Assembly: GCA_964016885.1 (NCBI GenBank)
Contig: OZ024748.1
Location: forward strand, 25,172,001 to 25,236,000
Length of the DNA stretch: 64,000 nt
Origin: Eledone cirrhosa
Lineage: Eukaryota
Reading direction: 5' to 3'
Shown here piece after piece: positions 1 to 64,000 of the stretch. Made by a program: the position numbers and the translations under genes. Every line of letters starts with the position of its first letter. Positions within the stretch are counted from its first letter, which is position 1. Below the pieces are notes generated by a model, which searched no databases, had not been told where the DNA came from, and saw nothing but the letters and a program-made list of their open reading frames with translations.

Positions 1-114
1 AACACTGTGTCTTTACACACTTCTTTACTTTTAGACCTGTCATTTGGTTAATTGCCTTATCAACGATAATGATCTTAACAATTATTATGTGTCACTTTCT
101 TTTACTTGTATCTC

Positions 115-147
115 TAACACACACACATATAAACATATAAACACACT

Positions 148-193
<46 letters not shown>

Positions 194-372
194 TGTATAT
201 ACACACACACACACATAAACACAGACACATACATACACCCACACACAATAAACATACACACACACACACACACACATATACATGCATACACACTCATAAA
301 CACAGACACATAAACACAAACACATACATTCACACATACACATAAACATAAGCACACGCACACATACACGTG
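115..372. repeat. Degenerate (CA)n microsatellite, representative of dozens of (CA)n, (TA)n, (GA)n, (GATA)n and (TATG)n tracts
   Basis: Direct inspection. Other long tracts include 7768-7863 (CA), 15200-15405 and 37130-37300 (GATA), 23186-23296 (TG) and 26720-26897 (TA/GA). Confidence 0.97.
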
Positions 373-399
373 CATGTATGGGTATTAGAACAACAGAAC

Positions 400-690
400 A
401 GCCTGATCAAGAAGATAAACGTGTAAGTGGCTGAGCATTCCACAGGCAAGCGTATCTTTAACATAATTCTAAGGGAGATTCAGCCTGACACACTATGTGA
501 CAAGGCTGACCTCTGTTGAATTACAGGTATGGTTCATCCGACAGGCTTCCAAACAATTTCTGTCTGCCCAGTTTCGCTCACAAGGTATGGGTAGACCCGA
601 GGCTATGGTTGTGTGACACTTGTCTAAGATGTCTTGCGGTAGGATTGAACCCAGAACCTAAAAAGCGAACGTCTTAACCATTTGACCATG
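400..690 (-). mobile_element. SINE family B-related composite
   Basis: gtaagtggctgagcattccacag...taattct.agggagattcagc.tgacac...gacaaggctg block. It is shared with 10430-10565, 19820-20015, 37310-37620 and, inverted, with 11760-11980 and 24850-25010. Confidence 0.72.
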
Positions 691-1029
691 TTGGTCCTAG
701 GTAAACAAAAGATAAAATAAGGAAGCCACCCTTGCTTGCCTTCCATCGCTTTCTGTTTGGTTTTGGTTATGTCAGAGCCATACCCACCACGCTTGGCCCA
801 TTACGGGTTGGTGAGGCTATTTAACCCATAGTTGGGGTGGATGGCAGTTGTCTCTAGGGAGATCATCCATCTTTTTAACAGCTCTTTTTTGTACTGTTGG
901 GATCCCAATTACCCTCTTCAGGATCTGGTGGGAGAGCTTGTTTAGTCCTATCAACCATGAAGCAAGTCGTACTGGGCTACATGGTACCGGTAGCAGTCAG
1001 AAGCCTGACCTGACCATTAAGTGATACTA

Positions 1030-1470
1030 CGTGGGAGAAAATATTTTGTGGTATTTGTTCCGGCTTTTTACGTTCAGAGTTCAAATCCTGTCGACGCTAA
1101 CTTTGCCTTAAATCCTTCCGGGGATCGGGAGGGGAGGGAGGGGGGGGGTCAATAAAATAGAGTACACGTAAAGTAGTGGGATCGATATAATCAACTTTTT
1201 CAAATTGTTGGTTTGCGTCTAAATCAGAAAACAGTATTAATTCGTCAAGTGCGGTGGATTGGCAGTAATGAGTAGAGCATCAGACAATATGGTTTGTGGT
1301 ATTGAGTTACGGCCCTTTGCGTTCTGACTTCAAATTACACCGAGGTTAGCTTTGTCTTTAATCCGTACGGAGTTGATGAAATAAAGTACCAGTAACGCAC
1401 TGAGGCCGAATATAATCGACTTTTCCCCTCGCACTAAAATTGTTCGTCTTGTGCCTAAATCAGAAATCAC
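1030..1470 (+). mobile_element. tRNA-derived SINE family A, two head-to-tail copies
   Basis: A-box-like head (tggcag..t..gtagagc), B-box gagttcaaatcc, central gcctttcatccttacggggtcgataaaataaagtaccagt, and tail ttgtgcctaaa.tagaaa. Confidence 0.85.
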
Positions 1471-1715
1471 CTTTTTGTTTCGTCATTTCTTTCTTCACCT
1501 CCCCTTTACCACCACCCCTAAGCCCTCTAACCCATCTTCCCCCACTTTTCCTCATCTTCTCCACCAATTCCCCATCTGCAATGAGATGATATTATGTCAC
1601 TCTAGTGAAATATCATACTGGAAGATGTAAAGATATATTCATAATTGAAATAGTTTCAGGAGTCAAATAGCAATAACTAATGAAAAAAACAATATAGTAA
1701 TAAATATATGACGCC

Positions 1716-1774
<59 letters not shown>

Positions 1775-1958
1775 CGTGTGAGTGTGTCTATGTGCCTGTG
1801 TGCGTGTGTGCGTGTGTGTCTGTGTGTGTGTGTGTGTGTGAGTGTGTGTGTGTGCCTGTGTGTCTGTGTCTGTGTCTGTGTATGTGTGTGTGTATGTGTG
1901 TGAGTGTGTGTGTGCCTGTGTGCGTGTGTGCCTGTGTGTCTGTGTCTGTGTGTGTGTG

Positions 1959-3028
1959 CAAGGGGTGACTGAAAAGTTTTGAGCCTCCAAGAAACGGTAG
2001 CAGATACAAATATTTGTTTGTTTTATTTTTCAACATAGTCTCGCTTTGAGTCGACACACTTCTTCCATCGGTGTTGAAGGGTTTGGATCCCGCTGAAGAA
2101 GAAATCCTAAGTTTGGTCCTCCGTGTAGGTGTCCACAGCATCTACGACGTCATCATCTATGACATAGTGTTGTCCGGACATATCCTTTTTGGGAACATAT
2201 GGAAGTCAGAGAGTGCGAGATCTGCCGTGTAGGGTGGATGAGGGACGAGTTGGAACACACAGTAGCAGATTGCTGCCATTGCTATCACCGAGGTGTGGGC
2301 ATGATGGAACAAAACCCCTTTCGTCAGCAATCCTTCTTGATGTTCTCATGCAGACGTTTAAGCAGCTTGGCGTAATACTGTCCGGTGATGTTGTGGCTCT
2401 TTCGGAGATAATCCACCAAAACACTCATTGTATATCCCAGAAAATGGTAGCCATGACCTTTCCTGCTGATGGTGTGACCTTGGCCTTCTTCGTGATGAGT
2501 GAGGATGGGTGCTTCCACTGCCTAGACTGCTCATTTGTTTCAGGTTGGTAGGGATGGACCCAGGTCTCATCCATGGTTACAAATTGTGTCAGAAAATATT
2601 CTGGATCAGTTTCAAAATGTTCCAAATTGTTGGAGGACATGGTGTGATGAGTGCGTTTTTGTTTCTCATTCAAAAGACGTGGAACCCAACATGCAGACAC
2701 CAATCTCAACCCAAGATCGTTCATCAGAATGTTATTGATTCGCTCCTGGGAGATGCCTAACATGTTTATTTAACAAGATGACAGTTGTCGATTCTCCATC
2801 ACCATTCCAAGGACAAGGTCAATGTTCTCTGGTGTGGTCACTGTTGATGACCTCCCAAACCTCGGGTCATCTTCCACACATTCCTTGCCATGCTTGAATT
2901 CATTGACCCAGTGTTTGACCATGGCATATGACTGAACATCTTCCCCTAATGTGTCTTGCATGTCTTTATTTCATTTATATGCCCACTTGCTTTCGGTGTC
3001 TGGCTCAAAACCTTTCAGTCGCCCCTCG
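1959..3028 (-). mobile_element. Mariner-family DNA transposon, decayed and internally deleted
   Basis: Imperfect TIRs of about 28 bp (caaggggtgactgaaaagttttgagcc / ggctcaaaacctttcagtcgcccctcg) enclose transposase fragments. Confidence 0.93.
2180..2961 (-). pseudogene. Mariner transposase pseudogene (frameshifted)
   Basis: Fragments in different frames: HTH region (EDDPRFGRSST), WVPRLL, TMDETWVH, KVMATIFWD, and HPPYTADLALSDF (the YSPDL motif). Confidence 0.92.
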
Positions 3029-3034
3029 TGTGTA

Positions 3035-3093
<59 letters not shown>

Positions 3094-3095
3094 CC

Positions 3096-3133
<38 letters not shown>

Positions 3134-3743
3134 AATACATATATATATATGTATGTGTGAATAAAATAATGTATATATACTTGAAATTCATTTAGATGCA
3201 CGTGTTTGAGTTTATGTATATACAAGAGACTATAAAACAACTATCGTGTCTTTGAATCAGTGATTCTAACCTAAATATTCCCTCCACACAGAAGTGAGAC
3301 ACTCAGTTCATTGTATTGAAAATATCTAAATAAATAAATTATTAAAACGAAAGGAAATCTTGGGTTGAGAAGACAGAATACAGAATAGTACGGAAATCAT
3401 AACTTGGTGTGTTGTGACTTTTATCATTTGAGAACATCAAATAAAATGTTTTTATAATGAATCGGCTAAGAATGTTAGTAAGTTCGGGGAGTGGGAGTCT
3501 GTGTATGTATGTGTGTGTCTACGTGTGTGTGTACGTGTGATTGTATGTCTGTATGTGTGTGTGTATTTGTGTGTGTATCAGTGTCTGCGGCTGTATGAGT
3601 GTGTGTGAGGGTGGGTGTGGTGGGTCCACGGTGCATGAACAATATATTGTATAACTTTTCAGATATCCAACTTTTGAATATGTGTATTATATGTGTACAG
3701 ACTTCAGTGTATGTATATATGAATGCATGTATGTACGTGCGTA

Positions 3744-3808
<65 letters not shown>

Positions 3809-4049
3809 GTAGCACTATGAATATGTGTATATAGTGTGTGTGTTGTGAACATGATACCTCAGGGAAATTAGTTTTATTTGAGTTCCCAGAGAAAATGAAA
3901 ATATTTCACCCATTTTTGCTATGGAACTCCCCGTGGTCGACATTAATTCTATATAGAATTGATTTTTTTCTTGGGTAAATTTCTAACAAATTATTCCCCT
4001 TTACGTCATATTCTACTGGTTTACTTCCCTGTGCACTTGGTTTCTTTTA

Positions 4050-4490
4050 GGACGGTGAATTAGTGGAATCTGTAGAGCGTCGGGCAAAATACCTTGTGCT
4101 ATTTAGTAGCATCGTTCTGGCTTACAATATCGCCGGGCTCCATTTTATCTTTCATCCTTTCGGTGTTGATAAATATGAAGTTGCAGTTAAGAACTGAGGT
4201 CGATATAATTTATTAATATACACACTCCAGAAGAAGTATGAACTGTCATAGAATTCATTATTATTGTTATTTTTAGGGTGGGGAATTAACAGTAGTCGGT
4301 AGAGCTTCGGACAACATGCTTTGTGGCACATAGTTACGCCCCTTTACGTTCTGAGTTGAAATCCTGCCGAGATTAGCTTTCCTTTTTGACTTACGGGGTC
4401 GCTAAAATAAAGTACCAGTAACGCAAAAGGGTCAATTTAATCGATTTTCCCTCCCCTTCAAATTACTGGCCTTGTGCTTTAATTAGAAAT
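4050..4490 (+). mobile_element. SINE family A, two copies
   Basis: Same head, B-box and central domain as 1030-1470. Confidence 0.82.
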
Positions 4491-4759
4491 CACCGTCAAT
4501 CTTATTGATGAATAAATAAATAAGATCGTATTTGCCATAAATATATTCCAGATATATTATTTGTAGAACTTAATGAAGAAAGCATAATGGCTGAAAAGAA
4601 GAGTTCAAAAATATGATATAAGAAAAGGAATGTCTAGTTATAAAGAAAATAGTTCTGTTCATGCTCCAAACAAAGACATAATATGAAGCAGTTTCAGCTT
4701 TGAAGAAGCAACCGGAACCGCTTGGCGTCGCGTTCCGGTTTTTACCTTCCTATACAAAG

Positions 4760-4870
<111 letters not shown>

Positions 4871-4937
4871 TATACCTTACTTCAGCTACGACTTCGATTT
4901 ATACCTTATATATATATATATATGTGTGTGTGTGTGA

Positions 4938-5122
4938 TCCCCTAGGTGAAAACCTGCATTGTTCCTGCTTCATCGAGGAAAATCTTAGATTATCCAGCCA
5001 TCAGAGTATTCGGTTTATTTTCTTTAAACATTGTCCAGGCATGCAGTTTTTCCACGATTAGGTCTGTTGGCGGCCCGCATTCCAAAATACCTTATCCCGT
5101 GCAACGCCGGGTACCACTGCTA

Positions 5123-5123
<1 letters not shown>
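4938..5123 (+). mobile_element. Non-autonomous Helitron-like element
   Basis: Begins A|TC, has a subterminal hairpin cccgtgcaacgccggg and ends CTAG|T. Confidence 0.7.
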
Positions 5124-5152
<29 letters not shown>

Positions 5153-5156
<4 letters not shown>

Positions 5157-5237
5157 TTTATAAATAACAATCAAAGAGTGTTTAAGAACAGTAACTAAAT
5201 GTTATTTAACACTCTTTGATTGTTATTTATAAAGTAT
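5153..5237. repeat. Inverted repeat with 30-bp perfect arms
   Basis: atactttataaataacaatcaaagagtgtt and its reverse complement, 25-nt spacer, abutting (TA)n. Confidence 0.9.
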
Positions 5238-5332
5238 TTCGGCTCTGTATTATTTTGTTATTTTACATTGAGCTACTCTCATACTTGTAATTGGATAATA
5301 TTTAATATTTAATATTACCCACATTTTATATA

Positions 5333-5406
<74 letters not shown>

Positions 5407-5410
5407 TATA

Positions 5411-5500
5411 CTAGACCACCCGCGACCCGTTGGGACACATTGGCTTCAAAATATTTTTTTAAAATCATGTTCACTTAAAAATAATTTTTAGATAATTAAA
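5411..5500 (-). mobile_element. Helitron-like 3' terminus fragment
   Basis: The minus strand reads cccaacgggtcgcgggtggtCTAG|T: a GC-rich segment followed by CTAG, next to (TA)n. Confidence 0.45.
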
Positions 5501-5635
5501 ATATATACAGACATGTATATATTGTGAAATGAAACTGGAAGGCCCATATATATATATATATATACGTGTGTGTATGTATATATATAAATGTGTGTGTTTG
5601 TATACATATGTATATATATGTATGTGTATATATAT

Positions 5636-6050
5636 GTAAGTGCCGTACTAAGAGTGAGAAATGAAATTTCGTTTTCATTTTATTTCAACTTATCGTTTTC
5701 GGTATGCCTGACCGACTTAGCTCACTCGATATGCAAATTAGGCTGCTCAGCCGTTAATTTTCATAAGGAAAGTATATGCTTTCGAACGTTCAACTATCTG
5801 GCAGATGGGTATACGGTGCTGATGATAGCTAACAAGCTTGAAACTAGTACATCGTTCCTGTGTCAGTGTTGAACAAAAAGGTGACGTGGTTGCCTTAACA
5901 CCGTACGGCATAAAAATTCAGGCTGTTCAGTTTGTTTACAAACGAACAAAGCGGCGTTATATATGTACGTATACACACATAATTACATTTAAGTAAGTGC
6001 CGTACTAAGAGTGAGAAATGAAATTTCGTTTTCATTTTATTTCAACTTAT
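5636..6050 (+). mobile_element. Short element with 58-bp direct terminal repeats and a hammerhead (retrozyme / Penelope pseudo-LTR-like)
   Basis: Identical direct repeats at 5636-5693 and 5993-6050 (period 357), an internal hammerhead, and TA-rich microsatellite on both sides. Confidence 0.68.
5813..5855 (+). ncRNA. Minimal type-I hammerhead ribozyme motif
   Basis: acggtg CTGATGA t-agct-aaca-agct-t GAAA ctag TA catcgt: 6-bp stem I, 4-bp stem II, palindromic stem III (actagt), GUA cleavage triplet. Confidence 0.8.
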
Positions 6051-6053
6051 ATA

Positions 6054-6173
<120 letters not shown>

Positions 6174-6214
6174 TTTTATATGAAATCGTGTGTCGAAACA
6201 GATATTGTTATACG

Positions 6215-6647
6215 TGGGGAGGGTCATATTTGTGTAATATTGCCAGAATTAATAACAGAACACACTCAGTGTTTGGTTGGTTTTCGCTTTTCGCTTCTGT
6301 GTCTTTTATATCGGTAATCTAATTTATTCGGTCCTCAATGTTGCCATTGACTGTCCAACGGTAAAAAATAATACAGATACAATATAGACACAAACACATA
6401 TATATAGTTTATCAAAGTTCTTTCGTTGCACATCTGCAACATCGTCAGTGGTGCTATAGATTCCTCAGTGTTTGTGTCTATATTGTATCTGTATTATCTT
6501 TGTCCGTTGGTCAGTCAATGGCAACATTGAGGACTGCATAAATTTGATTACCGATATAAAAGACACAGAAGCGAAAAGCGAAAACCAACCAAACAGTGAG
6601 TGTGTTCTGTTATTAATTCTGGCAATATTACACAAATATGACCCTCC

Positions 6648-6650
<3 letters not shown>
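6215..6650. repeat. Inverted repeat with 183-bp arms and a 70-bp hammerhead-containing spacer
   Basis: 6215-6397 is the reverse complement of 6468-6650 with few mismatches. Related sequence lies at 44340-44435 and 35070-35120. Confidence 0.92.
6411..6452 (-). ncRNA. Minimal hammerhead ribozyme motif
   Basis: acca CTGACGA t-gttgca-gatg-tgcaac GAAA gaac TT tgat. Stem II is a perfect 6 bp; stem I has one mismatch. Confidence 0.65.
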
Positions 6651-6739
<89 letters not shown>

Positions 6740-6774
6740 AAGTTATAGTTCACTTGAAGCATTGTGTAATGAGG

Positions 6775-7060
6775 TATAAACGTTTGAATTTGTAAAGCCA
6801 AACACTGCAGGTATGGACATAGAATAAAAATGCAAATGCAAAAGATATTGTTGACAATTAGTCTTTTACCTTAGATTTATTTAAATGTCCTTAATTTTCG
6901 AGATAATATCTCTTCTTCGGAGGGCAGAAGAGATATTATCTCGAAAATTAAGGACATTTAAATAAATCTAAGGTAAAAGACTAATTGTCAACAATATCTT
7001 TTGCATTTGCATTTTTATTCTATGTCCATACCTGCATTGTTTGGCTTTACAAATTCAAAC

Positions 7061-7067
<7 letters not shown>
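6775..7067. repeat. Near-perfect palindrome with 142-bp arms and a 9-bp spacer
   Basis: 6775-6916 versus 6926-7067, one mismatch seen. Lies between two (TA)n tracts. Confidence 0.95.
6889..6923 (-). ncRNA. Hammerhead-like motif (U4->C) at the centre of a palindrome
   Basis: cct CCGAAGA a-gagat-att-atctc GAAA at TA agg. Confidence 0.55.
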
Positions 7068-7139
<72 letters not shown>

Positions 7140-7272
7140 AAAAGAGAAGTGAGGTTCTATACAAAACAGTGGGTATAGAGAAAAGATGAAGTTGGAAATA
7201 GCACGGGAGATATGTTTAAGGGTCTGTTTTTCTTTTTGGATTCGTCAAAGTGACATTATTGAAAATATAACA

Positions 7273-7326
<54 letters not shown>

Positions 7327-7369
7327 GTGTCTGTGATCTATATACACTGGTCATAGACACATACACACT

Positions 7370-7430
<61 letters not shown>

Positions 7431-7561
7431 ACAACTACACCGTCTCTCTCTCTCTCTCTCTCTTCCATTCTCCTTCTCTGTCTCCTTCTCTCTCCCTCTC
7501 TATGTCTCTCTCTCAATTTACTCTCTCACAACCACGATCGCTTTCTCTCTATCCTTCTCTC

Positions 7562-7763
7562 TCTCTATTTATGAAGGTACCCGGAAAAACCCCGTATCTC
7601 GGGAACCGGTGGTCCGACTTACGCGAAACTTGTTTTATTCCATTTGTATTCCCATTTCAGGGTCAACTTCCTTTCAAAGTATTTTCCCATTATGCACCCT
7701 TTTGGGTGTATTACATTACAGACAAGCAAGCAAGCAATCACAGACTTTTAGTAATATATAGAT
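7562..7763. mobile_element. Helentron/HINE-like non-autonomous element
   Basis: Short GC-richer island with an internal (CAAG)n stretch and a terminal gactttt-agtaatatatagat. Family assigned by resemblance only. Confidence 0.4.
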
Positions 7764-7765
7764 AT

Positions 7766-7866
<101 letters not shown>

Positions 7867-8554
7867 GATTCACCAAACAATCGTCTCTAGTTTAATATTG
7901 AGGTTTACGTCATGGCGATTATATCTGCTTGTAAATATGTGTTCTAATGAATAAATCTATATGTGTGTGTGTCGGTGGTAGTGCAGATATTCGTGTATGT
8001 GTGTATGAGAGAAAGTGAGAGAAGGGGGCACTATTCGTGTGTATCCGTGAGGAAAATCTATTAATTCAATACAGTAACAACAGACTAAGACATAAAAAGA
8101 ATGACAATATGTTCTGAACAAAATACGAAAATTGCTTTAGTAAATAGAGCAAGCTTGAAAATATTTCATGGTTTTTAGATCAAAGAATGTTTTGGAATAA
8201 TATTGCCATTATATTTTTCTTATAATAATTACAGTTTGTTTTTTGTTGTTGGTTTTGGTTTCTTTTATTTCTTTTTTTTTTTTCTGCAACAAAAAAAAGG
8301 AAAACCCTGATGGTGCCGAAGAACTGCAGTATGTGGCAATCGAAATAAATACTCTTTGTTTGAAGTCCATGCCATAACAAATTTCAGGAAATATATAGAA
8401 AGAAATGTGTACGATTTGTACATACCTGTCTGTGGAATGTATTGGGAGAGACAGAAGCATAACTTGCTAATGTTGTAATATATTTGAATCAATTGGGTTG
8501 GGCATATGTAAAAGTATAAAATTGCTGACATATTACTGGCTGGTTAGGGTGGTA

Positions 8555-9075
8555 GATTAGCAGAATTAGTGAAACGGTGGAAAAATAGCGGTATGTGGCC
8601 AGAATTAGTAAAGTGGGGGCAAAATGGCAGTAGGTGGCAGATTTAGTAAAGTGGTGGGGAAATGGCAGTAGGTGGGCAGAATTAGTAATGCTGTGGACAA
8701 AATGACAGTAGATGGGCAGAATTAGTAAAATGGTGGGGGAAAATGTCTGTCCCACGCCCAGAGGCTTATCAAGCTGATATTTGGCCCAGTTTCATTAGCG
8801 TTAAGCGACTGAGAATACAAGACTCCACCACTGGAGAGAATGCTAGTCCATCGCAGGGTTAACCTCCAGCTACTGCTGGTGGTAATCGTTTTCAGCTGAG
8901 CTGACTGGAGCAATGTGAAATTAAGTGTTTTGCTTAAGAACACAATGCACCACACGGACCAAAAATCTAAAATTAGTCCACGCGCCTTCACAATGGCGTT
9001 TGATGGGCAGAATTGGTATATACATGGGTAAAACGGTAGTAGGCGGGCAGAATTGATACAGCGGTGGGTAAAATA
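8555..9075. repeat. Degenerate tandem repeat of about 39 bp, interrupted by a SINE fragment
   Basis: gcagaattagtaaagtggtggggaaatggcagtaggtgg-like units at 8555-8745 and 9000-9075. Confidence 0.75.
8760..8988 (-). mobile_element. CORE-like SINE fragment
   Basis: gactgagaatacaagact...agtccatcgcagggttaa...cagctgagctgactggagcaatgtgaaattaagtgttttgc. Confidence 0.75.
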
Positions 9076-10104
9076 TCTTGCGTTATTTAGTTATATTGCT
9101 CTACCTTCCAGGGTCCACTTTGCCTTTCCCTCCTTCCGGGGCCGATAAAATTAATACCAGCCAAATACCGGGGGCAATTCTTTCTGTATCTCTCTTTATC
9201 TGGCTATCCTTCCCTTTCTTTCTTTCGCTCAAAGAAATCGGCATCTGTTCGACTTGGAGAGGGATAGGTTCCGCCTCGGTTAAAATGATGTGTGTTAGAA
9301 CGGCGTCCCTATGATTCCATTATGAGTTAGGGGCGCTTTACCATTACCTTTACTCATTTGATCAGTCACGTTAGGGTTAAATATACCGATCTAACGACGT
9401 AACATTAACGAGTTTGAAACCATCACAAAAATAGTTCCAGGTCTGATTCCTTGCCTTTTAAAAATAGCAAGAGACATTCGAACATCCCAAGATACCAATT
9501 CTTGCTGATACTTCAAGGCACCTGATGCCATTTGTAAGATGATGCTTTTACGCAAATAGAACAATAACATTTTCTTTATTTATTTAATTTGCTACTGTTG
9601 CTGTTTTCCAAACAAGATTTCATGAAATATGTAACTAATTTAAATTCCATTCTGTTTAAAACTAATACTAATAAACCGACATTTCACATTGCATTCCTAA
9701 TGCTGGTGGCTAGCCTTGCACTGAGAAACATTAACCCACTTCTGACCAAAATTAGCAGGCTGTCTGGCAACAGCAATAAGAAACATAAAGATTTGAGAAA
9801 TACAACGCAATAAATAACCATTAGTCTTTCACTTTGAAAAATATAACAAGAAACTCTTTTGAGAATTCCACAACCTACACGTTGTGTTATTTCTTCTAAG
9901 ATCTTCCCAAAATAGATAAACAAAATTAAACTGTTTGAGCCTAAAACCAAACACCGGGATATCTTCTGCTCTTTATGATCTGAACAAAGAACGTAAAGAG
10001 AGGCAATTAAATAAGAGCGGTTCGGTCGTATATCATCCCTGGAAGATATTGAGAGAGATGTTGTGTTTGGACATCAGTCATTTCCGACAACAATTGCCCT
10101 AGTT

Positions 10105-10399
10105 CAGAGATTCTCAAAATGGGCGCTGCCGCCCCTTGGGGTGTTGAGAAAGTCCAGGAGGCGCTGAGATATAAGGTGGCGCTGGGCGAGCGGTAGAGAT
10201 GATATAATAGTATATTAAATATCAAATGATACATATTATATATAAATATAGTAAAATAAAAAATATATAATATTTATTTATACATAGTATATATTATATT
10301 ATTTATTATATATAAATTCATGATTTTGCGTGTAGGCAGGTCTATCTGGGAATAGGAGTGGGGGCGCTGAGTAGGGTGCAAAATGTTTGAGAACCTCTG
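10105..10399. mobile_element. hAT (Charlie-like) MITE
   Basis: TIRs cagagattctcaaa / tttgagaacctctg, with an imperfect 8-bp TSD (ccctagtt / ctctagtg). Confidence 0.8.
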
Positions 10400-12958
10400 C
10401 TCTAGTGGTTCAACAAACGACGAACCAGCACCAGCCTGACCGCTCAACAGACATGTGCACCTTTAACGTGGTTTTCTCTCAGAGAGATTCGGCAAGGCAA
10501 GACTGGCCTTGTTTTGAATTATAGGTGTAACTCATTTTTGCCAGTTAAGTGGACTGGAGCAACGGGACACCAACATTCATTTCACCATATTTATTCAGAA
10601 TAAAGCACATATTTACACACAACGATCAACACACGTACATTCTACTTCGAACAGTCTATACGAAAATGAATTCACTCAGATATGTTTGGCTAATCTTCCC
10701 AAGAAAATAGTCTTGAATTATTCACTTACAAAATATTTTCCACGAGTTCTTTTTTTTTACGGGAGGGGTGTTTTTTGTGAAGAAGAAGAAGAAGAAGAAG
10801 AAGAAGTAGAAGAAGTAGAATGCTCATAACCCTTGTTCAAGGTCTCAAGGACGGGACTGGTGGGAGGAAGACAGAAAGTTATCCTCAGATCAAATACGTG
10901 GCCTAAATGCTTGTAACAGAGTGAACTCCATTCATGGCACTTAAGGGTTAGGTGGTGGTGTTAAACTGGGAAACAGATTAAGTCTACCACCCACTTCTGG
11001 TGGGCTTCCACGCTGTTTCTGCTTACTAAATTTCACTTACAACGCTTTGCACAAGTCGAAGTTATAATTAAAACCACTTTTCTAAGATGGCCGCCCAGTA
11101 GAATGGCAACTAAAACCACGTAACTACAAAGCAAATGTCTTAATCATACAGCCGCAGAAACTATAAAATGTTTTATAGCTTCTGTTTCATAGTTTGTATT
11201 TTTCTCAAGTTGTGCATGTTACTAGTTTTGTGAGTTGAACAGTAAACAGTCTAATTTTCATAGTCCCATTATCTAATTGTGTTCTGCAGTAAGGAGCCAG
11301 CATAGTAGCATTTTCCCAAATACAACAGATTTCATTTAATTCGCTAATAATGCATACAAGCCCAGTTGATTTAATTGGAATATAAACATACTTTTTACTG
11401 CAGTTAGACTGCATCGTAATAAAACTGTGTAAACAAAAACGTATGTTTAGAAAACGGCAAGCGGAATTTGAAAATGGAATTAGAAAATTTCGCCGTAACT
11501 TTGTCTTAATAAAATAATCTAATAACGGGACGTAAAATCTCAGAACGGTAAAAGATGGGCATCAGTACACAAGTGTTTAAATATAAGAATACATATATAA
11601 AGGAAATTCCCTGTTTAATACTCCTTTCTACTGATTTAATATTTTACTATTGATTTAGGGAAGGGGTGGGCTAAAGTTTATATGGGTTTTTTTATGTATT
11701 CGTAAAGTTTGTAGGAAGAGTTTTAGGGATGAAAAAGGTCATGGGTTGAATGGTTCACTCTGGGTGAGATTGGATAAATGGAAATTGTTTGGAAGCCCGT
11801 TACATGGGCTGTACCAGTAATTCAAATGACCTGGCTTGCCTCACTCTATCATACTGAATCTATCTCCCAGACATTAAGAGTGAACATGTCTGCCGAATAC
11901 TCAGTCACTTGCACATTAATTTCATGGGCAGATTGTTCCGTTGATCGAACAATTGTAAGACTCTTCGTCGAAACCGACAGAGGTCCGTTCCAGTCCATTC
12001 CTGCTCAGTGTTTGATTACACTAAACAATTCAATGTAGAACCTTCACATTACTTCTGTACACTTACAACGATATGTTATTATATGAATTCTTTCAGACAA
12101 AAATAGAGCCTTTATCAGTGTAAATACTTTAAAAGATACCATTAAAAAATACTACCTTTTCTAAATGTTCATTTATTTATTATTATTATTGTTATTATCA
12201 TCACCATCATCATCTTCATCATCATGCAATCATCTTTCAGACTATACTCCCAGAGCCTCATCACTGTCATACATGTGACCAAAACAGAAGTTAAATTACA
12301 AATGGCTTCGCTATAATTGACAGAGTATGAAGGTATGTGTTATGAAGTTTTTTTCTGCGTTTACCTATTACATCTAACATCGCAATAGAAACATAGAAAC
12401 GTTTGTGTGTTGTTGTTTTTTCCTCCAGAATAAGTGCCAAAGAATGTATGTCTATCATCAAGAAAACTGTTAAACATTCCCAGTATTATTTTGATTGCTG
12501 TCATCGCCTTTCTTCGTTGTTCATTCCTTATGTTTCTTTTCTAAAACTCATTGTCTTCCAATTGTAATTCTATATAAGTTTTCCTTGTCTTACCTTTTCC
12601 CTCGCTCTCTTTGTCACTCCTCCCCCACCACTTCTTTATCTCACTTCAATTGTTCCCTTATTTTATTTATATATGTTTTCGTCTCATCTGTTATATTTGT
12701 CTTTATTTCTTCCGTTTTCCAATTATTCTTCGTTATCTCTTTTATCGTCCTTTTCCTTCATTTTTATCTGCCACTATTCATGCTGCGACTAACTAAACGA
12801 TAAACTAATAACTAACTAAGCGATATACAAATTAAGACTGATTCTATTATCCAATAACACTACTAGGAAGCGAACACTATCTCAAACTTATTACGTGAAT
12901 GTATTTATGTCCGATTTCATGTGTGTGTGTGTACATATATATATATATATATAGTGAT

Positions 12959-13004
<46 letters not shown>

Positions 13005-13051
13005 GAAATGACACGAGGCTGGACTTGTGTAAATCCTTGAAAGGTTTATTA

Positions 13052-13110
13052 AACTATGATCATTTCAATGACCGGGTTCCGTATGAATCCGGTGATATCA
13101 TCAGGTATTC
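13052..13110 (-). ncRNA. Degenerate hammerhead-like motif
   Basis: gaatac CTGATGA [accgg...ccggt hairpin] GAAA tga TC atagtt, followed by AATAAA. Stem I is imperfect. Confidence 0.4.
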
Positions 13111-13472
13111 GAAATATAATAAGTGAATGTAATAGATAAAATCCATGGGGCTGAAAATCAAAGACCCGAGGACGACCGCCATCCAGCATCTTCCACCTTT
13201 GCCGGTCGCCCTATATATATATAGTGATAAAATTTGTTCCTAACGAAATACTCGTGACTGAATGAACCTGCAGAAGTAGAATCAGCCGGATCCATAGAAG
13301 GACCACGTCTCGAGCTACCTGCCGGAGAAACAATTGTAACACGCAATAAATTAAGTCCTGATGCATCACTGATTTTTCGTTTTCTTTATAATATCTACAC
13401 TCTACTCTGATAAATATCGAGGGCTAATTTTGGCATACCGCCTATGGAAACATCTTAGCTACCATTATACAC

Positions 13473-13526
<54 letters not shown>

Positions 13527-13613
13527 ATAATAATAAATTTGAAGACTAAAATCCAAAGAGGGCTCGATAAGGATAAATATATATCAGATATATAAGAAAC
13601 GTAGAGCAAATAT

Positions 13614-13869
<256 letters not shown>

Positions 13870-13948
13870 GGATTTACCAGTATAGACTAGTAAGACCATG
13901 TTCAGCAAAGTACTCGATATTTGGGAAAGTAGAGTGTATGTATAATGA

Positions 13949-14028
13949 AAAGTTAGTGCCCGGTGGCTGAGCTCAAGACATTACCTACCGTTGAAACGGC
14001 GTGATCTCAGCCGTCGGGCACTAACTTT
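13949..14028. repeat. Inverted repeat with 23-bp arms
   Basis: aaagttagtgcccggtggctgag / ctcagccgtcgggcactaacttt. Confidence 0.85.
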
Positions 14029-14642
14029 ACACTATATATATATTCGCAGTAATTAGGTCCCGGGTTCGTCTCCACTACGCAGCATCTTCAGCCAAGTGTC
14101 ATTTACCGTAACATTAGATCGATCTATTCTCTGTGAATGAATTTGGATGAAACTGGGTAAACAGAAACTGTTTGGAAGCCCGTGGGCTGTACCTATGTGT
14201 GATATAGTCTAGATACAATATAAACTCAATGTAATTGTTCGACCGACTAGAAATAAAGATCATCATCATCATCGGCGACATATTTATCATCATCCTAGTG
14301 TTTAGTTGAAAGTTCCAAGGAAATAAAAAAAAATAATGACGATTTCTTTTTTCAGAAACGACGCCATATTTGTTTTTATGTTTGTTGGGTTTTTTTTCTT
14401 GTTTTTGTGGGAGGAGTGCTTTATTCTATTTTATTTTATCCAAACATTCGTGTATTCTCAGTTTCTACCGTTTTCAACATGTTTCGGTGTAGAAATGTCC
14501 ACTTGCTCAGCTAAATAATTTGCCATTCCAAACATGTTTGGAAAAGAAGAATAGAAAGCTGTATTTGTTCAAGATATTTTCGGAATGCTATAATGCCATG
14601 AGTTTATGGTAGTTAACTTTTAGGCTTTTATTTTTATTGAGT

Positions 14643-14684
<42 letters not shown>

Positions 14685-15267
14685 CATATGTATGTTGGGG
14701 GCGCGTAAATATATATATATATATAGATATATATATACCCTTTATTCTTTCCTTACCTTATAAAATTATGTTTTTTCACAAAAAGGTATTCTGTCTCTTA
14801 TATATTCCATGTGCCATTACCAACCTCAATTTTCTCTATAACCTTCGTTTTGTGTAGAAACTTACACTTTTCATATATATAGATATATATACATATATAC
14901 ATAGAGCGGTCTCGCACAATCGAGCACGACTTGGTAGTATGTACTATATTTTCACTGAGGTTTTTAGATACCCATGTAGTAACGAGCAGACATAGACACT
15001 CATACAAACCTACCTGTGTGTGTGTGTGTGCGTGCGTGAGCCTACCTATATATGTGTGTGTGTGAATGTGTGCATGAGCCTAACTATATATGTGTGTGTG
15101 TGAGCCTATGTATATATGTGCGTGCGTTTGTGTGTGTGAGAGAGAGAGGGGGGAAAGAGAGAAAGCGCCTACCTATATGTGTATGGAAATATAGAAAGAT
15201 AGGTAGATAGATAGATAGGTAGATAGATAGATAGATAGATAGATAGGTAGATAGGTAGATAGATAGG

Positions 15268-15314
<47 letters not shown>

Positions 15315-15315
15315 G

Positions 15316-15394
<79 letters not shown>

Positions 15395-15575
15395 GTAGAT
15401 AGATAGTTGGTTCTTGAACCGAGAACGATTGATGAGTTTTCAGTTGTTCGATCCCTCAATAATCAAATAACAAACATCTGTTATTGTTTTGTTCCGCCAT
15501 AACTGACGTCTGGCGAGTCGTTTATACGCACGGCAGGAGCTGTAACGTAACGCTTTGGTGGCGGTCTCTGTGTCT

Positions 15576-16272
15576 GTAGGGAGCGTGTATGTGTGTGAAG
15601 GGAGCGTGTATGTGTGTGTAGGGAGCGTGTATGTGTGTGAAGGGAGCGTGTATGTGTGTGTAGGGAGCGTGTATGTGTGTGAAGGGAGCGTGTATGTGTG
15701 TGTAGGGAGCGTGTATCTGTGTGAAGGGAGCGTGTATGTGTGTGTAGGGAGCGTGTATGTGTGTGTAGGGAACGTGTATGTGTGGGAAGGGAGCGTGTAT
15801 GTGTGTGTAGGGAGCGTGTATGTGTGTGAAGGGAGCGTGTATGTGTGGGAAGGGAGCGTGTATGTGTGTGTAGGGAGCGTGTATGTGTGTGTAGGGAGCG
15901 TGTATGTGTGTGAAGGGAGCGTGTATGTGTGTGTAGGGAGCGTGTATGTGTGTGTAGGGAACGTGTATGTGTGGGAAGGGAGCGTGTATGTGTGTGTAGG
16001 GAGCGTGTATGTGTGTGAAGGGAGCGTGTATGTGTGGGAAGGGAGCGTGTATGTGTGTGTAGGGAGCGTGTATGTGTGTGTAGGGAGCGTGTATGTGTGT
16101 GAAGGGAGCGTGTATGTGTGGGAAGGGAGCGTGTATGTGTGTGTAGGGAGCGTGTATGTGTGGGAAGGGAGCGTGTATGTGTGTGTAGGGAGCGTGTATG
16201 TGTGTGTAGGGAGCGTGTATGTGTGGGAAGGGAGCGTGTATGTGTGTGTAGGGAGCGTGTATGTATGTGTAG
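15576..16272. repeat. 21-bp minisatellite, about 33 copies
   Basis: Unit g(t/a)agggagcgtgtatgtgtg(t/g), derived from (TG)n. Confidence 0.96.
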
Positions 16273-17829
16273 GTGTTTGTGTAGGTCTCTGTGTCTGTGT
16301 GTGTAGGGAGCCTGTATATGTGTATGTGTGTGTAGGTGTTTGTGTATGTCTCTGTGAGTGTATGTGTGGAGAGGGGGTGGCGTATTTTAAGCTTCCGACC
16401 AGCCAGCTGATAAAACGACGTGGGTCTTTCTCTCACCGGTTGAAACCCTGCCAATACATTTACAGTATGTTAATGAGCCAAATCTCTTTCAGATTTACAC
16501 CCTTAAAAAAGAAAGAACACTTTGGATAATGGAGTCCTAGATACAACTTTGTCTGGAACAACAAAGACGAGATGGTAACGGCTGGAATGCCTTTGATCAG
16601 GTTTACTCAGTCAATGATGAACTACGGGAGATTTATGTCTAAGGAATTCAACATAGAATCATGATCCTTGTGAAAAGTTACTGTGTCATCAAAAACTGTC
16701 ACTGTGTCAACAAAGTGTTATTATAACCAGCAGAGCGGTTACTATGACAAAAAGTATCAAGACCAACGATTATTATGTTAGCAAGAAGTCATAACAAGTG
16801 GAAAGGTTTTTATATCATGACCTATAACAAAGAATTCAGGGACTGAAGAAAATAAAGTGCCCTGTTCAGGGACACAACATGCCACTGGGAATCGAACTCA
16901 TGGCCTTAAAACAAGAGATAAACTCCAGAGGAATTGCTTTTCGGCTGAAAATAATTTCGCATCGAATATAGAATATCTGTAATAGGAAAGAATTCAGTCA
17001 CAAAGAAGGATTTCTACAGCCTCTTCATTTTTATAGTGGCTGAATTTATAAAACAGTGTGGCATGTTTATATAATATATGAATCAAACATACAAAGCTTA
17101 TACTGTTTTAGAAGTAGCTACTGCTGTGTACCAGCTCCAGTAGTAACCTCACCAAAAACCCTCACCCATTCCTAAAAAACAATAACTCCTTTATTTATGA
17201 AACCCTCCTTAGATTGACAATGACTTAGAATAAGCTTTACTATGTCACTGTGCTTTTACTGTTATCAAACTGGCCTAAATTATATCAAATCTTTACTGAA
17301 AAGGTTTAGCTTTTGGTTGTTGTTTTTTGTTGTTTTTTTGTGGGGGGGGGGGTCTGTTTTTTTGTTTTTGTTTTTGTTTTTTACAACTCTAGTTCTGCAC
17401 TGAACAAACCGGCAAAACTTCTATTTAAAAGCCTCCTGGAACTCGCTACCTCACTACTAACCATAGCCATATCTTCCACCCAACCCGAAAACGAGACCTT
17501 GATAACCCAGAAACTAAATTCTCTTCGTCTAGAGAGTCCATGGCAGGTTTTGCTCTTTCATGTCTGAACGAACAAAATACAGATAAGACAAGTTAGTTTT
17601 AGTTTGCTAGCGTCCTCAGCTCATCTTCTGGTCGTCTGCTACTAACGTGTCTTAAAGCCACACGGATGTAATGGATCAATGAGGCGACTTGAAAAACTGA
17701 TAAAAATACATGTTATACACACAGCAGAAAGATTACTTGAAAGACAAGCGTTTATAACTCGTGTGTGTGTGTATGCGTATGCTTATGTGTTTGTATGTAT
17801 TTATGTATGAGTGTGTTGAACTTCCGTTG

Positions 17830-18105
17830 GTTTCGACGATGAGCATTGCTGTTTATTTGATCAAAGGGACAGCTCGAGAAATTAACGTTTACCCTTAAAA
17901 CTTAACATAGTTTTCAGAGAGGTTCTGTGTGACACAAGATTTTTGAACTACAGATACACCTTTTTTTTTTCATCAGCTGAGTAAACTAGAGCAACAAGAA
18001 ATAAAGTGTCTTGCCCAGGGACACAACACTCGGTCTGGTCCAGGAATCGAACTCACGGCCTTATGATCGTGAGCCGAACATACTAACCACTAAGCCACGT
18101 CCCTT
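17830..18105 (-). mobile_element. tRNA-derived CORE-like SINE family B
   Basis: The minus strand reads cgtggcttagtggttag...gagttcgattcct (A and B boxes), then tgtgtccctgggcaagacactt...ctcagctg (CORE-like). Confidence 0.82.
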
Positions 18106-18194
18106 TCACTGTAAATCAAGTAATAGGTATTCTTATCAACCCATCACACTTATATAATGAATTGAAATATTTATTTAAACATCGGAAAAAATAG

Positions 18195-18535
18195 CCGCCC
18201 ACGTAAGGAAGGAGCCTGGTTTTGAGTGGCTGTTGCAGCGGGTGTCGCTGTCGTTCTGCATGGCAATACCGTCGCCATTTTTTTGAGAGATATAGTTCAG
18301 ATTGGGGTGTAGAGTCTGCCCCCCACCCCCACCCCACCGCCACGTCTATTCATTTCGTTAATTTCTTTCATTTTATTTCTTTTCTTTTCTTTTCTTTTCT
18401 TTTCTTTTCTTTTCTTTTCTTTTCTTTTCTTTTCTTTTCTTTTCTTTTCTTTTCTTTTCTTCTATATTTCATTTCCTTATTGCTATATATAATGTTTTCT
18501 GTAAACAAAAGTTTCATTCAATAAAGAAAAAAAAC
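18195..18535 (+). mobile_element. CRE-like retroelement 3' fragment
   Basis: gagtggctgttgcagcgggtgtcgctg encodes EWLLQRVSL, homologous to the 52140-52170 segment. It is followed by a (CTTTT)n UTR, AATAAA and an A-tail. Confidence 0.7.
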
Positions 18536-18717
18536 GACAAAAAAACAATGGTGAACATGAGATTTTAAGTGGCAGGGGGAGTGGGGGTTGGAAAACTCCG
18601 TATCAATCAAAGATTTGGTTACTCTCATCTGTAAGAGATTCCCTATGTTGAATGCATTAGATACAAAAAGCAAAGAAGAAATACGGTGAATATATCTACA
18701 TCCCAGATGATGATGTA

Positions 18718-18757
18718 CTCTGAGATATATTTAACTCAGGTTAAATATATCTCAGAG
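18718..18757. repeat. Perfect 18-bp hairpin with a 4-nt loop
   Basis: ctctgagatatatttaac-tcag-gttaaatatatctcagag. Confidence 0.9.
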
Positions 18758-18932
18758 AAAATAATTCTGTATGAGAAAACAGGGAGTCTGTCAGAGCAAG
18801 TCCTCCTCCTCCCCCTCCACTTCAGTCAGTGCTGTGAATAAACTGCTTGAACTAAAGCTTACAAACCATTTTCTGATTAAATGCAGGTTTATAGTTTATA
18901 TATAGAAATAGACAGAAAGAGAGAGGGGGAGA

Positions 18933-18997
<65 letters not shown>

Positions 18998-19147
18998 AAA
19001 TGATGCCATCAGTTAGTGTTTCCCAAACGGGAATTTACTACCGTGCAGGGGGAGGAAGGGACAAGCTGTTGTGTTTGGAAAACTTCAATAGATGGAGAGG
19101 AAAAATAAAATGATGAGGAAGGTAAGGGTGCTGCTAATGATGATGAT

Positions 19148-19198
<51 letters not shown>

Positions 19199-19224
19199 CC
19201 ATTATTTCTAGCATATTATGGCCC

Positions 19225-19705
19225 TTTTCATTCAGTGTTCAAATCCTGCTGAAATTAGCTTTGCCTTTTCATCCTTACGGGGTTGATAAAATAAAGTACC
19301 AGTAACACACTGGGGTAGATTTAATCGACTTTCCCCTCCCCTTCCCTTCAAATTGTTGGCATTGTGCCAAATATAGAAACAATTATTACTTCTAGCATTT
19401 AAGAAGATAGATTGGCAGAATCGGTAGAGCGTCAGACAAAATACAAGCAGTATTTAGTTACGACTTTGTACGTTCTGAGTTCAAATCCCATTGAGGTTAA
19501 CTTTAACTCGGTATCGATAAAATAAAGTACCAGTGATGTACTACGGTCAATATAATTAACTTTCTTCTTCCCTCAAATTGCTGACTTTGTACCAGTTTTT
19601 GAAAGAATTTTATTGCATTGAACTTTTTTTTTCTTAAGTAATAATTGTTTCTACTTTTGGCACAAGGCCAGCAATTATCCCAGTGTATTACTGGTACTTT
19701 ATTTT
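19225..19705 (+). mobile_element. SINE family A, two tandem copies plus an inverted tail fragment
   Basis: Same diagnostic blocks; follows (AAT)n. Confidence 0.85.
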
Positions 19706-22196
19706 TCTTAAGTAATAATGAGTAGTAGTAGTAGTAGTAGTAGTCTTTCTATTATGGCCACAAGGACGACGGATAAAGGGAATATTATAAGGAGGTAGGG
19801 GAATGAAATGGACCTCCATCGCTTTCGACGATGAGTGTTCTAGTCGTTCGATCATCAGAAACGCTTGTTGTGTAAGTGGCTGAGTATTCCACAGACTTGT
19901 GTACACTTAACGTAATTCTCAGGGAGATTCTGCATGACAGTGTTTAACAAGGCTGGCCCTTTGACTTACAGATAGAGTCCATCAGACCAGCTTCCAAACA
20001 GTTTCGGTCCACCCAATTTTGAAGACAGTAGGGTGTGATTTAAAGGGGTTTAACTTCTATTTATGTTCGATCAAGCGAGTGCCCATAGTTTCTTTTATCT
20101 GGGTGTTTGTATTGTAGCTAGATCAGATCACAACACAGGCCACCATGTCGATCACTTCTAGTATTTTTATCAAAACCATGCCAGAAATAACAAAATACAG
20201 ATGCTCTGATTTAAAGACTTGCTTCTATTTCAATACACATCTTTTAATGCTATAACAAAATAGAAAAAAAATCCTGAAATTTGCCTTATCGTGAATTCTT
20301 TGTGTAGCTTTCATACCGCCATACCAAGGTTAGCCGAAATATATTTACTCACAAATTAGGTTTCTTATCTAAGAACACAACAGTAAATATTTACCCACTG
20401 TGCAACTAATTAAACTAGTTAGTAATTAAGTTAGTGTTAATATATTCAATAGAGGGGGCACTAAATAGTTAATTAGATGTAATTATGTGGTGTAAAAAAA
20501 TACAGTATTAGTCGAAGACTAATATTATTTCTCCCACTTGGTGTCACCATTTCCCATTCAATGGCGTTACACTAAACATGAGTAGGTGTAAAGAATGATG
20601 TGCTCATTCTCTGAGATGCTATAAAATAGCTTATAAAATAGGGTGAAGACCCTTAAAAGTCGGAAAAGTTGCCATCGGTCGCTATGAGGAATCGAACCCC
20701 ATATCTCACAGATATCAACTAGGTATATTTCTCCTCCCTTCTTTGTAAATTATATATTTCATGGATTATGAACACATATACAGGAATCAAGCAACAAGAT
20801 CCCAGATCTCATTTGCTTACCAAATGGGGTGGACCTCATCAGATCGGACCAAAGAAACAATGTTTCCATTGGTCTTGCCATTGCTGATACTATCTACCGG
20901 TCAATTTTAATCTCTCTTCTACATCTACAACTAAAACATCTAAATTTCAATGTTTCATGTTCTCCGGGTTGTTTCCTAAAACATCACTGTTTAATTTCAG
21001 ATGCTCATTAACAAGTGTTCTTTATACATTCTTTTTTAACATAGAGTCACCAATTACTAAATGTTCGCTATATCGTCCACACTTGAGCAAGGCTTCGTAA
21101 ATATTTAACAACCCAATACTGCAAAATATTTCATCAATTCATAATGAATTTCCATTTAACATTCGTTGTATTAGGTCCAGTAAATTGGCCTATTTGTTGA
21201 TTTCATTTACAGCAATGAAGTACACTAAGTTTGATTAGGTGGTATAATCAGTTCTTTAGTTTTAGTTTAGTGTTGACATACTTATGTGGAAGAGTATCTG
21301 CTTCTTGTTCTGCTTCCTGTGTGGTGCCAACACCCATGGACTGACATCAACATGCACTTCATACAGTTTCTGGTTACTTTCGTCAACATTCAAAATGTGT
21401 TTCTTGGGAAACATATACTTCTGTCATGGAGGTGTAAAGTTAGTCGCCTTCTGTATAAAAATTATTTTCGTGTATCAATATGGCGGTTATGATTCCTGTT
21501 GAGAACGTCATGTATTTTTCTTGACAACATTCGGTTGAAGATGGTGATATATTTTCTGGTTTACGAGCCAAACTGCTACTTTAAATTGCTACTTGAAACT
21601 GCCATAAAAGTGTTGGCATTATTGATGTGTATCTTCATCATCATGTTTAGTTGTTGACATGTGTGTTCGGAACCAATGGCATTTCACTCTTTGTAACAGA
21701 TATATTCTTGTCCTGAAATTCACGCCAGGTTTCCCGCTCACTTCTCTTCAACACCAGGATACTACAAATGGATGATTTCTCTTCAGCGCCAAGAATACGA
21801 CAAGTAGATGGAGTAGGTGTGTGGAGATTGAAGGAAGAGTTTTAATAAGCTGGAAGATATCAGCAGAATCATTTTTGTACCACTTGGTAGTGTGTATCAC
21901 TGACCTCCGGAAATATGAAAACGTTATCTTAAAAGGTGAAACAAGTATGCGGATTAGAAGTCTGATTATTCCACCAATGTTTTCCTTCCTCCAGAAAACA
22001 TAGGAAAGCCTATGTAATTATATTTCTCGGTCGGTTAACTAGAAGCAGGGATCATGAAAATGATGCATTTTACGGTGGCCATTTTACAAAACGAAATTGG
22101 CGTCAATACAGGTGTCTATGCAAATGCTGAAATTATGTTTTCGAATTGCCGAGCTCTGAAGACTCTAGAAATGTGTAGATTTGCTAATCTCTAGAA

Positions 22197-22620
22197 CAAG
22201 GGTCGGCAACCTTTTGGTGTTTGCGGGCCACATTGCTATGCAGTGTCTTGTCGGCGGGCCATATCAAAATATAATCAAATTGCTCAACCGCAGACTGTCC
22301 AGAAGACTTCCTTAATCTCAGGATTTAAAGAAGAACAATGAATTTTATGTGATATTACATTAATGACATTCCTTACTACGAATAAAATACAAGTAGAAAT
22401 GGTAAATTGTTTAATGAGATACTATCTGTCTGAGTTTGTTTGTTACTGTCAAGAAAAATTATGTTCAGCAAAGTAAGTCTTGTGGTTAGACGTGTTCTCT
22501 AGTCGGTATTCTAATCCAAAATAATTCGGAGCACTTTTTTAGGAATTGCTTAGTCTAAGATTGAATCCTGTTGGCGGGCCGGACAAAAATCCTCCGTGTG
22601 GTGGGGTTTGCCGGCTCCTG
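22197..22620. mobile_element. hAT (Charlie-like) MITE
   Basis: TIRs caagggtcggcaacc / ggtttgccggctcctg, with a perfect 8-bp TSD ctctagaa at 22189-22196 and 22621-22628. Confidence 0.9.
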
Positions 22621-22979
22621 CTCTAGAATCTTGAACGAAAAAAACAATAAATCTGAATTCCTGGCTCAGGTGATGTTAAACTGGGTGATGGATTAAGTCT
22701 ACCACCTAAATTTAGTCATCTGTCTTTCATCAACCTAACTGTTGAAATCACTGATATTTTAGAAATACTCACAGGAATAGGTCATTAAGATAAAAGATTT
22801 ATCCACGTAATAAACGGTTACTCCACTGAGTTACTGTTAATGATTTGTTTAGTAACCCTATGGGTATAATTTCAATTAATTAGTATTACCTGGCCCACTA
22901 CACCAAGTACGTTTACCGCCATTTTGCTATTATAAATATACTGCCTTCCATTTTCAAATAATTTTGATAAGGTTCAGGA

Positions 22980-23130
22980 ATTTTGAGTTCAAATCCCATT
23001 GAGGTTAACTTTGCCTTTCATCATTACGGGGGTCGATAAAATAAAGTACCAGTAATGCACTGGGGTCAATTTAATCGACTTTCCCCTCTCCTTACATTTG
23101 CTGGTTATGTGCCAAAAGTAGAAACAATTA
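22980..23130 (+). mobile_element. SINE family A, 5'-truncated
   Basis: gagttcaaatccc...gcctttcatcattacgggggtcgataaaataaagtaccagt...tagaaacaattatt. Confidence 0.85.
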
Positions 23131-23183
23131 TTATACTAAGCACATGTAACTGGGAGGGAGCATGGATGTATAGTTACAAAGTT

Positions 23184-23299
<116 letters not shown>

Positions 23300-23863
23300 A
23301 TGTGTGTGTTTATCTGTGTGTATATCAATAAAGGACCGAGAAAACCAAAAACAAATGCTTCTTTATGAATGAAGTCCTTAAAGAAATTTGTTCGACTCCG
23401 AGTCACAGACACTCCTTTGTCACTCGGACAGTCAGAAATACGATGACCCACTCACTGGCTAGTCGCAATCCTTCAACCGACGGTTCCCTTATTCAAAAAT
23501 GATAATATGGATATGCGTGTGTGTGTGCGTGTGTGTGTGTGTGTAAACTATGGAATAAAGGGTTTTTCTGGTGATAGGGTTACGTCTTTATGCACTACAG
23601 ACTATATAATACTAATTTAACTGGTAGCCACATCTCGTCAGAAACGAGACATTGAGGGCGATTGCGTTTGGTCAGATGAAGTTCATCCTCTTAGTGAGTA
23701 TATATAAACATATATGATATACAGATACACATTTAAATATATGTGTGTGTGAACGGTCAGGACTGGCTTACTTCCCCTTTGGTATCAAGTTACTTGTCAC
23801 AGAAAGTCAATTTTCGTATCACACTAGTCGATGTACATCGGAGTGGTGTGGGGGATAGTTAAT

Positions 23864-23981
23864 CCCCGCTGAAGACGCGACTCTAGCCACTTACGCAATC
23901 TTAACTAACAGTACATAATGTCTACGCACGGTAGTTCCAATCGAACTAACTAGTCACAGAAACTAATGCATTGGATCGGGG
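23864..23981 (+). ncRNA. Degenerate hammerhead-like motif with a long stem II insert
   Basis: ccccg CTGAAGA cgcgact...agtcaca GAAA ctaatgcattgg AT cgggg. Stem I is perfect and stem III is near-palindromic, but the UH site is altered. Confidence 0.45.
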
Positions 23982-24099
23982 CAGGAAAATTAAATTTTCT
24001 ACCCACACAAAATCGTTTTTCTCACTAATTAACGTATAAGTGTGCACTCTAATTTTCTTGGGTCTTAATAATACAGATAGATATAGATAGATATATATA

Positions 24100-24327
24100 T
24101 TGCCATGGCTTTGCACCGAGGCACAAGCCTGGGTAAGGTGTGTTTGTGTAAGACAAGCAGTCACCTATGCATGTCAGTCTCCCCTCTCCACACCACCGAT
24201 GTTGTCCAAGGGAAGGGTAATAGTCGATACAGATTGGCACCAGTGACTCAAGTACACAACTCGCCGCCTGGGATTCGAACTCACAATCTTATGATTGTGA
24301 CCTCAACGCTCTAACCGCAAAGCCACG

Positions 24328-24333
<6 letters not shown>
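24100..24333 (-). mobile_element. tRNA-derived SINE
   Basis: Head gcgcgtggctttgcggttagagcgttgagg...gtgagttcgaatcccagg on the minus strand. Confidence 0.72.
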
Positions 24334-24375
<42 letters not shown>

Positions 24376-24391
24376 CACACGCACACACACG

Positions 24392-24472
<81 letters not shown>

Positions 24473-26728
24473 TCACATAATTACTAATTGTTGTCATAAA
24501 TATTCTAAATCCATATTCGCATCATTAATTGTTGTGTTTAGTTTTTATGAAACATTGTTGCCATGTTTCTACCACATACTTTTTATTTCTCTTTCCGCTA
24601 CGATTACGTGAACTTACCAAAACCAACTAAATACAAAATACATGAACCATGACTCAGGAACATATGACGTCACTGTTTGTATTGTGGTTCCATTAGGCTA
24701 AACCTTGCTTAACATTTCAATTGTATTAGAACTACTGACTACCCTGTTTGCTCTGATGACGCATGGTTCAGGTGGGGTGTTTGGGTTAGGGTCGTAAATG
24801 CTGTATGTTCGATTGAGCCATCATATGTCACGTTGTGTCAGTCAAGTCAGCTTGCAAAAATAAGCTGTGCCTGTAATTCAAAGAACTAGCTTTGTTACTC
24901 TGAATCTCCCTGAGAACTGTGTTAAGTGTACACGTGCCTGTGGAATGTTCACTACTCGTGCATGTTCATTCCATGAGCAGGCTGTTCCGTTGATAGAATT
25001 ACTTGGAACACAAGCATGTCTGTCTGTCTGTCTGTCTGTCTGTGTGTATGTATGTATGTGTGTATGTGTCATTATGTATGTATATGTGTGTGTATGTATG
25101 TGTGTGTGTGTATGTATGTATGTATGTATGTATGTGTATGTATGTGCGTGTATGTATGTTTGTATGTAAGTATTCATTCGTAGACAATGCAATGTAATGA
25201 AATTTTTACACTGTACTCTAGTCGAAACATGAATTACTGACAAAACACCTTATGGATTAAGTCAATCACCATCCGTTTTGTTTTAATGAAAACATATGTT
25301 AGTATGAACGACCTTCTGTCATATTGAAAGCTACAAACCTTTTTTTTTATTTTATATAGAGAGAAGACTTTCATATAGAAACATGGCTGGCTTTTTAGTC
25401 ATTCTAGTTTAATTTACTGAATTTGTTAGCATTTATTGAATAAAATAGGTCAAGGTTCTTCAAATTGTTTAAAGAAGTGGGCATATTGTATTTATTTGGA
25501 GCTTGGTGGTCCAAAACAAATGTCGATTTATAGAGTAAGAATAAATTACAAGAATAAAGACAACAGTCCCTGAAAAAAATATACTACATATAAAATATAT
25601 ATTAGATGGCTGTTTCAGTCCGGTTACGTATGCCAAGTTTGGAAGGATGGGTGGTCGGCGTTTGATTTGCCGAATTTGGGGTGGTGAGTACGGTTTGGTT
25701 TGGCAGAAGTCATGGGTATATGTTGGCATTCGGTCTTATTTATGTATATATATAAGTTCTTATAAATTATGGGAACGCAGAAAATAACTGTGACTGCTGA
25801 CCATCGTTATAAATAATAGCTTGAAAATTCGGGTAAAATAACCATAGAAACGGAAAAGCATCAATAGGGAATCCGAATTAAGGTTTAATTGAATACTTGA
25901 CTTACTTTATATTTCTGGTGGAAGGATGCAACCACTCAGCAATTTCTGGATAAGAGTGAATTGACAGAAGTAGTTGTTGGGTGAAAGAGTAGCTTTCGTG
26001 AAACTGGTTTCATAAAGGATCCTGTGAAACCCAATACAACTTGGAAGGATAAAGTATTTCGTTGGGCATGTAGTACGATAGAAGCTACTGTTTGATACGA
26101 TGGAAGTTATGTTTTGGCACAAAATATTATTAGAAGCGCTACAAAGAGAGTTTGTCTTGCCAAGCAGCACTATATGATAGATGGACAGCACTCCATTATT
26201 TTCACTAAGCAGGACAAAACCATCGCTAACTTTGCAGAATCAGTACGTGGAATCACAACAAACTCCATAGAGAGTATGTACCCAAGACACTGCTCATTAG
26301 GATCGAACTTAAGACTAAATGTTTACAAACCGAACTCCTTAACCATTCAGCCATGTTGTGTCCACACCGAAACCACTAAAAGAATAGTGTATCCAAGTCT
26401 TATATCAGTAGCGTAGCTAAGGTGGGGCAGCCCACCCCGGGCGGCACTTTTGGGTCTGTTGTATATGCCTGTATAGGCTGGGGGAGGCAAACTCAAGACC
26501 TGCCCGGGCGGCACACATACAATTATTATCCAATGCATTTTCCTTTACTATTATTTTTTTTTTTAAACAAAAAGAAGGGATTTACTTCAAGGAAGAATTG
26601 GCTACAATTTCAAGTAGGTTGAGAGACCACCTAGAAACTCGTTCTCTCGTTGGCTAGAAACGGCATTTCTTAAATCTTTTGGCATGTTATGGTTTCATTT
26701 TTTCTTAATAATAAACATTTATATATAT

Positions 26729-26900
<172 letters not shown>

Positions 26901-27626
26901 TAATATAGGGAGGGATTGTTAAAACCATTTCCAATCATGTGGGAATTATCACACTATAGCAATAACAACCGTTATTATAGAAATATAATAACAATTTAAA
27001 AGAAAACAAGCATTCGTACTTTATGCGAGGAGGTTAATTATTGTGTTTGTGAAAACCAATCTATTGAAATATCTCCACAACACGATGTAGGTATATATGA
27101 TATATTATATTATATAAGATGTACTACATACATATATTATTTCCTTCGTGATTGATATTTGATAGCATGTCACAGAGAGAGGATGGGGGAGAAGGAGAGA
27201 GTAGGGAGAGAGGGCGAGAGGGGGGAGAGGTGAAGAAGGAGAGAGGGCGAGAGGGGGGAGAGGTGAAGAAGGAGAGAGGGAGAGAGGTGAAGAAGGAAAG
27301 GGGGGAAGGGGCAGAAGGAGAGAGAGAAGGAGAGAGGGGAAGAGAGAGAAGAAGAAAGGGTAAGAGAGGAGCAGAGCGAGGGTGGGGAGAGGCCGAGAGA
27401 GAGAGGTGAGAGACAGAAAAGGAGAGCGAGAGGGGGGGTGAGAGAAAGAGAAAAAGAAAAAGGAGAGATAGGGTGAAAGAGAGAGAAAAGGAGAGAAAAG
27501 AATGAGAAGGTGGTTGAGAGAGAGAGAGAAAGGAATAAGAGAGGGAGAGAGAGGGGGGGGTAAGTGAGGAAGAGATGTGAAAGTGTTTCCTCTTGGAATG
27601 GTATATTGTGTAGATCAGAAGTTATT

Positions 27627-27790
27627 TAGTTTCACCGTCTTTCTCCCTCCTACCACCCCACCCCTTAGTTTCACCGTCTTTCTCCCTCCTACCACCCCAC
27701 CCCACCCCTTAGTTTCACCGTCTTTCTCCCTCCTACCACCCCACCCCACCCCTTAGTTTCACCGTCTTTCTCCCTCCTACCACCCCACCC
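27627..27790. repeat. Tandem repeat of about 38-43 bp, 4 copies
   Basis: ttagtttcaccgtctttctccctcctaccaccccaccc. Confidence 0.9.
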
Positions 27791-28009
27791 CGCCCTTCTA
27801 TTTATATTATTCATGGTATTTGTTTTATTTGTATTTATTTATTCTGAATTAAGCGACTGTTTTTTTATTTTTAAATTATCACCTTCCGTTTCCTTGTAGG
27901 GCAGGGGGGGGTAGTGGTGGTGGTGGTGGTGGTGGTGGTGGTTGGGGCGGTCGTAGTTGTGGTAGTGATGGCGGCAGTGAGGGCCGTGATTATGGTTGTC
28001 GCGGAGTCT

Positions 28010-28232
28010 TTCATTATTCCGGGATCGATAAAATAATTTACCAGTCAAATACTGAGGATCAATATAATCGATTTCCCCTTCCCCACAAATTGTTAGCCTT
28101 GTGCCTAAATTTAGAAATCCTTATTAACGGCGGTGGATTGGCAGAATCAGTAGAGCGTCGGACAATCTACTTTGCGGCATATAGTTACGTCCCTTTACGT
28201 TCTGATTTCAAATCCCGCCGAGGTTAATTTTG
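28010..28232 (+). mobile_element. SINE family A: a tail fragment plus a head copy cut off just before the 47-bp array
   Basis: ggcggtggattggcagaatcagtagagcgtcggac...ttcaaatcccgccgaggttaa, then similarity stops. Confidence 0.82.
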
Positions 28233-28255
28233 GAGCTTTTCGTGATTATCCATGA

Positions 28256-31200
28256 ACGCCACAGACAATGGTAGAACTGTACAGGTACATCTGGAATGGT
28301 AGACACCACAGACAATGGTAGAACTGTACAGGTACATCTGGAGTGGTAGACACCACAGACAATGGTAGAACTGTACAGGTACATCTGGAATGGTAGACAC
28401 CACAGACAATGGTAGAACTGTACAGGTACATCTGGAGTGGTAGACACCACAGACAATGGTAGAACTGTACAGGTACATCTGGAATGGTAGACACCACAGA
28501 CAATGGTAGAACTGTACAGGTACATCTGGAATGGTAGACACCACAGACAATGATAGAACTGTACAGGTACATCTGGAGTGGTAGACACCACAGACAATGG
28601 TAGAACTGTACAGGTACATCTGGAATGGTAGACACCACAGACAATGGTAGAACTGTACAGGTACATCTGGAATGGTAGACACCACAGACAATGGTAGAAC
28701 TGTACAGGTACATCTGGAGTGGTAGACACCACAGACAATGGTAGAACTGTACAGGTACATCTGGAATGGTAGACACCACAGACAATGGTAGAACTGTACA
28801 GGTACATCTGGAATGGTAGACACCACAGACAATGGTAGAACTGTACAGGTACATCTGGAGTGGTAGACACCACAGACAATGGTAGAACTGTACAGGTACA
28901 TCTGGAGTGGTAGACACCACAGACAATGGTAGAACTGTACAGGTACATCTGGAATGGTAGACACCACAGACAATGGTAGAACTGTACAGGTACATCTGGA
29001 GTGGTAGACACCACAGACAATGGTAGAACTGTACAGGTACATCTGGAGTGGTAGACACCACAGACAATGGTAGAACTGTACAGGTACATCTGGAATGGTA
29101 GACACCACAGACAATGGTAGAACTGTACAGGTACATCTGGAGTGGTAGACACCACAGACAATGGTAGAACTGTACAGGTACATCTGGAATGGTAGACACC
29201 ACAGACAATGGTAGAACTGTACAGGTACATCTGGAATGGTAGACGCCACAGACAATGGTAGAACTGTACAGGTACATCTGGAGTGGTAGACACCACAGAC
29301 AACGGTAGAACTGTACAGGTACATCTGGAATGGTAGACACCACAGACAATGGTAGAACTGTACAGGTACATCTGGAATGGTAGACGCCACAGACAATGGT
29401 AGAACTGTACAGGTACATCTGGAATGGTAGACGCCACAGACAATGGTAGAACTGTACAGGTACATCTGGAATGGTAGACACCACAGACAATGGTAGAACT
29501 CTACAGGTACATCTGGAATGGTAGACACCACAGACAATGGTAGAACTGTACAGGTACATCTGGAATGGTAGACGCCACAGACAATGGTAGAACTGTACAG
29601 GTACATCTGGAATGGTAGACGCCACAGACAATGGTAGAACTGTACAGGTACATCTGGAATGGTAGACGCCACAGACAATGGTAGAACTGTACAGGTACAT
29701 CTGGAATGGTAGACGCCACAGACAATGGTAGAACTGTACAGGTACATCTGGAATGGTAGACGCCACAGACAATGGTAGAACTGTACAGGTACATCTGGAA
29801 TGGTAGACGCCACAGACAATGGTAGAACTGTACAGGTACATCTGGAATGGTAGACACCACAGACAATGGTAGAACTGTACAGGTACATCTGGAATGGTAG
29901 ACGCCACAGACAATGGTAGAACTGTACAGGTACATCTGGAATGGTAGACGCCACAGACAATGGTAGAACTGTACAGGTACATCTGGAATGGTAGACGCCA
30001 CAGACAATGGTAGAACTGTACAGGTACATCTGGAATGGTAGACGCCACAGACAATGGTAGAACTGTACAGGTACATCTGGAATGGTAGACGCCACAGACA
30101 ATGGTAGAACTGTACAGGTACATCTGGAATGGTAGACACCACAGACAATGGTAGAACTGTACAGGTACATCTGGAATGGTAGACACCACAGACAATGGTA
30201 GAACTGTACAGGTACATCTGGAATGGTATACGCCACAGACAATGGTAGAACTGTACAGGTACATCTGGAATGGTAGACGCCACAGACAATGGTAGAACTG
30301 TACAGGTACATCTGGAATGGTAGACGCCACAGACAATGGTAGAACTGTACAGGTACATCTGGAATGGTAGACGCCACAGACAATGGTAGAACTGTACAGG
30401 TACATCTGGAGTGGTAGACACCACAGACAATGGTAGAACTGTACAGGTACATCTGGAATGGTAGACACCACAGACAATGGTAGAACTGTACAGGTACATC
30501 TGGAATGGTAGACACCACAGACAATGGCAGAACTGTACAGGTACATCTGGAATGGTAGACACCACAGACAATGGTAGAACTGTACAGGTACATCTGGAAT
30601 GGTAGACACCACAGACAATGGTAGAACTGTACAGGTACATCTGGAATGGTAGACACCACAGACAATGATAGAACTGTACAGGTACATCTGGAGTGGTAGA
30701 CACCACAGACAATGGTAGAACTGTACAGGTACATCTGGAATGGTAGACGCCACAGACAATGGTAGAACTGTACAGGTACATCTGGAGTGGTAGACACCAC
30801 AGACAATGGTAGAACTCTACAGGTACATCTGGAATGGTAGACACCACAGACAATGGTAGAACTGTACAGGTACATCTGGAATGGTAGACGCCACAGACAA
30901 TGGTAGAACTGTACAGGTACATCTGGAATGGTAGACGCCACAGACAATGGTAGAACTGTACAGGTACATCTGGAATGGTAGACGCCACAGACAATGGTAG
31001 AACTGTACAGGTACATCTGGAATGGTAGACGCCACAGACAATGGTAGAACTGTACAGGTACATCTGGAGTGGTAGACACCACAGACAATGGTAGAACTGT
31101 ACAGGTACATCTGGAATGGTAGACACCACAGACAATGGTAGAACTGTACAGGTACATCTGGAATGGTAGACACCACAGACAATGGCAGAACTGTACAGGT

Positions 31201-34200
31201 ACATCTGGAATGGTAGACACCACAGACAATGGTAGAACTGTACAGGTACATCTGGAATGGTAGACACCACAGACAATGGTAGAACTGTACAGGTACATCT
31301 GGAATGGTAGACACCACAGACAATGATAGAACTGTACAGGTACATCTGGAGTGGTAGACACCACAGACAATGGTAGAACTGTACAGGTACATCTGGAATG
31401 GTAGACGCCACAGACAATGGTAGAACTGTACAGGTACATCTGGAGTGGTAGACACCACAGACAATGGTAGAACTGTACAGGTACATCTGGAATGGTAGAC
31501 GCCACAGACAATGGTAGAACTGTACAGGTACATCTGGAGTGGTAGACACCACAGACAATGGTAGAACTGTACAGGTACATCTGGAATGGTAGACGCCACA
31601 GACAATGGTAGAACTGTACAGGTACATCTGGAGTGGTAGACACCACAGACAATGGTAGAACTGTACAGGTACATCTGGAATGGTAGACACCACAGACAAT
31701 GGTAGAACTGTACAGGTACATCTGGAGTGGTAGACACCACAGACAATGGTAGAACTGTACAGGTACATCTGGAATGGTAGACACCACAGACAATGGTAGA
31801 ACTGTACAGGTACATCTGGAATGGTAGACACCACAGACAATGGTAGAACTGTACAGGTACATCTGGAATGGTAGACACCACAGACAATGGTAGAACTGTA
31901 CAGGTACATCTGGAATGGTAGACACCACAGACAATAGTAGAACTGTACAGGTACATCTGGAATGGTAGACACCACAGACAATGGTAGAACTGTACAGGTA
32001 CATCTGGAATGGTAGACACCACAGACAATGGTAGAACTGTACAGGTACATCTGGAATGTTAGACACCACAGACAATGGTAGAACTGTACAGGTACATCTG
32101 GAATGGTAGACACCACAGACAATGGTAGAACTGTACAGGTACATCTGGAATGGTAGACACCACAGACAATGGTAGAACTGTACAGGTACATCTGGAATGG
32201 TAGACACCACAGACAATGATAGAACTGTACAGGTACATCTGGAATGGTAGACACCACAGACAATGGTAGAACTGTACAGGTACATCTGGAGTGGTAGACA
32301 CCACAGACAATGGTAGAACTGTACAGGTACATCTGGAATGGTAGACACCACAGACAATGGTAGAACTGTACAGGTACATCTGGAGTGGTAGACACCACAG
32401 ACAATGGTAGAACTGTACAGGTACATCTGGAGTGGTAGACACCACAGACAATGGTAGAACTGTACAGGTACATCTGGAATGGTAGACACCACAGACAATG
32501 GTAGAACTGTACAGGTACATCTGGAATGGTAGACACCACAGACAATGGTAGAACTGTACAGGTACATCTGGAATGGTAGACACCACAGACAATGGTAGAA
32601 CTGTACAGGTACATCTGGAATGGTAGACACCACAGACAATGGTAGAACTGTACAGGTACATCTGGAGTGGTAGACACCACAGACAATGGTAGAACTGTAC
32701 AGGTACATCTGGAATGGTAGACACCACAGACAATGGTAGAACTGTACAGGTACATCTGGAGTGGTAGACACCACAGACAATGGTAGAACTGTACAGGTAC
32801 ATCTGGAATGGTAGACACCACAGACAATGGTAGAACTGTACAGGTACATCTGGAATGGTAGACACCACAGACAATGGTAGAACTGTACAGGTACATCTGG
32901 AATGGTAGACACCACAGACAATGGTAGAACTGTACAGGTACATCTGGAATGGTAGACACCACAGACAATGGTAGAACTGTACAGGTACATCTGGAGTGGT
33001 AGACACCACAGACAATGGTAGAACTGTACAGGTACATCTGGAATGGTAGACACCACAGACAATGGTAGAACTGTACAGGTACATCTGGAATGGTAGACAC
33101 CACAGACAATGGTAGAACTGTACAGGTACATCTGGAATGGTAGATACCACAGACAATGGTAGAACTGTACAGGTACATCTGGAATGGTAGACACCACAGA
33201 CAATGGTAGAACTGTACAGGTACATCTGGAATGGTAGACGCCACAGACAATGGTAGAACTGTACAGGTACATCTGGAATGGTAGACACCACAGACAATGA
33301 TAGAACTGTACAGGTACATCTGGAATGGTAGACACCACAGACAATGGTAGAACTGTACAGGTACATCTGGAGTGGTAGACACCACAGACAATGGTAGAAC
33401 TGTACAGGTACATCTGGAATGGTAGACACCACAGACAATGATAGAACTGTACAGGTACATCTGGAGTGGTAGACACCACAGACAATGGTAGAACTGTACA
33501 GGTACATCTGGAATGGTAGACACCACAGACAATGGTAGAACTGTACAGGTACATCTGGAATGGTAGACACCACAGACAATGGTAGAACTGTACAGGTACA
33601 TCTGGAGTGGTAGACACCACAGACAATGGTAGAACTGTACAGGTACATCTGGAATGGTAGACACCACAGACAATGGTAGAACTGTACAGGTACATCTGGA
33701 ATGGTAGACACCACAGACAATGGTAGAACTGTACAGGTACATCTGGAATGGTAGACACCACAGACAATGGTAGAACTGTACAGGTACATCTGGAATGGTA
33801 GACACCACAGACAATGGTAGAACTGTACAGGTACATCTGGAATGGTAGACACCACAGACAATGGTAGAACTGTACAGGTACATCTGGAATGGTAGATACC
33901 ACAGACAATGGTAGAACTGTACAGGTACATCTGGAATGGTAGACACCACAGACAATGGTAGAACTGTACAGGTACATCTGGAATGGTAGACGCCACAGAC
34001 AATGGTAGAACTGTACAGGTACATCTGGAATGGTAGACACCACAGACAATGATAGAACTGTACAGGTACATCTGGAATGGTAGACACCACAGACAATGGT
34101 AGAACTGTACAGGTACATCTGGAGTGGTAGACACCACAGACAATGGTAGAACTGTACAGGTACATCTGGAATGGTAGACACCACAGACAATGATAGAACT

Positions 34201-34554
34201 GTACAGGTACATCTGGAGTGGTAGACACCACAGACAATGGTAGAACTGTACAGGTACATCTGGAATGGTAGACACCACAGACAATGGTAGAACTGTACAG
34301 GTACATCTGGAATGGTAGACACCACAGACAATGGTAGAACTGTACAGGTACATCTGGAGTGGTAGACACCACAGACAATGGTAGAACTGTACAGGTACAT
34401 CTGGAATGGTAGACACCACAGACAATGGTAGAACTGTACAGGTACATCTGGAATGGTAGACACCACAGACAATGGTAGAACTGTACAGGTACATCTGGAA
34501 TGGTAGACACCACAGACAATGGTAGAACTGTACAGGTACATCTGGAGTGGTAGA
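28256..34554. repeat. 47-bp tandem array, about 134 copies
   Basis: Unit ccacagacaatggtagaactgtacaggtacatctggaatggtagaca. The length (6299 bp) is essentially 134 x 47, and only point variants are seen. Confidence 0.99.
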
Positions 34555-34658
34555 ATGTTCAACAGAGATCCTGCTTGCCTAGGGATATATTTCGAAAGAA
34601 AAATTTGCGTCGTCATCTAACTATATATTCACACCAAGATAAGTTTACTACCTAAACT

Positions 34659-34784
<126 letters not shown>

Positions 34785-34921
34785 TTTCTGAATTTGTTTA
34801 GCAAGATTCTTTATCTGAAAACATGTGTTGAAACCGATATTGTTATGCTTTTGTGTGCCAAAAAACAAGATGGCGTAGGACAGAACAAAGGAGAGGCACA
34901 AAACAAAGAAAAGAATCCCCA

Positions 34922-34964
34922 GTCACTGAAGAGGTCACAGAATGTGTGGCGAAAGAACTTTGAC
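34922..34964 (+). ncRNA. Minimal hammerhead ribozyme motif
   Basis: gtca CTGAAGA g-gtcaca-gaatg-tgtggc GAAA gaac TT tgac. Stem I is perfect, and the GAAAGAACTTTGA core is the same as at 6411-6452. Confidence 0.75.
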
Positions 34965-35112
34965 AATATATGAACAACCGTCCGGTTATGGAACCAACCA
35001 ACCAACCGTAAATTTATAAATTCTTAAATTTATAAATTTAATTTATAATAAATTGGAGTGAAAGCAACTGGTGTGCGTGTTTCTTATTGGCAACATGACC
35101 CTCCCAAAGTAT

Positions 35113-35183
<71 letters not shown>

Positions 35184-35264
35184 GAAAAAGGCAAAGGAAA
35201 AAAGAGTGCTCTATGTATAAAACAGAGCTATTTAATTAGAGAGTGAACAACACAATATATAACT

Positions 35265-35336
35265 CCCCCATTACCAAAGGTTTCAGGACCCTAGAAAATC
35301 TTAACATACGTCTAGTTAGCTCATCAGACAGAGGGG
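35265..35336 (-). ncRNA. Hammerhead-like motif
   Basis: cctctgt CTGATGA gctaactaga...tctagggtcct GAAA cc-ttt-gg TA atggggg. The base of stem II is imperfect. Confidence 0.5.
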
Positions 35337-35519
35337 TTATGTACAGAGGGGTGAGTAAGAAACAATTTAACAAGTGAATTCGTAAGCTTGTAATTTGTTG
35401 TTTTCAGTCCCCATTCCTTCTGTGAACCTAGAAAAGTGATTCAAGTCGTCAGCTGCATATCAGAGTTCTGTTGACACAGCATCTCTCAGAAACTGTCAAT
35501 TGCAGATGGACTCTGAATA

Positions 35520-36047
35520 ATGGTTTCTGATTTAGGCGCAAGGTCAACCATTGGGGGGCGGGGGGCGGGGGATTAAATCGGCCTCAATGTGTTACAAGAA
35601 CTTTATTTTATCGACCCCGTAAGGATGAATGGCAAAGTTAACCTCGGCGTGATTTGAACTCAGAACATAAAGAGCTATAAATCTCTGCCGCAAAGCATGT
35701 TGTGCGACGCTCTATCGATTACTGCCCCAAACCCTTTTGATAATAATAATGGTTCCTGATTTCGGCACAAGGTCCACAATTTGGGGAGAAGATAAAGTCG
35801 ATTAAATCAACCGCAATGCATTACTGGTGCTTTATTCTATCGATCCCGTAAGTCAGAAAGGTAAAGCTAACCTCGGCGGAATTTGAACTTAGAAAGTAAA
35901 GATCCGTAAGTCTATGCCGCAAAGCATGTTGCGATAGTCTATGCCGCAAAGCATGTGCGATACTCTACCGATTCTACTGGCAATCCACCATAACTCTATG
36001 CTGCAAAGCATGGTGTCTGGCGCTCTACCGATGCTGCCAATCCACCG
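35520..36047 (-). mobile_element. SINE family A, two tandem copies with duplicated head pieces
   Basis: Reverse complement of the family A blocks. Confidence 0.85.
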
Positions 36048-36256
36048 TTGTAATTAAACAATACTTTGTACAACACACACTCTGCCACGTTCAATTCAAC
36101 ACACATGATAGATTGCTACAGTATATATAATAGAGAGAGGGAGGGCTGGGGGGGGGTATCCAGCGGTGATCAATGAAGGAAATAATTGATGGTTGTAGAA
36201 AGAGCTGCAGATCTGCTCTGATTCATTCATAAAATTGACTGCCTTCATTTCACAGT

Positions 36257-36835
36257 CACTGCAGTTAACATCACCCGAGTATCACCACCACTACCACCAC
36301 CACTACCACCACTACCACCACCACCACCACCACTGCAGTTAACATCACCCGAGTATCACCACCACCACCACCACTACCACCACCATCACCACTACCACCA
36401 CCACCACCACCACTGCAGTTAACATCACTCGAGTATCACCACCACTACCACCACCACCTCCACCACTACCATCACCACCATCACCACCATCACCACTATC
36501 ACCACCACCACCACCACTGCAGTTAACATCACCCGAGTATCACCACCACTACCACCACCACCTCCACCACTACCATCACCACCATCACCACTACCACCAC
36601 CACCACTACCACCACCACCTTCACCACTACCATCACCACCATCACCACCATCACCACTACCACCACCACCACCACTGCAGTTAACATCACCCGAGTATCA
36701 CCACCACCACCACCACCATCACCACCACCATCACCACCATCACCACCATCACCACTACCACCACCACCATCACCACCACTGCAGTTAACATCACCCGAGT
36801 ACTACCACCACCACCACCACCACTGCAGTTAACAT
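36257..36835. repeat. Compound repeat: constant anchor of about 28 bp plus variable (CAC/TAC/CAT)n tracts, 7 units
   Basis: cactgcagttaacatcacccgagtatca recurs near 36257, 36331, 36411, 36515, 36673, 36777 and 36821 (partial). Confidence 0.92.
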
Positions 36836-37145
36836 CCCCCACATCATCATCATTATCGTGAGCTTAATCATTATTGTGGAAATGTATGCTAGATTAGGGT
36901 TATGTGGTGGTGGTGGTGCTGATGTTGGTGGTGGGGTAGTGGTGATGATGATGGTCTGATGGTAATTATGGTGGTGGTGGTTGGGGTGGTGATGATGATA
37001 ATGATGGCAGCGGCGGTGGTAGTGGCTGTGGCTATAGAGATGACAGAGAGAGTGGTGGTGGCGAGTTTGACCGAACGACCTAAATTCCTTCTGCACGGTT
37101 GCCAATAATGGTGGCAGTGAGTTGCAGACAGACAGACAGATAAAC

Positions 37146-37241
<96 letters not shown>

Positions 37242-37253
37242 ATAGATAGATAT

Positions 37254-37297
<44 letters not shown>

Positions 37298-38798
37298 GAT
37301 AATTATATTGTGAATGATTTACATATGAGACGGTGCAAGACCCAGGGAGTGATTCACGGTTCTGTGATTAACGATGACCGAGTCACGCCAGATGGAGATC
37401 AATACAATAATTGGAATGAACCTCGGTCGGTGTTCACGATCAGTGTTCCAGTTATTCGATTTAGCTGTGATAAATTTGGTAAGACATATCCTTAACGTAA
37501 TTCTCGGGGAGATTCCGTGTGACACAGTGTGTGACAAGACTGACTTTGATTTAAAGATACAGTCCATCTTGTAAGATAGTGCACCCTTAACGTAATTCTC
37601 AGGGAGATTCAGTGTGACACATGTTACTTCTCATGAGCCTGCTCAAGACAAGCACTATACTAAACTTTACTTATATTTAAGTTAAAGTGGGGACTGAATG
37701 CTGGGTGCAAAAATATATTGAAATCACCACCATTCCCTTATATTCACATAGATTCAATCAAGTGTAAAAATCTGTAGTGCTCCTAACACAAATGACCATA
37801 ATAATAGTCGTTCACCATAGATAATTCTTGTGAAATTCTGGAAAAATAGCCCTGATGATAGTGGGGTGGGGTGGACTGAGGCGAGTTACCAAAGTTACCA
37901 TGCAGAGAAATCAAAACTGATATTTCGTGGCTGCGAATTAAACTTCTTTAATACAGAACATGTTCGACTCCATAAACGAAGCGAACCCCTCTCTGGGAGG
38001 GCGTTATAGTTAAGGGTCATTAACACCCAATGAACGTTAGAGACCGTCTATGATATCAACTCCCTCTTGGCCAAGGTTAGGTGTTTAACTATCAGTTATA
38101 TTAAGGCTTTAGGTAGAGAGGCCTATTCGAAAAATATATTGCAGTCCCTCCATCCAACGCTGAAAGAACTGGCGATGGGCCTGCGACCTGTCCTGGAAGG
38201 CGTGGGATGGATGCACAAAGATTGTGCATCACGAGAGCCCAAAAAGGGTCCAGGAGTGAGAAAATCTTACCATGAAGAAATTATCGTAAGTTCAGTGGTG
38301 ATCACCATATCTTTTAGATTAATAGTAATATTCCGGTTGGTTCTAGATTTGTTTTATCTGATAGTGATATTATTGTTGTTATAATTGCATCTGTCTACAT
38401 TGTAAAGTCTCTGTGTTTTTTTCTTTTGTTTTTCGTGTCAGACGAAACGTTTATTTTATCAGATCAGAATTGTGTAAAGACGCCAAGTTCCTTTGGAATG
38501 TCTAACCTTTCCGGAATCTTACTCTTTTTTTGCATATTAAAAACATCCGTTTCAAAGGATTTTTATATCTTTGTCAGATGGTAAATTCTGTTGTATTCTA
38601 AATCTAAACTCATCTATTAGGTTTCCATATGTTCCGCCATCAGTTAAATGAAGCCGGCATCTCATCTCAATCTTCACTATTTTCAATTGTATATATGTAT
38701 GTCCCCGTAACGAAGTGTCTTGGGCACTTTTAAACCTGGTGGAGCCAATCCCTTCTCCATGTCTGAATACAGCCGAGTTTTTCCAGGGAGATAAAAAG

Positions 38799-39830
38799 AT
38801 CTCTAGGTCTGTCAGAACTCTTTAGTGTGTCACCAATAATCTCTAGGTCTGTAGCAACACTTTACTATGTCACCAATAATCTCTAGGTCTGTCGCAACAC
38901 TTTACTATGTCACCAATAATCTCTAGGTCTGTCGCAACACTTTACTATGTCACCAATAATCTCTAGGTCTATCAGAACTCTTTACTATGTCACCAATAAT
39001 CTCTAGGTCTGTCGCAACACTTTACTATGTCACCAATAATCTCTAGGTCTGTAGCAACACTTTACTATGTCACCAATAATCTCTAGGTCTGTAGCAACAC
39101 TTTACTATGTCACCAATAATCTCTAGGTCTGTAGCAACACTTTACTATGTCACCAATAATCTCTAGGTGTGTCACAACACTTTACTATGTCACCAATAAT
39201 CTCTAGGTCTGTCACAACACCTTACTATGTCACCAATAATCTCTAGGTCTATCAGAACTCTTTACTATGTCACCAATAATCTCTAGGTGTGTCACAACAC
39301 TTTACTATGTCACCAATAATCTCTAGGTGTGTCACAACACTTTACTGTCACCAATAATCTCTAGGTCTGTAGCAACACTTTACTATGTCACCAATAATCT
39401 CTAGGTGTGTCACAACACTTTACTATGTCACCAATAATCTCTAGGTGTGTCACAACACTTTACTATGTCACCAATAATCTCTAGGTGTGTCACAACACTT
39501 TACTATGTCACCAATAATCTCTAGGTGTGTCACAACACTAGTATGTCACCAATAATCTCTAGGTGTGTCACAACACTAGTATGTCACCAATACTCTCTAG
39601 GTCTGTCGCAACACTTTACTATGTCACCAATAATCTCTAGGTGTGTCACAACACTAGTATGTCACCAATAATCTCTAGGTGTGTCACAACACTAGTATGT
39701 CAGCAATACTCTCTAGGTCTGTCGCAACACTAGTATGCCACTCATGGTTTTTAAGTGTGTCGCAACACTAGTGTGTTAATAATAATGTTTAGGTGTCACA
39801 ACACTAGTGTCACCAATAATCACTCGGTCT
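38799..39830. repeat. 40-bp tandem array, about 26 copies, grading into 37-bp degenerate units
   Basis: Unit caccaataatctctaggtctgtagcaacactttactatgt. Confidence 0.97.
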
Positions 39831-40215
39831 GTCACGAACTGAAGTGGAATCTGGTGAAGTTCAAGACATGTGACTCCTGACACGTGATAAGACAATTAAT
39901 TGTTTATTTACCAGTTCCGTATCGCTAACAAAACTTATGTAATGTGACACGAAAAACTCTATTTTTAATACGCGATTTGCCAGTGTAAAAGATTTGCCAG
40001 CGTTAGATAATGTAGTTTTAGATATCCCTTAAAAGTAGGAATGTCCGTGTTGGAATTATGTCTGCCCGATGAGGGGTTTTCTTTTGGGTTTATTTAGTCA
40101 TGGAAGGAAGGGTAATCAGTGTCAATGACTCTTTATTTTTTCAAAACCTGAAATTGGTGGGAAGAAGATGAGGAACTGTTCTCCTCAAACCGGATACCTG
40201 GCCAGAATGTTAGGA

Positions 40216-42348
40216 TACAATAAACTCTGGTTAAGGTACCCAAGGCCCAGACTATATTAGGGTCATCTTACAGTACAGTAAACTCTGGTTAAAGTACCCA
40301 AGGCCCAGACTATATTAGGGTCATCTTACAGTACAGTAAACTCTGGTTAAAGTACCCAAGGCCCAGACTATATTAGGGTCATCTTACAGTACAGTAAACT
40401 CTGGTTAAAGTACCCAAGGCCCAGACTATATTAGGGTCATCTTACAGTACAGTAAACTCTGGTTAAAGTACCCAAGGCCCAGACTATATTAGGGTCATCT
40501 TACAGTACAGTAAACTCTGGTTAAAGTACCCAAGGCCCAGACTATATTAGGGTCATCTTACAGTACAGTAAACTCTGGTTAAGGTACCCAAGGCCCAGAC
40601 TATATTAGGGTCATCTTACAGTACAGTAAACTCTGGTTAAAGTACCCAAGGCCCAGACTATATTCGGGTCATCTTACAGTACAGTAAACTCTGGTTAAAG
40701 TACCCAAGGCCCAGACTATATTAGGGTCATCTTACAGTACAGTAAACTCTGGTTAAAGTACCCAAGGCCCAGACTATATTCGGGTCATCTTACAGTACAG
40801 TAAACTCTGGTTAAAGTACCCAAGGCCCAGACTATATTAGGGTCATCTTACAGTACAGTAAACTCTGGTTAAAGTACCCAAGGCCCAGACTATATTCGGG
40901 TCATCTTACAGTACAGTAAACTCTGGTTAAGGTACCCAAGGCCCAGGCTATATTCGGGTCATCTTACAGTAGAGTAAACTCTGGTTAAGGTACCCAAGGC
41001 CCAGGCTATATTCGGGTCATCTTACAGTACAGTAAACTCCGGTTAAGGTACCCAAGGCCCAGACTATATTAGGGTCATCTTACAGTACAGTAAACTCTGG
41101 TTAAAGTACCCAAGGCCCAGACTATATTAGGGTCATCTTACAGTACAGTAAACTCTGGTTAAGGTCCCCAAGGCCCAGGCTATATTAGGGTCATCTTACA
41201 GTACAGTAAACTCTGGTTAAAGTACCCAAGGCCCAGACTATATTAGGGTCATCTTACAGTACAGTAAACTCTGGTTAAGGTACCCAAGGCCCAGACTATA
41301 TTAGGGTCATCTTACAGTACAGTAAACTCTGGTTAAAGTACCCAAGGCCCAGGCTATATTCGGGTCATCTTACAGTAGAGTAAACTCTGGTTAAGGTACC
41401 CAAGGCCCAGGCTATATTAGGGTCATCTTACAGTACAGTAAACTCTGGTTAAAGTACCCAAGGCCCAGACTATATTCGGGTCATCTTACAGTACAGTAAA
41501 CTCTGGTTAAAGTACCCAAGGCCCAGACTATATTAGGGTCATCTTACAGTACAGTAAACTCTGGTTAAAGTACCCAAGGCCCAGACTATATTAGGGTCAT
41601 CTTACAGTACAGTAAACTCTGGTTAAGGTACCCAAGGCCCAGACTATATTAGGGTCATCTTACAGTACAGTAAACTCTGGTTAAAGTACCCAAGGCCCAG
41701 ACTATATTCGGGTCATCTTACAGTACAGTAAACTCTGGTTAAGGTACCCAAGGCCCAGGCTATATTCGGGTCATCTTACAGTACAGTAAACTCTGGTTAA
41801 GGTACCCAAGGCCCAGGCTATATTCGGGTCATCTTACAGTACAGTAAACTCCGGTTAAGGTACCCAAGGCCCAGACTATATTAGGGTCATCTTACAGTAC
41901 AGTAAACTCTGGTTAAAGTACCCAAGGCCCAGACTATATTAGGGTCATCTTACAGTACAGTAAACTCTGGTTAAGGTCCCCAAGGCCCAGGCTATATTAG
42001 GGTCATCTTACAGTACAGTAAACTCTGGTTAAAGTACCCAAGGCCCAGACTATATTAGGGTCATCTTACAGTACAGTAAACTCTGGTTAAGGTACCCAAG
42101 GCCCAGACTATATTAGGGTCATCTTACAGTACAGTAAACTCTGGTTAAAGTACCCAAGGCCCAGGCTATATTCGGGTCATCTTACAGTAGAGTAAACTCT
42201 GGTTAAGGTACCCAAGGCCCAGGCTATATTAGGGTCATCTTACAATAAACTCTGGTTAAGGTACCCAAGGCCCAGGCTATATTCGGGTCATCTTACAGTA
42301 GAGTAAACTCTGGTTAAGGTACCCAAGGCCCAGGTTATGTTGGGGTCA
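40216..42348. repeat. 58-bp tandem array, about 37 copies
   Basis: Unit agtaaactctggttaaagtacccaaggcccagactatattagggtcatcttacagtac. Confidence 0.98.
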
Positions 42349-42379
42349 AACAGGGCAACGGATGACATCCACTAGACGA

Positions 42380-42830
42380 GAACTAGGAATGCAGAGAGCC
42401 GGAACAAATATTGCAAGGCAGATCGTCCGACCTTCTAACAATTCCGACAATTTACTGTCCTGGTACTTTATTTTATTGACTCTCCCTACCCCAAAGACAA
42501 ATTTGACCTGAGCGAGATTTAAAATCAGTGCACAGAGAGCCTGACAAATACCTGCAAATCATTTGTCCTACGCTCTAACAACTCTGCCAATTAACCGCCA
42601 CCCTTCCGAGATAAACAACAACTCGACTTCCAGGCCTATTGTAAATTAGATCTCTTTTGTGGCTTATTAAAAAAATATATATTTTTTCTTTCGGTCTGAG
42701 CAGAACTTTGTGGTATTCGTTCTAGCCCTCTCTGCTCTCTCTGAGTTCAAAACCCACCGAGGTCGGATTTGCTTTTCATTTTTCGATAAAATTATCAGTC
42801 TAGTACTGAGATTGATTTATCCTGCTCCCC
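42380..42830. mobile_element. SINE family A fragments, both orientations
   Basis: ggtactttattttattgac and tgccaattaaccgcc on minus; gagttcaaaacccaccgaggtc on plus. Confidence 0.7.
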
Positions 42831-43109
42831 CCCTCTCTCTCTCTCTCTCTCCCTATATATTTATGGATGGGCTCCAAGTTTGATGTGTGCCATGACGGCA
42901 CCCGTTCGACTCTATTAGGAGTGACGGATCTATGCATACTGAACAAAGCCATGTTGGAAGACGTTCAATGTGTGACCATCCTGTAGAGTTTTAGAGCGTA
43001 GTGTATCCAAGACATTCTTCTAGATATATAGTTAAGCGCAATTTGAGAGAGACTTAGTTGCTATTTCTAGCAATGTAGTGGCTCCCTTTCGGACTCACCC
43101 CTGGTTTTG

Positions 43110-43395
43110 TAATACGTCTAAAGTTTGTCTTGAGCCCGAAGGTTCATCAGGTCGGTGCTTATCCCGGTCTTCATGGCGTGAAGCAACTGAGAATACAAGA
43201 CTGCCCCTGGACAGGACGCCAGTCCATCGCAGGGTTAAACTCCCAACCATTGCTGGTACTCATTTTCAGCTGAGTATACTGGAATAACGTGAAATGAAGT
43301 GTTTCGCTCAAGAATATAACACGCAACCCAATCCAAGAATCGAACCCACATTATGATCGCAAGTCCAACACCCTTACCACTAGGCCACATGCTTC
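43110..43395 (-). mobile_element. CORE-like SINE, family B variant
   Basis: tgtggcctagtggtaagg...ggttcgattctt head plus CORE-like block. The tail is shared with 8760-8988. Confidence 0.78.
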
Positions 43396-43655
43396 TACTT
43401 TGTAATAAGCAGGTTGTAGAACCATTGATGTCACCCGAGTAGTGACCAGATAGAAATGTTATGAGGTAAATTTCAAACGAGATAAATATAAAAGGTTCTT
43501 GAAAATAAAGTTTATCATCTGATCAGTTACTCTGTGTTTTCACTTGTGTAATCACAGGCTCATCACACAAGTTCACTAAAGATATATACACAAAAATACG
43601 AAAGATGTGTGCCTCAACAGTGGAAATATTTACGCCATATAGAAAGAGAATAAAG

Positions 43656-43690
43656 GATCTGACGTTTCGGGTTAAACTTTTCATCAAAAT
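43656..43690 (-). ncRNA. Decayed minimal hammerhead motif
   Basis: TTGATGA aaagtttaaccc GAAACGTC agat. C3 is mutated and the stems are eroded. Confidence 0.4.
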
Positions 43691-43747
43691 AGAGTAGGAA
43701 AAGGAAAGAATAAGTGTAGGAATGATACTCAATCGATATGTATATAC

Positions 43748-43780
<33 letters not shown>

Positions 43781-43854
43781 GTAGTGTCTGTTTGTATTGA
43801 TTTGTATGAGTGTGTGTGTATGTATATTATATGAAATATAAAGAAAGCAAAGAA

Positions 43855-43904
<50 letters not shown>

Positions 43905-43935
43905 GGTGTTAGATTTTCATTACACTTATTGAGGT

Positions 43936-44018
43936 GTAACGCGCGTTTTGCGATTGATAAGCTCATGGTTAAATCTGTATCGATCGGGCCCAACTCTGGA
44001 ATCAAAAGGTCATCGGAC
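43936..44018 (-). ncRNA. Decayed hammerhead motif
   Basis: gt CCGATGA...AAAA cgcgcg TT ac, with a palindromic stem III (acgcgcgt) and two core mutations. Confidence 0.35.
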
Positions 44019-44460
44019 TTCTGTTATGGTTATGACAGAATATATATATATATGTGTGTATGTGTGTATGTGTGTAACATTTAATAAAAGTTACAAAGCA
44101 TTTGAAAGTTGAAAATTTAGGCGCCACAATGCAGACAAAAATTATGATTGATAACTATAAATGATCGTTCACTAAAACGGGTAAAATACCCCGGGAGACG
44201 GGGAGAAAATGTGGACAGAGACATCTACGTTCGCTTGAAATAGAAGAGGTGCGTGGTTCGTTTCCCTGCCTCTGGCCACATTTTTCCCTCGTCACCAAGA
44301 GTACTTTGATTTATTCAACTATTATGTTGTGATCATTTGCACAGAAGCGAAAACCAACGAAACAGTGAGTGTGTTCTGTTATTATTTCTGGCAATATTAT
44401 TACAATAATATGACCCTCCCCAATTATAACAATATATATATACACACATATGTATGTATG

Positions 44461-44494
<34 letters not shown>

Positions 44495-44507
44495 TGTATG
44501 TATGTAT

Positions 44508-44908
44508 GACCCCTTAGCCTTTGTCAAGGCAGAATTCTAGGAGAAGGAAAACTCTGATATAACACCTGCAACTCTGATGGTATCCGATGATGTTGACTTG
44601 TTCTTCTTTTTGGTAAATATCATCTTGGTTAAGAGAGTGGGACTGGCTTTGTGCAGTGCCTTTGCTCACTATAAAAGCTTCACCGCACAGGCATTGCTTT
44701 ATATCTGGAGATCTCTCTGCACTTGTCGCCACATGGTGCCATGGGCCCAGAACTATGTGTCAATAATTGTCACAAGTGTAGTGTTTGCCCCAGAGTTTTC
44801 AAGTCGCTGGCTGGACTAAAAAGTCACACGCGTTCAGCGTATCGGTAGGAGTTCTCCTACATGGATATAAAGTAGTGGTCGTACTCGAAAACGAGTTGGC
44901 AGCCACCA
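44508..44908 (+). mobile_element. Non-autonomous retroelement (possibly RTE-derived) inserted in (TATG)n
   Basis: A 400-bp GC-richer island with (ATGT)n on both sides. It contains ctaggagaaggaaaactctga, which resembles RTE 5'-UTR sequence (recalled, unverified). Confidence 0.45.
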
Positions 44909-45041
44909 TGTATGTATGTATGTATGTATGTATGTATGTATGTGGAATAGATGTCACTAGTTAAGTCAAGCAGTACCATTATTCAACTTAGTAGTACTGT
45001 ATGTACATAAGAAAAGTAGAAAGTCCTTATAATAAAATATA

Positions 45042-45117
<76 letters not shown>

Positions 45118-45564
45118 CTCTTACCTTGAAGAATTTTGATGCAAATCGTGTAAAGAATATAATCCGTTTCTCTGTATGTGCGTGGTTGTGTAACAATGAC
45201 ACCACCACCACCACAACAACAACAACAACAAACCGCAAAGGTAAAGTAAGGTAAGAAGTTAGATGGTTCTACTCCGGTTTGAACAGTTCTTCAAGGCATT
45301 ACCAGACTGCTTCAGGCTGAGAAAGAAGTGGAGTTGTAGACTTGTCTAGTAAAGAAATTCTTTCCCCTCCTCGAAAACAAGTGTTGTAGATGAGGGGGAA
45401 GAAAATGAGGTGTTGTGGTGAGCTGTGATTGGGGGTGGGGGGGGGAAGTGAGAGAGAGCGAAGGAGGAGGAGGAGGAGGATGAAGTAGTGAAGGAGAGGA
45501 GGAGGAGGAGGAAATGGTAAGAGAAAGAGAAGCAGTGACAAACCAACTTGGGTGAAGTTTCTTT

Positions 45565-45850
45565 CACTTTCGTATATATATACACACACGCTCATATACA
45601 CTTTCGTATATATACACATGCAATTGTGTATGTGTGTGTGTATATATATATATATACGTGTGTATATATATACACACACGCTCATATACACTTTCGTATA
45701 TATACACATGCAATTGTGTATGTGTATATATATATATATATATATATACGTGTGTATATATATACACACACGCTCATATACACTTTCGTATATATACACA
45801 TGCAATTGTGTATGTGTGTGTGTGTATATATATATATACGTGTGTATATA
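45565..45850. repeat. Compound microsatellite unit of about 90 bp, 3 copies
   Basis: cacgctcatatacactttcgtatatatacacatgcaattgtgtatg is repeated. Confidence 0.85.
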
Positions 45851-46206
45851 TATATATATACGTGTGTATATATATACACACACGTATATATATATATATA
45901 CGCCCACATATACACACATACACTTTTGTATGCACATACATACGCTCATATACACACCTGCGTACATATACACACGCGCACACACACAGTATACATATAT
46001 CACACGCACACACTCAAACGTTCGTATGCACTCACACACACATAACACAGCACACATACAATACAAACCAGCACTCAGAAAACACACATACACTCATTCT
46101 TCTTTCTAATAGCTTCGTTCAGCTGTTTTAAACAATATAAGCAAAACACATGCGTACACATAGATATGTGTACATGCACATATATATATGCAAACACGAC
46201 ACACAG

Positions 46207-46261
<55 letters not shown>

Positions 46262-46540
46262 TACACTCACACACTCAAACACCATGGGAACCAGGTAGAG
46301 TTTTATGTGGTAAATGAAACTATCAAGAGAGAGATCGAGAAAAGTGGCGGGGGCGCGAGCCTGTGTGTGAAAGAGAGAGAGGGGGGGGTGCGAGTGAGTG
46401 TGCGACTGCATTTGTGTATGTGTGCATATGTGTGAGTGGTTGCATATGTTAGTGCGTATCTGTGGAGAAGGGGGAGATAAATAGGAGAGTATGTACAAAC
46501 TGCTAAGCAGATTAGAAAGTACAGTTCATACGTGTTATTC

Positions 46541-46594
<54 letters not shown>

Positions 46595-46715
46595 CTCTCT
46601 CTCCCCACACACATATATATGTATTACATATATCTTCTTATACTGGTTTCAGTCATTAGAATGTGGCCATGCTGGAGCACCATCTAGATTTAGTCTATGA
46701 TTTCAATTCCTGTGA

Positions 46716-46870
46716 AGGCGTCGGATTGGCAGAGTCGTTAGAACGTCAGATAGAGTGAGTGCCTTGTGGTATTCGGTCCGGCTCCCAGAGTTCAAATCCT
46801 GCCGAGGTCAACTTTGCCTTTCATTCTTTCGAGGTCGATAAAAAAAGTACCAGTTTAGTACTGGGGATGA
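46716..46870 (+). mobile_element. SINE family A
   Basis: ggattggcagagtcgttagaacgtc...gagttcaaatcctgccgaggtcaactttgcctttcattctttcgaggtcgataaaaaaagtaccagt. Confidence 0.85.
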
Positions 46871-47085
46871 TTATTCCTACTCTCTCTCTCTCTCTCTCTC
46901 TCTCTCACTTTCTATCCTTCTCTAGAAATAATCTGCTGTACTCAGACCAAGAAACGCCGTATGCCAATACGGTGCTCCTACGACTCCATCGAGAGTTTCG
47001 GGGCCATACTTTATTTATCGATCACTTTTTGTCGAACAGGTAAGTTACAGGGCTAAACAGAAACACTGGCATGCACATAGACATT

Positions 47086-49803
47086 ATATCATCATCATCA
47101 TCATCATCATCAACGTTTAACGTCCGTGTTCCACGCTTGCATGGGTTTGGACGGGGGTATTCCCACTTGAGGCAAGAGTGATTGTCTTGCTCGCATAGGA
47201 CTGTCTGGCAGGTTTTCTACAGCTGGATGCCCTTCCTAACACCAACCACATTTACAGTGTGGGGCTGGGAGGTTTTTACCGTGTTGCCTACACGGCCACA
47301 TTACAGCGTGGACTGTGTGTTTTTGTCGTGACACCTACACGATCTCATTTGTTTCGGCCTGGATGGCGTGGCACCGACATAACTTTACATAGAAGGGGGT
47401 GGTGTGGATGGGGTGGGGGTGGTGGGACGGGGTGTATTTTGTTAGAGATGCCTACTGGCTGTAGTAGGTTTTACTATGTATTTAGGTAAGGCGGGTCTTC
47501 TCTGATACTGAGTACCGCCAAAGGTCTCGGTCCAGTGACATTGTCTTGGAGAGGTGTAAGTGTGTGAGGTCGGAGTTTATCAGCTCGTCCCAGGTTTTCT
47601 AGGTCTGCCTATTCCGTGGCTACCGTCTATCTTTATTGCCCTGCACTTTGTTATACAGCTATCGACTTTCATGCGCATCACGTGTCCATACCAACGTAGC
47701 CTTCTCTCGAGTAAACAACATCTGATCCCTCTTATTTCTAATTTTTTCCTTAGTTCGTTTATGCTTTGCCGTTCACGTATATTACTGTTACACATCCAGC
47801 GGAGCATGCAAGCTTCGTTCCTCTCTAGTCTGCGTATATCCTCTGCACACAATGCCCAGGTCTCACTGCCATGCAACATTGCTGTTCGTAAGCAGGCATC
47901 ATACAACCTGCCTTTCATTTTTAGGGAGAACCCTTTAGCAGCTAATAGTGGTATAAGTTCTCTGAACTTTTTCCATCCAGTTCTGACTCTAGCTACTGTA
48001 CTTTCTGAGCACCCTCCCCCACTGCTGATTTTATCACCCAGGTAACGGAAGCTGTCCACTATTTCTATAGAGCCCTCTGCGCAGTTGTAAGAGCTAGTAT
48101 TTTGTGGGCACTTGCTGCTACTTATTGCACCAGAGCACCGGCCACATGTAAAATCTATGTTCTTAGTTAGCTTACCTGTGATCCCACTACATCTTTTATG
48201 CACCCATACTTTGCATTTGGGACATAAAATGGAGTTTCTACCTACGCCTTTCCTACACACTGAGCATGGCCATTTCCCAGAAGGGACCGCCGCCTTATTT
48301 TCTTTCCTACAAACTAGAACTTTAGTCTTAGCCAGGTTAATTTTAAGTCCTTTTGATTCTAGGCCATGCTTCCATGTTTGGAATTTCTTCTCTAGCTCGG
48401 CCATTGATTCAGCTATGAGTGTCAGGTCGTCTGCGTATAGGAGTTCCCATGGGCAGCCGGTCTTGAACTCCTCTGTTATAGCCTGAAGGGCAATAATAAA
48501 TAGTAGGGGGCTGAGAACAGAGCCCTGATGGACGCCAACTTTTACGCTAAACTCTTCACTATGTTCGTTGTTAATTCTAACCTTGCTGACTGTTTCTTTA
48601 TACATGGCTTGTATCGCTCTCACAAGCCATTCGTCAACACCTAGTTTTCTAAGAGCCCACCAGATAATGGAGCGGGGGACTCTGTCGAAGGCTTTCTCCA
48701 AGTCGACAAAAGCTAAGTTGAGGGGTTTACCTTTAGCTAGGTACTTCTCCTGTAGTTGACGTACAATGAAAAGAGCGTCTGTGGTACTTTTGCCTGACAC
48801 AAACCCGAACTGCATTTCATCTAGGTCAATTCTCTCTCTGATTAGTTGCGCTATTACTTTTTCCGTGACCTTCATGACCTGGTCGATTAATTTAATGCCT
48901 CTATAGTTACTCCTATCTAGGCCATCTCCTTTACCCTTATAACAGTTAACGATGATGCTGCTATGCCAGTCCTTCGGAACAACCCCATTCTGTACGACTT
49001 GGTTAACTATGCGAGTGACCATGGTGTGTCCCACCGTGCCAGATGCCTTCAGCATCTCAGCGACTATTTCCGAAGGCCCAGCCGCCTTACCCGTCTTCAT
49101 ATCCTTGATTGCCTTACTTATTATACTCCCCTCGACTAACACTGCTGGTCCCTCTATTGGGTCGATGTGGGGGAGACTGTCTTTCTCCCATTTATTCTCC
49201 TCATTTAGTAGCCTTTCATAGTGACACTTCCAAGCTACCTTCTTATCAGCGTCGGTGATGGCAAGTACGCCGTCATCATTAAGTACACACTTCTCCCCGA
49301 CAATATCACGGTTTTGCTTGACACATTGCCTAGCAATCCTGAACACCTCACGTTTTTGGTCCTCGCGTTGTAGAACATGCTTGAACTTTCTTTCCTCTGC
49401 TTCCCTTCTTGCGAAGTACACTTGTCTCCTAGCTTCCCTCCTGGCCACTTGATAGTCTTCTCTACTTCCCCCATTCCGCCATACTTTCCAAGCCTGCTTT
49501 TTGACCTTAATTGACTCCTCCACCTTACTGTTCCACCACCATGTTACTCTCCTCCTGCCTGCTGGCCTGCTCCAGCCACAGACTTCGTCTGTCGCCATCA
49601 GCAGGTTTGCTTTCAGAAATTCCCACTGTCCCTCTATATTGTCCGACTTTAAATGCTCTTCCTTACTGTCGAAAGCATCAAGTAATATGCTTTGAAATTT
49701 ATTTCTGGCTGTGGGGTCCTTTAGCTTTCATATTTTTCTCCTGAGGATAATCCTCTTCTGCTGTCGAGTACGTCTCGTCCTGACTATGAGGTCGCTAATT
49801 ATC
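47086..49803 (-). mobile_element. RTE-clade non-LTR retrotransposon, 5'-truncated, with a (TGA)n 3' tail
   Basis: Contains a 672-aa RT ORF, a 3' UTR and an (ATC)n tract at 47086-47112. The 5' end breaks off at about the end of the endonuclease region, next to (TA)n. Confidence 0.93.
47482..49800 (-). pseudogene. RTE reverse transcriptase ORF, nearly intact
   Basis: Motifs KGKGD..NYRGI, QFGF, AFVDLEKAFD, GVHQGSVLSP, LLYADD and RRLRWYGHV. Only two lesions are visible: an in-frame TGA at 49728-49730 and one missing A near 47595 (GRPRK/TWDE). Restoring the A extends the ORF to TAA at 47482. Confidence 0.9.
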
Positions 49804-50035
49804 ATATATATATATATATAATTAAATTAATTTTTTATTTCTCGCCTTAGTACAGCTGATACATAAATGTAAGTATGCACACGTACACACACATATATAT
49901 ATTTATACATACATACACACACAGATATGTATATGTGTATGTACATTCACACATACATACATATATGTGCGTATATATATATGTGTGTGTGCATATATAT
50001 ATGTGCATACTTACATTTATATATATATATATATC

Positions 50036-50218
50036 ATTGTTTCTACTTTAGGCACAAGGCCAGAAATTACCCAGTAGATTACTGGTACTTTATTTTATCG
50101 ACCCCGTAAGGATGAAAGGCAAAATTAACCTCGGCGGGATTTGAACTCAGACCGTAAAGGGACGTAACTATGCTGGAAAGCATAGCGTCCGACTCTCTAC
50201 CGATACTGCCAATCCACC
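50036..50218 (-). mobile_element. SINE family A, full-length copy
   Basis: Highly similar to the copies at 50595-51192. Confidence 0.9.
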
Positions 50219-50594
50219 AATGTCTATAAATAGTTCTGTATAAGCAAGACATTGTCACCAAAACAGGACAACTCGTCTAACCCATGCTATATATATCGCC
50301 TTAGCAAAGTCCTCTAATAGTATCCAACAAAAGTTACTTTAAATACAATTTAGAAAACTAGTCACAAACATCACTTACTTCAACAGTATATGTTGCTGCT
50401 ACTGTGCTGATGGTGGTGGTGGTGGTGTGAGGATTTAGTGGTAGTGGGGTGTATGAGTTAGTGGTAGTGGTGGGGTGTATGAGTTAGTGGTAGTGGGGAT
50501 GGTGGATGTGTGGGTTAGTGATAATGATGGTGTTGATGATGATAGTGATAACGGTGGTGGTGGCAGTAGTGATGGAGTTGAATATCATAGTAAT

Positions 50595-51192
50595 AATTGT
50601 TTCTACTTTAGGCACAAGGCCAGCAATTACCAGTGCATTACTGGTACTTTATTTTATCGACCCCGTAAGGATGAAAGGCAAAGTCAACCTCGGCGGGATT
50701 TGAACTCAGATGGTAAAGGGACGTAACTATGCTGGAAAGCATGGCGTCCGACCCTCTACCGATACTGCCAATCCACCGCCCTTATATCATAGTAATAATG
50801 GTTTATTATATAGGCACACGGCCAGCAATTTGGGGGAAGTCGATTAAATCGACCCAGTGTATTACTGGTACTTTATTTTATCGACCCCGTAAGGATGAAA
50901 GGCAAAGTAAACCTCGGCGGGATTTGAACTCAGATCGTAAAGGGATGTAACTATGCTGGAAAGCATGGCGTCCGACCCTCTACCGATACTACCACTAGTA
51001 ATAATTGTTTCTACTTTTAGCACAAAGCCAGCAATTATCTCAGTGTATTACTGGTACTTTATTTTATCGACCCCGTAAGGATGAAAAGCAAAGTAAACCT
51101 CGGCGGGATTTGAACTCAGATCGTAAAAGGCCGTAACTCTTTGCTGCAAAGCAAGGCGTCCGACCCTCTACCGATACTTCCAATCCACCGCC
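50595..51192 (-). mobile_element. SINE family A, head-to-tail trimer
   Basis: Three copies of about 190 bp, separated only by short tagtaataat linkers. Confidence 0.9.
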
Positions 51193-51769
51193 CTTCCAAT
51201 CTAGTAATAATGATGGTTGCTGTGGTATAGTTTTACTACAAATGTTGCTCTTACTCATGAGCTTTTGCCCTTTTTTTTATTTTTTTTATTTGGAGCTACC
51301 ACATTGACTAATGTAAATACTAGCAAACAATCTAGTACCCACCAGCACCGCCACCAGTTACAGCAATTCAGGTTGCCTGAAGCTGATCTGGGCCCTAGAA
51401 ACTGATCTCTGATCTCAGACAAACAACAACAACCCGAGAGCAACTCATGCAAGAAGATATATTTAAAGAACAACAAACTAATTGAAGTTTTATTATTAAT
51501 TTATTTATTGGAGGAACACAGTTGACACTGTGATGTCCCCCTCCTCTAACTTCCTGCTTTTATGGTTGAAAGATGTTTATTTTTAATTATTTATATTTAT
51601 CACAAAAATTGTCAACATAATTTCATCATAATCTTTGTTAAGTTATGTCCCAAATCTCAACTTTAGCATTTAAACCGGCCATATCCGACCAGAATTCTCT
51701 TTCTGTTCAAACCGGCTGTAACTAGCCGCTCATACTGATGTTAAGGTATCCTTCTCAAAATAAATAATA

Positions 51770-54700
51770 TCAAAATTTCATAGATTCTATATTATGTGAG
51801 ATAATGTAAGGATTATGAAAAAAAGTCCTGCAAAACATTTCGCAAAGGGATAATATATACAAAATAACGACAACAATAATAACAGCAATAATAATTTTAA
51901 AAAAAGAAAGAAAAGGAAACAAAAGAAAAAAAAAAATAGGAAAATATAGAGAAAAAAGAGAAAAAAGAAAAAAAAGAAAGAAAAAAAGAATGGGAACGGG
52001 AGAGGATGACAAGAGCTCTGGTGTCACAGAACAGACGGGATGGGTATGAGGGAGGTGATTATGCTTTGGACCTAGGGCATGGGGGCAGAAGGGCTGTGCC
52101 CCGCGGACAAGACCGCAAAAGCATTCCAGCGGACAATGGCCAGTGACACCCGCTGTAACAGCCACCCAACCTCGCGGGGTTCCTTCCTCAGACAGGCTGC
52201 CGACATAACGATCTTGCGAAAGAACTCGGCTGTATGGGGTCCAAATACGCCTGAGGTCTCGACGGCGACCAGTGCGAAGAGGAAGTGTCCGAGCAAACCC
52301 CGGTATTTTTTTTATTTTACGTTCTTCTGCGAAGCGGGCTACGATGCCGGGGTTTGTGGCCGAAGCGACTAAGTTGGAGGCGGAGAACGTGTCGCAGCAG
52401 GCGGCGTCCCAGATGAGGGATCTACCTCCTTCGAATTGGAAGAGGGTGATTCCATCAGGGCGCTTGCTATTTCCGCGGTCTAGGCCAGCTGGCTCCAGTT
52501 GAGATGGAAAGCCAGCTGCGTCCAGGCTCCTTCTCAGTATGTCGTTGAGAGCGGCGTATCGGGGAAACCAGCCTGTGCTCTGGTGGCAAGACAGAGGGTG
52601 CAGGCCAAACTTGTCAACAACTGCCCTGCAGCGGCATTTATGTGGCTCACACACGTGAGCCACGTGGGCTACTCTGATGCGAGTGCACTCATCATCAAGA
52701 AAGGCACCGGTTGATGTGGGTGACACCGAATTGAGTCATGTGCTGCTGTTGGGCTGAGAAGCAGAGCGGAGGCAGGCGAGGCAGTGTTGGTTCAAGCCAG
52801 ACTTGATCCGCCTGGCAGAAGACCTGCAATTGATGTCGTTCCAGTTACGTTGGACCGTAGTATACAAGAGGATAGTGAGGCCTTGGCCTGTTAAATCTCA
52901 GGGCCAGGTCAGGTTCGGCCGCCTGCCTGAGAACCTCGCTGACGAGCGCGACTGGAGGAGATAGAGGAGAGGTAGGCAGCTAAACCTAGATCCAAAGCCG
53001 ATAGGAGGCCGAGGCCACCGAACCTCGCTGGGAGCTTCGCCAGTTGCCAGCCTGCACTGTCGAAACCGACATTGTAGATGAATTCCGCACAGCGTCGGAT
53101 GGTGGGGTCAAGGTGCAAGAGCGTAATATGAGCGTCAATGAGGCGCAGGCATTCTCTTATGGCTTTCGGGAGAATGGGGGAGCCGAGAATGCATGCGGCA
53201 TCCTTGTCAGCCGAGCTCCGGCCAGGGTGGGATGGGAGCAGAGAAAGGCGTTGCGGAATTCGGCCTCTCCGTAGCTGTTTGTCACCTCAGACTTAGTTGT
53301 GTTGATCTCAAGTTCAAGGAGCTTTAGAGCTGGGATGATTTATCGAACGTCCGCAACTACCGTCTCAGCCGGGTCCCAGGGTCGCGTTGTCGAGGTACCA
53401 GATGTTGAGGGGTGACCGGACCGACCGGGCTACGTCGTCGACTGCCAGCACGAACAGGAGCGAGCCGAGTGGGTCCCCCTGCTGGACACCAGTGGCGGAA
53501 GTAACTCTGTTGTTAGCGGCCATGAGTGAGCTGGGTGTTCGTATGAGAGGTGGACGAGGGGGTAGATGGAGGGGGTTCGTCTAAGACATGTCTCTATGAT
53601 GTGATCCCATCTAATGCTGTTGAAGGCGTTAGTCATGTCCAGCTTCACGATGAGGTGGGGTGACGAGGGAGGTGCGTGCTCTATGAAGTGTCTGGCCGCA
53701 TGAGCTGCGGCCTCTCAACCGCACTTGATTCCCACTCTGAGCTGGACAGGGATTAGCACCTCGCTCAGGTCATCTTTGACTGACTTGCAAGCTACCTTGG
53801 CTGCAAGTCGTCGGAAGACATTACCCACTGCGATGGGGCGGACACCTCCGTCATTCTTCTTCAGGGCGGTCAAGCTGGCTGAGAAGAAAAGATCACGGGC
53901 ATGGTTGGGGTAGTTGGCGCGGAGGAGACAGTTGGTGAGGGCTGTCAATGACTGGAGCAATACCTGCTTCCGCCGCTGGTATTGGTCAGAGCACAGCGTC
54001 GCTTGAGGCCAGCACACGAACAGCCGCCAAAATGTCGCCCTCGATTAGTTTGAGGGTGACGCTGTCCCGAAGACGTTTCATGCTGTCGTAGATGAATTGA
54101 GGCGATGTGTTGGCACTGGTGGGCAGTACCAGAGTGCCGAGGCTCGCGGGCGAAGGGTCGCAGAAAGAGGTGACATTGCCCTTGAACCTCGAAGCCAGGG
54201 AGGTACCAGATCTGTCTCTCGCCGTCGGGTTCCCCAACAACAGGATCCCGAGTACGAGAGTAGCAAAACTGAACAGTCTGGTCCAGTCCCATGTATCGTC
54301 CGAATCAAGCGCTCAGTCGGTTGAAGTCGCTAGTGCTTCAGCCGCGGGAGTATGGGCAGACCTGGGGATCCTGGTGATGACTCTCCGCTACTGCCTGAGT
54401 TGCGAGATCGCCACCAAACACTCGTCCGAGTCGAGCGGGTTCAGGTCCCCGTTGGATCAAGCGCCCTTGACGACCTGTGGTGTCGAGTGGATAGGCATGA
54501 TGGGCAGTGCCACCGGTGCAAAGAATGCGACGCGCGTCTTGTCAGTTTGACGCAAGCGAGGTGGAAGAAGCTGTTGCAGTTGGAGCAGTTCCTTTTGCCA
54601 TTGCGCCTGTTGCGCGTGACGCACGAGTGGCACCGGACTACCTCCCGTGGGGTGGAAGGTTGAGGAAAGGCGGGCATTGCGTTCGGGGGCGAGGGGAGGT

Positions 54701-54908
54701 TAAATCTTCCGTCAAATGGGTAAGGAGAAGAGATGCCTGGATCGCATGGAATGGGAGGGAGCTAGAACAGAGGATTGTAATCTGTGTTTGGGGGTGAGTG
54801 CATGCATGATGTTGAGTGTCCAAGCACCCAAAGCAGCAAGTGCAATAACAGTGAAACAAATATATAGAACAGTGAGTCACAAAGACGGAAAACTGAAAAA
54901 GGAGCTCT
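51770..54908 (-). mobile_element. CRE-like non-LTR retrotransposon (PHD-like finger, RT, Zn knuckle, RLE), near full length, decayed
   Basis: Frameshifted fragments: N-terminal C/H cluster (NCSNCNSFFHLACVKL...WHCPSC); RT motifs GGVRPIAVG, KLDMTNAFNS and WYLDN; CRC...HPLSC knuckle; RLE motif KRPDG...LIWD; C-terminal WLLQRVSLAIVRWNA; pyrimidine-rich 3' UTR. Confidence 0.85.
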
Positions 54909-55180
54909 GGGATTTTATTTTAATAAAAGTGTGTATACATTTTTGGAGGATACTGTGGTGTGGTGTGGTGTGTGTGCGTGCGTTTATATATATATATAAT
55001 GATAAGCAGGCAAAATTCCAGATTAACAAGACTCACTATTTAGCCTCAATAAAATGAATATTTAAACTTTATTGAGTACTCTTTTCTTTCGACCGTCAAC
55101 TACATAATATATATATAGAGAGAGAGATATTGAGGTAAAGCTTTTACTGCGAAAATACAATAGTATATATAGAATAATGT

Positions 55181-55432
55181 GCAGTGTTTCTCATTGGCAA
55201 TATGGTAATGAAAGTGATAATGTAGCATCTAACACATAATTTCACAACACGAGCATAAGCTTTTCATGTTTTCAGACCTAGCTAAATCCACAGGGACTTG
55301 ATTTTTGACAAATTTGTAGTAGGTATAGAACTAAATAAATTGTGAGATTTTTGGACACGCTACCATTTCAATAAAATTTAATTAACTATTAAAAAATGTG
55401 CCACGAAACCTGTAAAGGTTGAGAAGTCTCTT
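55181..55432. mobile_element. Degenerate hAT-like MITE
   Basis: Left end cagtgtttctca; right end tgccacgaa...aaggttgagaagtctct. No clean TSD. Confidence 0.45.
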
Positions 55433-56339
55433 CAGCTGTGTCAAAGACATGACAGCCTCCTTGGTACTGGTCCAAAAATAAAATGCACCGAAGCAACCCT
55501 CACTAGCAAGAAAAATAGATATTAAATGATGATGACTCTTAACATTCTGTAATTATTTACCGGAAAATATCTATAAAAAGATTTAATTCAAATGTTTATA
55601 GTATCTTTACTTGTTGACAGATCATTGAGAAACCTTTGTAGTAAACTAAAGTAATGGCTTAAATTCTTAATGTGATGCAGTCATCGTGCTGTTTTGTACT
55701 TTTCAAGAATGTCGCGTTAATGTGGTTTCATGTGGTACAGGACGCTACGAGTTAACCAGAAAACATTAGGATGACTTAGAAAAAGTTAAGGAATGAAAAA
55801 TATAGATGATTCAATGAAACAAAACTAGACATGAAGATTTGTCCATTGGTATATATATGTTTACAAAAATGTACATAAAATATTTCTCATTTTATCAAAT
55901 GAACTGCTATAAAGAATTCAATTTTTTTCTCTTTCCAAAATAAAAAAAAATATATTTACAAAAATAATACAATGATAAAAAAAATATTTTTACAATATAA
56001 AAAAATATTACTGGTACATATTAACCCCTTTACATTGGCACTAAGCCAGAAAAGAGAATATTGCTCAGTTGCAACAGTATATTTTATGTACATGTTTTAT
56101 GAATCCTCTGGAGTAGAATAATTTTGAACTCGTAATATATCAAAGGACAAGAAAATATCACATGGTCTTTTGCCCAGAACTACCAAATGCCATCGAACAC
56201 AGCCATCAAACACAGCCATCAAACACTGCCAACTTAATAGAAAATTGCAATGTACAACTTTTTTTTTCCATCACAACAGAAAATGTAATGTATTTAATAT
56301 AAATGTCACAAACCTTTATAACATAAAATAATAACAGCC

Positions 56340-56722
56340 ATTAAATCTAATTTTAAAAAGATTCCAGGATTTAAATCTGGGTTTTAAAAATAATCCAGTG
56401 TTTAAATCTTTCTTTTTTAAAGATTCCATCATTTAAGTCTGAATTTTAGTAAAAATTCCAATGTTTAAATCAAAATTCCAGTGTTGAAATCTGGGTTTTA
56501 AAAAATATTCTGGAATTTAAATCTGGGTTTTAAAAATATTCCAGTGTTTAAATGTGGTTTTAAAAAAGATTACATCATTCAAATCTGGGTTTTAAAGACT
56601 CCATCATTTAAATCTGGTTTTAAAAAATATTCCAGTGTTTAAATCTGAATTTTAAACATATTCCAGTGTTTAAATCTGAATTTTAAACATATTCCAGTGT
56701 TTAAATCTGGTTTTAAAAGATT
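56340..56722. repeat. Degenerate tandem repeat of about 29 bp, roughly 13 copies, downstream of CENP-A
   Basis: attccagtgtttaaatctgggttttaaaaa-like units. Confidence 0.88.
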
Positions 56723-56900
56723 ATATGGAGACTTGAAACAAATGATTTTTCTCTTAACATTTACTCATTTATCATTACACTAAATACATTGTTACTAGAG
56801 GCCTTCAAGCAATGAACATCAAAGAATTTGAAGAACTACTATTTTCTTATTACATACATAGTATGTGTACTAATAAGAAAAAATTAATAGAACATGCGTG

Positions 56901-56906
56901 TTTATT
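56901..56906 (-). promoter_or_regulatory. Candidate polyadenylation signal of the CENP-A-like gene
   Basis: AATAAA on the minus strand about 92 nt after the stop codon, with a second at 56980-56985. The AT-rich context makes chance matches common. Confidence 0.3.
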
Positions 56907-56997
56907 TTAATTTTAAAAAAATAAATTGATCAAAATTTTGTGGCACAAACATATTGTGGACATATGAAAGGAAAATAATTTTATTTTTTCTTATATT

Positions 56998-57231
56998 TCA
57001 AGGCCTCAGTTTTAAAACAAGTTTTATGTCAGTTGGAAAAAGTGTAACTCGCTTTGCATGTAAAGTACATAAATATGAATCAGCTAGAAGAGTGACTAAA
57101 TATACTTCTGATGCTTCCTGCAATGCCAATAGTGCAACACTTTGCCATCGGATGTCTGCTGCAAATTGTGAGCCAATTTCTTTCACTAGTCGCATGAATG
57201 GTAATTTCCGAAGTAATAGCCCACAAGATTT
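56998..57231 (-). CDS. CENPA: CENP-A/cenH3-like histone H3 variant, coding exon 2 (histone fold, 77 aa plus stop)
   Basis: A long polypyrimidine tract and acceptor TTGTTCTAG| precede [77 protein letters not shown]. This is an H3 fold with cenH3-type changes (Q68->M, F84->W, T107->S) and a CENP-A-like TLHAxRVTLFP segment. Confidence 0.92.
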
Positions 57232-57277
57232 CTAGAACAAAAAAGAAAAAAAAAATGTTCATTTAACTCTTAACATT

Positions 57278-57735
57278 CTTTTGTTACCTCATCATATTGA
57301 CATTTCAGTGGGTTTATTCATGCCAGTCACCAATCTGGTACTTTTCTCAGACCCATGAAGATTAGGCTTTTTTAAAGGCACCCTTTACTCGCCTCATCAT
57401 AGCTACATCACTGAGTTGCGAAAGTTTTCTTGGGAGCTAAAGGTCACTCATTGCTCCATCTCCTTTAGTAGTTTTCCACTCTTGGTCCAGGGTTCCTTAT
57501 TCATCTGGCAGGAGGCCGCTTATATCACAACTAACCATCATATCTGGTGGTCGTATTGCTATCCACTGCCTGCAACCAGTTTTCTACTAGAACAGCTTGG
57601 CTGGTCTCACTTGGGGATCCAGCCACATCAATTGACAACTGTTGCTTCTGACAGGACCAGTCGGGAGGCATGTTTGAGGACTGCCCCCATGACCCTTTCA
57701 GGAATAAGTAGGAGGAGAAGAGGACAAAGATGAAG
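57278..57735 (+). mobile_element. Short RTE-derived insertion with a 13-bp TSD, near the CENP-A acceptor
   Basis: Flanked by aactcttaacatt at 57265-57277 and 57736-57748. The 3' part matches the RTE 3' end at 59040-59157 and ends in a purine-rich tail. Confidence 0.72.
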
Positions 57736-58159
57736 AACTCTTAACATTGTGTAATTATTTAGCTGTTATGATGGGCATCTAGCCATTACCAGAATGGAAT
57801 ATATGAGTGAGACCTGTCATGACATGACAGATTGTTTACCCTATACAAATATGGAAAATAGATGTAAATCAGTTATGGTGATGATAATGATGGTGATGTT
57901 AATGATTTAACTACGAACATCAAAACAGAGGATGAAGAGGAAATAGAGTGATAAGTTTATATACAAAAGCAGATCAATTGGGACTGGCTTGGAGGAACAC
58001 TTTGAGGATGGGGGAGAGGGAATGTCTGAGAATGATGGCACGCCACCATCACAATAATAAATGTCATCATTACTACCAGTAGTAGGAATAGCCAAAGAAA
58101 TGTTACCACCGCCACCACCTCTAAAAGAAACCTCACCACTGCCACCACCACTAACACTA

Positions 58160-59160
58160 GTAACCAAACAAACCTTTCCTCCTCGCGAGGTGGAGAGAAT
58201 ACATTGCTGATCTCCTAAACTCGATCATAACAGCATCTTCAGATGTACACAAAGTGCATTTGGGAGTGGGGACTAATCTATCAGAAGCTGAGGTCATATG
58301 AGCAGTTAAAGAGCTCAAATGTGGCAAAGTCGCTGGGGAAGATGAAATCTGGCCCAAAATGTTAAAAGCCTTAAATAGAGAAGGTATTCCCTGGCTGACA
58401 TGTGTATACCGGTTAAACAATGGCAAACGGGAGTAATAATCCTAATTTTCTAAAAAGGAGACAAGAGAAACTGTTCTAATTACAGAGGGGTCTCATTGTT
58501 AAACCACCCTGGTAAAGCCTATGCTAAGTGTCTGGCAAACAGATACAGAGAGATTGTCGAATCCAAGATGAACAGTGCGTTTTTTTGTCTCGGACTCAGC
58601 ACAGCTGACCAAATATTCACACTGTGGCAGGTATTCGAGAAATCGTGGGAGTATTGCCAAGAGGCATATTCTTGTTTTGTAGACCTTGAAAATACATATG
58701 ACAGCGTTCCTCAAGACCTACTGTGGAAGGCTGTACAGGAGTATGGGATCGATGGTAAGTTTCTTGCTGCCTTGATGTCTCTATAGAAATGCCCAAGTAT
58801 TTGTATTTGGATAAATGGTGCTAAATCGAAAACCATTCAATGTGGAAGTTGGACTCTGCCAAGAATGCATACTGTCAGAGCCACTACATCGCCGAATTGA
58901 GAGATCACAGCTCCGATACTATGGGTATGTGGTTAGAATGTCTCAGGAAAGAATCACTGGACAGATTTTACAGCCAAAAACCAACCAGCAGGAGACCCAA
59001 GGGTAGACCACGAGCAACATGGTTGGATAACATTCATGAGCTTGGCTGGTAACGCTTGGGGATCCAGCCGGATCAGTTGTAAACGGTTGCTTCTGACATG
59101 ACTCGCTGTAAGAAGTGTTTAAGGACTCTTCCCCTACGACATTTCAGGAATAAGTGAGCT
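58160..59160 (+). mobile_element. Decayed, internally deleted RTE-type LINE in the CENP-A intron (antisense to the gene)
   Basis: Fragments KKGDKRNCSNYRG, CFVDLENTYDSVP, QLRYYGYVVRM and RPKGRPRATW, interrupted by stops and frameshifts. Confidence 0.82.
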
Positions 59161-59726
59161 AAGAACTTATTCCCTATCTGTGTCTATTTACCAACGCCAA
59201 CATCGTTGTCGGCCCCACAATCACCACCATGCTCACATTCTTCTTGAGTTACTTCCCTTAGTGTGAACTCGTAATTAAAAGTTATCTCCCTTGAACTATG
59301 TCTGTGTAATTTGGCGTTTCCCCGCCAAAATTATATTTCAAGCAGTCAATTTAATATTTTAATTCCAAATAGATTGTTTATTTCTATAGAAAGGGGGCAC
59401 TTACATTGATATGCTTTATTAAAATAACGCGTGGTAATACGGAAATAAACGATGTTTACGATTGAGAAGGTTGATGAAACTTTCACTTCTGACAGCTTTA
59501 TATGTTTTGTATATATTATACGTGTTTGTGTTTTCGTTCTTTAAGCATTATATTATTACATTTTTATACAACTGTGAATAAAAGGTAAAAAAAAAACCTA
59601 GATAGGAATGGGGAAAGGTAATACAAGTTGGTGAAACATAAATCAATATATCAGTACATATATTTATATATATAACCAAAGTTTATATGGTTCGTTGATT
59701 ATTCAACGAATACAATTTTACAATAG

Positions 59727-59787
<61 letters not shown>

Positions 59788-59913
59788 AGGTGCATTATTG
59801 GTTGTGTAAAAAGGTCCAATAACTTTATGTTAACAATATTAAGTTCTCAGCGCTTTTGTATATCTCCAATTCCATTCAAGGGAACAGCTAGTTGATGTAA
59901 AACGGAGTATCAG

Positions 59914-60146
59914 TATCAAAATGAAAATCCGAAGGCAAGGTAAAATTCCAATATGGGGGAATGAATTCTGTGAGAGAACATCGTTTTTTTTTTCTCCCTC
60001 ATATCAAGAATTTGAAGACAATTCATTTTCACCTGATGAGATCAGTGATAATCGATCATGGCTTCACAATCGATCTATCTCTTATTGAAACATGTCGTGA
60101 TTAAATGATTGGAATTTTACCTTGCCTTCGGATTTTCATTTTGATA
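59914..60146. repeat. 39-bp perfect inverted repeats enclosing a hammerhead
   Basis: 59914-59952 versus 60108-60146. The right arm abuts (TA)n(TG)n. Confidence 0.92.
60029..60100 (+). ncRNA. Type-I hammerhead ribozyme motif with extended stem II, antisense in the CENP-A intron
   Basis: tcac CTGATGA [imperfect hairpin of about 47 nt] GAAA catg TC gtga. The core is intact, with a GUC triplet and palindromic stem III (acatgt). Confidence 0.78.
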
Positions 60147-60219
60147 TATATATGTGTGTGTGTGTGCGCGCGCGCGCGCGAGTATATATATGTATATATT
60201 TAAAAAGTTCATAACAAAC

Positions 60220-60390
60220 CTGGTATTTTTGTATTTCTAATAGAGCCTTTAACCGCTGTGAGGTTTTCCGACGTTTATTTCTTGTTGAATGTCTACGTAT
60301 AGCCCTGTTATCATCAATTTCATCAAATGGCGATGTAGAACCGCTATCATCTAATGGTCGATTCGTAGGTGGATGTTTACAACGAACCAT
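60220..60390 (-). CDS. CENPA: CENP-A/cenH3-like histone H3 variant, coding exon 1 (57 codons: N-tail and alpha-N)
   Basis: ATG at 60390 opens MVRCKHPPTNRPLDDSGSTSPFDEIDDNRAIRRHSTRNKRRKTSQRLKALLEIQKYQ. The start resembles H3 MARTK and the end matches H3 ALREIRRYQ. It finishes at a phase-0 donor CAG|GTTTGT and joins exon 2 in frame. Confidence 0.88.
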
Positions 60391-61861
60391 GTTGAAAGAA
60401 GTGATATAAAATTTGGAGAGCGACAAATTGTCTATTTATATTTAGAATAATGGGGGGAAATGTATAGTTTCTATGGTTGCGGTGTTACATAAAAACATGT
60501 CAACCATTAAATTTGTATTTTAGTTTGCGGGATGATATACTGAATAGTGTACGCAAAATAATTCTTAATCAATTGAAATTCCAATTAATTATTGAAAAGT
60601 TTATGCTTACTTCATTATTCTCCAGTCGTATTTTTGTTGTTGTTGATTGTTTTTTTTCTCCATAAATCATAATGGAGCTCGTAGTGATGATTTCTTTATT
60701 TTTTATATATTTATTCATATAGTAAAAATAATAGAAAATTATTCAATGAATTTTTTTTCCAGGAGAAACTCAGTGGCTTACTCTTAACTGATTACTTCTA
60801 TAATTGTCTCACCAGAAAGAAGGCATTGGCCGTACCCTGCCTGGCATAAATCCAAACTGCATCTATTCTAACTTGAATCTGTCCTTAATTAGTTGTGCTA
60901 ACCTATAGGCAGTGTCTTTCATGAGAAATATGGCCACAAAAAGATTAGTGTTTATATTTTATCTAAAAGTCTTCCGTCTTAATTTTAAGTCGTTTCTGTG
61001 GGGGGGTTCTGTTTTCCCTTTCCTTTATATTATATTTGTTTGTGCTTTCGTTCTATAACCATTGTATTATTATATTTCTTTTTATACAACAGTGAATAAA
61101 ACACCTATTGACATTACAAATATAATGTCATTGATAAACATATTTTCATTAAGAATCTTGTGTTCTGTTCCAAATACTAGCTTATAATGAGAAATTTAGT
61201 TATATAACTTTTTTTGCCCACGAAATTATTTGAAAACGCTAAACTGTATTTCATTAGAAATGTAGTAACGAAAGGATTAAGTCTATCGGTTTAAGTTTCA
61301 GTATAACCTTTTTTAATCCAACTGATTTTTTTCACGTGGCTTCCCCTTATAAAGGGAAGTAACAATAATTAAATTAGACAAGAATGCTGTGTTTTTTTTT
61401 AATTTTTAATAAATCAACAGCTGGTTGGCGAAAGAATTGGGAATTTTCTTTAAATGTCGTTGATTCATAAAGTATTGTCATACAGAACATTAGTATATGC
61501 TATAGCTGGAGCTGGCGTATGTATTAAACTCATCTTTTATTTACACATTTTTACTCCCTGATCGATATCTGTTTATAAACGTAGTGATTGTTAATGTGTG
61601 TTTATAAGCGTAGTGATTGTTTGTGTGTGTTTATAAGCGTAGAAATTCAGTAAATTAATGTGAAAACCAATTCATAATATTTTTTTCAACTCAAGCCGAC
61701 GCAGACTATCACCTCCCTGCCAGTCTTGTTATTTATCAATATTTACTGCTGGTAATTGCTACTTTACTCTATCATGGGTTTTCTTCCATAACAACGGCAC
61801 TCGTTCGAAACCCGTCTCTCCGTATGTTCATCGCTTAACATATATTTTTCTTGTTATCTTA

Positions 61862-62965
61862 TTTTTTTTTTATTGTTTATAATTCTTAGAGAATGAAAAT
61901 ATAAACAGAGCATATAAACAAATTCACAGCAGAACAACACAACAAACATGTCCCAAATATATACATAAATAACATTACAAATGCCTCGGTAACACTACAA
62001 AGGATGATACAATGAAAGATATATTCCTTCAATGCTACAATATTAAAGAAAATGTAAAAGAAGGGGTGAAGAACGGAGCCAACACCAGAGCAAAAGACAG
62101 CAACGTCGCGAGTACTGGGCAACCTCTCTAATGATTTTTGAGGCAAGCCAGCACACTCGCAGCGGTGCCTCGGGTGATGCGCTGAAACCACTAAGCACCC
62201 TCACGAGATTCGCCAGCCACCTCTATTAGGCGAGCCGCCAGTGAGAAAAGGAACCTCGCAGTCAACGGCCCGACTCCCCCAAACGTCTCGAAAGCTACAG
62301 GCTGAAAAATGTAGCTGGCCGACAGATCAGAGTATTTGAGGGTCTTACTCCGCTCGGCTGCAGAAGCTGTGGCTCTCGTCCTAACCGCAGCATCTGGGAA
62401 AGAGCAAAGGAGTCACTAACAGTGACGTCCTAGACAAGGCACCTGCCTCTCGACCAGGGGCACAGGGTAAGACCGTCAGGTCTTTTGCCGTCACTTCTGG
62501 ACAACCGAGATGGTTCCAAGACTGAGGGGATATTCGCCCAGGCCAAAGCTCTCTTCAGAATGAGGTTTAGCTCCGTGTGACGCGCGAAGCGGCCGGCATT
62601 CAGGCGGCAAGAAAGACCGTGGAGGCCTGTAGAGTCGAGGAGTTTGCCGCATCGGCACCTCAAACCCATGCAGACGTCGGCTCCCACTCTGAGGGCGATG
62701 GAGACACGAGGTTCGTCCAGGCTGAGTAGGCCACCAACGTTGGTCACGGGTAGGGCATCGACCCAGTCGCCTGAGTATTTGGCGCTGGCAGATAGTAAGC
62801 GGCACCTTGCAAACTGATCTGACTTGGACGAAGAGGGAGTCGAAGGTGGCCTTCGAACTTATGCTGTCCCAAGCTCTCTGACTTTGACTGTCCTCCACCT
62901 TCCCAGGAAGAGACAAGCCCAACTCACTCCATTGCTGGAGAGCTTCACCCAACTCCCTGTTGGAA
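61862..62965 (-). mobile_element. CRE-like retroelement, 5'-truncated copy (Zn knuckle, RLE, 3' UTR, poly(A))
   Basis: The ORF at 62430-62747 reads CRCGKLLDSTGLHGLSC...RHTELN...DGKRPDGLTLCPW. AATAAA and poly(A) lie at 61862-61875. A possible imperfect TSD is cttgttatctta / cttgttcatcatta. Confidence 0.85.
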
Positions 62966-63564
62966 CTTGTTCATCATTAAACATGTATCTTTGGTTTAGT
63001 GGAGAAAAGTAGTTGTTTTTGCCGCTTTGTTTGGGTTTTTGATTTTCACTATTTAACGTGTAGGTTTTGTTGTTTTTCTCTTCACATATCTTCAGATTAT
63101 CACTCAATCTTTTATGGTACCAATTTCTTAGAATTCCTCATGAAGTATATATTGTCTGTGGACGTATTGACACTTGAAATGCCGATAAAATGCAGTAAAA
63201 AAACAACCAAACCATAAAGCAACTCTGATTTATATAATTGTTTCTACTTTAGCCACAAGGCCAGCAATTAATACAGGAAAATAATATACTTTCCCTACTT
63301 TCTGTCTGCTAATTGGAATTGGGTGAAATAGGGGTGTTGAGTTCGAAAACAGTTGTAGTGCACCTGAGCACTTTACACAATAATTTCATTATTATATGAA
63401 ACCTGGGTGGAAATGGAGAAAACAGGTGTTGAAGTACAATTAACAATTGACCATATGTTCAAAACTGTTGTCTGCTAAGTTAAAAAATGGTGAGTCAAAT
63501 GAAAACCTAGACAAAAAAATATTGAACGTGACGATTTTTGAACAAACAAAATAATCTAATAATC

Positions 63565-64000
63565 TTTTTTTCTTAACATAAAGATAAATTTTATTACAGT
63601 TGTATAAATTTACAGCAGAATAACGTTGCAAATATGTTTTAAATATATACATAAATAACATAACAAATATAAAATCATGAACAAAAATGATAAAGGAAAG
63701 AAAGAAGATAAAAGAGGGGGGGCGGGGTCCACCACCAAGAGCGACAATTGGCAACACCTCACACCTTGTGGGTTAATTGTACACTTTCAGGCAAGCCAAC
63801 ATGCTCGCGGCATTACCACGGGTGATGGTGAGGCTAATGCGCTGAAATAACCAGGCAACCTCACTGGCACCTAAGTAAGGCGAGCTGCCAGTGAAGACAA
63901 GAACTTCGCAGCCCAACTCCACCAAACGTCTCGAACGCCACAGGCTGGAAAAAATAATTGTTTGATAATGTCCTGGTATTTCCGAATTTTATTCCGTTCG
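63565..64000 (-). mobile_element. CRE-like retroelement 3' end (continues beyond the window)
   Basis: RLE C-terminal remnant (FQPVAFETFG; WLFQRISL), with a 3' UTR similar to the 61862 copy (tacataaataacat; aaatt.acagcagaa). Confidence 0.8.

What the first reader, a model, noticed from the sequence alone, without database searches (positions are those of the whole stretch)
56998..60390. Atypical CENP-A-like histone: no loop 1 extension and a clipped C-terminus
Seen: a spliced 134-aa protein, split between two entries of the ORF track, with a divergent N-tail (acidic DDSGSTSPFDEIDD, then a basic patch) and cenH3 hallmarks (M68, W84, S107, RVTLFP). However, loop 1 ([12 protein letters not shown]) is the same length as in H3 (EIAQDFKTDLRF), and the protein ends LVLKLRP instead of LARRIRG plus a tail. 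Established: cenH3s usually have a longer loop 1, which contacts CENP-N, and a hydrophobic C-tail that binds CENP-C. Inference: either this lineage has a remodelled kinetochore interface, or this is a specialised (e.g. germline) cenH3 paralog or new H3 variant.
Basis: partly seen in the sequence, partly recalled or inferred. Interest (0 to 1): 0.75.

Follow-up and report, generated by a model that had tools for sequence, protein, structure and literature searches.

The report
Octopod centromere histone lacking reader surfaces
This is an intact, single-copy, spliced gene that likely encodes the centromere-marking histone of an octopus-type animal; like four other octopods it lacks the lengthened loop that kinetochore proteins grip in vertebrates, and it has also lost its tail, so its partners would have to read it in another, untested way.

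Summary
In detail: a two-exon, 134-aa H3 variant with a GT-AG intron. One contig of an unlabelled public run joins the exons at exactly this junction. Its closest relatives are Octopus and Argonauta proteins (76-81% identity in the fold), one annotated 'H3-like centromeric A'. It is the only cenH3 candidate found in the genome, and it departs from H3 at 10 of 10 cenH3-diagnostic columns, so a specialised paralog is unlikely. The H3-length loop 1 is not peculiar to this gene: 4 of 4 other octopod species share it, 0 of 7 non-cephalopod molluscan sequences do. It is therefore likely a derived octopod (or wider cephalopod) trait; Dictyostelium cenH3 is a published precedent. The one-residue tail is peculiar to this species (other octopods keep 3-4 residues). 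M18BP1- and CENP-L-like genes are present; CENP-C and CENP-N could not be assessed. Trees did not exclude a non-centromeric origin, and localisation is untested. A 2025 survey filed the Octopus orthologs as H3.3. The scan had no look-alike sequence; one unchecked note on another genome describes a short-loop cenH3. Verdict: new variant of a known kind, moderate interest.

The parts
60220..60390 (-). Exon 1 coding part: ATG, divergent N-tail, basic patch, alpha-N helix (57 aa)
   Evidence: covered 60220-60383 by an X4 contig; single place in the genome
60322..60345 (-). N-tail motif SG[ST][TL][ST]PF[DE] (residues 16-23), at the same place in all octopod orthologs
   Evidence: found in 6 of 464 fetched proteins, all octopod or this exon; a role is untested
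57232..60219 (-). Phase-0 GT-AG intron, 2,988 nt, with microsatellites and decayed reverse-transcriptase-like pieces
   Evidence: junction seen in the X4 contig
56998..57231 (-). Exon 2 coding part: histone fold (alpha1, loop 1, alpha2, loop 2, alpha3) and TGA stop
57145..57180 (-). E73..W84 span holding loop 1 ([12 protein letters not shown]), 12 residues as in H3
56998..57003 (-). One-residue tail (Pro) and stop; the next codons read N-I, like D-I in the Octopus tail, hinting at a nonsense change
   Evidence: the origin of the stop is inference, no ortholog DNA was available
56980..56985 (-). AATAAA just 3' of the stop (candidate polyadenylation signal)
   Evidence: use not tested

Best explanation
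This single-copy spliced gene likely encodes the only CENP-A (cenH3) of an octopod, and it has an H3-length loop 1 shared with other octopods plus a tail clipped to one residue. Shown: gene structure, junction in one contig, single copy, octopod-wide short loop, cenH3-type residues, an M18BP1-like and a CENP-L-like gene in the genome. Inferred: it pairs with H4 and forms tetramers (C110, H113, D123, L126, R131 are kept); M18BP1-dependent loading puts it at centromeres; loss of the RYRPGT motif and of R49 and R52 loosens the DNA ends. Inferred, about even odds: with no loop insertion and no hydrophobic tail, CENP-N/L and CENP-C/M18BP1 would rely on DNA, the H2A-H2B acidic patch, the changed loop 1/alpha2/alpha3 surface and perhaps the conserved N-tail motif, not on the vertebrate contacts.
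For: Top homologs are Octopus sinensis, O. vulgaris (named H3-like centromeric A), O. bimaculoides and Argonauta, 76-81% identical over H3 44-131 against 58% to H3. At 10 columns outside loop 1 where at least 80% of 24 non-octopod cenH3s differ from H3, it is H3-like at 0 and has a state seen in cenH3s at 8. Control: of 409 scored proteins, the 6 rows with 9 of 9 departures and a 12-residue loop are all octopod; the other 153 rows with 9 of 9 have loops of 13 or more. Tree: octopod clade 100/99, on the cenH3 side of the H3 split 99/94. No second cenH3. SANTA match over the Pfam cut-off plus SANT-like exons downstream; CENP-L exon over the cut-off. Loop 1 is 13-14 in 7 of 7 non-cephalopod molluscs and 13-20 in 24 of 24 non-octopod cenH3s. 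Precedents: Dictyostelium cenH3 without loop extension localises to centromeres (PMC2995078, section read); in budding yeast CENP-N-L is reported to bind DNA rather than loop 1 (PMC7475651, passage).
Against: No localisation data. The tree groups octopods with vertebrates and a scorpion, not with other molluscs, on a long stem (0.64), so its position may be an artefact. AU tests reject neither octopod + molluscan cenH3 (p 0.118) nor octopod + H3 (p 0.069). Against PDB sequences the best 60 matches are all H3/H3.3. W84 alone also occurs in unnamed 12-loop H3-like proteins. The 24 cenH3s were my pick from the hits, and the diagnostic columns were defined on them. Genome searches score only 25-32 candidates and can miss a gene cut into small exons. 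The CENP-L call rests on one exon; two neighbouring candidate exons gave no Pfam match.
Confidence: 0.85

Rival explanations
1. It is a non-centromeric H3 variant of octopods that arose from H3/H3.3 and converged on cenH3-like residues; the true cenH3 is lost or was missed. The short loop would then simply be inherited from H3.
For: Loop and Octopus tail lengths equal H3; octopod + H3 is not rejected, p 0.069; NCBI names three orthologs H3.3-like and PMC12210499 Table S2 lists the O. sinensis and O. vulgaris genes as H3.3-3 with no coleoid CENP-A row; cenH3 loss is reported in chaetognaths and rotifers (PMC12460157, passages).
Against: 10 of 10 diagnostic columns differ from H3; the N-tail bears no resemblance to that of H3; an M18BP1-like loading factor persists; ordinary H3.3 genes exist separately; the free tree puts it with cenH3s.
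Confidence: 0.08
2. It is a specialised (for example germline) cenH3 paralog beside an undetected ordinary CENP-A.
For: Two CENP-A rows are listed for oyster and for one abalone (PMC12210499 Table S2); genome searches are candidate-limited.
Against: One copy of each exon; a long-loop nemertean CENP-A query found only this locus, H3, H3.3 and decayed H3 copies among 28 matches; one gene per octopod species appeared in the protein searches.
Confidence: 0.04
3. The clipped tail is an error, a rare allele or a sign of decay, and the working protein has the Octopus-type four-residue tail.
For: The codons after the stop read N-I, matching D-I of the Octopus tail; it is the shortest tail among 208 cenH3-like rows; O. 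vulgaris has an annotated alternative 3' form (P0102).
Against: Three large runs hold all sampled words across the stop, though they may be the assembly's own reads, and X4 from a second sample label holds the share expected for an intact stop region; the frame is otherwise intact and conserved; no GT in exon 2 scores above 3 of 7 as a donor.
Confidence: 0.03

Closest known systems
Octopod orthologs: O. vulgaris CAI9735256.1 ('H3-like centromeric A'), O. sinensis XP_029647017.1, O. bimaculoides XP_014769574.1, Argonauta hians GAB1603733.1
   Same: 12-residue E73..W84 span, W84, S107, M/I68, L128, T122, C58, no RYRPGT motif, N-tail SG..PF motif; 76-81% identity in the fold
   Different: They keep 3-4 tail residues with at least one bulky hydrophobic residue (NGDI, NCYT, DFY); this protein keeps only P
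Non-cephalopod molluscan cenH3 (Haliotis, incl. XP_046577991.1 = Hrub_CENP-A-2 of PMC12210499; Liolophura; Mercenaria; Pecten; Mizuhopecten)
   Same: W84 and loss of Q68, R49, T107
   Different: Loop span 13-14; they keep R-Y/F-RPGT, K122, R128, G132 and tails of 4-9 residues; 53-57% identity
Vertebrate CENP-A
   Same: W84, non-Q68, RVTLFP, divergent N-tail
   Different: Human CENP-A has the two-residue RG insertion read by CENP-N (PMC5777823, passages) and a hydrophobic tail read by CENP-C (PMC7475651, passages); chicken KNL2 reads both (10.1101/2022.06.24.497480, abstract). Both features are absent here, and the column of human K124 is T
Dictyostelium DdCenH3 (H3v1)
   Same: A cenH3 without extended loop 1, shown to localise to centromeres (PMC2995078, section 14 read)
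   Different: Amoebozoan, 619 aa with a very long N-terminal domain; an independent case

Membership tests
CENP-A / cenH3 | H3-type histone fold, about 50-65% identical to H3 | tested here: met
   Pfam Histone E=3.3e-25; 58% to own H3; helical fold model, mean pLDDT 78
CENP-A / cenH3 | N-tail not alignable to H3 | tested here: met
   Exon 1 matches only its own place in the genome and none of the H3 genes
CENP-A / cenH3 | Loss of Q68, F84 to W, loss of T107 and related substitutions | tested here: met
   10 of 10 diagnostic columns non-H3, 8 with cenH3 states; control
CENP-A / cenH3 | Loop 1 longer than in H3 (typical, not obligatory: PMC2995078) | tested here: not met
   12 residues as in H3, against 13-20 in 24 of 24 non-octopod cenH3s
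CENP-A / cenH3 | Hydrophobic C-terminal tail (typical; the two scallop sequences also lack a bulky hydrophobe) | tested here: not met
   One residue, P
CENP-A / cenH3 | Descent from the cenH3 lineage | tested here: inconclusive
   cenH3 side in the free tree; AU p 0.118 and 0.069 for the two constrained trees
CENP-A / cenH3 | Low copy number and co-occurrence with M18BP1/KNL2 and CCAN | tested here: met
   One copy; M18BP1-like gene; CENP-L-like exon. CENP-C, -N, -I, -M not assessable (Nuf2 control failed)
CENP-A / cenH3 | Localises to centromeres and nucleates the kinetochore (the deciding feature) | not testable with these tools
   needs antibody staining or CUT&Tag
Histone H3.3 | Near-identity to H3 with changes at 31, 87, 89, 90 only (PMC12210499, passage) | tested here: not met
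   58% identity to own H3.3; separate H3.3 genes exist

The most novel reading that the evidence does not exclude
Octopods have rebuilt the centromere's reading surface: their only CENP-A has shed the loop 1 insertion, the K124-equivalent lysine and the otherwise invariant R128 and G132, this lineage has also shed the tail, yet M18BP1 and CENP-L persist, so the kinetochore recognises the centromeric nucleosome by a new contact such as the octopod-specific SG..PF N-tail motif.
Probability: 0.3. Interest if true: 0.65.

Novelty: new variant of a known kind. Interest (0 to 1): 0.45.

Why it matters
In vertebrates CENP-N, CENP-C and KNL2 tell CENP-A from H3 by loop 1 and the C-tail. An animal cenH3 with neither, in a genome that keeps M18BP1- and CENP-L-like genes, is a natural test of how centromere identity is read. 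It also corrects an annotation gap: a 2025 survey lists no coleoid CENP-A and files the Octopus orthologs as H3.3. The unique N-tail is a ready epitope for mapping octopod centromeres, for which unchecked notes of this scan name several competing satellite candidates in the same genome. The weight is moderate: a short-loop cenH3 is already known from Dictyostelium, and one ortholog already bears a CENP-A name in NCBI.

Tried and rejected
Run search: no RNA holder listed; X1 laid nothing on exon 1, which shows nothing. Pfam searches of the genome for CENP-N, the CENP-C cupin, CENP-I and CENP-M found nothing, but the Nuf2 control also found nothing while Ndc80 was found: these blanks are uninformative and I do not claim loss. 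A pattern scan of 170 kb around the M18BP1-like gene found no credible CENP-C-like motif; the one look-alike lies in another frame of a LINE; an intron or a longer gene could hide it. Two further candidate CENP-L exons gave no Pfam match; the Atlas gave no usable hit. The 50%-representative search returned mostly fused or extended H3s. No squid, cuttlefish or Nautilus cenH3 appeared among the listed hits, so the loop loss cannot be dated within cephalopods. dN/dS was not possible without ortholog DNA. The monomer model merges alpha2 and loop 2 and says nothing on partner binding; no fold search or complex job was run. Paper searches found no study of octopod cenH3 or kinetochores; subscription papers are not covered. 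The FASTA supplements and figures of PMC12210499 could not be read; its text reports CENP-A expression for four species including A. fangsiao, so an octopod CENP-A may appear in a figure.

Full report
Observation. On the minus strand, exon 1 (60390-60220) ends at CAG|GT and exon 2 (57231-56998) begins after a polypyrimidine tract and AG; together they give 134 aa and a TGA stop. The E73..W84 span is 12 residues, as in this genome's own H3, and one residue follows R131 instead of four.

Splicing and stop. No listed run is on record as RNA. Run X4 is small (88 million letters of contigs) and has one 716-nt contig that covers 60220-60383 and then continues with the first 30 nt of exon 2. Both exons occur once in the assembly, so a processed copy does not explain the joined form; I infer a transcript. 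This is one contig from one study. X4 holds 0.85 of the words of 56800-57300, the share expected (0.853) if it carries exon 2, the stop and the 3' UTR without the intron. No GT in exon 2 scores above 3 of 7 as a donor.

Relatives. The best hits are proteins of Octopus sinensis, O. vulgaris, O. bimaculoides and Argonauta hians, 76-81% identical over H3 positions 44-131, against 58% to H3 and 53-57% to other molluscan cenH3s. The window is thus likely from an octopod. The O. vulgaris protein is named 'H3-like centromeric A' in NCBI; two others are named H3.3-like there, and the third in one source.

Loop 1 and tail across species. All 4 other octopod species have the 12-residue span. All 7 non-cephalopod molluscan sequences (three Haliotis, Liolophura, Mercenaria, Pecten, Mizuhopecten) have 13-14, and all 24 non-octopod cenH3s that I picked from the hits have 13-20. 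The short loop is therefore likely derived, on the octopod branch or earlier in cephalopods; no squid or Nautilus sequence was seen. Other octopod-wide changes are loss of the RYRPGT motif, T58C, E105S/A, K122T (the column of human K124), R128L and loss of G132; R128 and G132 are invariant in the 24 others. The tails are NGDI, NGDI, NCYT and DFY in the other octopods and P here, the shortest of 208 cenH3-like rows. The codons after the stop read N-I, like the Octopus D-I, which suggests one nonsense change (inference). The scallop tails (GASD) also lack a bulky hydrophobic residue. An N-tail motif SG[ST][TL][ST]PF[DE] occurs in 6 of 464 fetched proteins, all octopod or this exon.

Is it cenH3? 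At 10 columns outside loop 1 where at least 80% of the 24 cenH3s differ from H3, the protein is never H3-like and has a cenH3 state at 8. As a control I scored 409 of 465 proteins (56 dropped for missing or ambiguous anchors) at nine of these columns: the 6 rows with 9 of 9 and a 12-residue loop are all octopod (five species, one with two isoforms); the other 153 rows with 9 of 9 have longer loops. The sample is rich in vertebrates. The tree (34 rows, 89 columns) gives an octopod clade at 100/99 on the cenH3 side (99/94), but beside vertebrates and a scorpion on a long stem. AU tests reject neither a molluscan cenH3 clade (p 0.118) nor a grouping with H3 (p 0.069), so trees are inconclusive. 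The best 60 PDB sequence matches are all H3 or H3.3, which does not discriminate.

Paralogs. Exon 2 gave 23 genome matches: this locus and 22 H3, H3.3 or decayed H3 pieces. A long-loop nemertean CENP-A gave 28 matches; the 5 new ones are decayed H3 pieces. Only 25-32 candidates are scored per search, so a gene in very small exons could be missed.

Partners. A SANTA exon over the Pfam cut-off, followed by SANT-like exons, marks an M18BP1/KNL2-like gene on C3 (the SANT likeness is my reading from recalled motif shape). One exon on C6 matches CENP-L over the cut-off. Searches for CENP-N, -C, -I and -M were blank, but so was the Nuf2 control, so nothing follows from them.

Mechanism. Shown: gene, junction, copy number, comparative pattern. 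Inferred from established nucleosome structure (recalled): the kept C110, H113, D123, L126 and R131 allow a tetramer with H4, and loss of R49, R52 and RYRPGT loosens the DNA ends. In human cells CENP-N reads the RG insertion and about 15 bp of DNA (PMC5777823, passages), CENP-C reads the tail and the acidic patch (PMC7475651, passages), and chicken KNL2 reads both features (10.1101/2022.06.24.497480, abstract). Without them, recognition would shift to DNA, the acidic patch, the altered loop 1/alpha2/alpha3 surface or the N-tail. There are precedents: budding-yeast CENP-N-L is reported to bind DNA rather than loop 1, and either terminus suffices for viability in human cells (PMC4347640, passage citing Fachinetti 2013). 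I put this step at about even odds.

What is known. Dictyostelium cenH3 lacks the loop extension and localises to centromeres (PMC2995078, section 14); PMC11633173 calls the longer loop a frequent feature (passages). PMC12210499 (passages and Table S2 rows) has 16 CENP-A rows, including Nautilus but none of its five coleoids, and files XP_029647017.1 and CAI9735255.1 as H3.3-3; its FASTA files and figures were not readable. PMC9252888, PMC12460157 and PMC4080450 were seen as passages. Searches found no paper on octopod cenH3. The scan's own index had no look-alike sequence; notes are unchecked leads.

Verdict. Real gene; likely the octopod CENP-A ortholog (0.85); two typical but non-obligatory family features are not met, and the deciding feature, centromeric localisation, is untested. 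New variant of a known kind; interest 0.45.

Noticed in passing
window 28259-34554: Array of a 47-bp unit, 134 copies, 98% matches; it produces the very long repetitive open frames there.
   Followed up: no
window 38799-39731, 40216-42348, 15569-16273: Further minisatellites of 40, 58 and 21 bp.
   Followed up: no
window 47580-49727 (-): 715-aa open frame that looks like a LINE reverse transcriptase; close copies lie in introns of the M18BP1-like gene.
   Followed up: no
window 56325-56722: Degenerate 31-bp tandem repeat starting about 280 nt 3' of the stop; if the X4 contig is collinear it would end near 56680, at the edge of this repeat.
   Followed up: no
G000:C3:262,780,000-262,807,000 (L030, L035, L036, L050): M18BP1/KNL2-like gene with SANTA and SANT-like exons; no CENP-C-like motif found in 170 kb.
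   Followed up: partly
G000:C6:40,621,382-40,621,534 (L052): CENP-L-like exon over the Pfam cut-off; neighbouring candidate exons unconfirmed.
   Followed up: partly
G000:C20:10.02 Mb and C28:126.69 Mb (L031-L034): Two separate Ndc80-like loci, each with two matching exons: a possible duplication.
   Followed up: no
L013, L014 (C2) and L021/L023 (C22): H3.3-type sequence occurs both as two intronless neighbouring copies and as an intron-containing gene.
   Followed up: no
P0446, P0460, P0373 (database proteins): Scallop and abalone cenH3-like proteins are named 'histone H3.3-like' in NCBI; PMC12210499 Table S2 has no CENP-A row for Pecten or Mizuhopecten.
   Followed up: partly
P0102 (database protein): An annotated O. 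vulgaris isoform replaces the end of alpha2 onward with unrelated sequence; it may be an annotation artefact.
   Followed up: no
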